Source of the DNA: an uncultured Dialister sp.
GTDB lineage: Bacteria; Bacillota; Negativicutes; Veillonellales; Dialisteraceae
DNA: 64,000 nt
Direction of reading: 5' to 3'
Assembly (NCBI GenBank): GCA_934178345.1
Contig: CAKPQG010000007.1
Location: forward strand, 9,817-73,816
Shown here: in pieces, positions 1-64,000 of the stretch
How positions within the stretch are numbered: position 1 is the first letter of the stretch
How the letters are laid out: each line of letters begins with the position of its first letter
The notes under the pieces: model-generated
Told to the model about the DNA's origin: nothing
Seen by the model: the letters and a program-made list of their open reading frames with translations, nothing else
Databases searched by the model: none
Made by a program: the position numbers and the translations under genes

Positions 1-1580
1 TGACGAAAGAGCTCGAGCTGCATAAAGACGATGAGAAGCTCATCGAGCAGTATGGCAAGGCGGAAGAACGATTTGAATTTTTAGGCGGCTACGACTATGA
101 GTCGATGACCAAGAAGATTCTGACCGGGCTCGGCTTCACGCAGGAAGACTGGGACAGAGATATCCATGCTTTCTCCGGCGGGCAGAAGGTCCGTATCAAT
201 CTCGCTGCCGCCTTCGTGCGCCATCCGGACTTCCTGCTCCTTGATGAACCGACGAACCACCTCGACATGGGCATGCTCGAGTGGCTCGAAGACTACCTGC
301 GCTCGTACAAGGGCGGGATCCTCATGATTTCCCATGACCGCTACTTCCTGGATGCAGCGGCGACGGGGATCATCGATCTGGAGAACCACCATATCCGCAG
401 CTTCCGCGGAGGCTACTCGCGCTACCTGGAGACAAAGACGAATCAGGACAAAGCGTACCAGAAGGCTTACGACAAGCAGCAGGAGCATATCAAAGAAACC
501 GAAGAGTACATCAGGCGCTACAAGGCAGGCATCAAGGCGAAGCAGGCACGCGGCCGCCAGTCGCAGCTGAACCGCCTCGAACGACTCGACAAGCCCGTCC
601 ATCAGGCGATGCTCCGTTTCCACTTCGACCCGCCGCAGGAATGCGCGGAGAAGGTGCTCGACATCGTGCGTGCGAAAGCCTCCTACAAGGATCACCTGAT
701 CTTTGAGGATCTGAACCTTCATATCAAGAAAGGCGAAGTCCTCGGCCTCATCGGGCCGAATGGCGCAGGCAAGACCACGCTCCTGAAGCTCATCACGGGA
801 GAAAAGACAGCAGACAGCGGCATCATCCAGCTCGGCAATAACGTGAAGATGGGCTACTACTCGCAGGAGCAGGAGCGCCTCCATCCCGAGCTTTCCGTCC
901 TTGATGAAGTGCGTGATACCTTCAATTTCGGGGAGAAGGAAGCCAGAAATATCCTCGGTATGTTCCTCTTCCGCGGCGATGACGTCTTCAAAGAGGTCGC
1001 CATGCTCTCCGGCGGAGAGAAGGCACGTCTCTCGCTCCTCTGTCTCTTCCTTGAGAAACCGAATTTCCTCATCCTCGACGAACCGACGAACCACCTCGAC
1101 ATCCCGACGAGAGAAATCATGGAGCAGGCCATCCAGGCCTTCGGCGGTACCTCGCTCGTCGTCTCGCATGACCGCTATTTCTTGGACAAGATCACGACCC
1201 GTATCGTAGAAATGGAACATGGCAAGCTCACCGAGTACCTCGGCAACTACAGCTACTACAAAGAGAAAAAGCTCGACCTTGAAGCCTTCGAAAAAGACCG
1301 CAGCGGGGAAGAGCCTGTAGAAGAAGAACCGGCGGAAGATAAGACTGCGCCTGAGAAAGAACACCAGAAGAAGCAGGAAGTCTCCGCTTCCGAAAAGGAA
1401 AAGCTCAGCCATGTGGAAATGGAAATCGGCCGCCTCGAAGCGACCGTCAAGATGTACACCGCGCAAATGAGCATGAATCCGAACAACTATGCAGATCTCG
1501 CCGCCGAGTACGATGAAGCACTGAAAAAGCTCGAAGCTCTCTATGAGAAATGGGATGAGCTCGCAGCGAAGATGGATTAA
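1..1580 (+). CDS. ABC-F family ATPase (ribosome-associated, Uup/YdiF-like); 5' end lies upstream of the window
   Basis: In-frame from position 3 with no stops. Two ABC signature regions (FSGGQKVRINLA, LSGGEKARLSLL), a GPNGAGKTTLL Walker A, an inter-domain linker and a C-terminal coiled-coil tail. Stop TAA at 1578-1580. Confidence 0.85.
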   Translation, partial: TKELELHKDDEKLIEQYGKAEERFEFLGGYDYESMTKKILTGLGFTQEDWDRDIHAFSGGQKVRINLAAAFVRHPDFLLLDEPTNHLDMGMLEWLEDYLRSYKGGILMISHDRYFLDAAATGIIDLENHHIRSFRGGYSRYLETKTNQDKAYQKAYDKQQEHIKETEEYIRRYKAGIKAKQARGRQSQLNRLERLDKPVHQAMLRFHFDPPQECAEKVLDIVRAKASYKDHLIFEDLNLHIKKGEVLGLIGPNGAGKTTLLKLITGEKTADSGIIQLGNNVKMGYYSQEQERLHPELSVLDEVRDTFNFGEKEARNILGMFLFRGDDVFKEVAMLSGGEKARLSLLCLFLEKPNFLILDEPTNHLDIPTREIMEQAIQAFGGTSLVVSHDRYFLDKITTRIVEMEHGKLTEYLGNYSYYKEKKLDLEAFEKDRSGEEPVEEEPAEDKTAPEKEHQKKQEVSASEKEKLSHVEMEIGRLEATVKMYTAQMSMNPNNYADLAAEYDEALKKLEALYEKWDELAAKMD

Positions 1581-1583
1581 AGA

Positions 1584-1609
1584 AAGACGCCTCTTGGGGC
1601 GTCTTTTTT
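1584..1609 (+). terminator. intrinsic terminator after the ABC-F gene
   Basis: GACGCC-tcttgg-GGCGTC hairpin followed by TTTTTT. Confidence 0.7.
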
Positions 1610-1610
1610 G

Positions 1611-1905
1611 ATGCGAAATGAGAAAGGGTGGTGCGGAGGAAACGCCATTTCAACAATAGCGCGAGCCAACCCCGCCTCGCTGCGCTCGGCAGCCCCTGGG
1701 GCGGCTCGCCCCTTGATTACGTTTGAAAGCTTCGATTGAATGAAAAATGAGAAATGGTGGTGCGGCGCATAAAAATATGAAAGCGCCGCAAAGTATAAAT
1801 AATGGCGATGCCATGAGCTGGCATTCCAGTTACCAGTCACTTGAGACTCCTACTCCCTAGCCACTCATCCCTGCTTTCAAACTTGTAGCTCCCGTATCGT
1901 CATTT
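1611..1905. repeat. mosaic intergenic repeat cluster
   Basis: Contains the GGTGGTGCGGCGCATAAAAAT box, a GCGCCGC box, CAGTCAC and TAGGGAT-type heptads, the AAGTTTGAAAGCAGGGATGAGTGGCTAGGGA box and the CGTCATTTCGAGCGTAGTCGAGAAATC box, all shared with other clusters. Confidence 0.85.
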
Positions 1906-2130
1906 CGAGCGTAGTCGAGAAATCTTTTTGGCACTCCTGTTTCCTTAGAACCCGTTGAACCTGTCTATCGCTCTTCACAAAAAAATTATTTCCCCACTCT
2001 TGCGTATTCGTGGTATAATAAATTGTATTTCCGAATATATGATAACTTGACGGTTTCACTATAGAGTGAAGTCATCATCAAAAAAGTGCGCCTAGGCGCA
2101 ATAGGTTGCCCGAGGGGGAAAAGGAAAGAA

Positions 2131-3951
2131 ATGAAAAGAGAAGATATCCGCAACATTGCCATCATCGCTCACGTCGACCATGGTAAGACGACTCTGGTCG
2201 ATGCCATGCTGAAGCAGAGCCACATTTTCAGAGATAACCAGAAGGTCGCAGAACGCGTCATGGACTCGAATCCACTGGAACGTGAACGCGGCATCACGAT
2301 CCTGGCGAAAAATACCTCTGTCATGCATGACGGTGTGAAGATCAATATCGTCGACACCCCAGGGCATGCGGACTTCGGCGGCGAAGTTGAACGTATCCTG
2401 AACATGGTCGATGGCGTACTGCTCCTCGTCGATGCTCATGAAGGCCCGATGCCGCAGACGAAGTACGTCCTGAGAAAAGCACTGGAACACAAGCTGAAGC
2501 CGATCGTCGTCATCAATAAGATCGACCGTCCGGATCAGCGTATTTCCGATGTCGAAGGCGAGATCCTCGAGCTCTTCATGGAACTTGATGCGGACGATGA
2601 CCAGCTCGATTTCCCGCTGCTCTATGCATCGGCTAGAAGCGGCATCGCCAAGCTCCACATGAATGATGAAGGCAAGAACCTTGACCCGCTCTTTGATGCG
2701 ATCCTGAAGTATATCCCATGCCCGGAAGGCGAACCGGATGCCGGCCTGCAGGTCATGGTCACCACGCTCGAAGCGGATGACTACCTCGGCAAGGTCGCTA
2801 TCGGCCGTGTGACCCGCGGTACCGCGAAGCAGGGGATGCCTGTCGCTATCACCGATGGCGAAAAGATCAGAAGCGACCATATCGGTCAGCTCTTCCACTG
2901 GCAGGGCATGAAACGTACGCCTGTCGATGAAGCAAAGGTCGGCGACATCATCGCTATGGCCGGCTTCAAAGATATCAATATCGGTGAAACGGTCGCTGAT
3001 GCGACGAACCCGGAAGCACTGCCGGCGATCCACATCGACGAACCGACCCTGTCCATGGTATTCCATGTCAATAAGAGCCCATTTGCCGGCCGTGAGGGTG
3101 ACTTCGTCACTTCCCGCCATATCCGTGCCCGTCTCTACAAGGAAATCGAAACGAACGTGGCTCTTCGTGTAGAAGACACGGAAACATCTGATGCATTCAA
3201 GGTTTCCGGCCGTGGCGAGCTCCACCTCTCCGTCCTGATCGAGACCATGCGCCGTGAAGGCTTCGAACTTGAAGTCTCCAAGCCGCAGGTCATTTTCAAG
3301 GAGATCAATGGACAGAAGTGCGAACCGCTCGAACGTCTGACCATCGAAGTACCGCAGGAATTCATGGGTGCTGTCATGGAAGGTCTTGGACCGAGAAAAG
3401 CAGAAATGATCTCCATGGAAGAACTCGCAGGCTATATGAAGATGGAATTCTCCATCCCGGCCCGCGGCCTCATCGGCTTCCGTAATGAACTCCTGACCAC
3501 CACCCGCGGTACAGGTATCCTCTACCATGTCTTCCAGGGCTATGCGCCATACAAGGGTGATATCCCGGGCAGAACCAGAGGCTCCCTCGTGGCTTTCGAA
3601 TCCGGCACCACCACCGCATACGGCCTGAACTCTGTCCTCGACCGGGGCGAGCTTTTCCTGGAACCGGGCGTCGAAGTCTATGAAGGCATGATCATCGGTG
3701 AAAATACCCGTGATCAGGATATGGATGTCAACCCATGCAAAAAGAAACATCTGACCAACACCCGTGCCTCCGGCTCTGATGATGCCATCAAGCTGCCGCC
3801 ATGCCGCAAGTTCACGCTGGAAGGGGCGCTCGAATGGATCAATGATGATGAACTCGTCGAAGTCACTCCGGAAAACATCCGTATGAGAAAGATGGTTCTT
3901 TCCCGTCAGGCTAGATATAAGAGTGCCAATGTAAAGAAAAGCCAGCAGTAA
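2131..3951 (+). CDS. typA: translational GTPase TypA/BipA
   Basis: N-terminal [11 protein letters not shown]1 motif, [20 protein letters not shown], and an EF-G-like domain architecture. RBS GGAAAGG before ATG 2131. Confidence 0.9.
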
Positions 3952-3960
3952 TCGCTGAAT

Positions 3961-3993
3961 AAAAAAACGAACCCGCAAGGGTTCGTTTTTTTA
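3961..3993. terminator. bidirectional intrinsic terminator
   Basis: AAAAAAACGAACCCGCAAGGGTTCGTTTTTTT: A-run, GC hairpin, T-run. Confidence 0.75.
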
Positions 3994-4335
3994 TTTGGAG
4001 AAGAAGGAGGAAAATGAGGAATGAAGAATGGTGGTGCGGCGCATCATACAATGAAAGCGCTGCGGATTATTGGAATCACGTAAAATGCGTCGCCCCTTGG
4101 AGAAGGGGCAGGCCGAAGGCCAGGGATAGACTGCCTCGAAGAGGCAGATTTCTGCAGAACGGCCAGTAGGCCTCTTGCGGATCACTGAAAAACGATTCAC
4201 GCAGATGGGATGCTGGCAGCTACGTAGAGTTGTGCCCCTGCGGGGCACTCTATCCGGCGCCTTTGGCGCGACCCCTCTCCAGGGGTCTGCTCAGCTCGCG
4301 AGGATTTCCTAATCCCTAGCTACCAGTCACCAGTC
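3994..4335. repeat. mosaic intergenic repeat cluster
   Basis: GGTGGTGCGGCGCATCA box, GCGCTGCGG, GGACTGGTGACTGGTAGCTAGGGATTAGGAAATCC heptads. Confidence 0.8.
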
Positions 4336-4336
4336 C

Positions 4337-5933
4337 CTAATTTTTTCCATTCATCACCATCACGTCTCCCGCTTCGAGTACGGTATCTCCTTTCGGGATG
4401 ATGACTTCTCCTTGTCTTAGGATGAGAACGACAAGATGACCGTGGGGGAGGCGGAGAGAGGAGAGGCTCTTCTGGTAATAGCGGCTCTTCTTCGTGACAT
4501 GGATTTCCGAGAGGGCAAGGCCTGTGACAGGAGCGACGCTCAAAGCAGAAAGGACCAGCGTATCTCCGGCAGAGAGTCTCGTGTCGCCATTCGGGATGAT
4601 CTTCTCGGTGCCGCGGGAAAGAAGGATGGCGAGCGTTTCAGGAGGGAATGCGATCTCTGAGAGTGCCTGCCCGCACCACGCATGCCCGGCGGGCAGGGTG
4701 AACTGGATGAATTGTACCGGCATCTCTTCCGTGTAGTCCGTGAAGGATTTCATGACATCGCTCTCATGATCGATCATAGAGAGCTTCTTCGCTGCGAGCG
4801 GCAGAAGCGCGCCCTGAAAGAGGATGGAAAGAAGAACGATGAAGAAGGTGACATGGAAGACGATGTCATTCACCGGCGCCTGCGTATAAGCGACGATGGC
4901 AAAGACGATGGCGGAAGCCCCGCGAAGGCCTGCGAAGGAGATCAGAGCGCTTGCGGCAGCGGGCGTTTTGAAAGGGGCAAGGAGAGCGAAGACGCCGAGA
5001 GGCCTTGCCACGAAGGTCAGGAAGAGCGCGATGAGGAAGGCAGGCCATGCGATCTCAGGGAGCTTCGATGGCGTGGAGAGAAGCCCCAGCAGGAAGAAGA
5101 TCATCATGGAGAGAAGATTCGTTGCGCCATTGAAGAAATGAACAATCGAGCGCTTTCCGGGGAAATCGCTGTTTCCTAAAATGATGCCGGCAATATAGGC
5201 GGAGAGGTAGCCATTTCCATCCAGCATTGCGGGAGCGGCATAGGCAAAGATAGCGATGGCGGTCAAAAGCACCATGTCGAAGCCGCCTGCGAGATAGTCG
5301 GTCTTTTTCAGCGCCCACTTCGAGATGGCTGCGATGCCGAAGCCGAAGGCAAGCCCGAAAACGATCTGCGCTGCGAGAAGCATGAGCGTCCCCCAAAGGT
5401 CAGCGGAACCATGCATGAGAGAAATGCAGATGATCGTCATCATGTAAGCGGCGGGATCGTTACTGCCGCTCTCTACTTCCAGGAGCGAGGCGGTGTGATA
5501 CTTGAGATTCAGCCTTTTCGCACGGAGGATGGAGAAGACGGATGCAGCATCCGTCGAGGCGATGACCGACCCCATGAGGAAGCTCAGAAGCCATGGTTCG
5601 CCTAGGATGAAGTGGATGAATCCGCCTGTCAAAAGGGCTGTCACGACGACGCCCGCACTCGAAAGTACGATCGCAGGGGCGGCGACAGGCTTTGCCATAG
5701 ACCAGTTCGTCCCGAAGCCTCCGTAGAACATGATAAAGATGAGTGCGGTCGAGCAGATCTCTTCGGCAAAGTTGTAGTTTTCAAAAGCAATATTGATAGG
5801 ACCATCCGAGCCGAAAAACATACCGAGCAGGATAAAGGCGAGAAGCACAGGGATGCCGAGCTTGTCCGAGACACGGTTCAAAAACACACAGGCAAAGATC
5901 ACAATGGCCGTCAAGAGCAGGAAAGAAGTCATA
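4337..5933 (-). CDS. monovalent cation:proton antiporter (CPA1/NhaP-type K+/H+) with a C-terminal TrkA-C (RCK_C) domain
   Basis: About 12 TM N-terminal transporter domain, then a soluble C-terminus with TrkA-C-like repeats (GDTLVLSA..., GDVMVMNG). ATG at 5933 preceded by GGAGA. Confidence 0.75.
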
Positions 5934-5989
5934 GGCGGTCTCCTTTTACAACAAGTGGAAAATTGATTTTCTTTATTGTATCGGAAAGA

Positions 5990-6340
5990 GAGAGAAAGAA
6001 CAATGGTGGAAGCCGTTTCATGTGTATCGTCATTTCGAGCGAAGTCGAGAAATCCTCCTTGCAGACCGATAAAGGACGCGCGAAAGTAGAAAGAGGCAGC
6101 ACACAGGTGTTGTTTTCTTGGGATGACGACACGGAGAAACCGTATTTTCAACAAGCGCGCGACCAACCCCGTCTCGCTGCGCTCGACTGCCCCTTCCAAA
6201 GGAAGGGGCGAGAATGGTGAATGACGTTCCATCCCCCTAGTCCCTAGTCACAAGTCCCTAGTCACCAGTTACCATTCACTCCCTAATCCCTAACTTTCTT
6301 TTTTGCGCTATAATAGAGACAGGTGTAAAAATAAAAGGAG
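5990..6340. repeat. mosaic intergenic repeat cluster
   Basis: CGTCATTTCGAGCGAAGTCGAGAAATC box, a GCGC box and CCCTAGTCCCTAGTCAC heptads. Confidence 0.8.
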
Positions 6341-6348
6341 GAACCATC

Positions 6349-6954
6349 ATGAAAGCTGATTGTGCAAACTGCCCGCATCATGCCTGCTATACCCGTGGGG
6401 CGAATTGTACGGGTGTGAAAGAAGAGGAGATCCGTAAGGCCTATACCGAAGAAGAACGGAAAATCATGGAGGCGGCGGCCTATGTTGAAGGGACATACTA
6501 CAGCGACATCTGCCGTCTGCAGGAGACCGCTGAATTTGCCAAACGGATGGGCTACAAGAAGCTCGGCCTGGCCTTCTGCATCGGTCTTCATGAAGAAGCC
6601 AGATACATCGTGAAATACTTTCGCCAGCAGGGCTTCGAGGTCTACTCCCTCTGCTGCAAGAACTGTTCCTTTGCGAAGAAAAACTTCGGCTTAAAGCAGG
6701 TGCATCCGGAAGCGGAGCATGAAGCGATGTGCAATCCGAAGTTTCAGGCAAGGTTTCTGGCAGAAAAAGGCGTGGATCTCAATATCATCTGCGGCCTTTG
6801 CGTGGGACATGACACGATCTTCACCTCGAATGCGGTAGGACCTGTCACATCTCTTGTCGTGAAAGACAGACTCCTCGCGCACAATCCTCTGGGGGCGATC
6901 TACTCGAGATACTGGAGAAAGAAACTGCATATTCAGGACGAGGATGAGATATAA
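6349..6954 (+). CDS. Cys-rich metal-binding protein, probable DUF1847 family
   Basis: MKADCANCPHHACYTRGANCTG N-terminus, internal CCKNCSF and ICGLCVGHD motifs; AAGGAGG RBS. Confidence 0.6.
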   Translation: MKADCANCPHHACYTRGANCTGVKEEEIRKAYTEEERKIMEAAAYVEGTYYSDICRLQETAEFAKRMGYKKLGLAFCIGLHEEARYIVKYFRQQGFEVYSLCCKNCSFAKKNFGLKQVHPEAEHEAMCNPKFQARFLAEKGVDLNIICGLCVGHDTIFTSNAVGPVTSLVVKDRLLAHNPLGAIYSRYWRKKLHIQDEDEI

Positions 6955-6955
6955 T

Positions 6956-7545
6956 TTGGAGGTTCAGGGTTCAGGGTTCAGGGTTCAGGGTTAGTCTCGA
7001 GGGCGTGCTGCCCCTTGATGGGGAATGAAATCTTTGCTCGAATTAGGGATTAGGAATGAAGGATCTAAGCACCGCGGAGTTTTAGAATATACGTTATTCA
7101 CGTAAGATGAGAAACCTGTGAACCTTTTGAACCTTCAGAAACCGTTTAACCTATGAAGCTTCATAAATAAGGGATAAGAATAGCCTGCTTTCAAACTTGA
7201 AGTATATAGAGCGATGCACTTACTTCGATTTTTCCCTCCTTCCTCTGGAAGTAGGGAAAAGGGGGATGAGTAGCCCATCTACCCCCTTCCTATGGAAGGG
7301 GGGATGCCCGAAGGGCGGGGGTTGGCCGAAGGCGAAAAAGAGCGAAGCCAACCTCCGGCGCTACGCGCCACCTCCTTCCAGAGGAAGGAGGGAGAAGGGG
7401 ATAGAAGAAGTGTAACAACGCTCATCTTAAGGAAGCGCCGCGGAGTATAGATGGTGGCAATGTCACTTTCGGGCATCGCTTCATAGATACTCGCGGAGAA
7501 GCCGCTACCACAACCCTGAACCTTGAACCCATCAACCTGAACCCT
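6956..7545. repeat. mosaic intergenic repeat cluster, including (GGTTCAG)4-5 and (GAACCTNTT)n tandems
   Basis: Four tandem GGTTCAG copies at 6961-6995; modules shared with the other clusters. Confidence 0.85.
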
Positions 7546-7552
7546 GAATCGT

Positions 7553-7582
7553 TTGACATGCAGGCAGCCTGCGCCGTACAAT
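7553..7582 (+). promoter_or_regulatory. sigma-70-type promoter for the YczE-like gene
   Basis: TTGACA, 18-nt spacer, TACAAT, about 25 nt before the RBS. Confidence 0.5.
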
Positions 7583-7607
7583 AGACATACTGTAAAGGAG
7601 GAATAGC

Positions 7608-8255
7608 ATGTCTGTTGTCAGCCGTTGGCTGCTTTTTTTAGTGGCCTTATGGATCCAGTCTGCCGGCATTGTGCTGGTGGTGAAAAGTTTTCTCGGGACT
7701 TCTCCGATTTCCAGTCTGCCCTATGTCATGAGCGAGACTTTTCCCTTCACGCTCGGAGAGACGACCTTTGCGGTCAATATGCTCTTCCTTTTGGGACAGA
7801 TGCTGATATTGAAAAAGAAATTTCCGAAGGTGCAGCTGCTGCAGGCGCCTATGACGATGATTTTTGCTGCCTTCATCGACCTCTGCATGCAGGCTTTCGG
7901 GAATATCACGCCGGACGCTTACTGGCAAAAGCTCATCATTCTCTTGCTCGGCGCGTCCATGGTTTCTCTGGGGGTGGCACTTCAGGGCATCGCGGACGTT
8001 CTGAAGCTTCCGGGGGAGGGACTGGTCTATACCGTTTCCGACACCTATCACCTAGACTTCGGTAAGGTCAAGATCGTAAACGATGGGATCCTCGTGACGC
8101 TCGCCATCTGCCTCTCCTATGTGGAAATCGGGAGCATCGAGGGCGTCCGTGAAGGCACGCTGATTTCCGTCTTCATCACCGGCATCATCGCCCGCTTCTT
8201 CCTCCGCCACCTCGGCGGCTGGGAAGAGGGGAGACGTGTGCTGAGGATCAGTTAG
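7608..8255 (+). CDS. YczE/YyaS/YitT-family small membrane protein
   Basis: 215 aa, 5-6 TM segments, an N-terminus typical of the YczE family; AAGGAGG RBS. Confidence 0.55.
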   Translation: MSVVSRWLLFLVALWIQSAGIVLVVKSFLGTSPISSLPYVMSETFPFTLGETTFAVNMLFLLGQMLILKKKFPKVQLLQAPMTMIFAAFIDLCMQAFGNITPDAYWQKLIILLLGASMVSLGVALQGIADVLKLPGEGLVYTVSDTYHLDFGKVKIVNDGILVTLAICLSYVEIGSIEGVREGTLISVFITGIIARFFLRHLGGWEEGRRVLRIS

Positions 8256-8305
8256 AAGGGAAATTTTTCAGGTCGGTAAGGTGTGGCGAACAATTTCATC
8301 GCTAA

Positions 8306-8342
8306 ATAAAAAGAGATTCCGAAAATCGGAATCTCTTTTTGC
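8306..8342. terminator. bidirectional terminator between convergent genes
   Basis: AAAAAGAGATTCCGAAAATCGGAATCTCTTTTT. Confidence 0.75.
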
Positions 8343-8352
8343 TTGCGGGAAA

Positions 8353-9318
8353 CTATTTCAATTCGACAGCGGAAGAAATCTTCGTCTCCTTCTCTGCTTC
8401 TTCGTCCTTGCCTACACAGTAGGAGGCGAAGAGAGAGCCGGACACATTGTGCCAGACGGAGAAGATCGCGCCTGCGATGCCGCCGGCCGCGGTGAAGTAC
8501 ATGAGAGCCAGCGTGGAAGCCAGACCGGAATTCTGCATGCCGACCTCGATGGTCATCGCGCGGGTCTGCGCCTTATTGAGACCGAAGCGGCGGGCACAGA
8601 AATTGCCGAGCAGCATGCCGCAAAGGTTATGCAGGATGACGACGGCGAGGATCACAAAGCCATTATCCAGGATCGTGCGGCCGGAGAGGGAGACCACGCA
8701 GCCGACCGTGATGATGACGACCAGCGCTGAGAACATCGGCATGATCGCATTCACCTTCTTCACCTGACGCGGGAAGAAAGTGTTGATGCCGACACCGATG
8801 AGGAGCGGCAGCAGCACCATTTTCACGATGGACATCATCATGGACATGAAATCGATATCGACCCAGGCACCGGCAATGAGCCATACCAGAAATGGCGTGA
8901 CAAATGGCGCAAGGATGGTATTCACCATCGTCATGGATACGGACAGAGCGACGTCCGCTTTGGCGATGTAGGAAATGACATTCGAAGCCGTGCCGCCGGG
9001 GCAGCAGCCGACCAGGACGACGCCGATCGCGATTTCCGGCGGAAGAGCAAAGAGGTGAATCAGTGCGAAAGCAGCGGCCGGCATGATGACGAACTGCAGC
9101 ACCGTGCCGATCGCTACATTCTTCGGCTGCTTGAATACATTCTTGAAATCACCGGGGGTGAGGCTCATGCCCATACCGAACATGATGATGCCGAGCAGTG
9201 TCGGGATCTTCGGTGCGAATGGCTTCATCACTTCCGGCCAGAAAATACTGAAAATGCCGATCAGCACGACGCCGATGGACATGTATTTCGTACAAAAACG
9301 AACGATGAGAGAAAGCAT
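8353..9318 (-). CDS. bile acid:sodium symporter (BASS) family transporter
   Basis: 321 aa, about 10 TM, BASS-like motifs (GCCPGGTASNV, MQNSGLA); AAGGAG RBS. Confidence 0.75.
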   Translation of the reverse strand: MLSLIVRFCTKYMSIGVVLIGIFSIFWPEVMKPFAPKIPTLLGIIMFGMGMSLTPGDFKNVFKQPKNVAIGTVLQFVIMPAAAFALIHLFALPPEIAIGVVLVGCCPGGTASNVISYIAKADVALSVSMTMVNTILAPFVTPFLVWLIAGAWVDIDFMSMMMSIVKMVLLPLLIGVGINTFFPRQVKKVNAIMPMFSALVVIITVGCVVSLSGRTILDNGFVILAVVILHNLCGMLLGNFCARRFGLNKAQTRAMTIEVGMQNSGLASTLALMYFTAAGGIAGAIFSVWHNVSGSLFASYCVGKDEEAEKETKISSAVELK

Positions 9319-9335
9319 AGAGTAGCTCCTTTTCC

Positions 9336-9712
9336 AAAAGGGTTCAGGGTTAGCTCATGGGACGTGCCGTCCCTTGGTTGTTTGCGAAAAAGGGAGAGCG
9401 GGTTCTATAGGTTCAGAGGGTTCAACGGGGGCGGTGCGGCGCATAAAAATAATGAAGCGCCGCGGAGTTTTGATAGCGCTTCGCGCCGTCGTCATTTCGA
9501 GCGTAGCCGAGAAATCTCTATGGCAGAGCGCTCATTGCCTGATGTGAGACAGCACCAAGACATCGTTTCCCCTCAGTGCATACACGCTGATTTCCGCAGT
9601 GCAGTAGAGATCGAGGGCTACGCTCGGGATGACGATGCCGGAGAATCCCAGTCACCAGTCACTAGTCACCAGTCACTAGTCACTCCTAATCCCCAAACCC
9701 AAAAGCGAATTA
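9336..9712. repeat. mosaic intergenic repeat cluster containing one copy of the palindromic CGTCATTTCGAGCG module
   Basis: GGTTCAGGGTTAG, GGTGCGGCGCATAAAAAT, GCGCCGCGGAG, the CGTCATTTCGAGCGTAGCCGAG...CTCGGGATGACGATG module, and (CAGTCACY)4. Confidence 0.85.
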
Positions 9713-10558
9713 TCCCAAAATCACATTATCGATGAGTCTTGTCTTGCCGAAACGGACTGCAAGGGCGAGGAGGACTTTCCCTTCGATCGTTTCACCGACT
9801 TCCGGAAGGCCTGGCATGCCGTACATTTCTACATAGTCGATATCGCTCATCGGTTCGGCTTCGATTTCTTTCGTCACCTGATCGATCAGTTTCTGCTTAT
9901 TTCTTTCACCAGCTTCGAAGGCTTCTTTCGCATGTGCAAGGCTTCTGGAGAGGACGAGAGCCGCGGTGCGTTCTTCCTTGGAAAGATAGACATTTCTGGA
10001 AGACTTCGCGAGGCCGTCCGCTTCACGGACGATCGGCATCAGGCGGAGCTCCACATTCATGAAGAGGTCTTCCACCATACGCTGGAGCACCTGTGTCTGC
10101 TGGGCATCCTTCAGACCATAGTAAGCACGGTCGCATTCCGTCAGATTGAAGAACTTCGTGCAGACAGTCGCTACGCCGCGGAAATGGATCGGGCGCGTGC
10201 GGCCGCAGAGAACCTTCGTGATCGGGCCGGTGACTTCCACCCATGTCATATCCTTATGCGGATACATTTCAGCGGGAGACGGAGCGAAGAGGAGATCCGC
10301 GCCAGCCGCTTCTGCGACCTTCGCATCGGCTTCGAGCGTTCTCGGGTACGCTTCGTAGTCTTCGTTCGGTCCGAACTGGGTCGGATTGACAAAGACAGAA
10401 GTGATGACGAAATCATTTTCCTTGGAAGCGGCCGCGATCAGGGACGCATGTCCTTCATGAAGCGCGCCCATGGTGGTCACAAGACCGATGGATTTCCCAT
10501 CCTTCTTGCACTGGTGGACGTACTCTTTCAGTTCTTTGATGGTGTGGATGACTTTCAT
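9710..10558 (-). CDS. panC: pantoate--beta-alanine ligase
   Basis: MKVIHTIKEL...GLVTTMGALHEGH (HIGH-like) and SSRN motifs; ATG 10558 with a GGAAGGAA RBS. A sigma-70 promoter (TTGATT-17-TAATAT) sits about 190 nt upstream on the minus strand. Confidence 0.88.
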   Translation of the reverse strand: MKVIHTIKELKEYVHQCKKDGKSIGLVTTMGALHEGHASLIAAASKENDFVITSVFVNPTQFGPNEDYEAYPRTLEADAKVAEAAGADLLFAPSPAEMYPHKDMTWVEVTGPITKVLCGRTRPIHFRGVATVCTKFFNLTECDRAYYGLKDAQQTQVLQRMVEDLFMNVELRLMPIVREADGLAKSSRNVYLSKEERTAALVLSRSLAHAKEAFEAGERNKQKLIDQVTKEIEAEPMSDIDYVEMYGMPGLPEVGETIEGKVLLALAVRFGKTRLIDNVILG

Positions 10559-11092
10559 GATAATTCCTTCCCGGAAGCAGGGCTTCCCCTCAAATGCTTG
10601 GGGGTGCGGACTTTTTTCCATCAAAAAAACCGCACCCAAAATGAATGCGGTTTCAGAAGCATGCCTCCTGCAGTCAGCGCTGGCTGCTATGCACAGAAGG
10701 GCAAATAAAAAATACATCCCAGAGGGATGCATCCTGATTTGAAATCTCTGCATTCGTCTCGGTTATAAAAATCCAAGCGATATTAAAGTTTGACAGATAG
10801 AAAATCAATGCAGCGCCCATTGGCCTTTCCTCGATACAGCTCAGCTGATACTGCTCGAATGGCCGGGACTTTTTGCTGCCGTCCTGATTTCTTTCAGACT
10901 CCCTTCGGGATATCCATAGAGCATGGGCGGATCTCACGTTTCTGTCAGAGAAAGAATACTCTATCAGGGGGGGATTGTCAAGAGGAAAGGGGGATGATGT
11001 ACGCGTTCTGTCTTCCTCCGCGAATCTTTGGGCATACGATCATTGTGTACAGAGGTACAAATCAAGCTGCCATTTTTCTTTTAGCGGCGTTT

Positions 11093-12820
11093 TTATTTAG
11101 CCGTGATCGCTCTTGTCCCAAAGAGTGTCTTAAACCGATCCGGTGTATCGTCATAGTGATCGGAGGTGATGTCGTTCTCTGGTTCATAGAAATCGGGGAG
11201 GCGGATGCCCATCAGGGCGAGCTGGGTGTCGAAGACGAGGTCATTGGTCCAGCGGCTCTTTTGGCGGGCGGCAAGATTTTCCATGAGCTTTGGGTGAGAG
11301 GAGAGGTAGGTGTCGGAAAAGGCCATGTAGAGGGGAATGTAGGTCATCTCGGGGACGTAGATGGTGGGATTATGGTCGAGGTGCAGGTCGATCGCTTCGC
11401 CATGGTCAGAGAAGTAGAGGAGGGTCTGGAAGTCGGGGCGGGCAGCGAGTGTCTCATACAGTTTTTCCATCACGTAGTCGTGGAAGAGGATGGTATCGTC
11501 ATATTGGTCGCGATAGGGATCGTCGCTGTGGATCTTCTCGTAGCTGTTGGGATGGTGATAGGCGTAGGGCATGTGGCTTCCCATGTAGTGCAGGATGACG
11601 AGGGTCTTCTCGCTGCTCTTCATGCGTGTGAGCTCTTCAATGAGGGCATCGTCGTAGACGTCAAGGTCAGCGGTGGTGCCGAGGTGACTGTTTCGCCAGT
11701 GCTGCTCGTCGGCTTCGGAGGCGATGATGGTGGTCGGGGTATCCCATGCGCTGAAGCGGACCTGGTTGCTGATCCATACGGTGTGAAATCCGGCGGCTTT
11801 GGCGGCTTCGATGAGGGAGGGGGCGTCTGCAAGGGGAATGTCGTTATACTGGTTCTTCGCTGTCAGAGCATAGGAGAGCGCGGGGACGGTCTGCACGTAG
11901 CAGCTGTAGGCGTCATCAAAGAAGAGAAAGTGCGGGTCGTTTCTGCGAGAAGAAAGCCATGGGGTGGTCGGACGCGGGTAGCCGTAGACGCTCATGTGCT
12001 CGCTGTTCTCTGATTCGCCGATGGCAAGGACGTAGAGTCCGGGAGCCGAGGAAATCGTGAGATCCGTGAGACGGCTTGTGCGTTCTTTGGATTTCTGCTC
12101 AAAGTCAGCGTAGGCTTTCCTATAGTCCTGCACGCCGATCCACGGCGTGATGATGGGATTGCTGTAGGAAAGGGTGAGGCTGACGGGAGCCGCAAGGAGG
12201 AGAGTCAGGCGTGGAAGGAGAGAGGGGCAGGTGAAGATCTCACCTGTGCTGCTTTTTCTGGAAATCAGGAAGAGTGCGCCGAAGTAGAGCGGAAGGAATA
12301 GCAGCAGGGGAAGGGAGAGGTGCCCGGAGAGGTATCCGGCGGCTTCGCTGACATTTGTCTGCAGGAGAGCGAGAAGCGTTTCCGCCTCAGGGAAGCTGCC
12401 TGTCAGGAAGTAGCAGACCCATGTCACGAGGGCGGGAAGCGTCATGAGAAAGCCGGCAAGGAAGACATAGCAGGCTCTGCCTGTGACGGAGCGCGCGGGC
12501 GGCGAAAGAAGTGCGAGGATGCCCCATGCGGCAGCAGAGAAGGCGAGGGAGTCGTAGAAATCCCAGACAGGGGTGAGGAGGCCGGTCAGAAAGCGGATGG
12601 AAATCGCGGAAAAGGCGAAGAAAAGGAGCGGCAGCTGCCAGAGTGCGGGGCGGTAGAAGGTGAAGAGGAGGGACAGCGTCACGCAGGTGAAAAAGATGGA
12701 AGCGTCGTTCCATGGCGGGAAGACTTCGCGCGTCACGGCCAGGTGGAGTCCGTAGATAAGGGCAAAGAGAGCAAGCCCGATGGCCGCAAAGCGGAGAAAT
12801 GAATGTAGAATGGGACGCAA
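11093..12820 (-). CDS. phosphoethanolamine transferase (EptA/LptA-like; N-terminal 5-TM domain plus sulfatase-fold domain)
   Basis: Hydrophobic N-terminus then an alkaline-phosphatase-superfamily domain (HYMGSH, FSDHGE). TTG start with an AAGGAG RBS. Confidence 0.7.
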   Translation of the reverse strand: MRPILHSFLRFAAIGLALFALIYGLHLAVTREVFPPWNDASIFFTCVTLSLLFTFYRPALWQLPLLFFAFSAISIRFLTGLLTPVWDFYDSLAFSAAAWGILALLSPPARSVTGRACYVFLAGFLMTLPALVTWVCYFLTGSFPEAETLLALLQTNVSEAAGYLSGHLSLPLLLFLPLYFGALFLISRKSSTGEIFTCPSLLPRLTLLLAAPVSLTLSYSNPIITPWIGVQDYRKAYADFEQKSKERTSRLTDLTISSAPGLYVLAIGESENSEHMSVYGYPRPTTPWLSSRRNDPHFLFFDDAYSCYVQTVPALSYALTAKNQYNDIPLADAPSLIEAAKAAGFHTVWISNQVRFSAWDTPTTIIASEADEQHWRNSHLGTTADLDVYDDALIEELTRMKSSEKTLVILHYMGSHMPYAYHHPNSYEKIHSDDPYRDQYDDTILFHDYVMEKLYETLAARPDFQTLLYFSDHGEAIDLHLDHNPTIYVPEMTYIPLYMAFSDTYLSSHPKLMENLAARQKSRWTNDLVFDTQLALMGIRLPDFYEPENDITSDHYDDTPDRFKTLFGTRAITAK

Positions 12821-12829
12821 GGGAGACTC

Positions 12830-13470
12830 CTTTTGGTATAATGGGGTAGGGTTCAGGGGTAGCCCGTGGGGCGTGCTGCCCTTTGATTGGGGATGAAAGC
12901 TTTGCTCGAATGAGGAATTAGGAATGAGGAATTAGGAATGGTGGTGCGGCGCATAAAAATCAGAAGCGCCGCGGAGTTGTGATAGCGCTTCGCGCGCATC
13001 GTCATTTCGAGCGTAGCCGAGGGTCTTTATTGCAGAACGTTCATCGCCTGATATGAGGCAACACCAGGACATCGTTTTCCCTCGGCGCATACACGCTGAT
13101 TCCCGCAATGCACTAAAGATCCCTCGGCTGCGCTCGGGATGACGATGCCGGAGAATCCCAGTCACGCCTAATCCCCAATCCCTAATCCCTAGCCACTCAT
13201 CCCTGTTTTCAAACTTAGCCTCTGGGCGTGCCGCCCTTTGATTACGTGCGAAAGAGGTTCAGTGGGGGAGCAGGTTCGGAGGGTAGGGCGGGGATGGTGC
13301 GGCGCATAAAAACATAGAAGCGCCGCGGAGTATAGATGGTGGCGATGCCCGAAGGCGGTATTCAAGTCACCAGTCACTAGTCACTAGTCGCTCGAGGCTC
13401 CTAATCCCTAGCTACTAATTTTTAGTCACCAGTCACTCACCCCTGATTTCTAGGACTACCCCCCAAAAAA
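12830..13470. repeat. mosaic intergenic repeat cluster with a palindromic CGTCATTTCGAGCG module copy
   Basis: GGGTTCAGGGG, (AGGAATT)n, GGTGGTGCGGCGCATAAAAAT, GCGCCGCGGAG, the 210-bp module, and TAGGGAT/CAGTCAC heptads. Confidence 0.85.
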
Positions 13471-13518
13471 CATTAAACCATCATTTAATACATTCCATTA
13501 TACCAAAGAGGACGAGCT

Positions 13519-14121
13519 ATGGATGAAAAAATGAAAGAACTGGATGCGCTCTTCGATTTCTTTCGTGAAATCGACAAGGAGAAGCTGATTGAGAGGAAGA
13601 CGTATGTGACAGGAGCGGTGCGCTGGGAGAATGATGCGGAGCATGCATGGCACATGGCGCTGATGACGGTGCTTCTTTCTGAGTATAGCAATGAGCCCAT
13701 CGACGTCTTGAAGACGGTGACGATGCTGCTCATTCATGACCTCGTGGAGATCGATGCGGGGGATACGTATGCGTACAGCGGCGTATCGAAAGAAGAGCAG
13801 CATGCCAAGGAAGAGAAAGGGGCAGCGCGGATTTTCGGGATGCTGCCGAAGGAGAAGGGGGCGAAGCTCTATGCTCTATGGCAGGAATTTGAGGCCGGTG
13901 AGACGGCGGAGGCGCGCTTTGCACACGCGATGGATAATATCCAGCCGATGATGCTGAATGACTACACGGATGGGAAAGCGTGGCGGCAGTTCGGCGTATC
14001 GCTTTCCAAGATTTATAAAAGAAATGAGCTGACGCCGAAGGGCTCCCGCGTCCTTTGGAAGTATGCGAAAGAAAAAATCCTCGCGCCGAATGTGGCTAAG
14101 GGAAGGATCCGGGACGAATGA
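13519..14121 (+). CDS. HD-domain hydrolase (YfbR-like 5'-deoxynucleotidase family)
   Basis: H...HD...D metal motifs (AEHAWHMALM, IHDLVEIDAGD). Confidence 0.65.
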   Translation: MDEKMKELDALFDFFREIDKEKLIERKTYVTGAVRWENDAEHAWHMALMTVLLSEYSNEPIDVLKTVTMLLIHDLVEIDAGDTYAYSGVSKEEQHAKEEKGAARIFGMLPKEKGAKLYALWQEFEAGETAEARFAHAMDNIQPMMLNDYTDGKAWRQFGVSLSKIYKRNELTPKGSRVLWKYAKEKILAPNVAKGRIRDE

Positions 14122-14309
14122 GAAACCGCCCGTTAGGGGGATAGGCCGCGGAAGACAGCACACCCTCTTGGAGAGTGTGCTATACTTATAGCTGTTCCAT
14201 AGACGGGAAAGGGGCATGAAGGGGGTTGCTTCTTAGAGAGAGGGCACGAGAACTTTTTCCCGCGCTGATGTGTGATGGTTGACGGGCGCTGCTTGATCGA
14301 GGGATAGGT

Positions 14310-15254
14310 ATGGGTTGTCTTTTTAGTCTTTTTAAAGGCTTGCTTTATACAGCATTGCTTGCGCTGCTTTTGGCGGGGGGATTTGCCGGAAATATGGCGT
14401 ATGAAGAGCTTTTTCACGCGCCGTGGGACCAGATCCTTGGGATCGAGAATCACCGGCGGGATCTTTCTCAGATACATGCGATGGAGAATCGCTACGGCTG
14501 GCAGTCGGTGACGGTGCCCTCAGAGGATGGCACACGGCTCAAAGGCTCGTACATTGAGAGTGGAAATCGAAACCACCGCGCCGTCATCCTGCTGCACGGT
14601 CTGTACCAGAACCGTGCCATGTGCGTGCCATATGCGGATATTTACCGTGAGATGGGCTACTCCGTCCTGATGGTCGACCTGCGCGGGCATGGCGAGAGCG
14701 GGGGCGAGTACCCGGACTGGGGCGTGCATGATATCGAAGACTTGAATGCGTGGGTCGATTTCCTGAAAGCAAAAGACCCCTCTATGCAGATCGGCATCCA
14801 TGGGATCTCACTTGGCGCAGCGATGGCGCTCCTCTATAGCGGCAGCAAAGAGGGCGCGGCGATGAAATTCTATGTCGCAGACAGCTCCTATGCGAGCCTG
14901 ATGGAGCTGGGCCGTGAAAAGATCATGCACTACACAGGCGATGACCGTCTCGTGCTCGGTATGGATGTCTTGAATCCATTCTTTCAGGCGGCGCTCTTCG
15001 TGCATGACAGGAAACTTCTCCGCGACCTCGATCCCCTGACGCAGTCCGCAAAGGCTCGCTCGCCGCTTCTCATCCTCCACGGGAAATCCGATACGCTCAT
15101 CCCCTACGGCGCCGCAGAAGACCTCTTCTCCGAAGCCGGCAGCCCCAGAAAGGAGCTCTATCTTTTCCAAGGCGCCGGTCACACGATGGAAATGGCCACC
15201 AACGGCCCTGCGTATCGTGAGCATGTCCAGAAATTTGTGAAAAGTTTACAGTAG
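14310..15254 (+). CDS. alpha/beta-hydrolase-fold protein with an N-terminal membrane anchor
   Basis: GxSxG nucleophile elbow (GISLGAA), a HGxxE region, a C-terminal His; hydrophobic N-terminus. Confidence 0.7.
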   Translation: MGCLFSLFKGLLYTALLALLLAGGFAGNMAYEELFHAPWDQILGIENHRRDLSQIHAMENRYGWQSVTVPSEDGTRLKGSYIESGNRNHRAVILLHGLYQNRAMCVPYADIYREMGYSVLMVDLRGHGESGGEYPDWGVHDIEDLNAWVDFLKAKDPSMQIGIHGISLGAAMALLYSGSKEGAAMKFYVADSSYASLMELGREKIMHYTGDDRLVLGMDVLNPFFQAALFVHDRKLLRDLDPLTQSAKARSPLLILHGKSDTLIPYGAAEDLFSEAGSPRKELYLFQGAGHTMEMATNGPAYREHVQKFVKSLQ

Positions 15255-15285
15255 CTTGATGGAGTTGTGGTAGAATAGAAGAAAA

Positions 15286-15333
15286 GGGAAACGCTGATTA
15301 AATCTGACTTTGCAATTGAATCAGCGTTTCCAT
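15286..15333. mobile_element. short-form MITE-like element (TIR pair only)
   Basis: GGGAAACGCTGATTAAATC and GATTGAATCAGCGTTTCC inverted repeats separated by about 10 nt. The same termini occur on the 167-bp copies. Confidence 0.6.
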
Positions 15334-15449
15334 GGTTCAGGGATTTGCGGCTGAGGATAGGCTTGACTGGTGGCTGAAATGGGATACATGGCGCCACCTC
15401 TGCTAAACCCGATGAACCCGATGACCCATTTTTCCGGGAGGCGATACAC

Positions 15450-15836
15450 ATGCAGAATGCAAATACTTTGGAAGCCATGGAAGTGGCACGGCAGCTGATT
15501 CTGGTGCTGAAGGGCACCGTTGAAAGCCTGCAGATGAATCTGTCACAGGAACGTGATGATAATGAAGGACTGAAGCTCACCATCGAGTCTTTGGAAGACG
15601 AAAATGCGCGCCTTCAGGAAGAACTATTCAAAGTCCAGGCGGGTGCCGTCGAAGAGAAGGATACAGCAAAGGAGAGCCAAGCCGAAGCCATCGGTGAGAA
15701 GCTCGCCTTCTACTACAAGGATATGAAACGGATCGATCCGAAGAAGCTCACCGCAGAAGACGGCGAGACACTGTACAACATCCTCGACTACACCTTCAAA
15801 GCATTGAAGAAGGCCGGCGTGAAAATGGAGAAATAA
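15450..15836 (+). CDS. hypothetical coiled-coil protein (128 aa)
   Basis: GGGAGG RBS, heptad-rich acidic sequence, followed by a terminator. Confidence 0.5.
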   Translation: MQNANTLEAMEVARQLILVLKGTVESLQMNLSQERDDNEGLKLTIESLEDENARLQEELFKVQAGAVEEKDTAKESQAEAIGEKLAFYYKDMKRIDPKKLTAEDGETLYNILDYTFKALKKAGVKMEK

Positions 15837-15839
15837 AGG

Positions 15840-15877
15840 AAAGTGATGCTACTTGCGGGCGGCATCACTTTTTTGGT
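15840..15877 (+). terminator. intrinsic terminator
   Basis: AGTGATGC-tacttgcgggcg-GCATCACT followed by TTTTTT. Confidence 0.7.
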
Positions 15878-15879
15878 GA

Positions 15880-16395
15880 CTAAGTGGCTAGTGGCTGGTG
15901 ACTAGTGACTGGTGACTGGTGACTTGTGACTGGTAGCTAGGGATTAGTGGCTAGGGATTAGGATTGCGATATGAGAAAACCGCTAGTTTCAAACCTCCGC
16001 GGCGCTTCCATATTTTTATGCGCCGCACCACCCCCGTTGAACCTTCTGAACCTGTTGAACCCGCTCCCCCTCTTTTGCAAACAATCAAGGAACGAGCCGC
16101 CCACGGGCTAACCCTGAACCCTGAAGTTTGAAAGCAGGGATGAGTAGCTAGGGATTAGGGATTGGGGATTAGGAGTGACTAGTGACTGGTGACTAGTGAC
16201 TTGAATACCGCCTTCGGGCATCGCCCTATTTATACTCTGCGGCGAAGCCGCCACCTTCATTCCTCATTCCTAATTCCTAATTTATGCGAAGCTTTCATCC
16301 CCAATCAAAGGGCGGCACGCCCCCGAGGCTAACCCTGAACCCTGAACCCTGAACCCTGAACCCTGAACCCTAAATAACCTTGTCAAGCAAAACCC
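15880..16395. repeat. mosaic intergenic repeat cluster with about 1.5 copies of the roughly 255-bp composite unit
   Basis: Heptad blocks, GCGGCGCTTCCATATTTTTATGCGCCGCACCACC, (GAACCTNTT)n, CAAAGGGCGGCACGCCC, and (CCCTGAA)5 at 16329-16372. Confidence 0.85.
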
Positions 16396-16396
16396 C

Positions 16397-16425
16397 TTGA
16401 CAAGAGCATTTTTCTCATGTATAAT
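16397..16425 (+). promoter_or_regulatory. sigma-70 promoter of the ylxM-ffh operon, with a palindrome over the -35
   Basis: TTGACA, 17-nt spacer, TATAAT. CTTGTCAAG...CTTGACAAG inverted repeat spans the -35. Confidence 0.6.
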
Positions 16426-16448
16426 AGCATCCGTTGTGGTGATGAACT

Positions 16449-16772
16449 ATGTCTATTGAAAACATCGTAGAGAAGGGAGAGCTTCTGGACTGTTACGGAG
16501 AGCTCCTGACGAAGAGGCAGAAGGATTGCCTCGACTTATACTATAATGAAAATCTCACGCTCGCTGAGATTGCTGACTATTTCCATATTTCCCGTCAGGC
16601 GGTCCATGATGCGATGCGTCATGGAGAAGAGCAGCTGCTTTCCTATGAGGCGGCGCTCCACACCTGTTCCCTTCGCAAAAAGAGAGAGCAGGCCGCCCTT
16701 CGGCTTCTGCATTTCATTCCCCAGGCAGAGCGGGGAGAGGCAGAGAGTCTTTTGAAAGTGATGACAGAATGA
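16449..16772 (+). CDS. ylxM: YlxM/UPF0122 putative DNA-binding protein
   Basis: Conserved position immediately upstream of ffh; sigma-70 region-4-like HTH (LTLAEIADYFHISRQAVHDA). Confidence 0.75.
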   Translation: MSIENIVEKGELLDCYGELLTKRQKDCLDLYYNENLTLAEIADYFHISRQAVHDAMRHGEEQLLSYEAALHTCSLRKKREQAALRLLHFIPQAERGEAESLLKVMTE

Positions 16773-16782
16773 AGGTGACCAG

Positions 16783-18153
16783 ATGCCATTTGAAAATTTA
16801 GGAGACAAGCTGCAGTCTGCATTCAAAGATCTCCGAGGGAAAGGCAAACTTTCCGAAAGTGACATTGATGGGGCGCTTCGTGAGGTCCGCCGCGCACTGT
16901 TGGAAGCCGATGTCAATTTCAAGGTGGCGAAAGATTTCATCGCTCACGTCCGTGAAAAGGCGATGGGGGAAGAAGTCTTCGGCAGCCTGAAGCCTGACCA
17001 GACAGTCATCAAGATCGTCAAAGACGAGCTGACGGAGCTTCTGGGCGGGACACAGAGCAAGATCTCGCTGTCTTCTTCCGGCATGACGATCATCATGCTG
17101 GTCGGTCTGCAGGGCGCCGGCAAGACGACGACTGCCGGCAAGCTGGCTCTGATGTTCAAGAAAAAAGGCCACCGCCCGATGATGGCAGCCTGCGACGTCT
17201 ATCGTCCGGCAGCGATCAAGCAGCTCGAAGTCTTGGGCGAGCAGACTGACGTCCCGGTCTACCGCATGCCGCCGAATGTGGATCCGGTCCACATCGCGCA
17301 GTACGCGATCGATACGGCCAAGGCATACAATCGTGATGTCGTCATCCTCGATACTGCAGGCCGGCTCACCATTGATGAAAAGCTGATGGCCGAGCTTCGC
17401 AACATCAAAGCGGAGGTTCATCCGCATGAGATTCTCCTCGTCCTTGACTCCATGACGGGTCAGGACGCAGTCAATACCGCCAAAGCCTTTGATGAAAATC
17501 TGGGCATCGACGGCACCATCCTGACGAAGATGGATGGCGACGCCAGAGGCGGTGCAGCGCTCTCTATCAAGACCGTCACCGGCAAGCCGATCAAGATGAT
17601 CGGTGTGTCCGAAAAACTCGACGGCGGCCTTGAGGATTTCTATCCGGACCGCATGGCCGGACGTATCCTCGACCTGGGCGACCTCGCTACGCTGATTGAG
17701 ACAGCCCAGAGAAATATGGATGAAGAATCCATGAAAGACGCAGCGGCGAAGGTGCGTAAAGGGGAATTTACCCTTGACGATTTCCTGAACCAGCTGAAAC
17801 AGGTGAGAAAGCTGGGGTCCTTCCAGAACATCCTCGGGATGCTTCCAGGGATGGGCAAATTCAAAGACCAGCTGAAGGACATCGACCTTGATGGCAAAGA
17901 AGTGAAGCACATCGAAGCCATCATCCTCTCCATGACTCCGCAAGAGCGTGCGAATGTGAAGATCCTGAACGGCAGCCGCCGCAAGCGTATCGCGCAGGGC
18001 GCCGGTGTCAAGATTCAGGATGTCAACCGCATGATGAAGCAGTTCGCTGATATGCAGAAGACCATGAAGAAAATGAAGGGTATGAACCCGAAAAAGTTAA
18101 ATCCATCCAAACTGGGCGGCCTTGGCGGTCTCTCAGGGATGTTCCGTAAATAA
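16783..18153 (+). CDS. ffh: signal recognition particle protein Ffh
   Basis: N and G domains (GLQGAGKTTT, DTAGR), a Met-rich M domain, and a basic C-terminus. Confidence 0.92.
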   Translation: MPFENLGDKLQSAFKDLRGKGKLSESDIDGALREVRRALLEADVNFKVAKDFIAHVREKAMGEEVFGSLKPDQTVIKIVKDELTELLGGTQSKISLSSSGMTIIMLVGLQGAGKTTTAGKLALMFKKKGHRPMMAACDVYRPAAIKQLEVLGEQTDVPVYRMPPNVDPVHIAQYAIDTAKAYNRDVVILDTAGRLTIDEKLMAELRNIKAEVHPHEILLVLDSMTGQDAVNTAKAFDENLGIDGTILTKMDGDARGGAALSIKTVTGKPIKMIGVSEKLDGGLEDFYPDRMAGRILDLGDLATLIETAQRNMDEESMKDAAAKVRKGEFTLDDFLNQLKQVRKLGSFQNILGMLPGMGKFKDQLKDIDLDGKEVKHIEAIILSMTPQERANVKILNGSRRKRIAQGAGVKIQDVNRMMKQFADMQKTMKKMKGMNPKKLNPSKLGGLGGLSGMFRK

Positions 18154-18183
18154 TCGAGATCATTTCAAGGAGGTGAAATATCA

Positions 18184-18447
18184 ATGTTAAAAATTCGTCT
18201 GACCCGTATGGGCGCTAAGAAGAATCCATTCTACCGCATTATCGTTATCGACTCCAAAGCAGCTAGAAACGGCGCACCGACCGATACCATCGGCTGGTAC
18301 GACCCGGCTAAACTGGACGCTCCGGTAAAGATCGATGAAGAAAAGGTTCTGTCCTGGCTTGGAAAAGGCGCACAGCCGACCGACACTGTTCGTTCCATTC
18401 TGAGAAAGAACGGCATCCTCGCTAAGTTTGCAGAAGCAAAGAAATAA
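18184..18447 (+). CDS. rpsP: 30S ribosomal protein S16
   Basis: MLKIRLTRMGAKKNPFYRIIV N-terminus; AAGGAGG RBS. Confidence 0.92.
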   Translation: MLKIRLTRMGAKKNPFYRIIVIDSKAARNGAPTDTIGWYDPAKLDAPVKIDEEKVLSWLGKGAQPTDTVRSILRKNGILAKFAEAKK

Positions 18448-18459
18448 GGAGGACGCAAG

Positions 18460-18687
18460 ATGAAGGAATTGGTGGAAACACTGGTTAAGGCTCTCGTCAA
18501 AAATCCTGATGCCGTCACTGTCACCATTCTTCAGAAAGGCAGCCTGGAAATCTACCAGGTCCACGTCGCTCCTGAAGACATGGGCAAAGTGATCGGTAGA
18601 AAAGGCCGGATTGCGAATGCCATCCGCACCGTAGTCAAAGCAGGGGCTCTGCGTGAAAATCGCAAAGTCGCTGTCGATATTATCTAA
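18460..18687 (+). CDS. KH-domain RNA-binding protein (YlqC-like)
   Basis: GRKGRIANAIR KH motif (GxxG) and conserved position after rpsP. Confidence 0.75.
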   Translation: MKELVETLVKALVKNPDAVTVTILQKGSLEIYQVHVAPEDMGKVIGRKGRIANAIRTVVKAGALRENRKVAVDII

Positions 18688-18697
18688 GGGGTGCCCT

Positions 18698-19105
18698 ATG
18701 GATGAAATGCAGATCCTTGTCCCTGTCGCTGTGAAGTCCAAGCTGACAGAGGCACTGAAGACCACTTTGCTGAATGAAATCAATACGAACCTGTCCCGTG
18801 TCGAACATGACATGGCTCAGCTTGAATTTCAGGCAAACGGCCGCATCGCTGAACAGGCTAAAGTCAATATCCAGGCAGCTTCCCAGCTCCGTGCTTCCTT
18901 TGAAGCCCAGAAGGCGCAGATGCAGCAGGTGAAGGAAAAGCTGACCAACGATAAAGAACACCTGGAAAAGCTGGCTATCGGTGCGGAACTCAACCGCGCA
19001 CCGATCAACCGTCTCGTGACCATTCATGTCGGTGACGATATGAATAGCATCGTAGGCGGGGAAATCCTGGTTGAAGACGGCAAGATTATTGCTTTCCGTG
19101 AATGA
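18698..19105 (+). CDS. YlqD-family protein
   Basis: Position between the KH protein and rimM, as in the B. subtilis ylqD synteny. Coiled-coil-like sequence; RBS AAGGGG. Confidence 0.55.
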   Translation: MDEMQILVPVAVKSKLTEALKTTLLNEINTNLSRVEHDMAQLEFQANGRIAEQAKVNIQAASQLRASFEAQKAQMQQVKEKLTNDKEHLEKLAIGAELNRAPINRLVTIHVGDDMNSIVGGEILVEDGKIIAFRE

Positions 19106-19106
19106 T

Positions 19107-19604
19107 ATGAAATCCGATGTCAATGTACTCATCGGCCGAATCGTAGCCCCGCATGGTGTGCGGGGTGATTTGCGTATGTTCCCCGATATCGATCGGCCGG
19201 AAGTGATCCGTTCGCTGGAGTATCTCTGGATCGGGGGAAAAAGATATCGGCTCATGTCCTGCCGCCCGCACAAGAATATCTATATTCTCCATGTGGAAGG
19301 CGTAGAAGACAGAAACCAGACCGAGCTCATGCGTGGTATGGAAGTCGAAGTGCCTGCCTCGGCGCTGCCAAAGCGGACAGACGGCACCTACTACTACCAC
19401 GAGCTTTTAGGACTTAAAGTCGTGACTGAAGAGGGTGAGCTTGTCGGTATCCTGAAGGAGATCATCGAGACCAAGGCAAATAACGTGTACAGCGTCATTT
19501 CCGAAGAGGGAAAGGAAATCCTGATCCCTGCGATCCCGCCCTGTATCCTTCATGTGGACCCCGCAGGCGGCACCATGACAGTCAAGCTTTTGGAATGGGA
19601 GTAA
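19107..19604 (+). CDS. rimM: 16S rRNA processing protein RimM
   Basis: [18 protein letters not shown]-terminal RimM motif and a PRC barrel C-terminus. Confidence 0.85.
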
Positions 19605-19608
19605 GTCC

Positions 19609-20349
19609 ATGAAAATCGATATCTTATCACTGTTTCCAGAATTCATAGAAGCCTTCTTCCATCAGAGCATGATCAAACGTGCTCTGGAAGGCGGCCTCAT
19701 GGAGATGGCAGTGACGAATCCCAGAGATTTCACCAAGAGCCGGCATGGACAAGTCGATGACACGATCTGTGGAGGTGGGGCTGGGATGCTGATGATGTGC
19801 CAGCCTCTTTTTGATGCCGCCCATCATGTGCTGCCGGAAAAAGGGCCGCGTGACCGTGTGATCTTCCTGTCGCCGGCCGGCATGCCCTTCACGCAGGACA
19901 AAGCAAAACAGCTGTATCGCGACTATGACCATCTGGTGCTCATCTGCGGGCACTACGAAGGCGTTGATCACCGCGTCGAAGAGCATCTTGCGGATGAGCT
20001 TATCTCCATCGGCGACTATGTCCTGACGGGCGGCGAGCTCGGCGCGATGGTCATCGCAGATGCCGTGGCCCGCATGGTGCCCGGCGTCTTAGGCGATGCG
20101 GGAAGCGCACAGAGCGACTCTTTCTATGAGCCGATCCTCGAGTATCCGCAGTACACCAAGCCGGCTGATTACAACGGCTGGAAAGTGCCGGATGTGCTGC
20201 TCTCCGGCCATCATGCAAACATTGCGAAATGGCGCAGGAAAGAAGCACTGAGGCGCACCTTGAAGTGCCGCCCGGATCTCTTAGAGAAGCTCACACTGAC
20301 CAAGACCGATCAGAAGCTCATGCGAGAAATAGAAGAGGAGGAGAAGTAA
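19609..20349 (+). CDS. trmD: tRNA (guanine37-N1)-methyltransferase
   Basis: [12 protein letters not shown]-terminus, GGGAGM, and the SPOUT knot motif. Confidence 0.9.
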
Positions 20350-20930
20350 TGGCACCTGTGTATATCGGGCTCATCCACTATCCCATTTATAATAAGCACA
20401 TGGAAGTCGTCACTACAGCTCTGACCAACTATGACCTCCATGACATAGCCAGAACGGCAAAAACCTATGATGTGAAGCGCTACTTCATCGTGCATCCTGT
20501 CGAAGCACAGCGTGAAATGGCGAGCCGCATCATGAACCACTGGAAAACCGGCGGCGGCGTGCATTACAATATCAACCGGAAGGAAGCCTTCGAGGAAACG
20601 GAACTGGTCCCGACCCTGGAGGATGCCATCGCCTGGATCGAAAAAGAGACAGGCAAAAAACCGGCCATCGTGACCACGGACGCCCGGGTCTATCCAAATA
20701 CTGTTTCCTACACAGAAATGCGCAGGAAGATCCACGAAGAAGATACGCCGATCTTCATCCTCTTTGGTACAGGCTTCGGCATGACCAAGGAAATGATGAA
20801 ACAGTTCGACTACATCGTGGAACCCATCTACGGGGCGGGGACGTACAATCATCTGTGCGTGCGTAGCGCCGTAGCCATCATCCTCGACCGCCTTCTGGGC
20901 GAACCCTGGTGGAATCAAAAGGAGGAATAA
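20349..20930 (+). CDS. conserved hypothetical protein, possibly an uncharacterised SPOUT-like RNA methyltransferase
   Basis: Overlaps the trmD stop (TAATG). 193 aa with a YIGLIHYPIYNK N-terminus. The family assignment is from memory of trmD-adjacent SPOUT-like proteins and is not verified. Confidence 0.35.
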   Translation: MAPVYIGLIHYPIYNKHMEVVTTALTNYDLHDIARTAKTYDVKRYFIVHPVEAQREMASRIMNHWKTGGGVHYNINRKEAFEETELVPTLEDAIAWIEKETGKKPAIVTTDARVYPNTVSYTEMRRKIHEEDTPIFILFGTGFGMTKEMMKQFDYIVEPIYGAGTYNHLCVRSAVAIILDRLLGEPWWNQKEE

Positions 20931-20936
20931 CGTACT

Positions 20937-21671
20937 ATGTCCGGACATTCTAAGTGGGAAAATATTAAGCGCAAGAAAGGCAAGACTGATGCCATTCGCG
21001 CAAGGATCACCACTAAAATCTCCAAGGAAATTACCATCGCAGCCCGCATGGGCGGCGGTGATCCAGTCGGCAACATGCGTCTGAAGCTGGCCCTCACCAA
21101 GGCTAAACAGAACAATGTACCGAAGGAAAATATCCAGCGTGCCATCGCTAAAGGCGTCGGTGCTGCCAGCGGTGCAGGCTTCGATGAAGTCACCTACGAA
21201 GGCTACGGCCCGGGAGGTGCAGCTGTCATCGTCGAATGCAATACCGATAACAGAAACCGTGCAGCCGCAGATATCCGTCATGCATTCACCCATCACGGCG
21301 GCTCTGTAGGCACACCGGGATGCGTAGGCTGGATGTTCAAGAAAAAAGGCTCTATCATTGTAGCCAAAGACGCAGCCGATGAAGACACCGTCATGATGAT
21401 CGCTCTCGATGCGGGCGCTGACGATGTCACTACCGGCGAAGACAGCTATGAAATCACGACCTCTCCGGAAAACTTCCTGACGGTCTCCGAAGCCCTCGAA
21501 AAAGAAGGCATCGAAGCGGAAGCTTCCGAACTGGCTATGGTTCCAGACAACTATGTCAAGCTCGAAGGCGATGCTGCTCAGACCATGCAGCACCTCACCG
21601 ATGAACTGGAAGAACTCGATGATGTACAGGAAGTGTACACCAACGCAGAACTGCCGGAAGATGCGGAATAA
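20937..21671 (+). CDS. yebC: YebC/PmpR-family transcriptional regulator
   Basis: MSGHSKWENIKRKKG N-terminus diagnostic of the family; AAGGAGG RBS. Confidence 0.9.
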   Translation: MSGHSKWENIKRKKGKTDAIRARITTKISKEITIAARMGGGDPVGNMRLKLALTKAKQNNVPKENIQRAIAKGVGAASGAGFDEVTYEGYGPGGAAVIVECNTDNRNRAAADIRHAFTHHGGSVGTPGCVGWMFKKKGSIIVAKDAADEDTVMMIALDAGADDVTTGEDSYEITTSPENFLTVSEALEKEGIEAEASELAMVPDNYVKLEGDAAQTMQHLTDELEELDDVQEVYTNAELPEDAE

Positions 21672-21672
21672 T

Positions 21673-21703
21673 AAAAAAACCACCCGAGAGGGTGGCTTTT
21701 TTA
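21673..21703 (+). terminator. intrinsic terminator
   Basis: AAAAAAACCACCCGAGAGGGTGGCTTTTTT. Confidence 0.8.
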
Positions 21704-21714
21704 TTTGAGGGAAA

Positions 21715-22255
21715 TTTGCGCGGAATCCATGGAACCTGTTATCTCTTATAGTTTGAAGGCAGGGACTAGTGGCCAGGGGTTAGGAGTGACTAGTGACTGG
21801 TGACTGGTATTGCGGTTTCTCAATAACTGGCATTTAAGTCTACTTCCGAATCAAGTGAGGAGTGAGGAATGAAGGTACGGTGCATAAAAATCAGTAGCGC
21901 CGCGGAATTTTGATAGCGCTTCGCGTCGTCGTCATCTCGAGCGTAGCCGAGAGATCTCTATGGCAGTACGGGAATCAGCATGTATGCGCCATTTCATCAA
22001 CGACGTTTTTGTTCTGCATCTTTCTTTTATCTCGCACTGACTTCTTACCGTTGTGCAAGAAAGATCGAGGGCTTCGGTCGGAATGACGATACGAGAGTCC
22101 CGTTCATCTAAAATTTACGGCGCTTTCCTATTTTTATGCGCCGCACCACCACTCCTCACTCCTCACTAGATAGCATGAGGCTTTCAAGCGCCATCAAGGG
22201 ACAGCACGTCCCACGGATATCCCCCCACCCGGCTTGTGGGGGGCTTTTTTTATTG
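21715..22255. repeat. mosaic intergenic repeat cluster, variant using (GAGGAGT)n heptads, with a divergent copy of the palindromic module and a terminal GC hairpin plus T-run
   Basis: GCGCCGCGGAATTTTGATAGCGCTTCGCG; a GTCGTCATCTCGAGCGTAGCCGAGAGATC module; TTTTATGCGCCGCACCACCACTCCTCACTCC; CCCCCCACCCGGCTTGTGGGGGGCTTTTTTT. Confidence 0.8.
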
Positions 22256-22336
22256 GTAGACTTATTATGAATGAGAGACCGGAGAGACACTGATCCTGCA
22301 ATGGGGTCAGCGTTTCCTTTATCGTAAGGAGAGCCA

Positions 22337-23095
22337 ATGATGCTGGAAAAAGAGATCATGGACTATTGGACAAAACGGGCGCCGAGCTATTCGGAGATCA
22401 ATCAGAAAGAGCTCTGCGGACGGCAGAAGGATCTTTGGACGTCCTATATCATGCGGCGTGTACAGGATGCCATGCCGGAGAGAGAAGGGATCAAAGCGCT
22501 TGATATCGGGGCGGGGCCCGGTTTCTTCTCTATCATTCTGGAGATGGCGGGCTGCGAGGTGACGGCACTGGATCGGAATCCTGCCATGATGGCAGAGGCG
22601 AAGAAGAATGCAGGACCGCTCGCAGAGGGGATCCATTATGTCGAGGGTGATGCGGAAGATGTGCCGCTTCCCGCAGACAGCTACGATCTCATCGTGACGA
22701 GAAATCTCACATGGACGCTGCCGCATCCGAAAAAGGCGTATGCGAGCTGGCAGCGCGTCCTGAAAAAGGGCGGGATCCTCCTCAATTTCGATGCGAACTG
22801 GTACAACTACCTGTATAGCGAAGAAGACCGTGCCCTTTATGACAGGGACCGTGAGCAGGTCGCAGAAGCGGGGGCCTTTGACCGCTATATTTCGACCGAT
22901 GTTTTGGCCTGCGAACGCATCGCGCGACAGATGCCCCTTTCGCCCAAGAAACGTCCTGCCTGGGACCGGCAGGTACTTGAAGAGATGGGGATGCAGGTCA
23001 CACTGTATGAGAATATTTCCGAAGAGATCCTTCTTCCGGAGGAGCAGCTGAATTTTGCGGCGACGCCGTATTTTTGCATTGAAGCAAAAAAGTGA
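22337..23095 (+). CDS. class I SAM-dependent methyltransferase
   Basis: LDIGAGPGFF (motif I), acidic motif II and later motifs. AAGGAGAG RBS. Stop lies 4-10 nt before the next gene. Confidence 0.75.
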   Translation: MMLEKEIMDYWTKRAPSYSEINQKELCGRQKDLWTSYIMRRVQDAMPEREGIKALDIGAGPGFFSIILEMAGCEVTALDRNPAMMAEAKKNAGPLAEGIHYVEGDAEDVPLPADSYDLIVTRNLTWTLPHPKKAYASWQRVLKKGGILLNFDANWYNYLYSEEDRALYDRDREQVAEAGAFDRYISTDVLACERIARQMPLSPKKRPAWDRQVLEEMGMQVTLYENISEEILLPEEQLNFAATPYFCIEAKK

Positions 23096-23104
23096 TGGGT
23101 GCCT

Positions 23105-24019
23105 ATGGTGTGGATAGTCAAGAAAGGGATATCCTGCCTTCTCATTCTTCTCGGCGTGACATTTGTCACGTTTGCCCTGATGTATCTGGCAGGCGGAGAT
23201 GCCATTTCCTATTTCTATGAAAATCAGGGAACGGCAGTTTCTCAAGAGATCATGGATGCCATGCGAAAAAAATACGGGCTGGATCAGCCGTTTTTGCTGC
23301 AGTATGGGCATTGGCTGCTGCATGCGCTCATGGGAGATATGGGGGAAAGCTATGTGTCTGGGCGCGCGGTGCTTCCGCTCATCGCATCCAAGATCCCGCA
23401 TACCCTGTACCTTGCGGCGGTATCGATCGTCCTGACGCTGGTAGTGTCGATTCCGCTGGGGGTCCTTTCTGCTGTCAGGAAAGATGGCTGGTGTGACTCT
23501 CTGGCGGGCGGGTTGTCCTTCCTGGGAAATGCGATGCCGAATTTTTTCGTCGCGATCCTTCTGATATATCTGCTGGCTGTGAAGATGAAGTGGTTCCCCG
23601 CTGTATCTGTGGGGCGTTCGCCTTCGGTGGCCTTGCCGGCAGTGACGCTCGCGATCGCTATGAGTGCCAAGTATACGCGCCAGATCCGAGGGGTCGTACT
23701 GGCAGAGCTTCGAAAGGGCTACGTGATGGGGGCGAGAGCACGAGGGGTGAGTGAGGGGACGATCCTCTGTAAGAGTGTCATCCCGATGGCCAGTCCGGCG
23801 ATCGTCACACTGCTTGCGATCTCTATCGGCAGTCTCCTTTCCGGTACGGCCGTGGTGGAGACGATCTTCCTCTGGGATGGTGTGGGGAAGCTGGCAGTGG
23901 ATGCCATTATGCAGAGGGATTATCCGCTCATTCAGGCCTATGTGGTATGGATGGCCGGTATCTATATTTTGGTGAATGGCGCGGGTGATGGAGTATCGCG
24001 TCTGCTGGGGAAACGATGA
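23105..24019 (+). CDS. ABC transporter permease (DppB/OppB/NikB-type)
   Basis: 6 TM and the EAA-like loop of peptide/nickel permeases. Alternative GTG start at 23099. Confidence 0.8.
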   Translation: MVWIVKKGISCLLILLGVTFVTFALMYLAGGDAISYFYENQGTAVSQEIMDAMRKKYGLDQPFLLQYGHWLLHALMGDMGESYVSGRAVLPLIASKIPHTLYLAAVSIVLTLVVSIPLGVLSAVRKDGWCDSLAGGLSFLGNAMPNFFVAILLIYLLAVKMKWFPAVSVGRSPSVALPAVTLAIAMSAKYTRQIRGVVLAELRKGYVMGARARGVSEGTILCKSVIPMASPAIVTLLAISIGSLLSGTAVVETIFLWDGVGKLAVDAIMQRDYPLIQAYVVWMAGIYILVNGAGDGVSRLLGKR

Positions 24020-24867
24020 TTCCATCCGTGCTTCCCGGAGGAGAAATGATGAAAAAGATGAAATCGTCCCGCTCGCGCCTTTATTTGTCGGGAGTCCTCC
24101 TTTTGACGCTGATGCTGGGTGTGATGCTCGCTGAGTATCTCATCCCTTGGGATGCCTATGCCCAGGACTTATCGATGGCGCAGCAGCCGCCTTCTGCGGG
24201 GCACCTTCTGGGAACGGATCGATATGGGCGCGATATGCTTGCCCGTGTCCTTGTCGGAGGGCGCACCAGCATTTGGGGGGCGCTGGTGGTCGTCCTGCTT
24301 ATCACTGCCATCGGGACAGGGATAGGGACAGGAAGCGGATGGTATGGCGGACGGATCGAGCAGGCATGGATGGGACTATCGGATGTATTTCTCGCTTTTC
24401 CAGGACTGGTCCTTGCACTGGCCGTGGCAGGCGTTTCTGGCGGGGGCATGCTGCAGGCGGTCCTGGCGCTCGCGGCGATCGGTTGGCCTAAGTATGCCAG
24501 GCTGTCACGGCGCCTTACGGTTTCTTTGAAAGGGGAGCCTTATATCGACATTGCAAGGATGCGAGGGATCTCTTCCTGGAAGATCATGTACGATCATATA
24601 CTTCCGAATATGGCCGGCCCGATTTTGACGACGGCGGTACTGGATATCGGGACGATGATGATGGAGCTTGCGGCACTTTCCTTTTTGGGACTCGGCGTGA
24701 AGCCGCCGACACCGGAATGGGGCGCTATGATGAGTGAAGGACGTCGTTTTCTCCAGCTCTCACCATGGATGGTCATGGCGCCGGGGGCGGCCATGTGTCT
24801 GACGGTCGGACTTTTTCATCTTTTGGGAGAAGCGCTGAGAGATGCATTTGATCCCAGAGAAAGGTGA
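24016..24867 (+). CDS. ABC transporter permease (DppC/OppC/NikC-type)
   Basis: ATGA overlap with the previous gene; 6 TM; EAA motif region. Confidence 0.8.
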   Translation: MIPSVLPGGEMMKKMKSSRSRLYLSGVLLLTLMLGVMLAEYLIPWDAYAQDLSMAQQPPSAGHLLGTDRYGRDMLARVLVGGRTSIWGALVVVLLITAIGTGIGTGSGWYGGRIEQAWMGLSDVFLAFPGLVLALAVAGVSGGGMLQAVLALAAIGWPKYARLSRRLTVSLKGEPYIDIARMRGISSWKIMYDHILPNMAGPILTTAVLDIGTMMMELAALSFLGLGVKPPTPEWGAMMSEGRRFLQLSPWMVMAPGAAMCLTVGLFHLLGEALRDAFDPRER

Positions 24868-24952
24868 TAGAAGGGGGATAGCCTCATTTCCCCGCATGTA
24901 GGGATGCCTAGGGAGCACGGATCACCATGTATATGTATATAAGGAGAAGCTC

Positions 24953-26491
24953 ATGAATAGGATTTCTAAAGCAGTATTGACTGCACTTGTTTTCACATCG
25001 CTTGCACTTGGCGGTTGCGGCGGCGGAGAGAAGGCATCCGGCGAAAAGACCTTGGTCTATGCTACGACCGGGTATGGCCGTGAGATGGGAGATGCAGGAC
25101 TCGATCCACACGAGAATTATTCCGGATGGAGTACCGTGCGCTATGGCGTAGGGGAGACACTATTCCGCTTGTCCGATGCGATGACTCCGGAGCCATGGCT
25201 GGCGAAGCGTTTCGAATACGTCGATGACAGCACGGTGGATATAGAGCTCCGTGATGGGATTTCTTTTTCCAGCGGGCGAAAAATGGATGGAGAGGCCGTG
25301 AAGGAATGTCTGGAGGCACTGGTGGCGAAGAATCCAAGAGCGGCCTTTGATCTTAAAATCGATCGGATCGATGCCAAAGAAAACACGGTCCGCATTCACA
25401 CGAAGGAATCCTCACCGAGTCTCATTTTCTATCTTTGTGATCCCTATGCGGCCATTGTGGATATGAAAGCGGACAGGAAGGAAGGCCGGGTATCAGGGAC
25501 AGGCCCATATGTGGCGGACTCTGTGACGGATACAGAAATCCATCTGCACAAGAATACATCCTATTGGAATGGCAGTCCGAAAGTGGATCATCTGATCGTG
25601 AAGGCTGTCACCGATGGGGATGCGATGACGGCTGCGCTGCAGGCCGGAAATATCGATGCCACGTATGGACTGCCTTATGCCAGCTATCCGCTTTTTGAGG
25701 ATCCTTCGAAATTTCAGGTCTCCAAGGTGGCCACCAGCCGCAATTTCTTCGGTCAGGTCAATATGCATTCGCCCGTCATGCAGGATATACGCGTGAGAAA
25801 GGCGATCGACATGGCGATCGATCGCGATGGATTCGTGAATCATCTGCTGGCAGGACATGGAGAGGTAGCGGTCGGCCCCTTCCCGAAGGCTCTTCCGTTT
25901 GGTGCATCACATGTGCATGGCGTATCGCATCAGACGGAGGAAGCCAGAAAACTTCTGGAAGAGGCAGGCTGGAAGGATACCGATGGAAACGGCTATGTGG
26001 ATAAGGACGGGAAAGATCTGACCATCCGTTGGCTGACGTATCCGGGCCGCATGGAGCTTCCTGCACTTGCCGAGCTCGTGCAGGATGATCTGAAGCAGAT
26101 CGGGATCAAGGTGGATATCGAGTGCTCGGCAGATCATTTGAAAGTGCTGGAAGCAGGGAATTATGATGTGTATGCCAGCGCACTTGTCACGGCACCCACG
26201 GGGGATCCGGAGTATTTCTTCCATACCTGCGCGCTGGATCAGTCGACCAAGAACCGTGGCTTCTATCACAATGATCGGCTGGAAGCCCTTGCCAAAGAGA
26301 TGCACCAGACATTTGATATAGAGAAAAGAAATCAGCTCGCTATAGAGATGCAGCAGATCATTTTGGATGACCATGCATTTTACTTCATTTCTTATCTGCA
26401 GATGGGGATTTTGTCCCGCAAGGGCGTGACTGGTCTTGCCGCCCATCCTTCAGACTATTATGAAATCACTGCGGAGCTGGATGTACAATGA
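24953..26491 (+). CDS. ABC transporter substrate-binding lipoprotein (SBP family 5, peptide/nickel)
   Basis: Lipobox LALGGCGG; about 510 aa, typical family-5 length. Confidence 0.8.
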   Translation: MNRISKAVLTALVFTSLALGGCGGGEKASGEKTLVYATTGYGREMGDAGLDPHENYSGWSTVRYGVGETLFRLSDAMTPEPWLAKRFEYVDDSTVDIELRDGISFSSGRKMDGEAVKECLEALVAKNPRAAFDLKIDRIDAKENTVRIHTKESSPSLIFYLCDPYAAIVDMKADRKEGRVSGTGPYVADSVTDTEIHLHKNTSYWNGSPKVDHLIVKAVTDGDAMTAALQAGNIDATYGLPYASYPLFEDPSKFQVSKVATSRNFFGQVNMHSPVMQDIRVRKAIDMAIDRDGFVNHLLAGHGEVAVGPFPKALPFGASHVHGVSHQTEEARKLLEEAGWKDTDGNGYVDKDGKDLTIRWLTYPGRMELPALAELVQDDLKQIGIKVDIECSADHLKVLEAGNYDVYASALVTAPTGDPEYFFHTCALDQSTKNRGFYHNDRLEALAKEMHQTFDIEKRNQLAIEMQQIILDDHAFYFISYLQMGILSRKGVTGLAAHPSDYYEITAELDVQ

Positions 26492-27279
26492 GTGAGACGG
26501 AGGTACTTAGCTTCTCCCATGTCTCTATCGCGTACGGAGAACAGGTGGCTGCCCGAGATATTTCGTTTACGCTTTCCAGAGGTGAGTGTCTGACCATTGT
26601 CGGCGAATCTGGCAGTGGAAAGACGACGCTCTGTAAAGCTATACTGGGCCTGCTTTCCCCCGATGGGCGCATCACTGCCGGTGACATAGACTTCAAAGGG
26701 CAGTCCCTTTTGAAAATGAGCACGAAAGAAAGACGGAGCCTGCTGGGGAAGGAGATCACCACCATTTTTCAAGACACGAAGGACGCCTTTTGCCCCATTC
26801 GCACGGTGGGAAGTCAGATCCATGAGGCGATGGAAGCGCATGGCAGGACTTCGGCATCTTCACTTCGTGAAAAAGCCTTTTCTCTTATGCGGAAGCTGGG
26901 ACTGGAGGAAGCCATCCGGATCTGGGACAGCTATCCCTCTGAGCTTTCCGGCGGTATGATGCAGCGCGTGGGCATCGTGAGTGCGCTGCTGCCGGAGCCC
27001 GAGCTGATCTTGGCGGATGAGCCCACCAGTGCGCTCGATGTACTCGCCAGGCAGGAAGTGGTGAGAGAGCTTTTGCTGGTGAAAAAGGAGATCAAGGGCT
27101 CGCTTCTCTGCATCACGCATCAGATCGAGGTTGCAAGGCAGCTTGCGGATCAGGGGATGATCATCCGTCAGGGGCATATCGTAGAACAGGGGAGAGCGGA
27201 AGACCTATGGCAGCATCCGAAAGAAGACTACACGAAGCGGCTGCTCTTCGCGGGGCGTTCTTGCCGTCGTACCTTTTGA
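26488..27279 (+). CDS. ABC transporter ATP-binding protein (DppD/OppD-type)
   Basis: GESGSGKTT Walker A, LSGGMMQR signature, Walker B ILADEPTSALD. Confidence 0.85.
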   Translation: MSETEVLSFSHVSIAYGEQVAARDISFTLSRGECLTIVGESGSGKTTLCKAILGLLSPDGRITAGDIDFKGQSLLKMSTKERRSLLGKEITTIFQDTKDAFCPIRTVGSQIHEAMEAHGRTSASSLREKAFSLMRKLGLEEAIRIWDSYPSELSGGMMQRVGIVSALLPEPELILADEPTSALDVLARQEVVRELLLVKKEIKGSLLCITHQIEVARQLADQGMIIRQGHIVEQGRAEDLWQHPKEDYTKRLLFAGRSCRRTF

Positions 27280-27359
27280 TCTTTTGGGGAAATGATATCT
27301 CTCTGCAGGCACGGGCATTTTGTCAGCATTTTCTTACCATGCATTTGACTGGAGACGCC

Positions 27360-28115
27360 ATGGATATTCTACTGGAAGGGCGGGGCCTCACCCGAAGATT
27401 TCAAAAGAAAGGCCAGACCATCGAAGCCGTGCATGAGGTCAGCTTCACGTTGCAGAAAGGGACAGCGCTTGGGATCGTGGGAGCCTCGGGCTCTGGGAAA
27501 AGTACTCTGGCGAGGATGGCGGCGGGGCTGCTCTTGCCTTCCGAAGGAAAGCTCCTGTTCCATGGAAGCCCTTTGGAGGGAAAAAAGGGACTCAGTCATC
27601 TCTGGAAGCGGTTGCAGATGATTTTTCAGATGCCTCGTGAATCCTTCGATCCACGCTGGACACTGGAGGAAAGCATTAGGGAAGGATTGTCAGAGCAAGG
27701 AATCCAAGGGGCAGCTGCGGAGCTACATGTCAGGAAGGCCGCGGAAGCATGCCAGCTTCCTTTGAAGATCCTCTCGAAAAGACCGCACGAGGTCAGTGGC
27801 GGCGAATGTCAGCGGGCTGCCATCGCAAGAGCGCTCGTGCTGAAGCCGGAAATCTTTGTCTGTGATGAGATGACCAGCGCCTTGGATCCTTTGGTGCAGC
27901 AGGATATACTAGAGCTTTTGATCGCATTAAAAAAAGAGAAACAGCTTTCGTTCCTCTTCGTCAGTCATGATATTTCGCTCACGGAGCGGTTTTGTGACGC
28001 ACTCCTCATTATGCATCAGGGAATATGCGTCGAGCAGGGAGCCATGGAGGAGATCCTGCGTCATCCGAAGGAACTCTATACCCGCCGTCTGCTCGAAGCC
28101 GCTGGCGTAGGATAA
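27360..28115 (+). CDS. ABC transporter ATP-binding protein (DppF/OppF-type)
   Basis: GASGSGKST Walker A, VSGGECQR signature; GGAGA RBS before ATG 27360. Confidence 0.8.
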   Translation: MDILLEGRGLTRRFQKKGQTIEAVHEVSFTLQKGTALGIVGASGSGKSTLARMAAGLLLPSEGKLLFHGSPLEGKKGLSHLWKRLQMIFQMPRESFDPRWTLEESIREGLSEQGIQGAAAELHVRKAAEACQLPLKILSKRPHEVSGGECQRAAIARALVLKPEIFVCDEMTSALDPLVQQDILELLIALKKEKQLSFLFVSHDISLTERFCDALLIMHQGICVEQGAMEEILRHPKELYTRRLLEAAGVG

Positions 28116-28159
28116 AAGCAAAAAGGGGCTGTGAAGAAATGAATTCACATTTCTTCACA

Positions 28160-28460
28160 GCCCCTTTTTACTTTACTTTCATTTGGTTCAGGGTTCAAGG
28201 TTCAGGGCTCTCGTGGCGGCTTCGCCGCCTTATTTTAGAAGATGGTATTCTCGTATCGCAGCCTTCCCCTCTAGGGAATGCAATTAAGTTAAGCGGCAGA
28301 ACATCCTTGGCTCCCCATCGGGGGAGCTGCCCGGAGGGCTGAGGGGGCAGCACTACGGTATATCCAACATTGTTCGATGGCCGCTGGCATGCCCCTATTG
28401 CCTTCGGCACTTCCCCCGAAGGGGGGAAGCAAGTCATTACGGTGCTAACAATTTTGCGCT
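28160..28460. repeat. intergenic repeat cluster (variant module set)
   Basis: GGTTCAGGGTTCAAGGTTCAGGG, GGCGGCTTCGCCGCC, and CTCGTATCGCAGCCTTCCCCTCTAGGG shared with 34250-34300. Confidence 0.7.
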
Positions 28461-28467
28461 CCATATA

Positions 28468-28842
28468 TTACTTCATGAACATATCGATCGCCTGATTCAT
28501 GCGCGTGATGGCCTCCTGGTCATTCTCCTGCACCGCTTCCACGATGCAGTGCTCCATATGCTCCTTCAGGAGAAGCTTGCCGGTATTATTGATCTCCGCA
28601 CGCACTGCGGCGAGCTGGATCAGGACATCGGCGCAGTCCCTTTGGTTCTCGAGCATCTTCTTGATCGATTCCATATGGCCGATGGATCTGGATATCCGAT
28701 TCATGATCGCTTTGATCTTTTGCGGGTCATGCGTATGGCTGTGATTGTGATGATGTCCGTCATGGGTGTGCCCGATCACATGGGTGTGGACATGTCCATC
28801 GCCATGATCGTGGACAAAAACTTTATTCTTTGTATCTTCCAT
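28468..28842 (-). CDS. CsoR/RcnR/InrS-family metal-sensing repressor with a His-rich N-terminal extension
   Basis: Cys-25-His-4-Cys spacing (RDC...EHMEHC) matching the CsoR W-X-Y-Z metal-ligand fingerprint. N-terminal HDHGDGHVHTHVIGHTHDGHHHNHSHTHD tract. Confidence 0.75.
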   Translation of the reverse strand: MEDTKNKVFVHDHGDGHVHTHVIGHTHDGHHHNHSHTHDPQKIKAIMNRISRSIGHMESIKKMLENQRDCADVLIQLAAVRAEINNTGKLLLKEHMEHCIVEAVQENDQEAITRMNQAIDMFMK

Positions 28843-28915
28843 AAGAGGTTTTGATTCCTTTCACTTTTTGTAGGAAGCACGGATCCCATCTGATGAGCGA
28901 TCGAATCGGCGTTTC

Positions 28916-29082
28916 TTAGGGAAACACTGATTAAATCGTTGTCTGATTTCATTCTGGGATTTTTATACAGAGCAAGGAATCATCTGACGCGAATAGCGAG
29001 CTATTTAAGGAAGATGATGACGAAGCTATGTATAAAAATCCATATGAAATCCGGCTCTGCTATTTAATCAGCGTTTCCCTTA
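28916..29082. mobile_element. 167-bp MITE-like element (long form)
   Basis: Terminal inverted repeats TAGGGAAACACTGATTAAATCG and CTATTTAATCAGCGTTTCCCTTA. The interior is itself palindromic (GGATTTTTATACA...TGTATAAAAATCC). Near-identical inverted copy at 60969-61135. Confidence 0.8.
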
Positions 29083-29353
29083 TATTATACCCGATAAAAA
29101 AGGCGGTGGCTAGGGAACCGGGCATCGGCGTGTTCATAAGGAGCAGCAGTCCACATACAGAGGGCGATAGGCCTCCTATATGTATGCTTTTAACTCATTT
29201 CCAATGTCTTCTTCATATAGAATAAGCATACATGTTCCGGTTTGCATAAAAAAGTGTATACTATAAGAAGAAGGACGGATCAGAATTTCTTCGATCAAGA
29301 GATCCTGATCGTCCATCCTTCCGTATGATTCTATGCCAAAAGGAGGAGTCACT

Positions 29354-30523
29354 ATGTTCCGTTTCACATTACCAAGAGATATTTATTGTGGTCATGGAGC
29401 CATTGATGAGCTGTCTTTGCTGAAGGGTCACAAGAAAGCTTTCATTTGCACCGGTGGTCATTCCATGCGGGCAGGCGGTTTCCTTCAGAAGACTGAAAAA
29501 GTGCTGAAGGACGCAGGACTTGCCACCTATACGCTCGAAGGCATCACACCGGATCCATCCATCGAGGAAGTGCAGAAGGGCGCGAAGCTGATGGAAGAAT
29601 TCCAGCCGGACGTGATCGTGGCGATTGGCGGCGGTTCACCGATCGATGCAGCCAAGGCCATGTGGGTCTTCTATGAATATCCGAATCTGACATTCGATGA
29701 GATCAAAAAGCCATTCTCTTTGCCGCCGCTTCGTCAGAAGGCGATCTTCATCGCGATCCCATCCACATCGGGGACTGCGACAGAAGTCACAGCCTTCTCG
29801 GTCATCACGGACTACTCGACAGGCATCAAGTATCCGCTCGCCGATTTCAATCTGACGCCGGATCTAGCCATCCTTGACCTCGACATCCCGGCCACCATGC
29901 CGAAGAAACTCACCGCGCATACAGGCATGGACGCGCTGACACATGCGACCGAGTCCTACGTGTCGAAGTTTGCGAATGGCTTCACGGAACCGCTCTCCAA
30001 GCAGGCTGTCTCCGATATTTTTGACAACATCGTAGAGTCGTATCATGGAGACAAGGAAGCCAGAGGCAAAATGCATATCGCGCAGTGCCTTGCCGGTATG
30101 GCCTTCTCGAATGGTCTTCTGGGGATCACACATTCTCTCGCGCACAAGATCGGTGCCGTCTTCCATATCCCGCATGGGTGTGCGAATGCCATCCTGATGC
30201 CGTATGTCATTCAGTTCAATAAGAGGGCCTGCCTTTCGCGCTACGCCGACCTCGCCCGCGTGGCCGGCCTTCCGGGACGCACCGATGCACAGCTTGTCAT
30301 TTCCTATGAGGAAGCCATCCAGAAACTGAATCAGAAGATGGATATCCCGCTGACGCTCAAAGACTATGGGGTGCCCGAGGAGTTGTACCTTGCCAAGAAG
30401 GATGCCATCGCTGAGAATGCCGTCCTCGATGCCTGCACCCCGGAGAACCCGCGTGAGGCAGATGCGGAAGCTATGGCAAAGATCCTCGAATGTGCTTACT
30501 ATGGGAAGACTGTAAATTTCTGA
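29354..30523 (+). CDS. iron-containing (group III) alcohol dehydrogenase
   Basis: GGGSPIDAAK NAD motif and the His-rich metal-site motifs of Fe-ADH; AGGAGG RBS. Confidence 0.88.
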   Translation: MFRFTLPRDIYCGHGAIDELSLLKGHKKAFICTGGHSMRAGGFLQKTEKVLKDAGLATYTLEGITPDPSIEEVQKGAKLMEEFQPDVIVAIGGGSPIDAAKAMWVFYEYPNLTFDEIKKPFSLPPLRQKAIFIAIPSTSGTATEVTAFSVITDYSTGIKYPLADFNLTPDLAILDLDIPATMPKKLTAHTGMDALTHATESYVSKFANGFTEPLSKQAVSDIFDNIVESYHGDKEARGKMHIAQCLAGMAFSNGLLGITHSLAHKIGAVFHIPHGCANAILMPYVIQFNKRACLSRYADLARVAGLPGRTDAQLVISYEEAIQKLNQKMDIPLTLKDYGVPEELYLAKKDAIAENAVLDACTPENPREADAEAMAKILECAYYGKTVNF

Positions 30524-30560
30524 GAGATCGGCTTTAGCGAAAATGTGACTGCCAATAAAA

Positions 30561-30590
30561 AAGCACTGTGAGATCCACAGTGCTTTTTTG
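30561..30590 (+). terminator. intrinsic terminator
   Basis: AAGCACTGTG-agatc-CACAGTGCTTTTTT. Confidence 0.8.
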
Positions 30591-30673
30591 GTGCGAGCGA
30601 AGGGACTCGAACCCCCATGCACAAGGCGCAGGATCCTAAATCCTGTGCGTCTACCAATTCCGCCACGCTCGCA
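30589..30673 (-). tRNA. tRNA-Leu (anticodon TAG)
   Basis: Reverse complement gives GCGAGCGTGGCGGAATTGGTAGACGCACAGGATTTAGGATCCTGCGCCTTGTGCATGGGGGTTCGAGTCCCTTCGCTCGCACCA. Features: 7-bp acceptor stem, D-loop, anticodon loop tTTAGga, long variable arm, GTTCGAGTC T-loop, encoded CCA. Confidence 0.88.
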
Positions 30674-30958
30674 TGGCTTGCGATACCTATTATATAAGGT
30701 CAGGACCTTTTGGTCAATGGGGGCGAGGAGATGACTTTTGACGAGGGGAAAAACATATCATTCGATATTGAACTATTTGAATATTGTGATATAATACTAT
30801 ATAGAGAGATGTAAATATAGAAGGAAGAGAAATACGAATCCAATCACTTTCGATTTCAATCTTGTAAAATCGAAAGCTGCGATCGAATCGGCATTTCCTT
30901 CCTACAGGGAAGGCGCCATGCGTCTGAACTGTGAGTTTTCCCAAAGGAGGAAACGACT

Positions 30959-31123
30959 ATGAAAAAGTATGTATGCACGGTATGCGGATGGATTTACGAT
31001 GAAGCCAAAGGCGATCCGGACAATGGCATCGCCCCGGGAACCAAGTTTGAAGATCTGCCGGCAGACTATGTATGCCCGGTCTGCGGCGCCGGCAAGGATG
31101 AATTTGAAGTTTACGAAGGATGA
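30959..31123 (+). CDS. rubredoxin (54 aa)
   Basis: Two CxxCG knuckles (CTVCGW, CPVCGAG). AGGAGG RBS. Upstream promoter TTGAAC-16-TATAAT. Shorter than the 60-aa ORF-track cutoff. Confidence 0.85.
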
Positions 31124-31159
31124 TTGTTAATTATTGTTTCCGAAAGTAATAAACAATAC

Positions 31160-31188
31160 TTGACAATGGGAACGATTTGAGGTAATAT
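31160..31188 (+). promoter_or_regulatory. strong sigma-70 promoter (TTGACA-17-TAATAT) driving a short transcript
   Basis: Consensus -35, 17-nt spacer, near-consensus -10. No long ORF downstream before a GC hairpin at 31276-31300. Confidence 0.55.
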
Positions 31189-31194
31189 AGAATC

Positions 31195-31303
31195 GTAAAC
31201 AAAAGGAAATCACCATTGGCCGTGATGATTCCACTCATTGTTACAAATCTTTCTCAACAACTCCAAACACCTCTAAAAAGCCTCCCTTCGGGGAGGCTTT
31301 AGG
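31195..31303 (+). ncRNA. candidate small RNA (about 105 nt) or very small ORF transcript
   Basis: Bounded by the promoter above and the AAAAAGCCTCCC-ttcg-GGGAGGCTTT hairpin. A possible 29-aa TTG-start ORF with an AAAGGAA RBS is embedded. Confidence 0.35.
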
Positions 31304-31325
31304 CGTTTCATAGGGAAAACGAATG

Positions 31326-31372
31326 TAAAAAGGCGGTGTGACAAAACATACAGTTTTTGTCACACCGCCTTT
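31326..31372. terminator. bidirectional terminator downstream of mscL
   Basis: AAAAAGGCGGTGTGACAAAA-cataca-GTTTTTGTCACACCGCCTTT. Confidence 0.75.
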
Positions 31373-31390
31373 GCTGGCGAAAGAGACGTT

Positions 31391-31819
31391 TCAGAGTTGT
31401 GCTGTGCAGTGCGGGCAGCGGGTCGCATCATCTGCGATCGCTTCTTTGCAGTAGGGGCACTTTCTGATTTCCTTTGGCGGAGCTTTCGGGAAGAAATGAT
31501 TGATCTGCTTGATGGCGATAAAGATGACGAAAGCAATGATCAGGAAATCAATGACTGCATTCAGAAATTCTCCATAGGCGATGACCGGGACGCCGAGCTC
31601 TTTCGCTTCTGCGAGCGTGGAGACCGGAGTGCCGCCTAAGGTGATGAAAAGACTGGAGAAGTCGATACCGCCCAAAAGGTAGCCCAGCGGGGGCATGATG
31701 ACATTGCTGACCAGGGAAGAAACGATTTTTCCGAATGCAGCGCCGATGACGACACCGACTGCCATGTCTACCACATTGCCGCGAAGGGCAAAGTCTTTGA
31801 ATTCTTTGAGCATACCCAT
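31391..31819 (-). CDS. mscL: large-conductance mechanosensitive channel MscL with a C-terminal CxxC...CxxC zinc-ribbon extension
   Basis: [31 protein letters not shown]-terminus typical of MscL. C-terminal [18 protein letters not shown]. Confidence 0.85.
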
Positions 31820-31969
31820 GAGGGAACGTCTCCTTTCTAAAAAATAAAGAAATTATTTTCCATATCTTACCATAAGTGAAGGAACGTTGGGAAGAGTATA
31901 AAAATAGCGAATCGCCCAAAAGGAGAGACTCTGACAGGGGGGACACAGAGGAAAGAGATACTTGCTTTC

Positions 31970-32011
31970 CAGGGAAACACAGATTCTGCGATTGAATCAG
32001 CGTTTCCCTGG
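31970..32011. mobile_element. short-form MITE-like element (TIR pair), followed by a T-run
   Basis: CAGGGAAACACAGATT...GATTGAATCAGCGTTTCCCTG then TTTTTTTT. Confidence 0.55.
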
Positions 32012-32029
32012 GATTTTTTTTAGAGAAAT

Positions 32030-32058
32030 TTGACATATTCCTTTATCCATGCTATAGT
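32030..32058 (+). promoter_or_regulatory. strong sigma-70 promoter (TTGACA-17-TGcTATAGT)
   Basis: Consensus -35, 17-nt spacer, extended -10. Confidence 0.65.
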
Positions 32059-32063
32059 ATGTC

Positions 32064-32320
32064 CAATAAGCGATGAAGAAAAAGAGTACGCAGGGATTTC
32101 TTCTCATAGCGAGTCCGGACAGTGCAAGCGGGCAGAGAAACTTTGCTGAAGTGCGTTTCAGAGCCAGGAGACCGAAATGAAGTAGGCTCTTCCGGGGATT
32201 CCCGTTACAGGATCAGAGTCTGCTTGGACTTAGAGAGGCCGATGCGGTGACGCAGCGGTGAAATTGGGTGAGAATCACGAGTCTTTCGTCCCATGGGGGA
32301 GGAAGGGCTTTTTTGTTGCC
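32064..32320 (+). promoter_or_regulatory. candidate T-box riboswitch leader
   Basis: Stem-I base GCGATGAAGAAAAAGAGTA (GNUGA/AG-box K-turn pattern as in glyQS-type T-boxes). F-box-like CCGTTA at 32202-32207. Degenerate T-box-like AAATTGGGTGAGAATCACGAG at 32261-32280. Terminator hairpin GTCTTTCGTCCC-atg-GGGGAGGAAGGGC plus TTTTTT at 32281-32316. Confidence 0.45.
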
Positions 32321-32334
32321 TGAAATGGGCTGAG

Positions 32335-32530
32335 AGTGCATGGCTTTTTATACTGCGCGCGTATGAAAAGTTTGAAAGCAGGGATGAGTGGCTAGGGATT
32401 AGTAGCTAGGGATTAGGGGCGCAAAGTGCCTGGTGACTGGCGATTAGTGATTTGAATACTACTTTGGGGTATCATCCCCGTTGAACCTGTAGAACCTACA
32501 GAACCCATTGAACCTCTTTCCAACAGCACG
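32335..32530. repeat. mosaic repeat cluster inserted between the T-box-like leader and the transporter ORF
   Basis: AAGTTTGAAAGCAGGGATGAGTGGCTAGGGATTAG box, heptads, and (GAACCTNTA)n. Confidence 0.8.
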
Positions 32531-32571
32531 CCTCATGGGCTACTCGGTTATGACTAAAGGAGGAAAAAGAT

Positions 32572-33852
32572 ATGAATAAAAATGAGGATGTCAAAAACTT
32601 AGCACAGAGCGTGCTGAAAGAGCACCAGACCAAGAAGCAGGGACGGCAGTTTGTTCTCTGGATTCTGGCATTGGTCGTGGGGGCTGCCCTTGGTTGGCTT
32701 GGGATCAAGCCTTTGAATGAGCTCTTTAATTTTATCGCGACGGTCTTCACCCGTTTGTTCCAGTTTATCGCGGTACCGACGATCGCGCTCGCTGTCATCA
32801 CGACACTGGCTGCTCTCGGCGGCAAGAAGGAAACCGGCCGCATTTTTGCACACGCAGTCGTCTACACGCTTCTCACCACCGTCTTTGCAGCGGGCATCGG
32901 GCTTGCGATGTATCTCTGGGTGACACCGGGGAATCTGCCAACGGATCTGGCAAGTGCAGGGGCTTCGAGCGTGCCGCAGAAGCTGGGAACGGTCACCTAC
33001 TATGACCACATCCTGAATGTCATTCCGAATAACATTCTGCAGCCATTCCTGTCTGGCAATGTACTTGCTGTCATGCTGATCGCCGCATCCTTCGGCCTCG
33101 GGCTTGCCTTCATGCCGAAGACGGAGAATCGCGAAGTCCTCCTGAAGGGCATCCTTGGTTTTCAGGAGCTTCTCTTTACGCTGATCAAAGCGCTTCTCGC
33201 CATTCTTCCTGTCGGCATTCTGGCCTTTGCAGGGCAGCTCTCTGCCCAGATTGAAGCAGGGGTCATCGTAGGGGCGCTCGGGAAATATACGCTCGTCATC
33301 ATGGCCAGCAACGGGATCCAGTTCTTCCTCGTCCTGCCGCTCTTCCTCTTGGCTCGCGGACTGAATCCGATCGATGTTTTCAAGAAAATGTCTCCTGCCA
33401 TTGCGGTCGCTCTCTTCACCAAGAGCTCGGCAGGCACACTCCCTGTCACGCTGGCCTCGGCAGAGAAGAATCTCAAGGCGGATCCGGCGGTTTCCCGCTT
33501 CGTACTTCCGATCTGCACGACCATCAACATGAATGGATGTGCGGCCTTCATACTGATCACTTCGCTCTTCGTCATGCAGAATGCAGGGATTGAACTTTCG
33601 ATGACGACCATGCTCACATGGCTCATCGTCGCAGTACTCGCCGCTGTCGGCAATGCAGGCGTACCGATGGGATGCTACTTCCTGACGCTCTCTCTCATGA
33701 GCGGTATCGGCGCGCCGATCGGCATCATGGGGCTCATCCTTCCGATCTATACCATCATCGATATGATCGAGACGGCAGAGAATGTCTGGTCTGACTCCTG
33801 CGTCTGCGCGATGACGGATCATGATCTGAAAGGGAAATTGAATCACGAATAG
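32572..33852 (+). CDS. dicarboxylate/amino acid:cation symporter (DAACS family)
   Basis: 426 aa, multi-TM with DAACS-like re-entrant loop motifs (SSAGTLPVT, NMNGCAAF); AAAGGAGG RBS. Confidence 0.75.
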   Translation: MNKNEDVKNLAQSVLKEHQTKKQGRQFVLWILALVVGAALGWLGIKPLNELFNFIATVFTRLFQFIAVPTIALAVITTLAALGGKKETGRIFAHAVVYTLLTTVFAAGIGLAMYLWVTPGNLPTDLASAGASSVPQKLGTVTYYDHILNVIPNNILQPFLSGNVLAVMLIAASFGLGLAFMPKTENREVLLKGILGFQELLFTLIKALLAILPVGILAFAGQLSAQIEAGVIVGALGKYTLVIMASNGIQFFLVLPLFLLARGLNPIDVFKKMSPAIAVALFTKSSAGTLPVTLASAEKNLKADPAVSRFVLPICTTINMNGCAAFILITSLFVMQNAGIELSMTTMLTWLIVAVLAAVGNAGVPMGCYFLTLSLMSGIGAPIGIMGLILPIYTIIDMIETAENVWSDSCVCAMTDHDLKGKLNHE

Positions 33853-33890
33853 AAAAACCGCTGTCCGAATGGTTTCGGACAGCGGTTTTT
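33853..33890 (+). terminator. intrinsic terminator
   Basis: AAAAACCGCTGTCCGAA-tgg-TTTCGGACAGCGGTTTTT. Confidence 0.8.
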
Positions 33891-33894
33891 AGGT

Positions 33895-34430
33895 GAGGTT
33901 CAGGGTTAGCCCCGGGGGCGTGCCGCCCTTTGATCGGGGATGAAAGCTTCGCATAAATTAGGAATTAGGAATGCGGAATTAGGAATGAAGGTGGCGGCTT
34001 CGCCGCAGAGTATAAATAGGGCGATGCCCGAAGGCGGTATTTAAGTCACTAGTCACCAGTCACCAGTCACTCCTAATCCCCAATCCCTAATCCCTAGCTA
34101 CTCATCCCTGCTTTCAAACTTGTGGTGGCGGCTTCGCCGAGATCCTTCGACTCAGGTCGCAGCTGTTCTGGCATTCGTTATCTCACCTACGACGTTTCTC
34201 GCCGCTCAGAATGACGAAACGGGGCGATGCCCGAAGGTCTCTTGATAGCAGGTTTCTCTCGTATCGCCAGCCTTCCCCTCTAGGGGAAGATGCCCCGTAG
34301 GGGCGGATAGGGTGACTATGGTATGAAAGATCAATGATCGGATGTCTAATAGTTCCTAATCCCTAGCCACTAATCCCTAGCTACCAGTCACCAGTCACTA
34401 GTCACTCCTAATCCCCAATCCCTAGTTACT
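33895..34430. repeat. mosaic intergenic repeat cluster
   Basis: GGTTCAGGGTTAGCCCCGGGGGCGTGCCGCCCTTTGAT, (AATTAGG)n, GGTGGCGGCTTCGCCGC, GGGCGATGCCCGAAGGCGG hairpin box, and heptad blocks. Confidence 0.85.
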
Positions 34431-34431
34431 C

Positions 34432-35442
34432 TCATTGCTCTACTGCTTTTCGGAGCGCCATGAGATTTTCTTCCGGCGCGGACGGATTGACGACGCAACC
34501 GGGGCCCAGGATGAGGCCTTTGCCATCCACCTGCGCGATCGCGTCCTTGACGTGCGCTGTGATCTCTGCCGGCGACCCGTCGAGGATGATATCGTCATAC
34601 TTGAGGACACCGTCTACGAAGTAAGGTGCGGACTTGATGCCGGCTAAAAGGCACTTGTCTGTGAGGGCACGGGCTTCCGCCAGAGATGGGAAGGTATGGC
34701 GGTCATGCCAGTTGATGCAGTTGATGGGGTAGTCTGCGATTTCCTGAAAATAAATGTCTTCCCCATGGATGTGAGCGACATTGAACCAGGTTTTCTTGGC
34801 GTAGGAGCGGATGACCTGCAGGTCGTAGAAGGCACCGAATTCCTGAAATTCAGCGGGGGTAAGCATCGGGCGAACGGCATTCTGCGTGGCAAAGAAGAAG
34901 CCGTCGACGCCGGCATCGATGTTGTAGCTGACGAAGTCAAGCGTGGTCGCCGTGATGGCCGCGAGGGCATGGTGGACGGCTTTCGGGATGGTCTTGATGT
35001 CTTCCAGAAGGCGATCGCCTGCCATTTTCTTCAGGGTGGAGAATGGCGAGAAGATGGTCTGAATGATCGGCGTGCCGGCTTTTCTGCGCTTTGCGAGTTC
35101 GCGGGCAAATTCGATCTGCTTGCCGTAGGTACCCTGAATGGCAGGAATGGCACGGACAGTATCGTAGTCTTCTTCGCTCTGAATGGCGAATTTTTTCACA
35201 ATCGGTTCTTTGTGTGCGTCGCAGTAAATGGTGATCTGGTTTCCAAAGTCCTGCGTGCTGTACAGCCCGAAGGGCATCATTTTGATATAGTCGAAGTCAT
35301 ATTTTTCTGTGAGGTCGACTTCTGCCTCGGCAAGGGAAATCGGATCCTGGTCGAATGCGGAGAGGTGCATCCAGGCAGCGACCGGTACGCGGTCGACTTC
35401 TTTGCCGGCAAGGGCGGCTCTGACTCGTTCTTCTCTATTCAT
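34432..35442 (-). CDS. uroporphyrinogen-decarboxylase (URO-D)-fold protein, MtaA/CmuA-like methylcobamide methyltransferase family
   Basis: 337 aa; URO-D family length and motif pattern. ATG 35442 with an AAAGGAG RBS. Confidence 0.6.
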   Translation of the reverse strand: MNREERVRAALAGKEVDRVPVAAWMHLSAFDQDPISLAEAEVDLTEKYDFDYIKMMPFGLYSTQDFGNQITIYCDAHKEPIVKKFAIQSEEDYDTVRAIPAIQGTYGKQIEFARELAKRRKAGTPIIQTIFSPFSTLKKMAGDRLLEDIKTIPKAVHHALAAITATTLDFVSYNIDAGVDGFFFATQNAVRPMLTPAEFQEFGAFYDLQVIRSYAKKTWFNVAHIHGEDIYFQEIADYPINCINWHDRHTFPSLAEARALTDKCLLAGIKSAPYFVDGVLKYDDIILDGSPAEITAHVKDAIAQVDGKGLILGPGCVVNPSAPEENLMALRKAVEQ

Positions 35443-35499
35443 AAAGGGACTCCTTTCTGTACAAGAAATCATGGGATTAGCCATATTATAGCATAGGAG

Positions 35500-35955
35500 A
35501 GAAAGGGGAACATGGTATAATGAGCAATATATACTTTGCAGCGACGCTGCCGCTACAAGTTTGAAAGCAGGGATGAGTGGCTAGGGATTAGGAGTGACTA
35601 GTGACTGGTGACTAGTGACTAGGAAATTCCCGTATCGTCATTTCGAGCGCAGTCGAGGGATCTTTACTGCACTGCGGGAATCAGCGTGTATGCGCCGAGG
35701 GAAAATGATGCCCTGGTGCTGCCTCACATCAGACGATGAACGTTCTGCAATAAAGACCCTCGGCTACGCCCCTCTGACGACGGCGCGAAGTGCTATCAAA
35801 ATTCTGCGGCGCTTCCATATTTTTATGCGCCGCACCACCATTTCGCATTTCTCATTTCTAATTTCTCATTCAAGCGAGTCTTTCACCCACAATCAAAATG
35901 GCAGCACGCCCCACGGACTAACCCAGAACCCTGAACCCGACAGCCTTTAAATTTA
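35500..35955. repeat. mosaic intergenic repeat cluster with an inverted copy of the palindromic module
   Basis: AAGTTTGAAAGCAGGGATGAGTGGCTAGGGATTAGGAGTGACTAGTGACTGGTGAC; reverse-orientation CGTCATTTCGAGCGCAGTCGAGGGATCTTTACTGCA module; TTTTTATGCGCCGCACCACC. Confidence 0.85.
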
Positions 35956-35965
35956 GGAGCTTTTT

Positions 35966-37558
35966 ATGAAACTGTTGCACACGCGTTTCCCTTACCTATA
36001 TATATGCTTTTCTTTCTTCTTGGCGGCTGCGCTCTGGTACACGGTGAAGATAGACTGGCTGGATCAGAGAGGAGCACTCAAAGAAGCAGGGGACGCGCTT
36101 CTAAATTTTGAGGATGGGCCGATCCTTCTTCTGGGGACGGCGTTCTTTTCTCTTCTGTTGCCAAGGCTGACCGATTGCCTTTCTGGCTTTTCTTATGCGA
36201 GGAGAACGTCGGCGGATCGCACATGGTTTTTCCCTGCGTTCCTTCTGATGGCGCTTTGGCAGCTCCCCTTCCTTCTTTCGTTTTATCCGGCACCGGGGAT
36301 GAATGACACGGTTTTCATGATGGAGAATCCGCTCTATGCGAGCGTGCAGTTTCCATGGCTGTATTCGGTGATATACGGCTATGGGGCGAGCTGGGGGAAG
36401 GAGGCGCTGGGAAGCCGGGAGCCGGTCATCTTCCTCTTTTCTCTGCTGCAGCTTCTTTTGATTTCCTATGGGCTGACCGCCTTTGCCTTCTGGGTGAAAG
36501 GGCGCGTACATGTCCTCGCAGGATGGGGACTGTACGGGTACTTTCTCTTTTTTCCGATGGTGGGAAATTACAGCATCGCAGCGGTGCGCGATGGCCTTTT
36601 CTCGCTGGGGCTGCTCTTTTTTGTATGGCTCTTCCTTCGGCGCGCGGAAGGGGAGCACTGGGGGAGGGCGTCTCAGGGGATTCTTCTAGCGGCTCTTCTT
36701 TCGATGCTGCTTCGCAGCAATGGGCTCCTTGTCGCGCTCTTGGTATGCATGGCCCTCTTTTTTCTGGAGAAGCGGAAGGAGATCCTCCTCTTTTTTATGA
36801 TTTTTGCTTTGATTTCCATCGTCCCTGCACAGATCATCCAGCGCACCCATCACTGGGAACCGCTCTTTCAGGAGTCTATGGCGATCCCGCTCCAGCAGCT
36901 CGGGCGCACGATGGTGCTTGGCGGTGAGCGAAGCGAGGAAACGAAAACGCTGATGGAAAACCTTCTCACCGAAGAAGAGTGGAAGAAAGAATACTCACCC
37001 TATACCGTGGACTTTGTAAAGTGGCATGACCATTTCCATAGAAACTGGCTGAATGGGCAGAAAAAAGAATTCCTGTCGGCATGGGTGGATACAGGCCTTC
37101 GAAATCCGCGGATTTATGTCGAAGGCTGGCTGACAGAGACATATGCCCTTTGGAATCTGGATCCCTTCGAGTATGACGTGCAGTCGCGCTTCGGCTGGGC
37201 GCTATCGGATGAGAACACGAAAGATATGAAGCCGGCGGACAATGACCGCATGGCGACGGGGGATTTCCCGATGCCGCTTTGGCTCAAGGCGGGACTTGCG
37301 AATGTCTCGTATGAGGGAAGCCGGTTTGTTGGAACAGGCCTTTCCCTCTGGCTTACGCTCTTTTTGGGACTCCTCTGGATCAGACAGGAGAGAACAACGC
37401 TCCTCTTTGCACTGCTTCCCCTTTTGGCAAATACAGGGACGCTTCTTCTTTCAACGCCGGCCTCTTCCGTCTTTCGCTACTCGTTCGCTTACGTTCTGTG
37501 TTTGCCGGTGTTAGTCGCGGTCACCTTGTGTCATGGTACGAGAGAAAGTGAAGAGTAA
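35966..37558 (+). CDS. polytopic integral membrane protein (530 aa, 12 or more TM), uncharacterised; possibly a GT-C-like glycosyltransferase
   Basis: Hydrophobicity pattern and a large C-terminal periplasmic-like loop. GGAG RBS. No family confidently recognised. Confidence 0.5.
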   Translation: MKLLHTRFPYLYICFSFFLAAALWYTVKIDWLDQRGALKEAGDALLNFEDGPILLLGTAFFSLLLPRLTDCLSGFSYARRTSADRTWFFPAFLLMALWQLPFLLSFYPAPGMNDTVFMMENPLYASVQFPWLYSVIYGYGASWGKEALGSREPVIFLFSLLQLLLISYGLTAFAFWVKGRVHVLAGWGLYGYFLFFPMVGNYSIAAVRDGLFSLGLLFFVWLFLRRAEGEHWGRASQGILLAALLSMLLRSNGLLVALLVCMALFFLEKRKEILLFFMIFALISIVPAQIIQRTHHWEPLFQESMAIPLQQLGRTMVLGGERSEETKTLMENLLTEEEWKKEYSPYTVDFVKWHDHFHRNWLNGQKKEFLSAWVDTGLRNPRIYVEGWLTETYALWNLDPFEYDVQSRFGWALSDENTKDMKPADNDRMATGDFPMPLWLKAGLANVSYEGSRFVGTGLSLWLTLFLGLLWIRQERTTLLFALLPLLANTGTLLLSTPASSVFRYSFAYVLCLPVLVAVTLCHGTRESEE

Positions 37559-37669
37559 AGGTACGGTGCTAAAAACAAAAGCGCCGCAGAGCTTCATGCA
37601 AATATGGAACGAGCGGCATTTAGTCCCCAGTCACCCGTCCCCAGTCACTATTTTCCAAGGAGCTAAATC

Positions 37670-40537
37670 ATGAATGATTCTCAGAAAGCTGCTGTTTCCT
37701 CGACCGGCCCTACGCTCTTGATCGCGGGGCCGGGGACGGGGAAGACCTATACCATCATCCAGCGCGTGCTTTACCTCATCCGCGAGAAGAGAGTGAAGCC
37801 GGAAGAAATCATGCTGGTCACATACACGCAGAAGGCATCGAAGGAGCTGACGACGCGTCTCACGGATGTGATGACGAAGGCGGGCATCGAGGTGAATCTG
37901 CATGAGATGTACATCGGTACCTTTCATCACATTTGCCGAAAGATTCTGAAAGAATTTCAGGAGTATACGCATCTGCCGAAGAATTATCTGGCAGTGGACC
38001 AGTTCGAGCAGCAGTACATGGTGTATGAGCATCTTTCGGAATTTGCGGCCATCCCGGATTTCCGCCGTGTGGTACAGGATTCCTATCTGAAGCAGGGGGA
38101 GCTGGTGAGGATTTCTCCATGGCGCCAGTGTCAGACGCTCTGCCGCTATGTGAATGGTCTCTCCGAAGAGCTTCTCTTGCCGGAAGAGATGCGGCGGACC
38201 TGCGGGAATGCACTGGGCGGGCGCGTAGAAGTGCTCGCGCGGATGATGATGAAGTACACGCGGCTCGAAGAAGAGGGGCACTTCATTGATTTCTCCCGCC
38301 TGCAGAAGGAGACCTATGCGCTTCTTTCTTCCCATCCGGAGATCCTTGATTGGCTACAGAAACGGATCCGCTACATCATGATCGATGAGTATCAGGATAC
38401 GAATTTCATCCAAGAGCAGCTGATCCGTCTTCTGGGAGGCTCTTCGCAGCAGATTTTCGTGGTGGGGGATGATGACCAGAGCATTTATCGCTTCCGCGGG
38501 GCGTCCATCGGAAATATTCTGGGATTTTCGAAGACCTATGAGAAATGCCATACGTTCAAGCTGGATACGAATTATCGTTCGCATCCGGGCATTGTCCGCT
38601 TCTGCATGGACTGGATGCGCGGACTCAAAAGCTGGCGCGGAGCGGATGGGCGGATGTTCCGCTATGTGAAGGGGGACATTCATGCCGCGTCAGAGGAAAC
38701 GGGGACGCCCGTCCTTCGCATCACGGGGAAGGATCTTTCCGAGTGCCATGCGCGGATCGCTGATTTCATCGAAGGGCTGAAAGAACGGGGGCAGATCACG
38801 GACTATAACCAAGTGGCGGTACTCTGTTCGTCCGTGAAAAGCAATGCATCGCGCGCTTTGCAGCTGCAGCTTCGACGGAAGGGCATCGCCTCCTACGCGC
38901 CGCGGGCGGGCTGGTTCTTCAAGCGACAGGAAGTCGAGTGGCTGATCGGGACGCTCCTATTGCTCTTTCCCGGCTTTTCGGATTCCATGGAAAATCGGGA
39001 CGACATGCAGGAAACGAGGGGGATTCTCGATACATACTTCGAGTGCATGGGCGTCGCGCGGATGATGCTCGTGAAACCCGAGCACCGAGCGCTGAAAGAC
39101 TGGCTGGACCGCACGCGGAGTGTCATTTCCTATGAGAAGAAACTCCCCGCCTCTTTTTTGCACCTCGTCTACCAGATGCTCTCCTTTGCACCTTTTTCCG
39201 ACATTTTGGACAGTGCGGTCCGGGGTGAATCGAATGCAGCCAGAAATCTGTCCGCCATCACGCGCCTGATTGCCCGTTTTGGCTTCTTCCTGCCGGAGAA
39301 TCACGGGCATGGTGAGGAGACTGTGGAGGACGTGCATCTCTTCTTTTCCCGCTATCTGCGGCTGTGGTTTGAAAACGGTGTGAATGAGTACGAAGATGAA
39401 GAGCGCTATGCGCCCTCGGGCTCCGTATCCTTCCTGAATATCCACCAGGCAAAGGGGCTCGAGTACCCCGTTGTCATCGTGCCATCGCTCGACGAGAGGG
39501 CGCGCTGGGATGCGGAAAGTGACCTGATTTCCCGGGTGGTGGAAAAGGTGAGCGGACGAAAGCCTGCCGAGCCACCGAAGGAAATGAAAAATTTTGATTT
39601 ATGGCGCAAGTACTATACGGCCTTCTCCCGCGCGGAAACGCTCCTCGTCCTCGCATCTTCTCAAAAGAAGGGGGACACCTCGGAAGAATTTCAATGGATC
39701 ATGCCCGCTCTTCCAGCATATAATGCGAAAGAAGCAGACTACCACCACCTCACCTGCCGCCCTGTGGGACGGAATGTGTTCAAGCCGCGTTTCGCCTTTA
39801 CGTCGCAGATCGCCCTTTATGAAGAATGTCCGATGAAGTATCTCTGGCATCGCGTCTACGGCTTTGCAGGCACGCAGGGGAGCCATGCCATGTACGGCGA
39901 GCTTGTCCATGAGACGATCGAGGACATCCACCGCGCGGTCCTCCGCGGAGAGGCAGAACGCGTGACGCCACCTGCCATTTATGGATGGATGATGGCGAAT
40001 TACATTTCCCTGTCTGATAAAGAAAACAGCTGGCTCCCTGAGGCAAAACTGAAGCAGGCCTTTGCAGAAATTCGTGGATATGTGGATTTCCGGAAAGGAA
40101 ACTGGAATGATGCGCTCGCTGCCGAGTGTCCTCTTGAGCTGGTCAAAGATGACTACATTCTGAATGGCACCATCGACCTTCTCTCGGGAAATGGGGATCA
40201 GGTGCGGGTCATAGACTTCAAGACAGGGAAGAAACCGCCGATGGACAGTCCTCTTATGGAGAAATACCTGAGCCAGCTCAAGGTATATGCCTACCTCGTC
40301 GAAACAAAACTTGGGCGTTCCGTGGAAAAACTCGTCCTGTACTTCACCAGTGATGCCGAGGATCCATGCGTTGTTTTTCCTATGAGCAAAGAACGCGTGG
40401 AGAAGCGGATGGAAGAATTCGATGCGACGGCAAGGCGGATTCTGGCGCGTGATTTTGCGCGCCGCTGTGAAATGAAAAAGAACGAGCTCCCGACGGCGTG
40501 CCGGTTCTGCGACTTTAGAAAATATTGCAAGAGATGA
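37670..40537 (+). CDS. UvrD/PcrA-like SF1 helicase fused to a C-terminal PD-(D/E)xK (RecB/Cas4/AddB-type) nuclease domain with a 4-Cys cluster
   Basis: Helicase motifs (AGPGTGKTYT, DEYQDTN, VGDDDQSIYRFRGA, TNYRS). C-terminal IDLLSG...IDFKTGK nuclease core, and Cys at YEECP plus CRFCDFRKYC. Confidence 0.8.
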   Translation: MNDSQKAAVSSTGPTLLIAGPGTGKTYTIIQRVLYLIREKRVKPEEIMLVTYTQKASKELTTRLTDVMTKAGIEVNLHEMYIGTFHHICRKILKEFQEYTHLPKNYLAVDQFEQQYMVYEHLSEFAAIPDFRRVVQDSYLKQGELVRISPWRQCQTLCRYVNGLSEELLLPEEMRRTCGNALGGRVEVLARMMMKYTRLEEEGHFIDFSRLQKETYALLSSHPEILDWLQKRIRYIMIDEYQDTNFIQEQLIRLLGGSSQQIFVVGDDDQSIYRFRGASIGNILGFSKTYEKCHTFKLDTNYRSHPGIVRFCMDWMRGLKSWRGADGRMFRYVKGDIHAASEETGTPVLRITGKDLSECHARIADFIEGLKERGQITDYNQVAVLCSSVKSNASRALQLQLRRKGIASYAPRAGWFFKRQEVEWLIGTLLLLFPGFSDSMENRDDMQETRGILDTYFECMGVARMMLVKPEHRALKDWLDRTRSVISYEKKLPASFLHLVYQMLSFAPFSDILDSAVRGESNAARNLSAITRLIARFGFFLPENHGHGEETVEDVHLFFSRYLRLWFENGVNEYEDEERYAPSGSVSFLNIHQAKGLEYPVVIVPSLDERARWDAESDLISRVVEKVSGRKPAEPPKEMKNFDLWRKYYTAFSRAETLLVLASSQKKGDTSEEFQWIMPALPAYNAKEADYHHLTCRPVGRNVFKPRFAFTSQIALYEECPMKYLWHRVYGFAGTQGSHAMYGELVHETIEDIHRAVLRGEAERVTPPAIYGWMMANYISLSDKENSWLPEAKLKQAFAEIRGYVDFRKGNWNDALAAECPLELVKDDYILNGTIDLLSGNGDQVRVIDFKTGKKPPMDSPLMEKYLSQLKVYAYLVETKLGRSVEKLVLYFTSDAEDPCVVFPMSKERVEKRMEEFDATARRILARDFARRCEMKKNELPTACRFCDFRKYCKR

Positions 40538-40539
40538 TG

Positions 40540-41050
40540 TACAGGGATGAGTGTCTAGGGATTAGGAGCCTCGAGTGACTGGTAGCTAGGGATTAGTGGC
40601 TAGGGATTAGGTTTGCGATACGAGAAAACCGCTAGTTTCAAACCTCCGCGGCGCTTTTGATTTTTATGCGCCGCACCGACCCCTTTGAACCTTTTGAACC
40701 TATAGAACCCGATGAACCTCTTTCACACGCAATCAAAGGGCAGCAACGCCCCGAGGGGCTAACTCTGAACCCTGAACCCTGAAGTTTGAAAGCAGGTATG
40801 AGTGGCTAGTGACTAGTGATTGGTAGCTAGGGATTAGTAGCTAGGGATTAGGTTTGCGATACGAGAAAACCGCCAGTTTCAAACCTCTGCGGCGCTTCTA
40901 TTTTTTATGCGCCGCACCACCCCCTTTGAACCTCTTGAACCTATAGAACCCGCTGAACCTCTTTCGCACGTAATCAAAGGGCAGCACGCCCCGTGGTCTA
41001 ACCCTGAACCCCGAACCCCGAACCCTGAACCCCGAACCCTGAACCCTAAA
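40540..41050. repeat. direct tandem duplication (2 copies) of the roughly 255-bp composite repeat unit
   Basis: Unit: GATGAGTG...CTAGGGATTAG heptads, TTTGCGATACGAGAAAACCGCTAGTTTCAAACCTCCGCGGCGCTTYTGATTTTTATGCGCCGCACC, (GAACCTNTT)n, CAAAGGGCAGCACGCCCCG, (CCCTGAA/CCCCGAA)n. Copies at about 40545-40795 and 40796-41048. Confidence 0.85.
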
Positions 41051-41266
41051 TAATAAATATACGGTTATGATAAATGTGATACATAGCGCATATTATATCA
41101 TTACCCATCTATTCATATCATTTATTAAAACCATGATTGATACCAATTCATACAGACTATTGATTTTGCAGCTTTCACTGGTTAAAATAGTACTATCAAA
41201 CGCTAAAAGCGCATCAGAATGACGCGGTTATCGTGTTCATTCTATTTTATTGAGAGGGAGAATCTC

Positions 41267-44200
41267 ATGAGACGAATCCATAAAGTACTGGTAGCCAACC
41301 GCGGCGAGATCGCGATCCGCGTATTCCGAGCCTGCAGTGAAATGGGCATCCGCACCGTGGCTATCTATTCGAAAGAAGATATCCTGTCCCTGCACAGAAA
41401 CCGCGCAGACGAAGCCTACCTGGTCGGTGAAGGGGATAAGCCGATCGATGCCTACCTTGACATCGAAGACATCATCCGTATCTGTAAGGAGCATGACGTC
41501 GATGCCATTCATCCGGGCTACGGCTTCTTGGCTGAAAACGCGAAGCTCGCGCAGCGCTGCGAAGAAGAAGGCATCATTTTCATCGGGCCGAAGGTCGAAC
41601 ATCTCATCATGTTCGGCGACAAGGTGAATGCCCGCATTCAGGCAGAAAAAGCCCAGATCCCGATGATTCCGGGGACAAAGGGTGCGGTTCACAGCTTTGA
41701 CGAAGTGAAGGCTTTCGCAGAAACCTACGGATTCCCGGTCATGATCAAGGCTGTCAACGGCGGCGGCGGACGCGGCATGAGAAATGTCGACCGCATGGAA
41801 GATCTGGAAGAAGCGTACAGCCGTGCGCGCTCTGAAGCAAAGATGGCCTTCGGTGATGATGAAGTCTATGTCGAACGCTGCATCATGAATCCGAAGCACA
41901 TCGAAGTACAGGTCATGGGCGATGAACACGGCAATGTGGTGCATCTCTTCGAACGTGACTGCTCCATCCAGCGCCGTCACCAGAAGGTCATCGAAATGGC
42001 ACCGGCGTGGTCTCTTCCGAAGGCACTCAGAAAGAACATCTGCGATGCAGCTGTCAAACTGATGAAGAATGTCCACTATGTGAATGCCGGCACAGTCGAA
42101 TTCCTGGTCGATCAGGATGAAGAGCACTTCTATTTCATCGAAGTCAATCCGCGTGTCCAGGTCGAACACACCGTCACGGAAATGATCACCAATGTGGATA
42201 TCGTAAAGAGCCAGATTCTCATCGCAGAAGGCTATGCTCTTGACGGGCCGGAAATCGCCATTGGACAGCAGGATGAGATCTGGTACAAAGGCGTTGCGAT
42301 CCAGTGCCGTATCACCACGGAAGATCCGCAGAACAATTTCATGCCAGATACCGGCAAAATCATTGCTTATCGTTCCGGCGGCGGACCGGGCATCCGTCTC
42401 GATGCCGGCACGGCTTACACCGGTGCTGTCATTACCCCGTACTATGATTCTCTCCTCGTCAAAGTCACCGCGCATGCCCTTCATCCGAAGGACACCATCC
42501 ACAAGATGCTCCGCTGCCTCGAAGAATTCCGCATTTCCGGCGTGAAGACGAATATCTATTTCCTGCAGAACATGCTTCGTACCCGTGATTTCCAGGAAGG
42601 GCTCTGCGATGTCAACTACATCGACAGAAACCCGTGGCTCCTGCAGGAACCGGATATGATTTCCGACCGCGGCACGAAGCTGCTCTCCTACATTGGCGAC
42701 ATCACCGTCAATGGCTATGCCGGTGCCGGCCATCAGGAAAAACCGGATTTCAATCCGCTTCCGCTGCTCGATGCAGACAAGATCGAAGCGCCGAAAGGCA
42801 CCCGGCAGCTGCTCGATGAAATGGGACCGGAGAAATTCTCCAAGTGGGTCATGGACCAGAAGGAAGTCATGTTCATGGATACCACGTACCGCGATGCGCA
42901 CCAGTCTCTGCTCGCGACCCGTGTCAGAACCCATGACATCATGAATGCCATCCACTACACGGCTGTTCACGTCCCGCAGCTCTTCTCCTTTGAAAACTGG
43001 GGCGGCGCGACTTTCGACGTGGCTTATCGTTTCCTTGATGAAAGCCCGTGGGAACGCCTTCGCCAGATGAGAAAAGCTGCACCGAACATCCTCTTCCAGA
43101 TGCTGACCCGCGGTGCGAATACCGTCGGCTATACCAACTATCCGGAAAATGTTGTCCGCCACTTCATCGATCAGGCGGCTGACAATGGTGTCGATGTCTT
43201 CCGTATCTTCGACTGCCTGAACCAGCTCAGCCATATGACCGTTACCATCGACGAAGTCCGCAAGAAAGAAAAGCTCGCCGAAGCCTGCTTCTGCTACACT
43301 GGCGATATCATGGATACGAACCGTCAGAAGTACTCCCTGAAATACTACACCGACCTTGCGAAACAGATGCAGGATGCCGGTGCGAACATCATCGCCATCA
43401 AAGACATGGCGGGTCTCCTCAAGCCGGAAGCTGCCTATGCCCTGATTTCTGCGCTGAAAGATGCCGTCGATCTCCCGATCCATCTCCATAGCCATGAAGG
43501 CGGCGGATGCACCCTGTACTCCTATGCCAAAGCTGTCGAGGCTGGCGTCGATATCTTGGACGTGGCGACCAGCGCACTCTCTGGCGGCACCAGCCAGCCG
43601 TCTATGACATCTGTGTACTACGCGCTGCAGAACAATCCTCGCCAGCCGCAGCTGGATATCGATGCGCTTGAGACCATCGACCGCTACTGGCAGGGTGTCC
43701 GTCCGTACTATGCAGGCGTCGACTCTAAGATGACGAATCCGAATACGACCCTTTACCAGCATGAAATGCCTGGCGGACAGTACTCGAACCTGCGCCAGCA
43801 GGCAACGGCTGTCGGCCTTGGCGCCCAGTGGCCGGAAGTCTGCCGCATGTATGCGAAGGTCAATATGATGTTCGGCGATATCATCAAGGTCACCCCGTCC
43901 TCCAAAGTCGTCGGCGACATGACCCTCTTCATGGTACAGAACCATCTGACCGAGAAAGACATCTATGAAAAGGGTGATACCCTCGACTTCCCGCAGTCCG
44001 TTGTCGATTTCTTCGACGGCAAGCTCGGCATCCCGTATGGCGGCTTCCCGGAAAAACTCCAGCAGATCATCCTGCGCGGACAGAAGCCGCACCTCGAAAG
44101 CCAGCCGGAGAATGTCGACTTTGAAGAAGTCAAAATGGAAATGAAAGAGAAGCACATCCCGACCCGCGAAGAAGATGTCTCCTCCTACTGCATCTATCCG

Positions 44201-44695
44201 AAAGTCTTCTCCGACTACATGGATCGCTATCATAAATATGGCGACCTCTCGCTCCTCGATACGCCGACCTATTTCTTCGGCATGAAAGTCGGTGAAGAAA
44301 TCCGCATCAACATCGATGAAGGCAAGATGCTCCTCGTTCGCCTTGATAATGTCACGAAACCGGACCTGGAAGGCAACAGAGAGCTTCAGTTCGAGCTGAA
44401 CGGCATGCCGCGCGAGATCAAGATTCACGACGCTCATGTGGCAGAGTCTGCGAATACCTCCAGAAAAGCGGACAAGGACGTACCGGGTGAAGTCGGTGCG
44501 ACACTCTCCGGCTCCGTGGTAAAACTCCTCGTCGAAAAAGGCTCCTCTGTCAAGAAGGGCGACCCCGTCATCGTCACCGAAGCGATGAAGATGGAAACCA
44601 CCATCACCGCGCCGATGGATGGTATCGTGAGTGAGATCCATGTCAAGGCTGGTCAGCGCATCGAATCCGGCGACCTTCTCATGGTTATCGAATAA
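41267..44695 (+). CDS. pyc: pyruvate carboxylase
   Basis: Biotin carboxylase N-domain (MRRIHKVLVANRGEIAIR), carboxyltransferase TIM-barrel domain, C-terminal biotinyl domain (EAMKMET). Promoter TTGATT-17-TAAAAT at 41151-41179. Confidence 0.92.
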   Translation: MRRIHKVLVANRGEIAIRVFRACSEMGIRTVAIYSKEDILSLHRNRADEAYLVGEGDKPIDAYLDIEDIIRICKEHDVDAIHPGYGFLAENAKLAQRCEEEGIIFIGPKVEHLIMFGDKVNARIQAEKAQIPMIPGTKGAVHSFDEVKAFAETYGFPVMIKAVNGGGGRGMRNVDRMEDLEEAYSRARSEAKMAFGDDEVYVERCIMNPKHIEVQVMGDEHGNVVHLFERDCSIQRRHQKVIEMAPAWSLPKALRKNICDAAVKLMKNVHYVNAGTVEFLVDQDEEHFYFIEVNPRVQVEHTVTEMITNVDIVKSQILIAEGYALDGPEIAIGQQDEIWYKGVAIQCRITTEDPQNNFMPDTGKIIAYRSGGGPGIRLDAGTAYTGAVITPYYDSLLVKVTAHALHPKDTIHKMLRCLEEFRISGVKTNIYFLQNMLRTRDFQEGLCDVNYIDRNPWLLQEPDMISDRGTKLLSYIGDITVNGYAGAGHQEKPDFNPLPLLDADKIEAPKGTRQLLDEMGPEKFSKWVMDQKEVMFMDTTYRDAHQSLLATRVRTHDIMNAIHYTAVHVPQLFSFENWGGATFDVAYRFLDESPWERLRQMRKAAPNILFQMLTRGANTVGYTNYPENVVRHFIDQAADNGVDVFRIFDCLNQLSHMTVTIDEVRKKEKLAEACFCYTGDIMDTNRQKYSLKYYTDLAKQMQDAGANIIAIKDMAGLLKPEAAYALISALKDAVDLPIHLHSHEGGGCTLYSYAKAVEAGVDILDVATSALSGGTSQPSMTSVYYALQNNPRQPQLDIDALETIDRYWQGVRPYYAGVDSKMTNPNTTLYQHEMPGGQYSNLRQQATAVGLGAQWPEVCRMYAKVNMMFGDIIKVTPSSKVVGDMTLFMVQNHLTEKDIYEKGDTLDFPQSVVDFFDGKLGIPYGGFPEKLQQIILRGQKPHLESQPENVDFEEVKMEMKEKHIPTREEDVSSYCIYPKVFSDYMDRYHKYGDLSLLDTPTYFFGMKVGEEIRINIDEGKMLLVRLDNVTKPDLEGNRELQFELNGMPREIKIHDAHVAESANTSRKADKDVPGEVGATLSGSVVKLLVEKGSSVKKGDPVIVTEAMKMETTITAPMDGIVSEIHVKAGQRIESGDLLMVIE

Positions 44696-44715
44696 GAGAA
44701 ATACATAGCGCTTGA

Positions 44716-44746
44716 AAAACCGCTCTGCCAAAGCAGGGCGGTTTTT
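44716..44746 (+). terminator. intrinsic terminator
   Basis: AAAAACCGCTCTGC-caaa-GCAGGGCGGTTTTT. Confidence 0.7.
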
Positions 44747-44819
44747 GATCGTGAGAGCAACTAGGAGGCGCATTGATTTTCCTATCCTTTTTTTGCTAAA
44801 ATATAGGCAATAAAGGAGG

Positions 44820-45578
44820 ATGAAAACAGTGTTCACATTTTACAAAAATTCGCAGAAGGGGCAGGATCTTGTCGAGTATGCGCTAATGCTCGCGATCATC
44901 ATCGGTATCGGATGGGGGATCTACTCCCAGACAGGAGTCGCAGACTCGATCAAGAATGTGTTCGGAAATGCATCGAGCCTTATGGAGACGGCGAAGAAAC
45001 AGGGAGTGAACCTGAATTGGGATGAGATCTTGAAGCGTCTTCGTGAAGTGCAAAGCAAGGATGCTTATAACTCAGGAAATACGACATCGGGAATGAGTTA
45101 TAAGCGTGGGATGATTCAGTCTGGTTGGCTCACGGATGATGACAAGAAGGACAGCACGATCGGGAAGCTGGCTTCCGAACTGGGTGCGACCATGTGGACA
45201 TTTTATAATGGCGAAAATCAAGGAAAGTTGGGAACTGAAGGTGGCGGATTGTATTGGACGACGGAAGATCTGAAATCCGCTGAGTTGCATGCCGAGGGGA
45301 ATAACCCTTATAGCAAGGAAACCGTTCTTTCCTATCGCTATGATCCATTGACGGAGAAGTACTACGTACTTGAAAATCGAGCTTTTGTGAATCAGATCGG
45401 TAGAAATTGGGCCTTTAATAACAATGCTTTAGCGCAGGCACCGAGCGAATATGAAAAGCCTGCGGCAAACGTATTAGGCACCTACAGCACCTATGAGGAA
45501 GCACAGAAGAAGTATAACGAAGTGAAAGCCCAGCATGACGGCAACTATATCTATATGGGGACAACACAAACGAACTAA
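44820..45578 (+). CDS. Flp-type (class III prepilin signal) leader fused to a roughly 200-aa uncharacterised domain, paralogue 1
   Basis: N-terminus MKTVFTFYKNSQKG/QDLVEYALMLAIIIGIG matches the Flp/Fap prepilin G/xxxxEY motif plus a hydrophobic helix. 252 aa total. Confidence 0.7.
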   Translation: MKTVFTFYKNSQKGQDLVEYALMLAIIIGIGWGIYSQTGVADSIKNVFGNASSLMETAKKQGVNLNWDEILKRLREVQSKDAYNSGNTTSGMSYKRGMIQSGWLTDDDKKDSTIGKLASELGATMWTFYNGENQGKLGTEGGGLYWTTEDLKSAELHAEGNNPYSKETVLSYRYDPLTEKYYVLENRAFVNQIGRNWAFNNNALAQAPSEYEKPAANVLGTYSTYEEAQKKYNEVKAQHDGNYIYMGTTQTN

Positions 45579-45593
45579 GGAAGGAGGAAAAGC

Positions 45594-46349
45594 ATGCTTC
45601 ACCGGTTTCGTAAAGAAAAAGGAGCGAAAGGCCAGAACATGGTCGAGTACGCGCTGATACTTGCGATCGTCGTCGGTATCGGCTGGGGGATCTACGATCA
45701 GGTCGGTCTTAGTGGTTCCATCAAAGGGGTTTTCTCAGATGCGGGAAGTCTTCTGGAGGATGCGTCCAAGGCGGAAAAGGCAGCTTTTGATATCAAGCCG
45801 TCTATCGACAAGCTGAAGTCGCTCTACAACAAGTATAACCGTGGTGATGGAAACATGAATGCTGGAGACCAGAATACCAAACGTGGCATCCTGATGGATT
45901 TCTGGCTGGATGATACAGATAAGAAAGATGCAGACATCGCCAAGCTCACCTCTGAGCTGGGGGCGAAGCAGTGGACCTATTATCATGGCGAAGGACCGAA
46001 GTATCCGAATTCCATCAGCAGTGATTCCGTGGGACTTTACTGGAGCACGGAGAATTTATCGAAGGCGTCGCTGACAGAGTCGCCTGATAATTACAGCAAG
46101 GAGTCCGTGCTCTCTTACTACTATAATGGCAGCAACTACTATGTCATGAAGAATCGTGTGTGGATGGATCAGAAGCAGTATAATAATAACGGACAACCGG
46201 GGCTGGCGTCCAAGGGAAATGAGTATGGCAAGCCACCGGCAGAAATTGTCGGAAATGCGAGTGGCTACCGTACTTATGCAGAAGCTCAGCAGGCATTCAA
46301 GGATGCCGTTTCTGACAATGGCGGAAGCTTTATTTTCCAAAATCAATGA
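45594..46349 (+). CDS. Flp-type leader fusion protein, paralogue 2
   Basis: N-terminus ...KGAKG/QNMVEYALILAIVVGIG. About 40% identical to paralogue 1 through the C-terminal domain (shared W..DD.DKKD..I.KL.SELGA, GLYW.TE.L, KE.VLSY.Y motifs). AAGGAGG RBS. Terminator hairpins at 46370-46402 and 46470-46510. Confidence 0.7.
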   Translation: MLHRFRKEKGAKGQNMVEYALILAIVVGIGWGIYDQVGLSGSIKGVFSDAGSLLEDASKAEKAAFDIKPSIDKLKSLYNKYNRGDGNMNAGDQNTKRGILMDFWLDDTDKKDADIAKLTSELGAKQWTYYHGEGPKYPNSISSDSVGLYWSTENLSKASLTESPDNYSKESVLSYYYNGSNYYVMKNRVWMDQKQYNNNGQPGLASKGNEYGKPPAEIVGNASGYRTYAEAQQAFKDAVSDNGGSFIFQNQ

Positions 46350-46523
46350 TGAGTCAGTCAGGCATCATAAAAGCCGCCGAAGTGTTTCGGCGGCTTGCTT
46401 TCTGCAGGAGATTGTCGTACAATAACCATAGGAAAGGCGCTATCCGGAAACGGCTTCCGCCCTTGTTGAAAAGAACAGAGAAACCGCCAACGTTGGACCG
46501 TGAGGCGGTTTTTCTGTTGTGGG

Positions 46524-46592
46524 TTAGTACTTAGCTACGATCATGCAAAGAAGCAAGAGCAGCAGAAAGGCGAAGAAATCGTATTTCGTCAT
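46524..46592 (-). CDS. 22-aa hydrophobic small protein (MTKYDFFAFLLLLLLCMIVAKY)
   Basis: Strong GGAAGGGGGGTGG RBS 4-7 nt before the ATG. Extended -10 (TGcTATAAT) about 55 nt upstream on the minus strand. Single predicted TM helix. Confidence 0.45.
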   Translation of the reverse strand: MTKYDFFAFLLLLLLCMIVAKY

Positions 46593-46849
46593 ACTACCAC
46601 CCCCCTTCCGGAAAGGATGGGGCAGGCAAACCGCTACCGTGTCACATGATAGCGCCTTTAAATATTATAGCATACGCGCAGCCGGCATGTCTTGAAATCC
46701 AAACTGTTCAGTATAGTGAACAAATTTCCAAAAACGGAAAAAGTTTTCACTATACTGAATAGTTTTTTGATTTTTGGAAAACTTTTCAGTAGGAGTGAGG
46801 AGTGTCGGTCTTGTGCCTGAAATGTCATCTGAAGCCATTGAATCCATCC

Positions 46850-47110
46850 ATCTGAAGTTTGAAAGCAGGGATGATTAGTAGCCAGGGATTAGTGGCTAGG
46901 GATTAGGAGCCTCGAGCGACTGGTGACTAGTGACTTAAATACCGCCTTCGGGCATCGCCACCATCTATACTCCGCGGCGCTTCTATTTTTTTATGCGCCG
47001 CACCACCCCCTTTTAAACCCTCTGAACCTAAAGAACCCGCTGAACCTCTTTCGCACGCAATCAATGGGTGAAGCCGCCCCAAGGGCTAACCCTAAAACCT
47101 GAACCCATCA
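46850..47110. repeat. mosaic intergenic repeat cluster
   Basis: AAGTTTGAAAGCAGGGATGATTAGTAGCCAGGGATTAG, GCGGCGCTTCTATTTTTTTATGCGCCGCACCACC, (GAACCNNNN)n, and GGCTAACCCTAAAACCTGAACCC. Confidence 0.85.
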
Positions 47111-47263
47111 ACCTGAACCTTCACCTCATTTACATTCTATTTACAATCTAAACTCAAACCGTACACCATTCTCTCTTTCCTTTTTACATCCATCCCTTAG
47201 ACTACAAATATCAACGCAAGAGAAAACAAAAAATAAAAGGTATGTCTCTAAGGAGGACACAAA

Positions 47264-48145
47264 ATGAAACTCAAAAAAATGATGGCACTGGCACTGGCTT
47301 CTACCGCTTTGATCGCAGCAGCAGGCTGCGGTGGAAACAGCCAGCCGGCAAAGAGCGGTGCTGCTTCCGGCGCGAAGGTCACAGGACAGGTCACTTCTTC
47401 CGGTTCTTCCGCACTGCTTCCGCTGGTAAAGGATGCGGCTGCTAAGTTCAAGAGCAAGAATCCGGAAGTATCCCTGACACTGAATGCAGGCGGCTCCGGC
47501 ACAGGCTTGAAGCAGGTCGCTGAAGGCTCTGTCAACATCGGCAATTCCGATGTACCGGCTGAAAAGAAGCTGCCGGCTGAAAAAGCCAAAGGCCTCGTAG
47601 ACCATAAGGTCTGCACCATGACTGTTGCTACCATCATCAATAAAGATATCGCTGACAAAGTGAAGAGCCTGACCGCCCAGCAGCTGCAGGATGTCTTCAC
47701 TGCCAAAGTCACGAACTGGAAAGAGGTAGGCGGCCCGGATGAACCGATCGTCCTCGTCACCCGTCCGACCACCTCCGGCACCCGCGCTCTCTTCACGGAA
47801 TTGGCTCTCGCTGGTCAGGAAGAAGCATCCAACAAATCTCTGGAAACTGACGACAGCGGTACGCTGATCCAGAGCGTAGCACAGACCAAGGGTGCTATCG
47901 GCTATGTCGCTCTTCCGTACCTCGTCAACAACAAAGACGTAGCGGCTCTTGCCATCGACGGCGTGGCACCGACGCTGGAAAATACCTATAACGGCAAGTA
48001 CAAAGTCTGGGGATATGAACACATGTACACCAAGGGCGAACCGACCGGTGCCGTCAAAGCGTTCCTGGACTATATCCTCTCTGATGAATATGGCGTAGAG
48101 ATCGAAAAGCAGGGCTACGGCGTTTCCTCTAAGATGAAGAAATAA
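47264..48145 (+). CDS. pstS: phosphate ABC transporter substrate-binding lipoprotein
   Basis: Lipobox LIAAAGCGG; PstS-family motifs (SSGSSALLP, GSGTG); AAGGAGG RBS. Confidence 0.88.
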   Translation: MKLKKMMALALASTALIAAAGCGGNSQPAKSGAASGAKVTGQVTSSGSSALLPLVKDAAAKFKSKNPEVSLTLNAGGSGTGLKQVAEGSVNIGNSDVPAEKKLPAEKAKGLVDHKVCTMTVATIINKDIADKVKSLTAQQLQDVFTAKVTNWKEVGGPDEPIVLVTRPTTSGTRALFTELALAGQEEASNKSLETDDSGTLIQSVAQTKGAIGYVALPYLVNNKDVAALAIDGVAPTLENTYNGKYKVWGYEHMYTKGEPTGAVKAFLDYILSDEYGVEIEKQGYGVSSKMKK

Positions 48146-48149
48146 ATGG

Positions 48150-48610
48150 GGGGGAGGGTTAGCCCGTGGGGCGTGACGTCCACTGATTATGAATGAAAGC
48201 TTTGCTCGAATGAGGAATTAGGAATGAGGAATTAGGAATGAAGGTGGCGGCTTCGCCGCGAATATATATGGGGCGATGCCCGAAGGTGGTATTTAGTCAC
48301 CAGTCACTAGTCCCTAGCCACTCCTAATCCCCAATCCCTAATCCCTAGCCACTCATCCCTGCTTTCAAACTTCAAACTTCAAGGTTCAGGGTTAGCCTCT
48401 GGGCGTGTCGCCCCTTGCCTGTTTGCGAAAGAGGTTCAGCAGGTTCTATAGGTTCAACGGGGGTGGTGCGGCGCATAAAAATATGGAAGCGCCGCGGAGG
48501 TTTGAAACTAGCGGTTTTCTCGTATCGCAAACCTAATCCCTAGCTACTAATCCCTAGCTACCAGTCACCTGTAATGCCTGACTGCTAAGCTCAGCCCTTT
48601 GTCCAAACAA
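48150..48610. repeat. mosaic intergenic repeat cluster (about 1.7 inverted copies of the composite unit)
   Basis: Reverse-orientation versions of the same boxes as in 40540-41050 and 15880-16395. Confidence 0.85.
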
Positions 48611-48704
48611 ATTAAATACGATTTTGCAATAACGCTTACAGAATACGGGGAAAGTGGCTGCTTTGGGCAGCCGCCTTTCCCGTTTCTATCAAGGAGAATG
48701 ATTT

Positions 48705-49643
48705 ATGGTCCCGATTTTTGAAAAAGGAGTCAATATGGAGGGCAGCAGTACGAACCAGCATATGTTCCGAAGAGAATACTTTGGCAAAAGCCTCTCGACT
48801 CTCTGCGGCGGATTCCTGGTCGTCCTGACGATCGCCATCGGCTGTTTCCTCTTGGCGAAAGGCATGCTTTCGTTCACACAATTTCATCACTCAGTGAGTG
48901 AGTTTCTTTTCTCTCCGGTTTGGAAGCCGACGGATACCGAAGTCGGCGGCGGCCAGATCGGCGCGGCGATCTACATCTGGGGTTCTATCCTGACCTGCGC
49001 GGTCGCACTGGTCATTGCTATCCCCTTCAGCCTTTCCACGGCGATCTTCATGACACAGATTTCGCCCAAGATCGGGGAAAAGATCATTCGTCCGGCGGTA
49101 GAGATCTTCGTCGGGATCCCGTCTGTTGTTTACGGCTGGGTCGGGCTGGTCGTTCTGGTACCGCTCATCCAGAAGGTATTCGACCGCTCTCACGGGCAGT
49201 CGGTGCTGGCGGCAGCGATCGTGCTTTCCGTCATGATCTATCCGACGATCACTTCCGTCTCCGCCGATGCCATCCGCAGTGTGAATCAGAAGTATATCGA
49301 AGGCGCTTATGGCCTTGGCTCCACTCGCTGGCAGATGATTTATAAAGTGCTTCTCCCCGCTGCGATGTCGGGCATCCTGACAGCTATCGTGCTCGGCTTG
49401 GCCAGAGCTTTCGGCGAAGCACTCGCTGTCTCCATGGTCATCGGGAAGATGCGCGCATTCCCGAAGAGCCTGCTTGACCCGACGAATAACCTGACGTCTG
49501 CGATCGCCTCCGATATGGGCGGTGCGATGGATGGCGGCGAATTCAATGCAGCTCTCTGGTCCATGGCGCTCCTGCTCTTTATCGTGTCCCTTCTTTTCAT
49601 TCTGATCATCCATCTGATCGCTGCCAGAAAGGAGAAAATCTGA
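48705..49643 (+). CDS. pstC: phosphate ABC transporter permease
   Basis: 6 TM with a PstC-type EAA loop; AAGGAGA RBS. Confidence 0.85.
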   Translation: MVPIFEKGVNMEGSSTNQHMFRREYFGKSLSTLCGGFLVVLTIAIGCFLLAKGMLSFTQFHHSVSEFLFSPVWKPTDTEVGGGQIGAAIYIWGSILTCAVALVIAIPFSLSTAIFMTQISPKIGEKIIRPAVEIFVGIPSVVYGWVGLVVLVPLIQKVFDRSHGQSVLAAAIVLSVMIYPTITSVSADAIRSVNQKYIEGAYGLGSTRWQMIYKVLLPAAMSGILTAIVLGLARAFGEALAVSMVIGKMRAFPKSLLDPTNNLTSAIASDMGGAMDGGEFNAALWSMALLLFIVSLLFILIIHLIAARKEKI

Positions 49644-50569
49644 TGAACCCGAATTCTTCCCTTTCGGCAGACGAGCTTCGTCACGTGAGCGGCTCGCTCA
49701 AGCGGGCGCATATGTCTGACAATCTTGCAACGGCTGTCTTCTACGTGGTATCCGGAGCCTTCGTCCTGCTTCTCATCGCCTTTACGATGTATGTGGTCTG
49801 GGGCGGCATCAAAGCCTTCCGTCCTGAGATCTTCTCTTTTGAAGCAAATGGCATCGGAAATCAGTTTTTCAACACTGTCTATCTCGTTTTCCTCTCTCTT
49901 GTGATTTCTGTACCGATCGGTATCTTTGCCGGCGTGTACATGGCAGAATATGCGCCGGAAGGCCGCATCATCAATGCTCTTCGCATCGCCATCGAGACAT
50001 TGTCCTCTCTCCCTTCGATCGTAGTCGGCCTTTTTGGCTACCTGGTCTTCATCATCATGGTCGGATCCCAGTGGAACCTCTTCGCCGGGGCGTTGGCGGT
50101 GTCCGTCCTGTCTCTGCCGCTTATCACTGCGACCACCTATGATGCGCTGAAAGCACTGCCGCATGGATTCAAAGAAGGCAGCCTTGCACTGGGTGCGACC
50201 CACTTCGAGACGATCTGGAAGGTCATGCTGCCTGCAGCCATCGGACCGATAGTGACCGGCATCATTCTGGCAGCCGGCCGAGGATTCGGCGAAGCCGCTG
50301 CGCTCCTTTACACCGCAGGTATGAGCACCGATATCAGCTGGCAGGTATGGGATATCACCTCTCCGGTCTGCCCGCTGAATCCGTTCCGCCCGGGCGAAAC
50401 CCTGTCTTTGCAGGTCTGGGCGTCCCGCACTGAAGGCGTCGGAGGATCAGCCGTTGATATCGCAGCAGCAGCTTCCGCGGTTCTGATGCTCATGGTCTTG
50501 GCCTTTAGCATCGGAGCCCGCCTCATCAGTCACTACATTACTAAGAAAACAGAAGGAGAACATGCATAA
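49643..50569 (+). CDS. pstA: phosphate ABC transporter permease
   Basis: ATGA overlap with pstC; PstA-like TM pattern. Confidence 0.85.
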
Positions 50570-51387
50570 TGTACTATAATGGAAATTCCGTGGCGGTCCC
50601 GGCTCCTGCCGAAGCACCGGCCATCTCGGTCTATAACAATATCAGCTTTGACTGCAAGAATGTCGATCTTTACTACGGCTCTTTTCAGGCACTGAAGAGC
50701 ATCGATCTTCGCATTGAAAAGAACCAGATCACCGCGCTCATCGGACCGTCCGGCTGCGGGAAATCGACCTTCCTGCGCTCGCTGAACCGCATGAATGACC
50801 TCATCCCGTCCTGCCGTGTAGAAGGGGAGATCCTTCTGGCCGGTGTCGACGCCTATAAAGATATCGACCCGATCGTTCTTCGCCGTCATGTCGGCATGGT
50901 TTTCCAGCAGCCGAACCCCTTCCCGAAGAGTGTCTATGACAATGTTGCTTATGGTCCCCGACTGAAAGGGATCACCAAGAAAGCGGATCTGGATGAGATC
51001 GTAGAAAGCAGCCTGCGTCAGGCTGCCATCTGGGACGAACTGAAAGACCGCCTGCACAAGTCTGCTCTCGGTCTTTCCGGTGGTCAGCAGCAGCGTCTCT
51101 GCATCGCCAGAGCGCTTGCGGTAGAGCCGGATGTGCTTCTCATGGACGAAGCGACTTCCGCCCTCGACCCGATCTCCACCGCTCATATCGAAGAACTCGC
51201 TGTGAAGCTCAAGGAACGCTACACGGTCATCATGGTCACCCATAACATGCAGCAGGCACAGCGTATCGCTGACAAGACAGCCTTCTTCTATCTTGGCGAA
51301 ATGGTGGAATACGGTGAAACCAGACAGATTTTCGAGAATCCGCAGAAAGAAAGAACCATCCGCTACATTTCCGGTAACTTTGGTTGA
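50569..51387 (+). CDS. pstB: phosphate ABC transporter ATP-binding protein
   Basis: [12 protein letters not shown] Walker [10 protein letters not shown] signature, Walker [12 protein letters not shown]. Terminator-like hairpin at about 51420-51465. Confidence 0.9.
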
Positions 51388-51479
51388 TTTCATATGATAA
51401 AATAATAAGGAATACATCACCGGCGGGTCAGAGACGATCAAGGTCTCTGGCGTGCCGGCTTTTGGATAGGAGAAGTAAG

Positions 51480-51700
51480 CGGGAATACAGGCTTTCTTTT
51501 TTGTGAAACGCTTCTCGAAAAAGTGAGGAGTGAGGAATTAGGAGTGAGGAGTGTTGGAAGGGGCGCATAATTCATAAAGCGCCCCAATGCCCCTTTTTAT
51601 ATTTCACGGCGCCTCCTTATTTTATGCGCCGTACCTCCACTCCTAACTCCTCATTCCTAACTCCTAACTTCTCGCTTGCTATGGGATATAGCAAGATGAT
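51480..51700. repeat. mosaic intergenic repeat cluster (GAGGAGT-heptad variant)
   Basis: (GTGAGGA)n, TTATTTTATGCGCCGTACCTCCACTCCTAACTCC. Confidence 0.75.
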
Positions 51701-51724
51701 TTTCTCTTGCAACAGGAGGTTTCC

Positions 51725-52417
51725 ATGCCCTTAATTTACTGTGTAGAAGATGATGAAAGTATTCGCGAGCTGGTGAGCTATGCGCTCCGTGGACAGGGGT
51801 ACAAGGTCGAAGGCTTTGGCGATGCCAATGCGCTGTATGATGCATTGCAGAAAAATATACCTGACATGCTGCTCCTTGATATCATGCTCCCGGGAGAGGA
51901 TGGACTGACCATTCTGAAAAAAATGAGAGCGCCGGGGAGTGGAGCGATGCAGACGGTCCCGATCATCATGATGACAGCGAAAACGAGTGAGTTTGACATC
52001 GTAAAGGGGCTTGACTGCGGAGCGGATGACTATGTGACGAAGCCTTTCGGCATCATGGAACTGCTCTCGCGGATTCGTTCAGTCCTTCGCCGAGCTAAAA
52101 AAGCGACGGAGCCGAATAAGAAGCTGCTCTCTTATGGTCATATCGTCGTGGATCAGGAGCAGCACATCGTCACATCAGGCGGAAAAGAAATCCAGCTGAC
52201 ACTCAAGGAATTTGACTTGCTCTGCTATCTCCTGCTGAATAAGGGCATCGTCCTGTCTCGTGACCAGATCATGCAGTCTGTATGGGACTCTCCTTTTGAA
52301 ATGGAAAGCCGTACCATCGATATGCACATCATGAGCCTTCGTCAGAAGCTTGGAGAAGAAGGCTCCCTCATCCGCACGGTCCGAGGCGTCGGCTACAGAC
52401 TGGGGGATAGAAAATAG
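51725..52417 (+). CDS. OmpR/PhoB-family response regulator
   Basis: Receiver D-box (LLLDIMLPGEDG) plus winged-helix output (RTVRGVGYRL); AGGAGG RBS. Position after pstSCAB suggests a PhoP-like role. Confidence 0.85.
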   Translation: MPLIYCVEDDESIRELVSYALRGQGYKVEGFGDANALYDALQKNIPDMLLLDIMLPGEDGLTILKKMRAPGSGAMQTVPIIMMTAKTSEFDIVKGLDCGADDYVTKPFGIMELLSRIRSVLRRAKKATEPNKKLLSYGHIVVDQEQHIVTSGGKEIQLTLKEFDLLCYLLLNKGIVLSRDQIMQSVWDSPFEMESRTIDMHIMSLRQKLGEEGSLIRTVRGVGYRLGDRK

Positions 52418-52419
52418 GG

Positions 52420-52730
52420 GGGAGGCTTGGGGTTAGCCCAAGGGGCGGGGCGCCCATGGATTGCGGATGAAAGCCTCTCTCGAATGAGAAATGAGAAATG
52501 CGAAATGGTGGTGCGGCGCATAAAAATCAGAAGCGCCTCGGAGGTTTGAAATTAGCGATTTTCTCGTATCGCAAACCTAATCCCTAGCCACTAGTCACTA
52601 GCCACTAGCCACTAGCCACTAGTCACTAGTTACTAGTCACTAGTCACCAGTCACCAGTCACTCAAGGCCACTCATCCCTAATCCCAGATTTAGAACCTAT
52701 TACCTATGGGGGCATGCATAGGCGGCCATG
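52420..52730. repeat. mosaic intergenic repeat cluster with a roughly 10-copy (CACTAGY) heptamer tract
   Basis: Heptamer tract at 52588-52662; GGTGGTGCGGCGCATAAAAAT and GCGCCTCGGAG boxes. Confidence 0.85.
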
Positions 52731-52778
52731 CTACTCTATTTTATATTTCTGCTAATACAACTCACGTAGGAGAAACAC

Positions 52779-54716
52779 ATGAGAGGAAGAATTTATAAAA
52801 GTCTGCTCTTTATGGGCATCATATCCGTGGTCGTGACATTTATACTCTCGGCCATCTTATATTACCAGGGGATGCAGGAGCAGATCAGTGCAGAGCTCGG
52901 TCGCACGGCGCGTGTTGTTTCCGGTGCGATTTCCAGAGACAGGGAAGAGAGCAGCCTCGAGTATCTGGACTGGATTTTCAAAGACAATGAACGTGCCATT
53001 CACATTGTCTGGCTCGATACCGATGGCTCTGTCATCTATGACAGTGACCACAAAGAGGAGGATTACAAGGCAAGCGGCGAAGTGAAGGCGGCATTTGCGA
53101 CAGGCCGTGGACACGAAGTGCATAAGGACTCCTTTGACAAGCCGAAGAGCTATTATGCCGTCAGAGCAGATGACGGCACGGTACTCCGGCTTTCAAGCGG
53201 ACGCATGGTGAATTACAAGGGCTACTCCTCCTACCTGCCGGAGATCTTCATCTTCCTTCTGGTCTTCACCGTAGGCTGTCTGGCTGCGGCGGAACGGGAG
53301 ACGGAAAACATTTTGAAGCCCTTCCATCTTTTGGGAGAGCTCGTGCAGCGTATCATGAAGGGGGAAAAGGTAGACGCGCTGCCTCCTGAATATAAGGAGC
53401 TGCGTCCCCTCATCCGCAAGGTCGAAGAGCAGCACAAGGATATCGAGAACTATATGGAGGATATCGAAGAGGAAAGAAATACGATCCGCATCGTGGTCGA
53501 TACCATCGCAGACGGCATCATCCTTCTGAATGGCAGCCGTGAAATTATCGATTACAATAATGCGATCGAAGATATTTTCCATCCGAATGAGAACAAGCGC
53601 TTCCGTCGTATAGCAAGCCTGTATCATGATGAGGACTGGCTTCGCGTCATCGGCAAAGCCTACCACAGCGAGGGGAAGCAGGAGTACACCATGTGCCTCT
53701 TTGATAAGCCCTTCCGCATGGTCATGAATCGGATCGAACTCACTGACGGAGAATCCGGCCTTCTCATCGTACTTCGTGATATGACGGCCTCCTACATGGC
53801 TGAAAAAATGCGCCGCGAATTTTCCGCCAATGTTTCGCACGAGCTGAAGACACCGCTGACCTCCATCAGCGGGTTCGCAGAAATGATCGCCAATGGCATG
53901 TACCAGAAGCCGGAGGACGTGCGCCTCTTCGGCAGCCGCATCGTGAATGAATCCCAGCGGATGCTGACACTGATCGATACCATCATGCATCTTTCCAAGA
54001 TCGAGGAGACAGAGACCACCATCACATGGAAGACTGTCTCTGCGGACAGCCTGGTGCGGTATGCAGCCGATCTCATTTCTCCGCAGGCAGATGCCAAGCA
54101 TGTCAAGGTACATGTGGATACAGACCCGCTTTACACCTATGGCAATGCGGCACTTCTCTCCGAGCTTATCATGAATCTCCTGGATAATGCGGTGAAATAC
54201 AACCATGAAGGCGGGGATGTATACGCACGCCTCTCACCGGAAGGGGAAGACAAGATGATCCTCACGGTATCGGATACAGGTATCGGCATTCCGAAGGATA
54301 AGCAGGGGCGCGTCTTTGAGCGCTTCTACCGCGCCGAAGCGAGCCGCAACAAAGCGACCGGCGGCAGCGGACTCGGACTTGCCATCTGTAAGCATATCGT
54401 AGAAAAGCACAAGGGCATGCTCTCTATCGAAAGTACCGAAGGGGAAGGCACGACCGTCACCGTTATCCTGCCCAGAATGAGCGAAGGCGACGTGGATCGA
54501 GAGCAGGCCGAAGCCATGACGGCAAAGCAGGAAGCGGCAGATGCAGAGTCTGGTCGTCTCGCCGCCGAAGAAGCCGAAGAAGACAGAAAGGCCAGCGAAG
54601 CCGCGGGTGATGTCAAAGGCGAAAAGGCGGGAAAAGACGTACACCACAAGGTCAAGAAGCCGAAGAAAGAAAAGAAAGAGAAGGGACGGAAGAAGGAAGA
54701 AAAGAAGAAAAAGTGA
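52779..54716 (+). CDS. sensor histidine kinase (PhoR-like) with a C-terminal Lys/Glu-rich tail
   Basis: 2 TM, PAS, HisKA (SHELKTPL), HATPase_c (GGSGLGLAI). C-terminal KVKKPKKEKKEKGRKKEEKKKK. Confidence 0.85.
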   Translation: MRGRIYKSLLFMGIISVVVTFILSAILYYQGMQEQISAELGRTARVVSGAISRDREESSLEYLDWIFKDNERAIHIVWLDTDGSVIYDSDHKEEDYKASGEVKAAFATGRGHEVHKDSFDKPKSYYAVRADDGTVLRLSSGRMVNYKGYSSYLPEIFIFLLVFTVGCLAAAERETENILKPFHLLGELVQRIMKGEKVDALPPEYKELRPLIRKVEEQHKDIENYMEDIEEERNTIRIVVDTIADGIILLNGSREIIDYNNAIEDIFHPNENKRFRRIASLYHDEDWLRVIGKAYHSEGKQEYTMCLFDKPFRMVMNRIELTDGESGLLIVLRDMTASYMAEKMRREFSANVSHELKTPLTSISGFAEMIANGMYQKPEDVRLFGSRIVNESQRMLTLIDTIMHLSKIEETETTITWKTVSADSLVRYAADLISPQADAKHVKVHVDTDPLYTYGNAALLSELIMNLLDNAVKYNHEGGDVYARLSPEGEDKMILTVSDTGIGIPKDKQGRVFERFYRAEASRNKATGGSGLGLAICKHIVEKHKGMLSIESTEGEGTTVTVILPRMSEGDVDREQAEAMTAKQEAADAESGRLAAEEAEEDRKASEAAGDVKGEKAGKDVHHKVKKPKKEKKEKGRKKEEKKKK

Positions 54717-54719
54717 TTT

Positions 54720-54990
54720 GTGGCTGGTGACTAGGGACTGGGGGCTAGGGATTAGGAGTCTCAAGTGACTGGTGACTAGTGACTGGTAGCTAGGGATTAG
54801 TGGCTAGGGATTAGGTTTGCGATACGAGAAAATCGCTAATTTCAAACCTCCGCGGCGCTTCTGATTTTTATGCGCCGCACCACCATTCCTAATTCCTCAT
54901 TCCTAATTCCTCATTCGCGCAAAGCTTTCATTCATAATCAGTGGACGGAGCCGCCCGAGGGGCTAACCCTTGAATCCGACAACCTTTATT
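54720..54990. repeat. mosaic intergenic repeat cluster
   Basis: Heptads; TTTGCGATACGAGAAAATCGCTAATTTCAAACCTCCGCGGCGCTTCTGATTTTTATGCGCCGCACCACC; (ATTCCTA)n. Confidence 0.85.
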
Positions 54991-55173
54991 TTTTTACTTG
55001 ACGCGCACTGATTTCTGTAGTATCATATCTCTTGTAATTGATTGCAAGCAGAAGTCATCCGCTTCTCACCTTACATGGCGCAGGCTACTAAGGTTTACGT
55101 ATGAACTCAAGGCGGACGGCACATGCTGTCCGCCTTTACACTTGCAATGATTTCTATTTCGGAGGTGAAAAGA

Positions 55174-55683
55174 ATAGGTAAGGAACTTCGCATCAATGAA
55201 CAGATCCGCGCCAGAGAGGTGCGTGTTGTCAGCGATGCAAATGAACAATTGGGGATCATGACGCTCCATGAAGCGATTCGCATGGCGGAAGAAAAAGGAC
55301 TTGATCTCGTAGAGGTGGCACCGAATGGCCGTCCACCCGTATGCCGTATCATGAACTATGGCAAATACAGATATGAACAGCAGAAACGTGATAAAGAAGC
55401 CAAGAAGAAACAGAAGGTATTCCAGATCAAAGAAGTCAAGCTTCGTCCAAACATCGAAGACCATGATTTCTTTGTCAAACTGAAGAATGCGCAGCGTTTC
55501 TTAGGTGATGGAAACAAAGTCAAAGTGACCATCATGTTCCGTGGCAGAGAAATGACCCATCCAGAACTTGGACAGGATGTTCTCGACCGTTTCGCTAAAG
55601 AACTGGGTGATACCGTTGTTCGCGAAAAGCCACCGAAATTAGAAGGGCGCAACATGACAATGATCGTTGCCCCAAAAGCATAA
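55174..55683 (+). CDS. infC: translation initiation factor IF-3
   Basis: [13 protein letters not shown]...[14 protein letters not shown] motifs. A probable non-ATG start (ATA at 55174, 6 nt after GGAGGTG) is consistent with infC autoregulation. The ORF is open back to 55123. Confidence 0.8.
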
Positions 55684-55699
55684 CAAAGGAGAGTACAAA

Positions 55700-55897
55700 A
55701 TGCCGAAAATGAAAACCCGTCGCGCTGCGGCAAAACGTTTTACTGAAACCGGATCCGGTCAGTTCAAGAGAAACAAAGCATTCAAGAGCCACATTCTCGA
55801 AAAGAAGTCCCCGAAGAGAAAGAGAAACTTCAGAAAAGCAGCACTGGTTTCCAAGTCTGATTACAAACGTGTAGCAAGATTGCTTCCAAACGGCTAA
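55700..55897 (+). CDS. rpmI: 50S ribosomal protein L35
   Basis: [15 protein letters not shown]-terminus; AAGGAGAG RBS. Confidence 0.9.
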
Positions 55898-55915
55898 TAA
55901 GGAGGATATAAGAGA

Positions 55916-56266
55916 ATGGCAAGAGTAAAAAGCGGCGTTACCGCTCATGCAAGACATAAGAAGATTCTGAAACTGGCTAAGGGCTACAGAGGTGCTCGTC
56001 ACACCCAGTTCAGAAAAGCAAACGAACTGGTCATGAAGGCTCTCTACTATGCTAGAAGAGACCGTAGATCCAAGAAGAGAGAATTCCGTAAGCTCTGGAT
56101 CGTTCGTATCAATGCAGCAGCTCGTCAGAACGGCCTGACCTACAGCAAGCTCATCGCTGGCCTGACCCGTGCTGGCATCGAAGTGAACCGTAAGATGCTC
56201 TCCGAACTCGCTATCAGCGATCCGGCTGGCTTCACCCAGATCTGCGAAGCAGCTAAAAACGCTTAA
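55916..56266 (+). CDS. rplT: 50S ribosomal protein L20
   Basis: [20 protein letters not shown]-terminus; AAGGAGG RBS. Confidence 0.92.
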
Positions 56267-56267
56267 T

Positions 56268-56312
56268 CCATAAAAATCCGTCTATGACGATCTGTCACGG
56301 ACGGATTTTTAT
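56268..56312 (+). terminator. intrinsic terminator
   Basis: AAAAATCCGTC-tatgacgatctgtcac-GGACGGATTTTTATTTT. Confidence 0.75.
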
Positions 56313-56439
56313 TTTGGGCAAAGGGCGCTTAACCGGAAGAATAAAAAGTGATGGGGGCTCTGTGAAGCCTCTTCCGCGATCCATCGAAATAGAGCCGGTC
56401 ATTTTATGCTATAATGACAGCAAAGATCCAAGCGAGGTG

Positions 56440-57549
56440 ATGCCAATGACTATACAACAAACGCTCACGCTCCTTTCCATGAAGGGGCTGCTTCATGAGG
56501 ATGAATCGCTGACCATCGCAGGCGGGGAAGAGGCAGCGTCGATCTCCCTGACTTTGCCGCACCTTCTCATCTTGAAGAATGTGACAGAGGAGGGAAGGGC
56601 CATTCTGTCATCGAGGCTTTCTATGCTGTATGAGAAGGAGAGCGCACTCATCCTTCTCTCTTCGGAAGGCCATATTCATAGGCTTACTATCGATGAATTC
56701 CAGCATGACCAGGGGAAGGAGCCATTCCTCTTTCTTTTTGACAGTCGCAAAGCGAGGGGGAAAGAACCTACGCCATTCACGTTGTCTCCGCTCGAAGAGA
56801 CAATGGATGCGCTGCTGGCACCCGGCGGCTGCCCCTGGGATCGCGCGCAGGATCATACATCGCTTCGCACCTATTTCCTGCAGGAGGTCTATGAAGTGAT
56901 CGATGCGATCGATAAGGGCGATATGGTGAACCTGAAAGAAGAGCTGGGCGATGTGCTGCTGCAGATCGTCTTTCATGCGCGCCTTGCGGAGAAGGAAGGC
57001 TTCTTCACCATGCAGGATGTCGTAGACGGCATCAATGAGAAAATGATCCGCCGGCATCCCTTTGTTTTCAAGAAAATCACAGTGGAAGAGACCAAAAAGC
57101 TCCTTGGGGACTGGGAAACACGGAAAAGATTGGAAAAAAACCGTAAATATCTGCTTTCCGGCGTCTCAAAAGACTTGCCAAGTCTGCTTTTAGCATGTAT
57201 AATTCAAAGGAAAGTTGGTTCCCATGGACTGACAGAAGCCCTCGAGGGTGGCGCACTTCCTGTGTCTTGTGCTGAAGAAATCAAGGCAGCCGTAGACGGG
57301 AAGGGAGCTGTCGATAAAGAGCTTTCGGCGGGGCGTTTCCTTTTTGCGTTAGACCGTGTAATAAATGCAGAAGGGGTAGAGCCTGAACTGGCTCTCCATC
57401 GCTACGCCAGATATGTCATGGATCAGCTGAGAGCCTTTGAAAAGGGCCTTTTCCAGAGAGGGAAGAGCCTGATGGACATCTCGCCCGAGGAGGCTCAGGT
57501 CTTGTGGCAGGATTTCTGCCGAAAGACGGATACATCAGCGCTCCCCTAG
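56440..57549 (+). CDS. mazG: MazG-family nucleoside triphosphate pyrophosphohydrolase with an uncharacterised roughly 150-aa N-terminal extension
   Basis: Central EExGE (LKEELGDVLLQIVFHARLAEKEG) and MazG tandem-domain pattern. Start placed after the rplT terminator (ATG 56440 or 56446). Confidence 0.7.
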   Translation: MPMTIQQTLTLLSMKGLLHEDESLTIAGGEEAASISLTLPHLLILKNVTEEGRAILSSRLSMLYEKESALILLSSEGHIHRLTIDEFQHDQGKEPFLFLFDSRKARGKEPTPFTLSPLEETMDALLAPGGCPWDRAQDHTSLRTYFLQEVYEVIDAIDKGDMVNLKEELGDVLLQIVFHARLAEKEGFFTMQDVVDGINEKMIRRHPFVFKKITVEETKKLLGDWETRKRLEKNRKYLLSGVSKDLPSLLLACIIQRKVGSHGLTEALEGGALPVSCAEEIKAAVDGKGAVDKELSAGRFLFALDRVINAEGVEPELALHRYARYVMDQLRAFEKGLFQRGKSLMDISPEEAQVLWQDFCRKTDTSALP

Positions 57550-57635
57550 CCCATTGGAGCTGAGAAGCGGTGTGCCTTGTGCACCACTCTTCTTTGTTGG
57601 CAAAAGCCATCATTATTAAAGGAGGATGTTTAGTT

Positions 57636-57953
57636 ATGAACAAAACAGAACTCATCACTGCTGTCGCTCAGGAAGCAGAAATGACCAAGAAAGATGCTGA
57701 AAAAGCAGTCAAGGCTGTCATCGATGTCGTATCCGGTGCTCTTGCCAAAGGCGAAAAAGTCCAGCTGATCGGCTTTGGTACTTTCGAAGTCCGTGAACGT
57801 AAAGCTCGTGAAGGCCATAACCCGTCCACGCAGGAAGTCATCAAGATCCCGGCTTCCAAGACTCCGGCTTTCCGCGTTTCCAAACAGCTGAAAGAAAAAG
57901 TCAATGTAAAACCGGCTAAAAAAACCAGAGCTAAGAAAGCAGCTAAGAAATAA
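57636..57953 (+). CDS. hup: HU-family DNA-binding protein with a Lys/Ala-rich C-terminal tail
   Basis: MNKTELITAVA...GFGTFEVRERKAREGHNP HU core, then KPAKKTRAKKAAKK; AGGAGG RBS. Confidence 0.88.
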   Translation: MNKTELITAVAQEAEMTKKDAEKAVKAVIDVVSGALAKGEKVQLIGFGTFEVRERKAREGHNPSTQEVIKIPASKTPAFRVSKQLKEKVNVKPAKKTRAKKAAKK

Positions 57954-57965
57954 GATGGTACAGGA

Positions 57966-58006
57966 GATCCCCTTGCGGCATGAGCCGTGAGGGGATTTTT
58001 TTGATT
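57966..58006 (+). terminator. intrinsic terminator
   Basis: ATCCCCTTGCGGCATGAGCCGTGAGGGGATTTTTTT. Confidence 0.75.
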
Positions 58007-58043
58007 TAGACTGTGGTTCGAATCAGAGTCACACGACGTTCCT

Positions 58044-58110
58044 AATCCCTGGGGAAACGCTGATTCAGTCGCAGAGGCAGATTTTACAAGAACTTTTATA
58101 CATGATTTCG
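58044..58110. mobile_element. truncated copy (5' half) of the 167-bp MITE-like element
   Basis: GGGGAAACGCTGATTCAGTCGCAGAGGCAGATTTTACAAGAACTTTTATACATGATTTCGTCAT aligns to the left half of copy 60969-61135, then diverges. Confidence 0.5.
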
Positions 58111-58217
58111 TCATGCCCTTTCTTGAATAGCTCGATACGACTTGTACCCCAAGCCCCGCCCATTTGCGCCTTTATGATATAATCGAAAGTGGAAACGTAT
58201 AGAAAGGGAGAAACGAA

Positions 58218-59321
58218 ATGGAGATCGCTCGTAAGTTTTACATCATGACGGCCAGCATCGGGACGGGGCACAGCCAGGCGGCGCGTGCGATCGCGGAAGC
58301 AATCCAGCGCACGCATCCTGCGGACTCGGTGCAGGTGCTCGACTTCGTGTCCAGCAATCTCTTCTCCATCGACCATATCATCAAGGACGGCTATCTCAAA
58401 ATGATCGATGCCTTCCCGGAGATGTATGACCATCTCTACAGTGATTCGCAGAGTAGCCGCTTCGGGCAGCTCTCGCAGAAGATGCTATCCCTTTCCTTTA
58501 AGCGCAGGATGAAGAATCTCATCATGACCACGAAGCCGGACGCGATGATCTTCACGCATCCTTTCCCGGCAGGGGCGGCAGACCTTCTGAAGGCGGAAGG
58601 CTCGATCTCGATCCCGCTGCTCGGCGTGATCACGGATTTCGATATTCACCAGCTCTGGATCGACCGCTATCTTGACGGGTATTGTGTCGCGACGCCGGAT
58701 CTGAAGGACCTACTGGAGACGTATGATATTGATGGCAGCCGCATCCATGTGACAGGTATCCCGGTGCGCCGCGCTTTTTATGAGAAAGCGAAGGAGAGAG
58801 AGCCCTTTGAAAAAGGGACGGTACTCGTCATGGGCGGTGGTCTCGGGCTCGGTAATGTCGTGGATAATATCGCCCGTCTGGATGAAGTGGAAGAAATCTC
58901 GAAATTCATTGTCGTGACCGGGAAGAATATCAGTCTGTACGAAAAAGTGGCTGCTCTTGCCGAGAAGCTAAAGCATCCTGTGGAGCTTCACAGTTATACA
59001 AATAAAGTGGCGGAGATGATGGCAAGGAGCGAGATCCTTGTGACAAAGCCGGGTGCGCTTACGTGCACAGAGGCGATGGTGATGCATCTCCCCATGGTGC
59101 TTGTCAATACGCTGCCCGGGCAGGAGCGTGCGAACGCCATGCATATGAAGAACCTTGGCTGCGCGGAATGGGTGAAGCGGGGGGAACTCGCAGACTCAGT
59201 GCGCGCTATCCTTCGTGATCCGCTCGTTCGGAAGAAAATGGCAGATGCTTGCAGCGTCGCTCCGAGCAGCAGTGCGGATCAGGTGGCGAAGGTATTATAC
59301 GATTTGGCAGGAAAGCAGTGA
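58218..59321 (+). CDS. diacylglycerol glycosyltransferase (MGDG synthase/UgtP-like, GT28 family)
   Basis: N-terminal MTASIGTGHSQAARAIAEA typical of MGDG synthase/UgtP; C-terminal GT-B Rossmann domain. Confidence 0.75.
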   Translation: MEIARKFYIMTASIGTGHSQAARAIAEAIQRTHPADSVQVLDFVSSNLFSIDHIIKDGYLKMIDAFPEMYDHLYSDSQSSRFGQLSQKMLSLSFKRRMKNLIMTTKPDAMIFTHPFPAGAADLLKAEGSISIPLLGVITDFDIHQLWIDRYLDGYCVATPDLKDLLETYDIDGSRIHVTGIPVRRAFYEKAKEREPFEKGTVLVMGGGLGLGNVVDNIARLDEVEEISKFIVVTGKNISLYEKVAALAEKLKHPVELHSYTNKVAEMMARSEILVTKPGALTCTEAMVMHLPMVLVNTLPGQERANAMHMKNLGCAEWVKRGELADSVRAILRDPLVRKKMADACSVAPSSSADQVAKVLYDLAGKQ

Positions 59322-59389
59322 CGGATGACCGGTAGCATTGCCTGCTTTTCTCTGCTTCACTGCTCTCGATTCTGAAAGATGTGATACAC

Positions 59390-60700
59390 ATGGACTCTTT
59401 ATTCGACATGTCCCCGGAGGCGGGGAAGCGGTATGCCCCCTTGGCGGATCGCATGCGCCCCAGGCGGCTTGAAGACATCGTCGGACAGGACGGTGCCGTT
59501 GGACGGCAGTCATTCCTTTATCGCATGATAGAGCGGGATACGATCCCATCTCTTCTTCTTTTTGGCCCGCCAGGATGCGGGAAGACGACGATCGCATCGG
59601 TCATTGCAGAAATGACGAAGAGCTGTTTCGTCAAGGTGAATGCGACCTCGAGCGGGATCAAAGAAATCCGGGATGTGGTTTCCAAGGCGAAAGAGGAGCT
59701 TTCGTATTACCAGCGGCGGACGATCGTTTTCATCGATGAAATCCACCGGTTCAATAAGGGGCAGCAGGATGTGCTTCTGCCTTATGTGGAGGATGGGACA
59801 TTCATCCTCATCGGTGCGACGACGGAGAATCCTTATTTTGAAATCAATGGGCCGCTGCTCTCCCGTCTGCGGCTGATCCATCTGAAGCGACTTACTGATG
59901 AAGCGATCATCTCGGTGCTTCATCGCGCGCTCGATGATGAAAAGAATGGACTGGCCATTCATCGCTATACGGCAAAACCAGAGGCACTCTCTCTCATTGC
60001 TGCCTATGCCTCCGGGGATACGCGCGTCGCGCTGAATCTCTTGGAACAGTCGACATCCATGCTGAGGGATGGAGGCTCTCTGACAGAAAAGGAAATCGGC
60101 GAGGTGGCAGGTGTTCAGATCTCCAGCTATGATAAGCAGGGGGACTATCATTACAATATCGTCTCTGCCTTCATCAAGAGCATGCGAGGGAGTGATCCTG
60201 ATGCAGCGCTGCACTATCTGGCGCGCATGATCGATGGAGGGGAGAAGACGTCTTTCATTTCACGCCGCATCATGATTTGTGCGGCGGAAGATGTAGGCCT
60301 TGCGGATCCGCGAGCGCTGCAGGTGGCGGTATCAGCGGCGCAGGCGGCGGAAATGGTCGGCTTTCCTGAGTCGCAGATCATCCTTGCGGAAGCCGTGCTC
60401 TATATTTGCCTCGCGCCGAAGAGCAACAGCGCCTGCTCTGGCATTTTTGCCGCCGAAGGGGAGGAAAAGACAAGAAAGGACTGGTCCATCCCCGCGCACC
60501 TCATGGACTCGCACTACAGCGGAGCGAAGAAAATGGGGCTTGGCATCGGATATAAGTATCCTCACGATTTCGGTGGATGGGTAGAGCAGCAGTATCTTCC
60601 TGATGAGCTCGTAGGACACCAGTACTACAAGCCCCGCCCGCTCGGGCAGGAAGGCGACATGGTGCGCGCCTGGTGGGCGAGAAGAAAGGGAAGTAAGTGA
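59390..60700 (+). CDS. rarA: replication-associated recombination protein A (RarA/MgsA AAA+ ATPase)
   Basis: GPPGCGKTT Walker A, FIDEIHRFNK Walker B/sensor, MgsA C-terminal domain. Confidence 0.88.
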   Translation: MDSLFDMSPEAGKRYAPLADRMRPRRLEDIVGQDGAVGRQSFLYRMIERDTIPSLLLFGPPGCGKTTIASVIAEMTKSCFVKVNATSSGIKEIRDVVSKAKEELSYYQRRTIVFIDEIHRFNKGQQDVLLPYVEDGTFILIGATTENPYFEINGPLLSRLRLIHLKRLTDEAIISVLHRALDDEKNGLAIHRYTAKPEALSLIAAYASGDTRVALNLLEQSTSMLRDGGSLTEKEIGEVAGVQISSYDKQGDYHYNIVSAFIKSMRGSDPDAALHYLARMIDGGEKTSFISRRIMICAAEDVGLADPRALQVAVSAAQAAEMVGFPESQIILAEAVLYICLAPKSNSACSGIFAAEGEEKTRKDWSIPAHLMDSHYSGAKKMGLGIGYKYPHDFGGWVEQQYLPDELVGHQYYKPRPLGQEGDMVRAWWARRKGSK

Positions 60701-60704
60701 CTGG

Positions 60705-60968
60705 TGACTGGAATGCCAACTCATGGCACCACCATTTCGCATTTCTCATTTCTCATGCAATCGAGGCTTTCAAACGTAATCAAGGGGCGAGCCGCCCCAC
60801 GGACTAAGTTTGAAAGCAGGGACGAGTAGCTAGGGATTAGGGATTGGGGATTAGGAGTGACTGGTGGCTGGTGACTGGGATTTCTCCGGCATCGTCATCC
60901 CGAGCGCAGCCGAGGATCTTTACTGCACTGCGGGAATCAGTGTGTATGCGCCGAGGGAAAAAGATGTC
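60705..60968. repeat. mosaic repeat cluster (left part) containing a palindromic-module copy that is interrupted by a MITE
   Basis: GGTGGTGCCATGA, heptads, CATCGTCATCCCGAGCGCAGCCGAGGATCTTTACTGCACTGCGGGAATCAGTGTGTATGCGCCGAGGGAAAAAGATGTCC up to the MITE insertion point. Confidence 0.8.
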
Positions 60969-61135
60969 CTAGGGAAACGCTGATTAAATCGCAGAGTCGA
61001 ATTTCATATGGATTTTTATACATAGCTTCGTCATCATCTTCCTTAAATAGCTCGCTATTCGCGTCAGATGATTCCTTGCTCTGTATAAAAATCCAAGAAT
61101 GAAATCTGACAACGATTTAATCAGTGTTTCCCTAG
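60969..61135. mobile_element. 167-bp MITE-like element, inverted relative to copy 28916-29082, nested inside a palindromic-module repeat
   Basis: TIRs CTAGGGAAACGCTGATTAAATCG and CGATTTAATCAGTGTTTCCCTAG. The interior is about 95% identical to the reverse complement of the 28916-29082 copy. Flanking sequence continues the interrupted module. Confidence 0.85.
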
Positions 61136-61370
61136 TGCTGCCTCCCATCAGGCGATGACCGTTCTGCAATAAAGACCCTCGGCTACGCTCGAAATGACGA
61201 TGCGCCGCGCGAAGCGCTATCAAAATTCCGCGGCGCTTCTGATTTTTATGCGCCGCACCTTCATTCCTAATTCCTCATTCCTAATTCCTCATTCAAGCAG
61301 AGCTTTCATATACAATCAAGGGACAGCACGTCCCCGGGGCTAACCCTGCACCTGCACCTAATAAAGGAGA
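61136..61370. repeat. mosaic repeat cluster (right part, continuation of the interrupted module)
   Basis: TGCTGCCTCCCATCAGGCGATGACCGTTCTGCAATAAAGACCCTCGGCTACGCTCGAAATGACGATG; GCGCCGCGCGAAGCGCTATCAAAATTCCGCGGCGCTTCTGATTTTTATGCGCCGCACC; (TTCCTAA)n. Confidence 0.8.
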
Positions 61371-61385
61371 CATAACCATTTATCC

Positions 61386-63878
61386 ATGAAAAAGAAGACA
61401 GCAAGCCGGAGACGGACGACGAGAGTGACAAAGAGCGGGGAGAAGAGCTATGAGATCACAGGTGTGATTCTCTTCCTCTTCGGCCTTTTCATTCTCTTTA
61501 GTCTTTTTAGCGACAGTACCGGTTTTTTCGGAGATATTACGAATAAAGGTAGCCATTTCCTCTTCGGATTCGGCGCGCCTTTCTGCGCCCTTTTGATGAT
61601 GTTTTTCGGTGGGCGCTATGCCGTGACATCGAAAGGAATTTCCTGGGACAGGCGCGTTGCGCTGGTCATCCTGCTGGTGCTGCTCCTCTTCATGGCGGTG
61701 CATCATTTTCTGGTCCCTTTTGGAAGAGAAATGGATATCCAGTCGATCCTCACCTATGGCGGGATCGTCGGGGCGGGATTCTGCGTCTTTTTCCATGACG
61801 CGATGGGATACTGGGGGACGACGCTGGTGCTCCTCGGGGCCATCGTGATCGATGTGCTTCTGCTGACGCACTGGTCACTCTCCAAGGGCGCGCAGAAAGT
61901 GGGCTCGAAGGCGCAGGTGCTCGGAAAGAAAACAGGCGAGAAGATCGAAGCCGCAGCCATGCGGCTCAGGGAAAAGAAAGCGGCGCTGGATGCTGCCAGA
62001 AGTGCTGCTCGGCTGGAAGTACTTGATGATAAGCCGACGGAGTTCATTTACAAGAAGAATGAAGAAAATGCGGTAGAACTGATGGAAGAGGAGCCTCCGG
62101 CAGAAGATATGGCGGTCCCTGCGCAGATGCCGGATGCGGAAGAGCCACCGATTTCCGTAGAAGAGCCTATCGAAGAAATCCCTCCGGAAGCGGACGAAGA
62201 AGCGCAGGAAGAGCCGCTGATGCCGGAGGAGCCGGTCGAAGAGATCGAAGAACCACCGATGCCACCGCTACCGGAAACGGAGGAGGAAGCGGCAGAAGAA
62301 CCACTGGAAGAACCGGTAGAAGAGATGCCCGGGGAAGAGAAGCCGGAGGAGGACATTCATCCGATACCGGTAGCGCCCGTCTCAGCAGACCCGGCGCATC
62401 CGGCACCTGCGGCTGAAGAAGGGCCGGTGTACCAGTTTCCTCCGCTGTCGCTTCTTCATGCGGGAACAAATGCAGGGCAGGGAGAGGCCGATGCAGGACA
62501 GAAGGCGGCGCTCATCGAGTCGACGCTTGCCAGCTTCGGGGTCCGGGCGAAGGTCGTTCACTACAGCGTGGGGCCGACGGTGACGCGTTTCGAACTCAAG
62601 CCGGAAATGGGCGTCCGCGTGAGCAAGATCGAAGGGCTTTCGAATGAGCTCGCCATGGCTCTTGAGGCGACACATATCCGCATCGAAGCCCCGATCCCGG
62701 GGAAATCTGCGGTCGGCATCGAGATCCCGAATACGAAGGCGGCGTCTGTGCCGCTTCATGATGTGCTTGCCAGCGATGCCTTTCAGCATGGCAAGGGCCA
62801 TATCCTTGTGGCTCTGGGGAAGGGCATCACCGGGAAGACCGTTGTGACCGATCTGGCGAAGGCGCCGCATCTTCTGATCGCAGGCTCGACCGGCAGCGGC
62901 AAGAGCGTGTGCATCAATTCCATCATCACGAGCATCATTTACCATAGCCGCCCTGACGAAGTGAAGCTCATGCTCATCGATCCAAAGGTGGTCGAGCTCT
63001 CTGTCTATAACGGCATCCCGCATCTGCGCACGGAAGTCGTGACCGATATGAAGAAGGCGCAGGGGACGCTGAATTGGGCTGTCCGTGAAATGGAAGCCCG
63101 TTACCAGCTCTTTGCCGGGGCGAAGGTGCGAAATATCGAAGGGTATAATAAGATGTACCCTGATAAAAAGATGCCCTATATTTTACTGATCGTCGATGAA
63201 TTTGCCGACCTCATGAATGTCGCGGCCAAAGAAGTCGAAGTCCTGATCCAGCGTCTGACGCAGAAGGCGCGTGCCGCCGGCATCCATCTGATCCTTGCGA
63301 CACAGAGACCGTCAGCCGATGTCATCACCGGCGTCATCAAATCCAACATTCCGAGCCGTATCGCCTTCATGGTCGAGTCGGGGCTCAATTCCCGCATCAT
63401 TCTCGATGAGGGAGGGGCAGAATCTCTGCTCGGCAAGGGCGATATGCTCTTCAAGCAGGCAGGAGCGCTCAGTACTGTCCGTATTCAGGGGGCGTTCATC
63501 TCGGACGAAGAGGTCGAGGATGTGGTGAACTATGTCAGGGCAGAGTGCATCCGTCAGGAAAGCCATGTCGTCTATGAGCCGATCGATCTTTCTATCCCGG
63601 AAAAAACAGAGAAAGAGGAGGAAATGGTCGAAGAGCAGGATGATCTCATGCCGGAGGCTTCGGAATGGGTGCTCGATACGAAGCGCGCTTCTGTCTCCGC
63701 TCTACAGCGCCGATTCCGCATCGGTTATACCCGGGCCGGCCGTCTCATGGATACCATGGAACGCCTCGGCATCGTCGGCCCCGCAGAAGGGGCAAAGCCA
63801 AGAGATATTCTGGTCAATAAGGAGCAGCTGGCCGGTATTTTGGCTGGTGGAAAGAATGAGGAGAATGGTGACGAGTGA
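61386..63878 (+). CDS. ftsK: DNA translocase FtsK/SpoIIIE
   Basis: N-terminal 4-TM domain, Pro/Glu-rich linker, motor domain (GSTGSGKS Walker A), C-terminal gamma winged-helix domain. Confidence 0.9.
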   Translation: MKKKTASRRRTTRVTKSGEKSYEITGVILFLFGLFILFSLFSDSTGFFGDITNKGSHFLFGFGAPFCALLMMFFGGRYAVTSKGISWDRRVALVILLVLLLFMAVHHFLVPFGREMDIQSILTYGGIVGAGFCVFFHDAMGYWGTTLVLLGAIVIDVLLLTHWSLSKGAQKVGSKAQVLGKKTGEKIEAAAMRLREKKAALDAARSAARLEVLDDKPTEFIYKKNEENAVELMEEEPPAEDMAVPAQMPDAEEPPISVEEPIEEIPPEADEEAQEEPLMPEEPVEEIEEPPMPPLPETEEEAAEEPLEEPVEEMPGEEKPEEDIHPIPVAPVSADPAHPAPAAEEGPVYQFPPLSLLHAGTNAGQGEADAGQKAALIESTLASFGVRAKVVHYSVGPTVTRFELKPEMGVRVSKIEGLSNELAMALEATHIRIEAPIPGKSAVGIEIPNTKAASVPLHDVLASDAFQHGKGHILVALGKGITGKTVVTDLAKAPHLLIAGSTGSGKSVCINSIITSIIYHSRPDEVKLMLIDPKVVELSVYNGIPHLRTEVVTDMKKAQGTLNWAVREMEARYQLFAGAKVRNIEGYNKMYPDKKMPYILLIVDEFADLMNVAAKEVEVLIQRLTQKARAAGIHLILATQRPSADVITGVIKSNIPSRIAFMVESGLNSRIILDEGGAESLLGKGDMLFKQAGALSTVRIQGAFISDEEVEDVVNYVRAECIRQESHVVYEPIDLSIPEKTEKEEEMVEEQDDLMPEASEWVLDTKRASVSALQRRFRIGYTRAGRLMDTMERLGIVGPAEGAKPRDILVNKEQLAGILAGGKNEENGDE

Positions 63879-63879
63879 C

Positions 63880-64000
63880 TGCTGGCTGGCAGCGTTTCCC
63901 CAGAGATTAGGAGCGCTCGGTCACGGGTGATTTGAGACTGGCATGCCACTCTCGGGTATTGCCATATTATATTTGTGGTGAAGCCGCCGCCACTATTTTT
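63880..64000. repeat. start of another repeat cluster, truncated by the window end
   Basis: GGTGAAGCCGCCGCCAC box. Confidence 0.5.

Follow-up and report, generated by a model that had tools for sequence, protein, structure and literature searches.

Tandem Flp-type pilin fusions with a hypervariable C-terminal domain, candidate modular type IVc pilins of a gut Dialister bacterium

Flp pilins are all-helical proteins of 40–60 mature residues, defined by the absence of a globular domain, and the surface of the Tad filament is formed by their C-terminal half (PMC10710030). Tad tips with variable domains are known, some of them encoded off-locus; the Kil Tip1–4 proteins of Myxococcus are pilin-like, with a prepilin cleavage site and exposed, variable, fold-orphan domains, some of the tip clusters lie off the main tad locus, and small Flp-like adapter pilins are also present (Herrou et al. 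2025, PMC12075869). In modular type IV pilins, such as PilB (vWA module) and PilC (lectin module) of Streptococcus sanguinis, a short linker connects a small pilin module with a bulky one, and it has been proposed that such proteins act as adhesins, as minor pilins at the filament tip (Raynaud et al. 2021, PMC8179133). The modular pilins surveyed are T4a-type, with the IPR012902 N-methylation motif, and Flp proteins lay outside that survey (PMC8179133).

Here we describe two tandem genes, A and B, in a 64-kb stretch of DNA (the window) from a human-gut Dialister bacterium. Their products resemble Flp/Fap pilins such as Caulobacter PilA (8u1k/8u2b) and Aggregatibacter Flp1 in having a basic, Gly-ending leader and the sequence G/xxxxEY with Glu5 and Tyr6 (the slash marks the cut, here and below), and in having a hydrophobic α1 helix and an amphipathic helix that align over ~46 mature residues. 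Unlike these pilins, A and B add an α/β domain of ~190 residues, are encoded far from tad genes, and score below threshold in Pfam.

The gene pair and its Flp module

In the list of open reading frames, A (252 aa) and B (251 aa) are tandem paralogues on the plus strand, with 42% identity over 244 aa (E 1e-52). The locus has the following features, in window positions:

44715..44746, + strand: terminator-like hairpin belonging to pyc, the pyruvate carboxylase gene upstream; inverted repeat I3, with 14-nt arms that are 93% complementary, then a T run
44773..44802, + strand: promoter-like site assigned to A and B; TTGATT and TAAAAT separated by 18 nt, and a TG of the extended -10 type (consensus scan, pattern match only)
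44813..44819, + strand: predicted ribosome-binding site AAGGAGG of gene A, abutting ATG 44820 and 9 nt before GTG 44829
44820..45578, + strand: gene A, encoding a fusion of a Flp-type pilin and a novel domain; 252-aa reading frame, 249 aa from GTG 44829
44820..44861, + strand: gene A class-III leader peptide, aa 1–14, MKTVFTFYKNSQKG, with the predicted prepilin-peptidase cut after Gly14
44862..44999, + strand: gene A Flp module, aa 15–60; hydrophobic α1 helix and amphipathic helix, equivalent to a complete mature Flp pilin
45003..45575, + strand: gene A C-terminal α/β domain, aa 62–252, hypervariable between strains
45594..46349, + strand: gene B, 251-aa paralogue of A, with its own ribosome-binding site, GGAAGGAGG, 6 nt upstream
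45630–45632, + strand: Gly13 of gene B, after which the leader (aa 1–13) is predicted to be cut
45633–45770, + strand: gene B Flp module, aa 14–59, followed by the C-terminal domain
46495..46511, + strand: terminator-like hairpin downstream of gene B (consensus scan, pattern match only)

The terminator-like hairpin at 44715..44746 would set gene A apart from transcription of pyc. Gene A more likely starts at the in-frame GTG 44829 than at ATG 44820, because its ribosome-binding site directly abuts the ATG; the GTG start, 9 nt downstream, yields the N-terminus MFTFYKNSQKG/QDLVEY and a protein of 249 aa, the form present in many database homologues. No Rfam match was found over 44500–47400. The initial annotation had described a pair of tandem paralogues with a Flp-type leader and a set of shared C-terminal motifs, and the coordinates, the strand and the motifs are all present. 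The motifs common to A and B are KGQ[DN][LM]VEYAL, W..D.DKKD..I.KL.SELGA..WT.Y.GE, GLYW.TE.L, YSKE.VLSY.Y and Y.EAQ.

At the N-terminus of both proteins the basic leader ends in Gly; Q-[DN]-[LM]-V-E-Y comes next and leads into a hydrophobic helix ~20 residues long, as in Flp/Fap leaders. The context of the predicted cut is KG/QDLVEYALMLAIIIGIGWGIY for A and KG/QNMVEYALILAIVVGIGWGIY for B. Scanning all six frames of the 64 kb for G-x4-E-[YF] ahead of a hydrophobic segment located only these two sites, and a degenerate DNA pattern for VEYAL.LAI had two matches in the window against 0.00 expected. All 189 full-length relatives have the sequence G-Q-[DG]-[LF]-V-E-Y. The conserved N-terminal part is more than a leader, corresponding to an entire Flp pilin (leader plus ~46 mature residues). 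The fusion proposed initially, that of a leader to a domain of ~200 aa, is confirmed as a fusion, but what precedes the domain, here ~190 aa, is a whole Flp pilin and not the leader alone.

Homology to Flp pilins is apparent from phmmer searches of 1.84 billion proteins, in which residues 8–60 matched proteins of 50–80 aa (E 1e-9 to 1e-10, 57–66% identity). Among the matches were P0167 (E 4.5e-10) and P0172 (E 2.0e-9), which are positioned between T2SSF and TadE in the Tad loci L018 and L024. The stand-alone Flp proteins of at least 21 additional Tad loci have 50–72% identity to mature A over its first 46 residues. The cut motif G/QDxVE[YF] is common to Flp (KG/QDMVEY) and TadE (GG/QDFVEF) proteins of related Tad loci. 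The N-terminal part is homologous to the pilins at the Flp position of tad operons and complete Tad loci, which upholds the assignment of a Flp-type N-terminus, with sub-threshold scores against Pfam and the PDB.

The gathering threshold of PF04964 (Flp_Fap), 32.2 bits, is not reached by either protein: A has no match, and B scores 13.4 bits (E 0.069, aa 12–50). Since even the stand-alone relatives within tad operons score at most 24.8 bits, PF04964 appears to under-detect this clade. The profile search suggested in the initial annotation thus did not give formal Pfam membership, but did recover weak, sub-threshold matches to class-III leader families; no Pfam families other than Flp_Fap, Class_IIIsignal and Flp1_like were matched by more than one of the short relatives. 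A whole-family profile (A1) had as its only PDB matches two Tad pilins of Caulobacter, 8u1k and 8u2b, below threshold and with the E-Y in register, and an N-terminal-only profile (A3) found 8u1k (E 0.4) amid equally weak, unrelated PDB matches. Neither A nor B matched PF07811 or PF13400 (TadE/TadF/TadG), even at E up to 10, or the N-methylation/prepilin families of Pfam and NCBIfam; their motif is Flp-type (Q+1, E5, Y6). A homologue search with the first 62 aa of A returned only truncated or frameshifted copies of A.

The C-terminal domain and its variation between strains

In the predicted model of A, helices at aa 11–35 and 40–59 lead, via a linker at ~aa 60–66, into what appears to be an independently folding domain of 190 aa. 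The domain is modelled confidently (pLDDT 89, pTM 0.88), the packing of helix against domain with low confidence (pLDDT 53–60 for aa 31–60). Mature A, at ~238 aa, is not a small all-helical protein of ~40–60 aa free of a globular domain. Searches of Pfam, NCBIfam and PHROGs with the C-terminal domain gave no match, and comparison with the solved and viral structures searched gave no significant one; as modelled, the domain is not like the globular domains of pilins. None of the 708 homologues of gene A is named or has a Pfam domain, and no public source names any member of the family. The family had been presented as undescribed and its C-terminal domain as a case for structure prediction; both suggestions are supported by the absence of any family or fold match in these searches and by the confident model.

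With their short linker and bulky module, A and B are built like S. sanguinis PilB and PilC. They do not have the IPR012902-type N-methylation signal, and their extra module is not a recognisable functional domain of the kind that is not specific to pili. In modular T4a pilins, a pilin module with a small globular part carries known domains, whereas A and B have a Flp made of helices alone as carrier, and the module it bears matched none of the solved and viral structures searched.

Across the strains of one Dialister species, the Flp module (residues 11–60) shows 97–99% majority-residue conservation, whereas the leader and the domain vary. Identity between alleles falls to ~46% in the domain, with flanking genes 97–99.6% identical. 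Nonsynonymous divergence (dN) is ~0–0.008 in the Flp module and up to 0.47, with saturated dS, in the domain; the flanking genes have dN of 0.003–0.01 and dS of 0.17–0.28. In all strains seen, the alleles share one chromosomal slot, flanked by pyc and pstS. Strains have A only, A and B, or A and an unrelated ATPase (AAA_14/DUF4143), which adjoins in some strains as a separate insertion; in L012–L014 the gene after A is a B-type copy with 87% identity, and truncated copies of A are numerous in assemblies.

Pseudomonas aeruginosa pilA allele groups I–V likewise occupy one slot between conserved genes, with divergent alleles and variable accessory genes. A and B share with pilA the conserved N-terminus, the divergent C-terminus and the single chromosomal slot, but pilA encodes a T4a major pilin beside its machinery, whereas A and B are Flp-type fusions far from any machinery. 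Silent cassettes or invertible elements were considered as a source of the hypervariability and rejected, A and B being the only copies of module-coding DNA. A phage or defence origin was likewise set aside: there are no PHROGs matches, housekeeping genes lie on either side, and the neighbouring ATPase of some strains is a separate insertion.

Tad genes in the window and in relatives

In the window, no tad locus (tadV, rcpCA, tadZABC, tadEFG) surrounds or adjoins the pair. In agreement with the initial annotation, Pfam searches of the 44 other large ORFs detected no Tad, T4P, pilus or prepilin peptidase gene in the 64 kb, and all 44 are housekeeping or transport genes. The slot between Sulfatase and HD_3 genes that holds a whole Tad locus in a related taxon measures ~700 bp here, with no remnants.

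Complete Tad loci with stand-alone Flp pilins were found in related Veillonellaceae. Four of these (L023–L026) comprise Peptidase_A24, TadG-like, RcpC, Secretin, two TadZ-like, T2SSF, Flp, TadE, T2SSE and T2SSF genes. The tad operon of L018, of which the composition is that of an unrelated taxon, contains T2SSF, three Flp genes and TadE, with Flp between TadB/C and TadE. A metagenome scan with TadA, by two peptide patterns, gave at least 21 Tad loci. The window's composition was absent from the at least 21 Tad contigs listed and from L023–L026 (r 0.57–0.81, versus 0.91–0.95 within the genome), and no Tad locus of the same species was among the matches listed, which is a weak negative. Nothing relevant was found in the literature on Dialister with Tad or Flp.

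Among distant members of the A/B family, P0140, P0141 and P0154 adjoin TadG-like genes (E 1e-12 versus PF07811/PF13400), a genetic linkage with tip minor pilins that is absent in Dialister, where the sole partner is the paralogue. The possibility raised initially, that A and B are tip or minor pilins, gains support because these three distant members adjoin TadG-like genes. Unlike TadE/TadF/TadG tip proteins, A and B have a Flp-type N-terminus (E-Y and the full Flp core), and TadE/F/G genes are not adjacent in Dialister. They share pilin-like character, a predicted prepilin cleavage site and a predicted exposed, variable, fold-orphan domain with the Myxococcus Kil tips, but their variation is allelic within one species, whereas that of the Kil tips lies between paralogous clusters of one genome.

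Other proteins of ~200 aa have the same Flp module and different C-terminal domains; one of them, P0171 (L021), is encoded by an orphan gene in a housekeeping neighbourhood. Counting the Dialister family, at least four or five families would have the Flp module in common and unrelated C-terminal domains of ~150–200 aa.

Proposed role, alternatives and implications

We propose, with a probability of about 0.6, that both proteins are modular pilins of type IVc (Flp), which an A24 prepilin peptidase would cut and which a Tad-type filament would display on its surface or at its tip. We infer cleavage, assembly, filament position and adhesion as follows. A and B would be made as prepilins, with the hydrophobic α1 helix inserting in the inner membrane, and an A24 (TadV/CpaA-type) prepilin peptidase would cut behind the leader Gly, at G14/Q15 in A and G13/Q14 in B. 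A Tad-type machine would handle both proteins via the complete, highly conserved Flp core (~46 residues), and the 190-residue domain would project outwards on its short, low-confidence linker. Because of its bulk, the domain would most likely be located at the tip or in a sparse minor subunit, as a ligand-binding (adhesin) surface; with a Tad helix rise of ~5 Å, a 190-aa domain may not fit on every subunit. The hypervariability would represent old allele classes, swapped by recombination at the junction of Flp module and domain, and is expected of an exposed structure under phage or host antibody pressure.

An unlikely alternative is that A and B are class-III-signal cargo, which would be cut by the peptidase and released to the periplasm, exported via the Tad secretin, or held in a short surface-anchored structure, with the Flp module as a targeting and processing tag. 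Sulfolobus sugar-binding proteins with class III signal peptides, which form the bindosome, are similar in this regard. The match of leader and motif to Tad substrates, a large globular domain unlike any pilin, and the orphan position of A, B and P0171 far from machinery are consistent with export as cargo. However, the 97–99% conservation of all 46 mature Flp core residues, with dN of ~0, better fits an assembly interface than a tag, and the TadG-like minor pilins with which distant members pair are filament-tip components.

Loss of the pilus altogether is improbable: A and B would then stay unprocessed in the inner membrane, anchored by their N-termini, as relics of a lost Tad system; the Flp module would now be only a signal-anchor, and the domain would lie in the periplasm and have some function there. 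The syntenic Tad slot, empty and without remnants, would agree with this, as would the lack of a conspecific Tad locus among the matches listed, the difference in copy number between strains, and the numerous truncated copies in assemblies. A plain anchor, however, would need neither near-invariant Gly-1, Glu5 and Tyr6 nor 46 conserved residues across 189 alleles with domains diverging to ~46% identity, and a dN/dS tenfold higher than that of the neighbouring genes, together with deep allele classes, is unexpected in a periplasmic protein. Three species of Dialister, among them D. succinatiphilus, which is similar in GC content, are also listed with a pilQ-type secretin (PMC5007114 supplement), which argues against a lost system.

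That a plain Sec (SPI) signal peptide, or a transmembrane helix, has converged on a Flp-like sequence in otherwise ordinary secreted proteins is strongly disfavoured: Pfam scores are sub-threshold and short hydrophobic segments easily give weak matches, but the homology to Flp-position proteins is significant on 1.84 billion proteins over 50 residues at 57–72% identity, charged D and E come straight after the Gly, and there is no A-x-A type site beyond the helix.

The reading of A and B as modular type IVc pilins bears on how Tad/Flp pili are understood, these being now defined by a tiny helix-only subunit, with functional diversity credited to TadE/F/G tip complexes. The fusion of a complete Flp to a large domain would, if true, be a third way to functionalise Tad/Flp pili, and would extend the idea of the modular pilin from T4a to type IVc pili. 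More tentatively, such "long Flp" proteins might constitute an unrecognised class of type IVc subunit, in which a complete Flp with a globular domain of new fold is placed on or in Tad pili and encoded at an orphan, recombination-prone locus. In a stronger version, a globular Flp may form the whole filament, which, if true, would contradict the helices-only view of Tad pili. The empty Tad slot would mean either that the machine is kept elsewhere in the species or that A and B have been freed from pili.

Having no counterpart among the solved and viral structures searched, the C-terminal domain is well worth a structure determination. For Dialister, an abundant and little-studied diderm Firmicute of the human gut, A and B are a candidate adhesin or antigen, and the allelic diversity at one slot could serve as a marker for strain typing and for selection by phage or host IgA. 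If the proposal is true, a common gut commensal would have a variable, possibly adhesive and swappable pilus surface.

The Flp module of A and B

Both open reading frames were confirmed on the plus strand at the coordinates proposed in the initial annotation, and the motifs it quoted are visible in the BLASTP alignment of the two proteins (42% identity across 244 residues, E 1e-52):

44820–45578, plus strand, gene A, 252 aa
45594–46349, plus strand, gene B, 251 aa

The upstream pyruvate carboxylase gene (pyc) ends with a terminator-like hairpin before A, which is preceded by a promoter-like site and a strong RBS; B starts 15 nt after A and has its own RBS. Because the RBS of A lies directly against ATG 44820, GTG 44829 is the likelier start, giving a leader (MFTFYKNSQKG) that matches many 249-aa database homologues. 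For pyc (41219–44695), the longest ORF, from ATG 41219, encodes 1158 aa; public gene calls begin further in, at 41267 (1142 aa, MRRIHKVLVANRG...), probably the correct start. In a six-frame scan of the window, G-x4-E-[YF] followed by a hydrophobic run occurred only at the A and B sites, and 2 matches (0.00 expected) were found to a degenerate nucleotide pattern encoding the VEYAL.LAI core.

Searched exhaustively with phmmer, 1.84 billion representatives gave 128 hits of three kinds: ~25 full-length clusters, many 50–90-aa proteins aligned to residues ~11–60 only, and ~200-aa proteins aligned to residues ~11–60 but carrying several unrelated C-terminal domains. Among the short relatives, P0167 is one of three tandem ~75-aa genes with T2SSF on one side and TadE on the other (contig L018), and P0172 and P0180 are encoded within complete diderm-type Tad loci of related Veillonellaceae (L023–L026; Peptidase_A24, TadG-like, RcpC, secretin, two TadZ-like ATPases, T2SSF, Flp, TadE, T2SSE, T2SSF, and DUF192). 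Judged by this gene context, the short relatives are genuine Flp pilins. Scanning metagenomes with the TadA of L023–L026 yielded at least 21 further Tad loci, each with one Flp (mature length 49–57 aa) followed by TadE; these Flp pilins match the first 46 residues of mature A at 50–72% identity. Predicted cut sites in the related Tad loci (Flp, KG|QD[ML]VEY; TadE, GG|QDxxEF) resemble those of A (KG|QDLVEY) and B (KG|QNMVEY).

The N-terminal part of A and B therefore reads as a whole Flp pilin, and the Flp-type N-terminus first noted by eye is supported by homology to pilins of Tad loci. The assignment is made on homology and gene context rather than formal Pfam membership: the Flp_Fap model gave a weak match to B (13.4 bits, E 0.069), below the cut-off of 32.2, and no Pfam family matched A; neither protein matched NCBIfam. 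Searched one by one, the short relatives were likewise below cut-off (Flp_Fap 7/22, Class_IIIsignal 7/22, Flp1_like 4/22), with class-III leader families the only Pfam families matched by more than one of them. Against 177,635 PDB sequences, a whole-family profile (A1) found only two matches, the Caulobacter Tad pilins 8u1k and 8u2b, both weak (E 0.85 and 2.8) and in the correct E-Y register; an N-terminal-only profile (A3) matched 8u1k at E 0.4, amid equally weak unrelated matches.

Tad loci L024 (gene at 2524–3897), L025, and L026 also carry a gene for a 457-aa GT_STM0557_N glycosyltransferase-like protein between TadG-like and RcpC, which, with the Ser/Thr/Ala-rich C-terminal tails of their stand-alone Flp pilins, hints at pilin glycosylation.

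The C-terminal domain and its variation between strains

An alignment of 20 diverse members gave a confident AlphaFold2 model of residues 62–252 (pLDDT 89.3, pTM 0.88), with a predicted alpha/beta fold, a C-terminal helix, and long beta-hairpins. In the full-length model, Flp helices (residues 11–35 and 40–59) are connected to the domain by a low-confidence stretch. A domain-only profile recovered 607 proteins; since the best 120 are all 187–252 aa, the domain appears, among these listed matches, to occur only behind this Flp module. No source searched contained a named family member. The conserved domain positions are rich in aromatics, e.g. the invariant Trp in LGAT.W and GLYWTTE, and, speculatively, would suit a binding surface.

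The KGQDxxEYAL Flp module is shared by four or more other families of ~200-aa proteins, whose C-terminal domains are unrelated (P0165, P0171, P0175, P0189, P0194, P0195, P0199, P0211, P0214, P0221, P0230, P0231, and P0237; motifs such as DRNYADAMAKMLKDAI, IIERLRQGRYDGLA, VYDRHMKWLKDTL, and AIRNGSLHL). The one member checked, P0171 (L021, 8438–9055), is an orphan among housekeeping genes.

Across 189 full-length relatives, G-Q-[DG]-[LF]-V-E-Y is kept in every one and residues 11–60 show 97–99% majority-residue conservation; the variable parts are the leader before the cut and the domain. Pilins classically pair a conserved helix for assembly with an exposed part that varies. Between strains whose flank proteins are 97–99.6% identical, A is 58–97% identical overall, and its domain alone falls to ~46%.

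Substitution estimates for A and its flanking genes (Nei-Gojobori)
pyc and pstS (flanks): dN 0.003–0.01; dS 0.17–0.28
A, C-terminal domain: dN up to 0.47; dS saturated in divergent alleles

Where dS is estimable, domain dN/dS is ~0.25–0.37, roughly tenfold the flank value. The Flp module of L004 and L015 has a dN of 0.008 and keeps a flank-like dS (0.08–0.25), so a recombination boundary lies at the module/domain junction. The pattern reflects old allele classes exchanged into a fixed slot rather than local hypermutation. Neither silent cassettes nor invertible repeats were found in the window.

Metagenome assemblies also contain dozens of A copies that are truncated or frameshifted (55–106 aa; P0126, P0130, P0135–P0137, P0144, and P0249–P0280), with differing breakpoints just past the Flp module. 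They probably arose when assembly of mixed-strain samples broke off where conserved sequence gives way to variable, but may be real pseudogenes or phase variation.

The chromosomal slot and the missing Tad machinery

The host is a Dialister (Negativicutes, a diderm Firmicute), closest to Dialister sp. i34-0019-2H8, whose protein A is 97% identical. In all contigs examined, the A slot lies between pyc and pstS; it holds A alone (L003, L015–L017) or A and B (the window, L012–L014), and includes an additional unrelated AAA_14/DUF4143 ATPase gene in L001 and L013. L003 (CAVBQN010000018.1), labelled a Fusicatenibacter saccharivorans MAG, is probably a mis-binned Dialister contig, because the flank proteins of its pyc-pilin-pstS locus are 98–99% identical to those of Dialister. 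The 900 bp separating B from pstS, where L001 and L013 have the ATPase gene, contain nested imperfect palindromes (46701–46791; arms 27–39 nt, 74–85% complementary), which may be an insertion site or operator. A second locally divergent gene close to the slot encodes a UvrD-helicase/PD-(D/E)XK nuclease protein (37670–40537), ~85% identical to most conspecific contigs and 98% to L002; the adjacent pyruvate carboxylase is >99% identical in all of them.

A Pfam scan of 44 other large window ORFs found no pilus, secretion, or peptidase genes, all being housekeeping or transport, which bears out the earlier remark that the window lacks Tad genes. A related taxon (GC 48%, tetranucleotide correlation with the window 0.76) has a complete ~15-kb Tad locus flanked by Sulfatase and HD_3 genes (L024–L026; the TadA proteins of L023 and L024 are 88% identical). 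Its HD_3 gene and the one just downstream are orthologous and syntenic to window genes at ~13.5–15.7 kb (52–76% amino acid identity), and its Sulfatase gene has a counterpart by Pfam family and position:

11093–12820, minus strand, Sulfatase gene
13519–14121, HD_3/YfbR-like gene

The intervening slot (12821–13518) is ~700 bp of repeat-rich non-coding DNA, in which tad remnants were sought and none found. Two copies of a REP-like intergenic palindromic element (GGTGCGGCGCATAAAAA, 2–4 nt, AGAAGCGCCGCGGAG), potentially forming a GCGGCGC/GCGCCGC stem-loop, lie inside this slot and two flank pstS; there are 16 copies in 64 kb (0.01 expected), at sites including 1759, 9433, 12943, 13296, 16013(-), 22131(-), 35820(-), 40661(-), 40902(-), 46988(-), 48465, 52510, 54865(-), and 61243(-).

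All Tad-bearing contigs retrieved correlate with the window at 0.57–0.81, against 0.91–0.95 for independent 10-kb window pieces versus its remainder, so none among the matches listed comes from the window's species; the TadA scan used two peptide patterns, and its negative is not evidence of absence. A pilQ-type secretin is given for D. invisus, D. micraerophilus, and D. succinatiphilus, and a type IV pilus locus for Negativicutes generally (PMC5007114); for diderm Firmicutes, two secretin-containing Tad systems are on record (PMC6668835).

Tad tip complexes and the proposed display of A and B

Three distant full-length members from unrelated lower-GC taxa (P0140, P0141, and P0154; 28–31% identity) directly adjoin genes whose N-termini clearly match PF13400 (Tad) and PF07811 (TadE), immediately downstream for P0140 and P0141 (the latter with a 14-nt overlap) and on each side for P0154. 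TadG-type proteins form the backbone of Tad tip complexes; those of Myxococcus display variable domains of orphan fold, can be encoded off the main locus, and require small Flp-like adapter pilins (PMC12075869). Known Tad tips with variable domains have TadE/F/G-type N-termini, whereas A and B have the full Flp core. Modular pilins are known for T4a pili from a survey keyed on IPR012902, which does not cover Flp (PMC8179133). A full Flp core joined to a globular domain without detectable structural relative is undescribed in the sources searched, as are the within-species hypervariability, the orphan location, and the several sister families.

We favor, at a probability of about 0.6, the reading of A and B as modular type IVc pilins, A24-processed and displayed on a Tad-type filament. 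Two rivals are disfavored by the finding that all 46 core residues are almost invariant across alleles: that A and B are class-III-signal cargo, processed but not polymerised, is unlikely, and that they are membrane-anchored, unprocessed remnants of a Tad system since lost is somewhat less likely still. The same conservation makes convergence of the N-terminus with an ordinary signal peptide very improbable. As modular pilins, A and B would undergo A24 peptidase cleavage and most likely be tip or sparse subunits of the Tad-type filament. Since the surface of the Tad filament is made up of the C-terminal half of Flp (PMC10710030), a C-terminal fusion on Flp would point outwards, such that the complete Flp would act as carrier for an exposed, allele-variable grafted domain.

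Follow-up and report, generated by a model that had tools for sequence, protein, structure and literature searches.

A 159-bp MITE of probable IS5 type nested in a dispersed palindromic repeat in the rarA-ftsK spacer of gut Dialister

In the spacer between rarA and ftsK of a gut Dialister lineage, a 159-bp MITE, which sequence comparisons assign to the IS5 family, is inserted in the CTAG of a 152-bp palindromic repeat, and the insertion is polymorphic in the population. We give a probability of about 0.88 to this reading as a whole, including the arrival of the present copy by recombination and a landing in the repeat that reflects target availability. An outline of the process as we envisage it is as follows: the MITE entered a CTAG, which is a YTAR site, in the central, non-arm region of the palindrome, and the 4 bp of this target, which is of the kind used by IS5-type DDE transposases, were duplicated, so that CTAG now stands on both sides of the MITE. 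The transposase would have been supplied in trans by an insertion sequence (IS) of about 1.2 kb with terminal repeats identical to those of the MITE. A strain already carrying the MITE would then have donated a tract of about 1.4 kb by homologous recombination. The supply of CTAG in intergenic repeat blocks may be what put the MITE in a repeat, and the outcome would be a 315-nt hairpin within a hairpin.

The event is biologically ordinary, and other IS5-type MITEs that duplicate CTAG have been described before. The locus nevertheless provides a clean and fully resolved example of nesting in a common, little-studied human-gut genus, in which natural strains give the true empty allele, and it yields the exact ends of the element, its target rule (YTAR, 4 bp) and a candidate partner IS. 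The filled and empty sites can also serve as presence/absence markers for typing Dialister strains.

The locus, the element and its host module

Dialister is placed in the Veillonellaceae, class Negativicutes. The gene order at the locus is infC-rpmI-rplT-mazG-hup-(MGDG synthase)-rarA-ftsK; coordinates are those of the window, by which we mean the whole stretch of 64,000 nucleotides that was analyzed. An exact-protein look-up of RarA (GTG start) gave no match, and ten syntenic loci were retrieved instead through identity to ribosomal protein L20 (55916-56266). They belong to metagenome assemblies of the human gut and to two NCBI assemblies, of which Dialister sp. i34-0019-2H8 is one. The length of the rarA-ftsK spacer ranges from 202 to 763 bp across 11 syntenic genomes. 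A scan of the spacer for consensus promoters and terminators found none, and a search of the whole window with Rfam 15 at the gathering threshold had a tRNA at 30592-30672 as its sole match, with none at the MITE or in the spacer. The spacer is built as follows.

60701..61385, no strand: rarA-ftsK spacer; heptamer arrays and short hairpin modules form a mosaic with the CGTCAT palindrome, in which the MITE is nested
60889..60968, no strand: left part of the host module, comprising the arm 60889-60938 and the central region up to the target; from the inverted repeat and from colinearity with paralogues and orthologues
60969..60972, no strand: left copy of the target-site duplication, CTAG; two CTAG in filled sites against one in empty sites
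60973..61131, plus strand: the MITE proper, 159 bp, GGAAAC...GTTTCC, a near full-length hairpin
61132..61135, no strand: right copy of the target-site duplication, CTAG; from the comparison of empty with filled sites and the table of 68 copy flanks
61136..61203, no strand: right part of the host module, with the arm 61154-61203; from the inverted repeat, colinearity with paralogues and related genomes

The terminal inverted repeats of the MITE are 19 bp long (60973-60991 and 61113-61131) and have one mismatch; counted with the flanking CTAG, they form a 23-nt inverted repeat (60969-60991 and 61113-61135; CTAGGGAAACGCTGATTAAATCG and CGATTTAATCAGTGTTTCCCTAG) that is 96% complementary. The window has seven matches to the terminal-repeat pattern, and the expectation from 100 shuffles is 0.00. 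The 159-bp MITE has no coding capacity: the only ORF overlapping it (60984-61223, minus strand, 79 aa, TTG start) extends from the MITE into the host module and therefore cannot be a property of the MITE. It is confirmed that 60969-61135 holds a MITE inserted in the host module, and chance is excluded by far. The preliminary description had seen a 167-bp element inside the CGTCAT module; the nesting stands, and the length turns out to be that of a 159-bp element plus two 4-bp copies of CTAG.

At this locus alone the length of the duplication is ambiguous, because the CTAG or CCTAG adjoins an element that begins with G and ends with C: CCTAG is present at both junctions, and at 60969-61135 a duplication of 0-5 bp is formally possible. 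The duplication is called as 4 bp because other copies of the family show 4 bp, and the ends are set at 60973 and 61131 on the strength of these copy-flank data and because IS5 duplicates 4 bp at YTAR (PMC5009759).

The interrupted CGTCAT module spans 60889-61203 in the window. Without the insert it is a palindrome of 152 bp, and not of roughly 210 bp as had been estimated, with 50-nt arms (60889-60938 and 61154-61203) that are 80% complementary; colinearity with its paralogues reaches beyond the palindrome and takes in a composite about 370 bp long. The left flank runs to ...GGGAAAAAGATGTCC at 60969 and the right flank restarts with GTGCTGCCTCCCATCAGGCGATGA at 61135, and the copy at 35635-35790 reads ...GGGAAAATGATGCCCTGGTGCTGCC... 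continuously. The continuity that had been claimed for the two flanks in this copy is borne out by a four-way alignment, in which both are colinear with the uninterrupted segments 35560-35930, 12850-13213 (reverse complement) and 9430-9693 (reverse complement), and by a BLAST search of the window with the 35560-35930 composite, which returned 60809-60970 (83%, E 1e-42) and 61130-61352 (81%, E 2e-53), both matches abutting the insert directly. Full copies of the palindrome are dispersed and 87-95% identical. The uninterrupted ones in the window are listed here.

35632..35785, plus strand: uninterrupted host-module paralogue, with CTGG at the target position
12997..13149, minus strand: uninterrupted host-module paralogue, 95% identical to the orthologous module of the syntenic locus L002
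9489..9639, minus strand: uninterrupted host-module paralogue (87%)

Together with heptamer arrays, a GCGCGAAGCGC...GCGGCGCTTC hairpin and TTTGAAAGC hairpins, the palindrome makes up an intergenic repeat mosaic, which occurs in varying combinations in at least 20 intergenic regions of the window. That the MITE is nested in a dispersed palindromic repeat is established. That one transposon is nested in another is not, because neither a consistent flanking duplication among the copies of the host module nor a clean orthologous empty site was found: the module is present in all orthologous loci retrieved for the 12997-13149 copy, and in strains without the module at rarA-ftsK the spacer is built differently.

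Empty and filled alleles and the history of the copy

Comparison of the same locus in related genomes, a check already suggested in the preliminary description, separated two allelic states. For L004, L010 and L002, the last of which has 99.3% identity to the window, the alignment with the window runs up to 60972 and starts again at 61131, with overlapping coordinates on their own side, and their empty alleles read ...GAAAACGATGTCCTAGTGCTGCCTCAC..., an intact module with one CTAG. In L001 and L009 the insert is present, in the position and orientation that it has in the window and with only 1-2 substitutions. Among the genomes that have the module, the site is filled in three and empty in three. 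It had also been proposed that a comparison of empty with filled sites could be made within the one genome. As to colinearity this is correct, but the paralogous modules in the window have CTGG at the target position, where the orthologous empty sites have CTAG, so that they are not true empty sites and on their own mislead about the duplication. There is a lesson for method in this, the paralogous 'empty sites' having given the wrong target.

Two further insertion polymorphisms of the family were found. One is a MITE private to L001 (390-548), which stands between TTAC and TTAG, and one TTAG is found at the corresponding position in L002, L004, L009, L010 and the window:

46530..46533, no strand: empty site, a single TTAG, for the MITE private to L001

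L006, with a full copy, and L005, with a partial one, have an independent insertion between GGCTAA and CCC, near ftsK in the same spacer. Within the window the family numbers two full and three partial copies, of which those outside the rarA-ftsK spacer are the following.

28920..29078, minus strand: second full-length MITE, 97% identical and in the opposite orientation, with imperfect flanks TTAG/CTTA
15287..15331, no strand: 45-bp mini derivative in which the two terminal repeats nearly adjoin
31973..32007, no strand: 35-bp mini derivative
58053..58137, plus strand: remnant of the left half of a MITE, upstream of the MGDG-synthase-like gene

The terminal repeat of the remnant is in the same place in L001 and L002, and mini forms of 43-46 bp like that at 15287..15331 also occur in L057, L073, L080, L107 and L125. 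Full-length copies on Dialister-type contigs number at least 31, and copies at non-orthologous sites are 95-99% identical, whether they are compared within one Dialister genome or between several. The literature was searched for the terminal-repeat sequence and for Dialister together with MITE, and nothing relevant came up.

The window and L002 differ at 38 positions over 5.6 kb, and 35 of these mismatches fall in one tract:

60040..61438, no strand: recombination tract between the window and L002, about 1.4 kb, covering the 3′ end of rarA, the spacer and the MITE site

Outside the tract, on both sides, their identity per 300 bp is 99.7-100%, and at 17 of the 35 tract mismatches the window agrees with the filled L001. 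The pattern suggests that the MITE copy of the window probably arrived by homologous recombination of this tract and not by transposition in the clone. As an import of this kind, the rarA-ftsK copy would not be evidence of current activity in the clone; in the simplest reading it documents an insertion event in the history of the species. For method, the case teaches that a near-clonal difference in presence or absence may be a recombination tract and not a transposition event.

Two other histories have to be weighed against insertion of a mobile element. One is that no insertion took place, the long form being ancestral and the uninterrupted modules being products of deletion or assembly collapse. 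Nothing specific speaks for it beyond the fact that short-read assemblies can collapse palindromes, and its probability is practically nil: in unrelated contexts the 159-bp unit is found alone, complete with terminal repeats and flanking duplications of its own; it is cleanly absent from three paralogous modules and three orthologous alleles, which have exactly one CTAG or CTGG; and both states repeat in independent assemblies. The independent dispersed copies had already refuted it. The other history, which we hold to be unlikely though by no means negligible, is that the family is a fossil here, with an old insertion that is now present or absent through recombination of alleles or rare precise deletion of the hairpin. 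The confinement of the difference between the window and L002 to the recombination tract is in its favor, and so are the sharing of the filled allele by genomes about 97% identical overall (window, L001 and L009) while the closest relative is empty, the absence of the transposase from the window and the examined Dialister chunks, and the decayed duplications or truncation of many copies; a 159-bp hairpin between CCTAG repeats would moreover be a plausible substrate for slippage deletion. It is harder to reconcile with the 95-99% identity of non-orthologous copies, with at least three independent insertion polymorphisms in 11 related genomes and with a multicopy full-length IS that has identical terminal repeats in a Dialister genome (a MAG), where contigs also bear MITEs. 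Mobility of the family at the population level is supported, because the rarA-ftsK site is filled in three genomes and empty in three, L001 has a private insertion, L006 and L005 have an independent one and non-orthologous copies are nearly identical. The earlier statement that the family is or was mobile is upheld by these orthologous comparisons.

The target duplication and candidate IS5-type partners

How many base pairs are duplicated can be read from the other copies. A scan with the pattern GGGAAACRCTGATTMAAT over one genome per species gave at least 116 stretches, which are in part chance 18-mers and from which copy numbers are not derivable; many of the matches listed form pairs of inverted motifs at a spacing of 40-290 bp, both in Dialister and in other taxa. 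With the element set as GGAAAC...GTTTCC, the 4-mers immediately outside were compared for 68 non-redundant pairs among the matches listed. Exact 4-bp direct repeats flank 27 of the 68, against a permutation mean of 9.9 and a maximum of 21 in 10,000 permutations, and an exact duplication is absent in the remaining 41, the other full copy in the window (TTAG/CTTA) included. The 4-mers of the left flank (n=68) are CTAG in 21 cases, TTAG in 11, TTAA in 5 and CTAA in 5, which together make YTAR. Thirteen of the exact duplications are non-palindromic (TTAG six times, CTAA twice, and CTAT, CTTA, GTAG, CTTG and CAAG once each) and therefore do not represent a 2-bp TA duplication with fixed ends. A 4-bp duplication is confirmed directly by the second orthologous pair, in which the MITE at L001 390-548 is compared with the single TTAG.

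These results bear on whether the element could be a MITE of the IS630/Tc1-mariner type, RUP-like and 161 bp long (GGGAAAC...GTTTCCC), that duplicates TA only and preferably within CTAG. The present locus fits such an element equally well, the empty site reading ...TCC-TA-GTG... and the filled site ...TCC-TA-[GGGAAAC...GTTTCCC]-TA-GTG..., and TA stands on both sides of most copies. An IS630-type element with TA duplication fitted the single locus and was dropped after many copies had been tabulated, and we now regard it as very improbable. The bases outside the TA covary between left and right, whereas a 2-bp duplication predicts no such covariation; the 13 non-palindromic duplications and the orthologous TTAG site indicate 4 bp; and the full-length elements that were found to bear these terminal repeats all encode a transposase of the IS5 family. 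To judge from the sequences compared, the element is an IS5-type MITE and not of the IS630/TA type, because its duplications are of 4 bp at YTAR and IS5-family transposases lie behind the same terminal repeats.

Full-length elements of the MITE-related type would be recognizable by the end sequence GGAAACRCTGATTAAAT. Two complete elements that share the ends of the MITE are candidates for a partner.

L111, 2563-3774: element of 1212 bp with GTAG duplication, in a Lachnospiraceae MAG
L131, 953-2210: element of 1258 bp with CTAG duplication, in a gut metagenome

The transposase of L111 (335 aa) matches NF033581 (IS5 family) with 303.8 bits, the cut-off being 140, and has the Pfam domains DDE_Tnp_1 and DUF772. 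That of L131 is 72% identical to it and about 50% identical to IS5-like transposases of the ISPre1/ISXfu1 type, and the right terminal repeat of L131 matches that of the MITE at 17 of 17 bases. A search for homologues of the L111 transposase brought up IS5 proteins by the thousand, among which those of Dialister were not separable; a Dialister partner was found by way of the subterminal sequence of a Dialister contig end. The contig, from Dialister sp. UMGS370 (a MAG), begins inside an element whose 105 bp there are 99% identical to the end of L131. When metagenome contigs were searched with the subterminal sequence, 26 of 29 matches lay at most 50 bp from the locus end, and 20 of these were true contig ends, which is the pattern that a multicopy IS would give. 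One contig-end match, L143, is 99.8-100% identical to the UMGS370 contig, and in L134, L145 and L153 the same contig bears both an IS end and MITE copies. IS5-family transposases also adjoin the terminal-repeat motif in two genomes of Cupriavidus and one of Desulfovibrio. L005 starts with an IS4-like DDE_Tnp_1 gene, which was considered as a partner and dismissed, as it has no matching ends.

What the MITE has in common with the full-length ISs is the terminal repeats of 17-19 bp only, with no subterminal sequence, and a search of the 64-kb window and about 25 Dialister genome chunks found no transposase of the MITE-related IS5 type. For these two reasons, mobilization in trans by the candidate IS of about 1.2 kb is something that we infer.

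Target supply, hairpin structure and precedents

Why should the MITE lie inside another repeat? Target availability is the best explanation, because CTAG is scarce in coding DNA and concentrated in intergenic repeat blocks. The window contains 84 CTAG against 247 expected from its base composition, a strong under-representation, and 71 of the 84 are in the approximately 20% that is non-coding, which gives a density of 5.56 per kb there and of 0.25 per kb in coding DNA (about 22-fold, on an approximate gene map). Most of the sites fall in heptamer arrays and repeat modules. The module of the receiving lineage has CTAG at its center, where the paralogues have CTGG. The preliminary description had regarded repeats as hotspots for further insertions; this is supported in part, since the concentration of CTAG in intergenic repeats agrees with it, but only about 8-10 of 31 non-redundant Dialister MITE copies abut other repeat modules, several of them adjoining a CGTCAT arm.

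Both the module and the MITE are predicted to fold. The empty host module, folded as DNA, gives a hairpin of -41.1 kcal/mol (z -6.1) with the CTAG in the central non-arm region, the MITE alone, folded as RNA, a near full-length hairpin of -65.7 kcal/mol (z -13), and the filled module a hairpin within a hairpin of 315 nt and -83 kcal/mol (z -13). Over 22 non-orthologous copies of the MITE, 96.1% of cells pair, and in 19 of 54 pairs both sides have changed with the pairing preserved. Shuffles give 8.7 such pairs (none of 500 as high), and sliding the structure gives 2-8; these compensatory changes extend to internal helices beyond the terminal repeats. At position 7 of the terminal repeat, a G-U pair, which is one on one strand only, is retained in 19 of the 22 copies. 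Full copies of the host module are too few for such a covariation test.

The compensatory pairs, the retained G-U and the fold of the filled module would all be compatible with a hairpin selected as RNA or as single-stranded DNA, the nested copy being regulatory or RNA-stabilizing between rarA and ftsK. We consider this distinctly unlikely. The double changes mostly separate just two subfamilies, so that independent compensatory events are few, and correction from arm to arm or regeneration of the palindrome could mimic selection. Neither an Rfam match nor a promoter or terminator consensus in the spacer accompanies the hairpin, and strains without the insert are common, which makes the insert dispensable. 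More speculative still, and improbable in our estimation, is a combination in which the Dialister heptamer arrays and palindromes act as landing pads that steer IS5-type elements off genes and the hairpin is selected or co-opted, modulating ftsK.

The closest precedent for the Dialister MITE is MITEPsy1 of Pseudomonas syringae pv. phaseolicola, a 100-nt element with 18-nt terminal repeats starting with GGAAG/GGAAA, which was trapped while transposing, makes a 4-nt duplication at CTAG or YTAA and has been proposed to derive from ISPsy2 (IS5 family), the sequence common to the two being essentially the terminal repeats (PMC3189936). The two MITEs are alike in being non-coding, in their terminal repeats of about 18 nt that start with GGAA, in the 4-nt duplication and in having the terminal repeats alone in common with an IS5-family IS. 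They differ in that MITEPsy1 is gammaproteobacterial, has 100 nt and was trapped, whereas the Dialister element has 159 bp, is judged mobile from population polymorphism only and is a near-perfect hairpin with compensatory changes; beyond GGAA their sequences are unrelated.

BrickBuilt, MITE293 and MITE700 of Porphyromonas gingivalis and ATR of Neisseria have likewise been linked to the IS5 family through terminal repeats, and the ISPg elements matched by the P. gingivalis MITEs are reported to be frequently nested in other mobile elements (PMC4596501). Like the Dialister element they are type II MITEs tied to IS5-family elements through the terminal repeats only, but their sequences differ, their duplications are variable or absent, and BrickBuilt has a minisatellite. 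With IS5 of E. coli and the IS5 group, the Dialister MITE has in common the YTAR target and the 4-bp duplication, and the candidate partner transposases match NF033581; the element in the window differs from the group in having no transposase gene, and its terminal repeats, GGAAACGCTGATTAAATCG, appear to differ from the ends of IS5. The Correia elements of Neisseria and RUP of S. pneumoniae are small palindromic intergenic elements as well, forming long hairpins and varying in presence between strains; they duplicate TA and are tied to other transposase families, in contrast to the Dialister element with its 4-bp YTAR duplication and IS5-type candidate partner.

MITE insertions and a probable recombination import in the rarA-ftsK spacer

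Comparison of the window with L002, a syntenic Dialister locus that is empty at the MITE site, revealed 38 mismatches over 5.6 kb, 35 of which cluster within a 1.4-kb tract (60040-61438); in the 300-bp windows on either side of this tract, the identity between the two sequences is 99.7-100%. The tract, which takes in the entire rarA-ftsK spacer together with the 3′ end of rarA, is most probably a recombination import.

In two syntenic loci, L006 and L005, the MITE family has also been inserted independently at a second site in this spacer, GGCTAA|CCC, just upstream of ftsK. These insertions, and an element in the spacer of a third locus, are as follows:

L006, 15492-15650: MITE-family insertion at GGCTAA|CCC
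L005, about 17600-17740: MITE-family insertion at GGCTAA|CCC
L008, about 17960-18100: diverged, MITE-like element

In L003 and L007, the spacer is short and without any CGTCAT module. The MGDG-synthase-like gene of the window (58218) is preceded, at a distance of about 80 bp, by a left-half remnant of the MITE (58053-58137), the terminal repeat of which occupies the same position in L001, a filled syntenic locus, and L002.

Intergenic repeats, target tetranucleotides and gene content

Tandem arrays of heptamers, the longest with 11 copies, crowd the intergenic regions of the window; their units include CTAGTCA, GTGACTA, AACCCTG, GGTTCAG, GAATGAG and ATTCCTA, among others. Heptamer arrays are located at the following positions:

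52584-52662
15876-15954
16331-16371
41000-41047
6961-6992
61261-61294
about 20 further sites

Together with hairpin modules, the arrays form mosaics that are repeated at many places within the window. They are probably similar to cyanobacterial short tandem repeats with heptameric units, a similarity that is unexpected in a Negativicute. At 21880-22140, the GCGCGAAGCGC...ATTTTTATGCG module lies on either side of the CGTCAT palindrome in inverted orientation, so that the palindrome is enlarged to about 260 bp. This arrangement shows that modules join in varied ways.

Over the whole window, CTAG, one of the variants of the YTAR target duplicated by IS5, is strongly depleted (84 observed versus 247 expected from composition), with a density about 22-fold higher in non-coding than in coding DNA. 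The other variants, TTAG, CTAA and TTAA, are biased toward non-coding DNA in the same direction, more weakly.

Gene content is polymorphic in the repeat-rich spacer from hup to the MGDG-synthase gene: a gene for a CHASE-domain hybrid histidine kinase of about 690 amino acids occurs there in L003 (12593-14677), L005, L007, L008 and L010, and is missing from the window, L001, L002, L004, L006 and L009. On the metagenome contig L158 (1-2500), a pstS-like gene adjoins a YfbR-like gene, the two being 34 kb apart in the window (45594-48145 and 13519); this adjacency results from a rearrangement or else from chimeric assembly via shared repeat modules.

MITE copies and terminal repeats under other taxonomic labels

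Some contigs with MITE copies belong to bins labelled Lachnospiraceae. Copies in the 'Fusicatenibacter saccharivorans' bin H07641-L1 (L086, L107, L125, L036) are 96-99% identical to that of the window, some being flanked by CGTCAT-module sequence, and copies in the 'Agathobacter' bin H07689-L1 (L014, L032, L059, L115) are only about 75% identical. These contigs are probably mis-binned Dialister DNA rather than products of horizontal transfer.

In distant phyla, short elements (45-290 bp) whose interiors are unrelated have at their ends the same terminal repeat of about 17 bp as the MITE, and many of these elements are flanked by exact 4-bp YTAR duplications. Such elements are present in L023, L027, L039, L068, L072, L084, L087, L119, L121 and other loci, from Chthoniobacterales, Gallionella, Betaproteobacteria, Methylophilaceae and Verrucomicrobiota, and additionally in Treponema, Desulfovibrio and Oscillospiraceae. 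MITE families seem to have arisen repeatedly from an IS5 clade sharing this terminal repeat.
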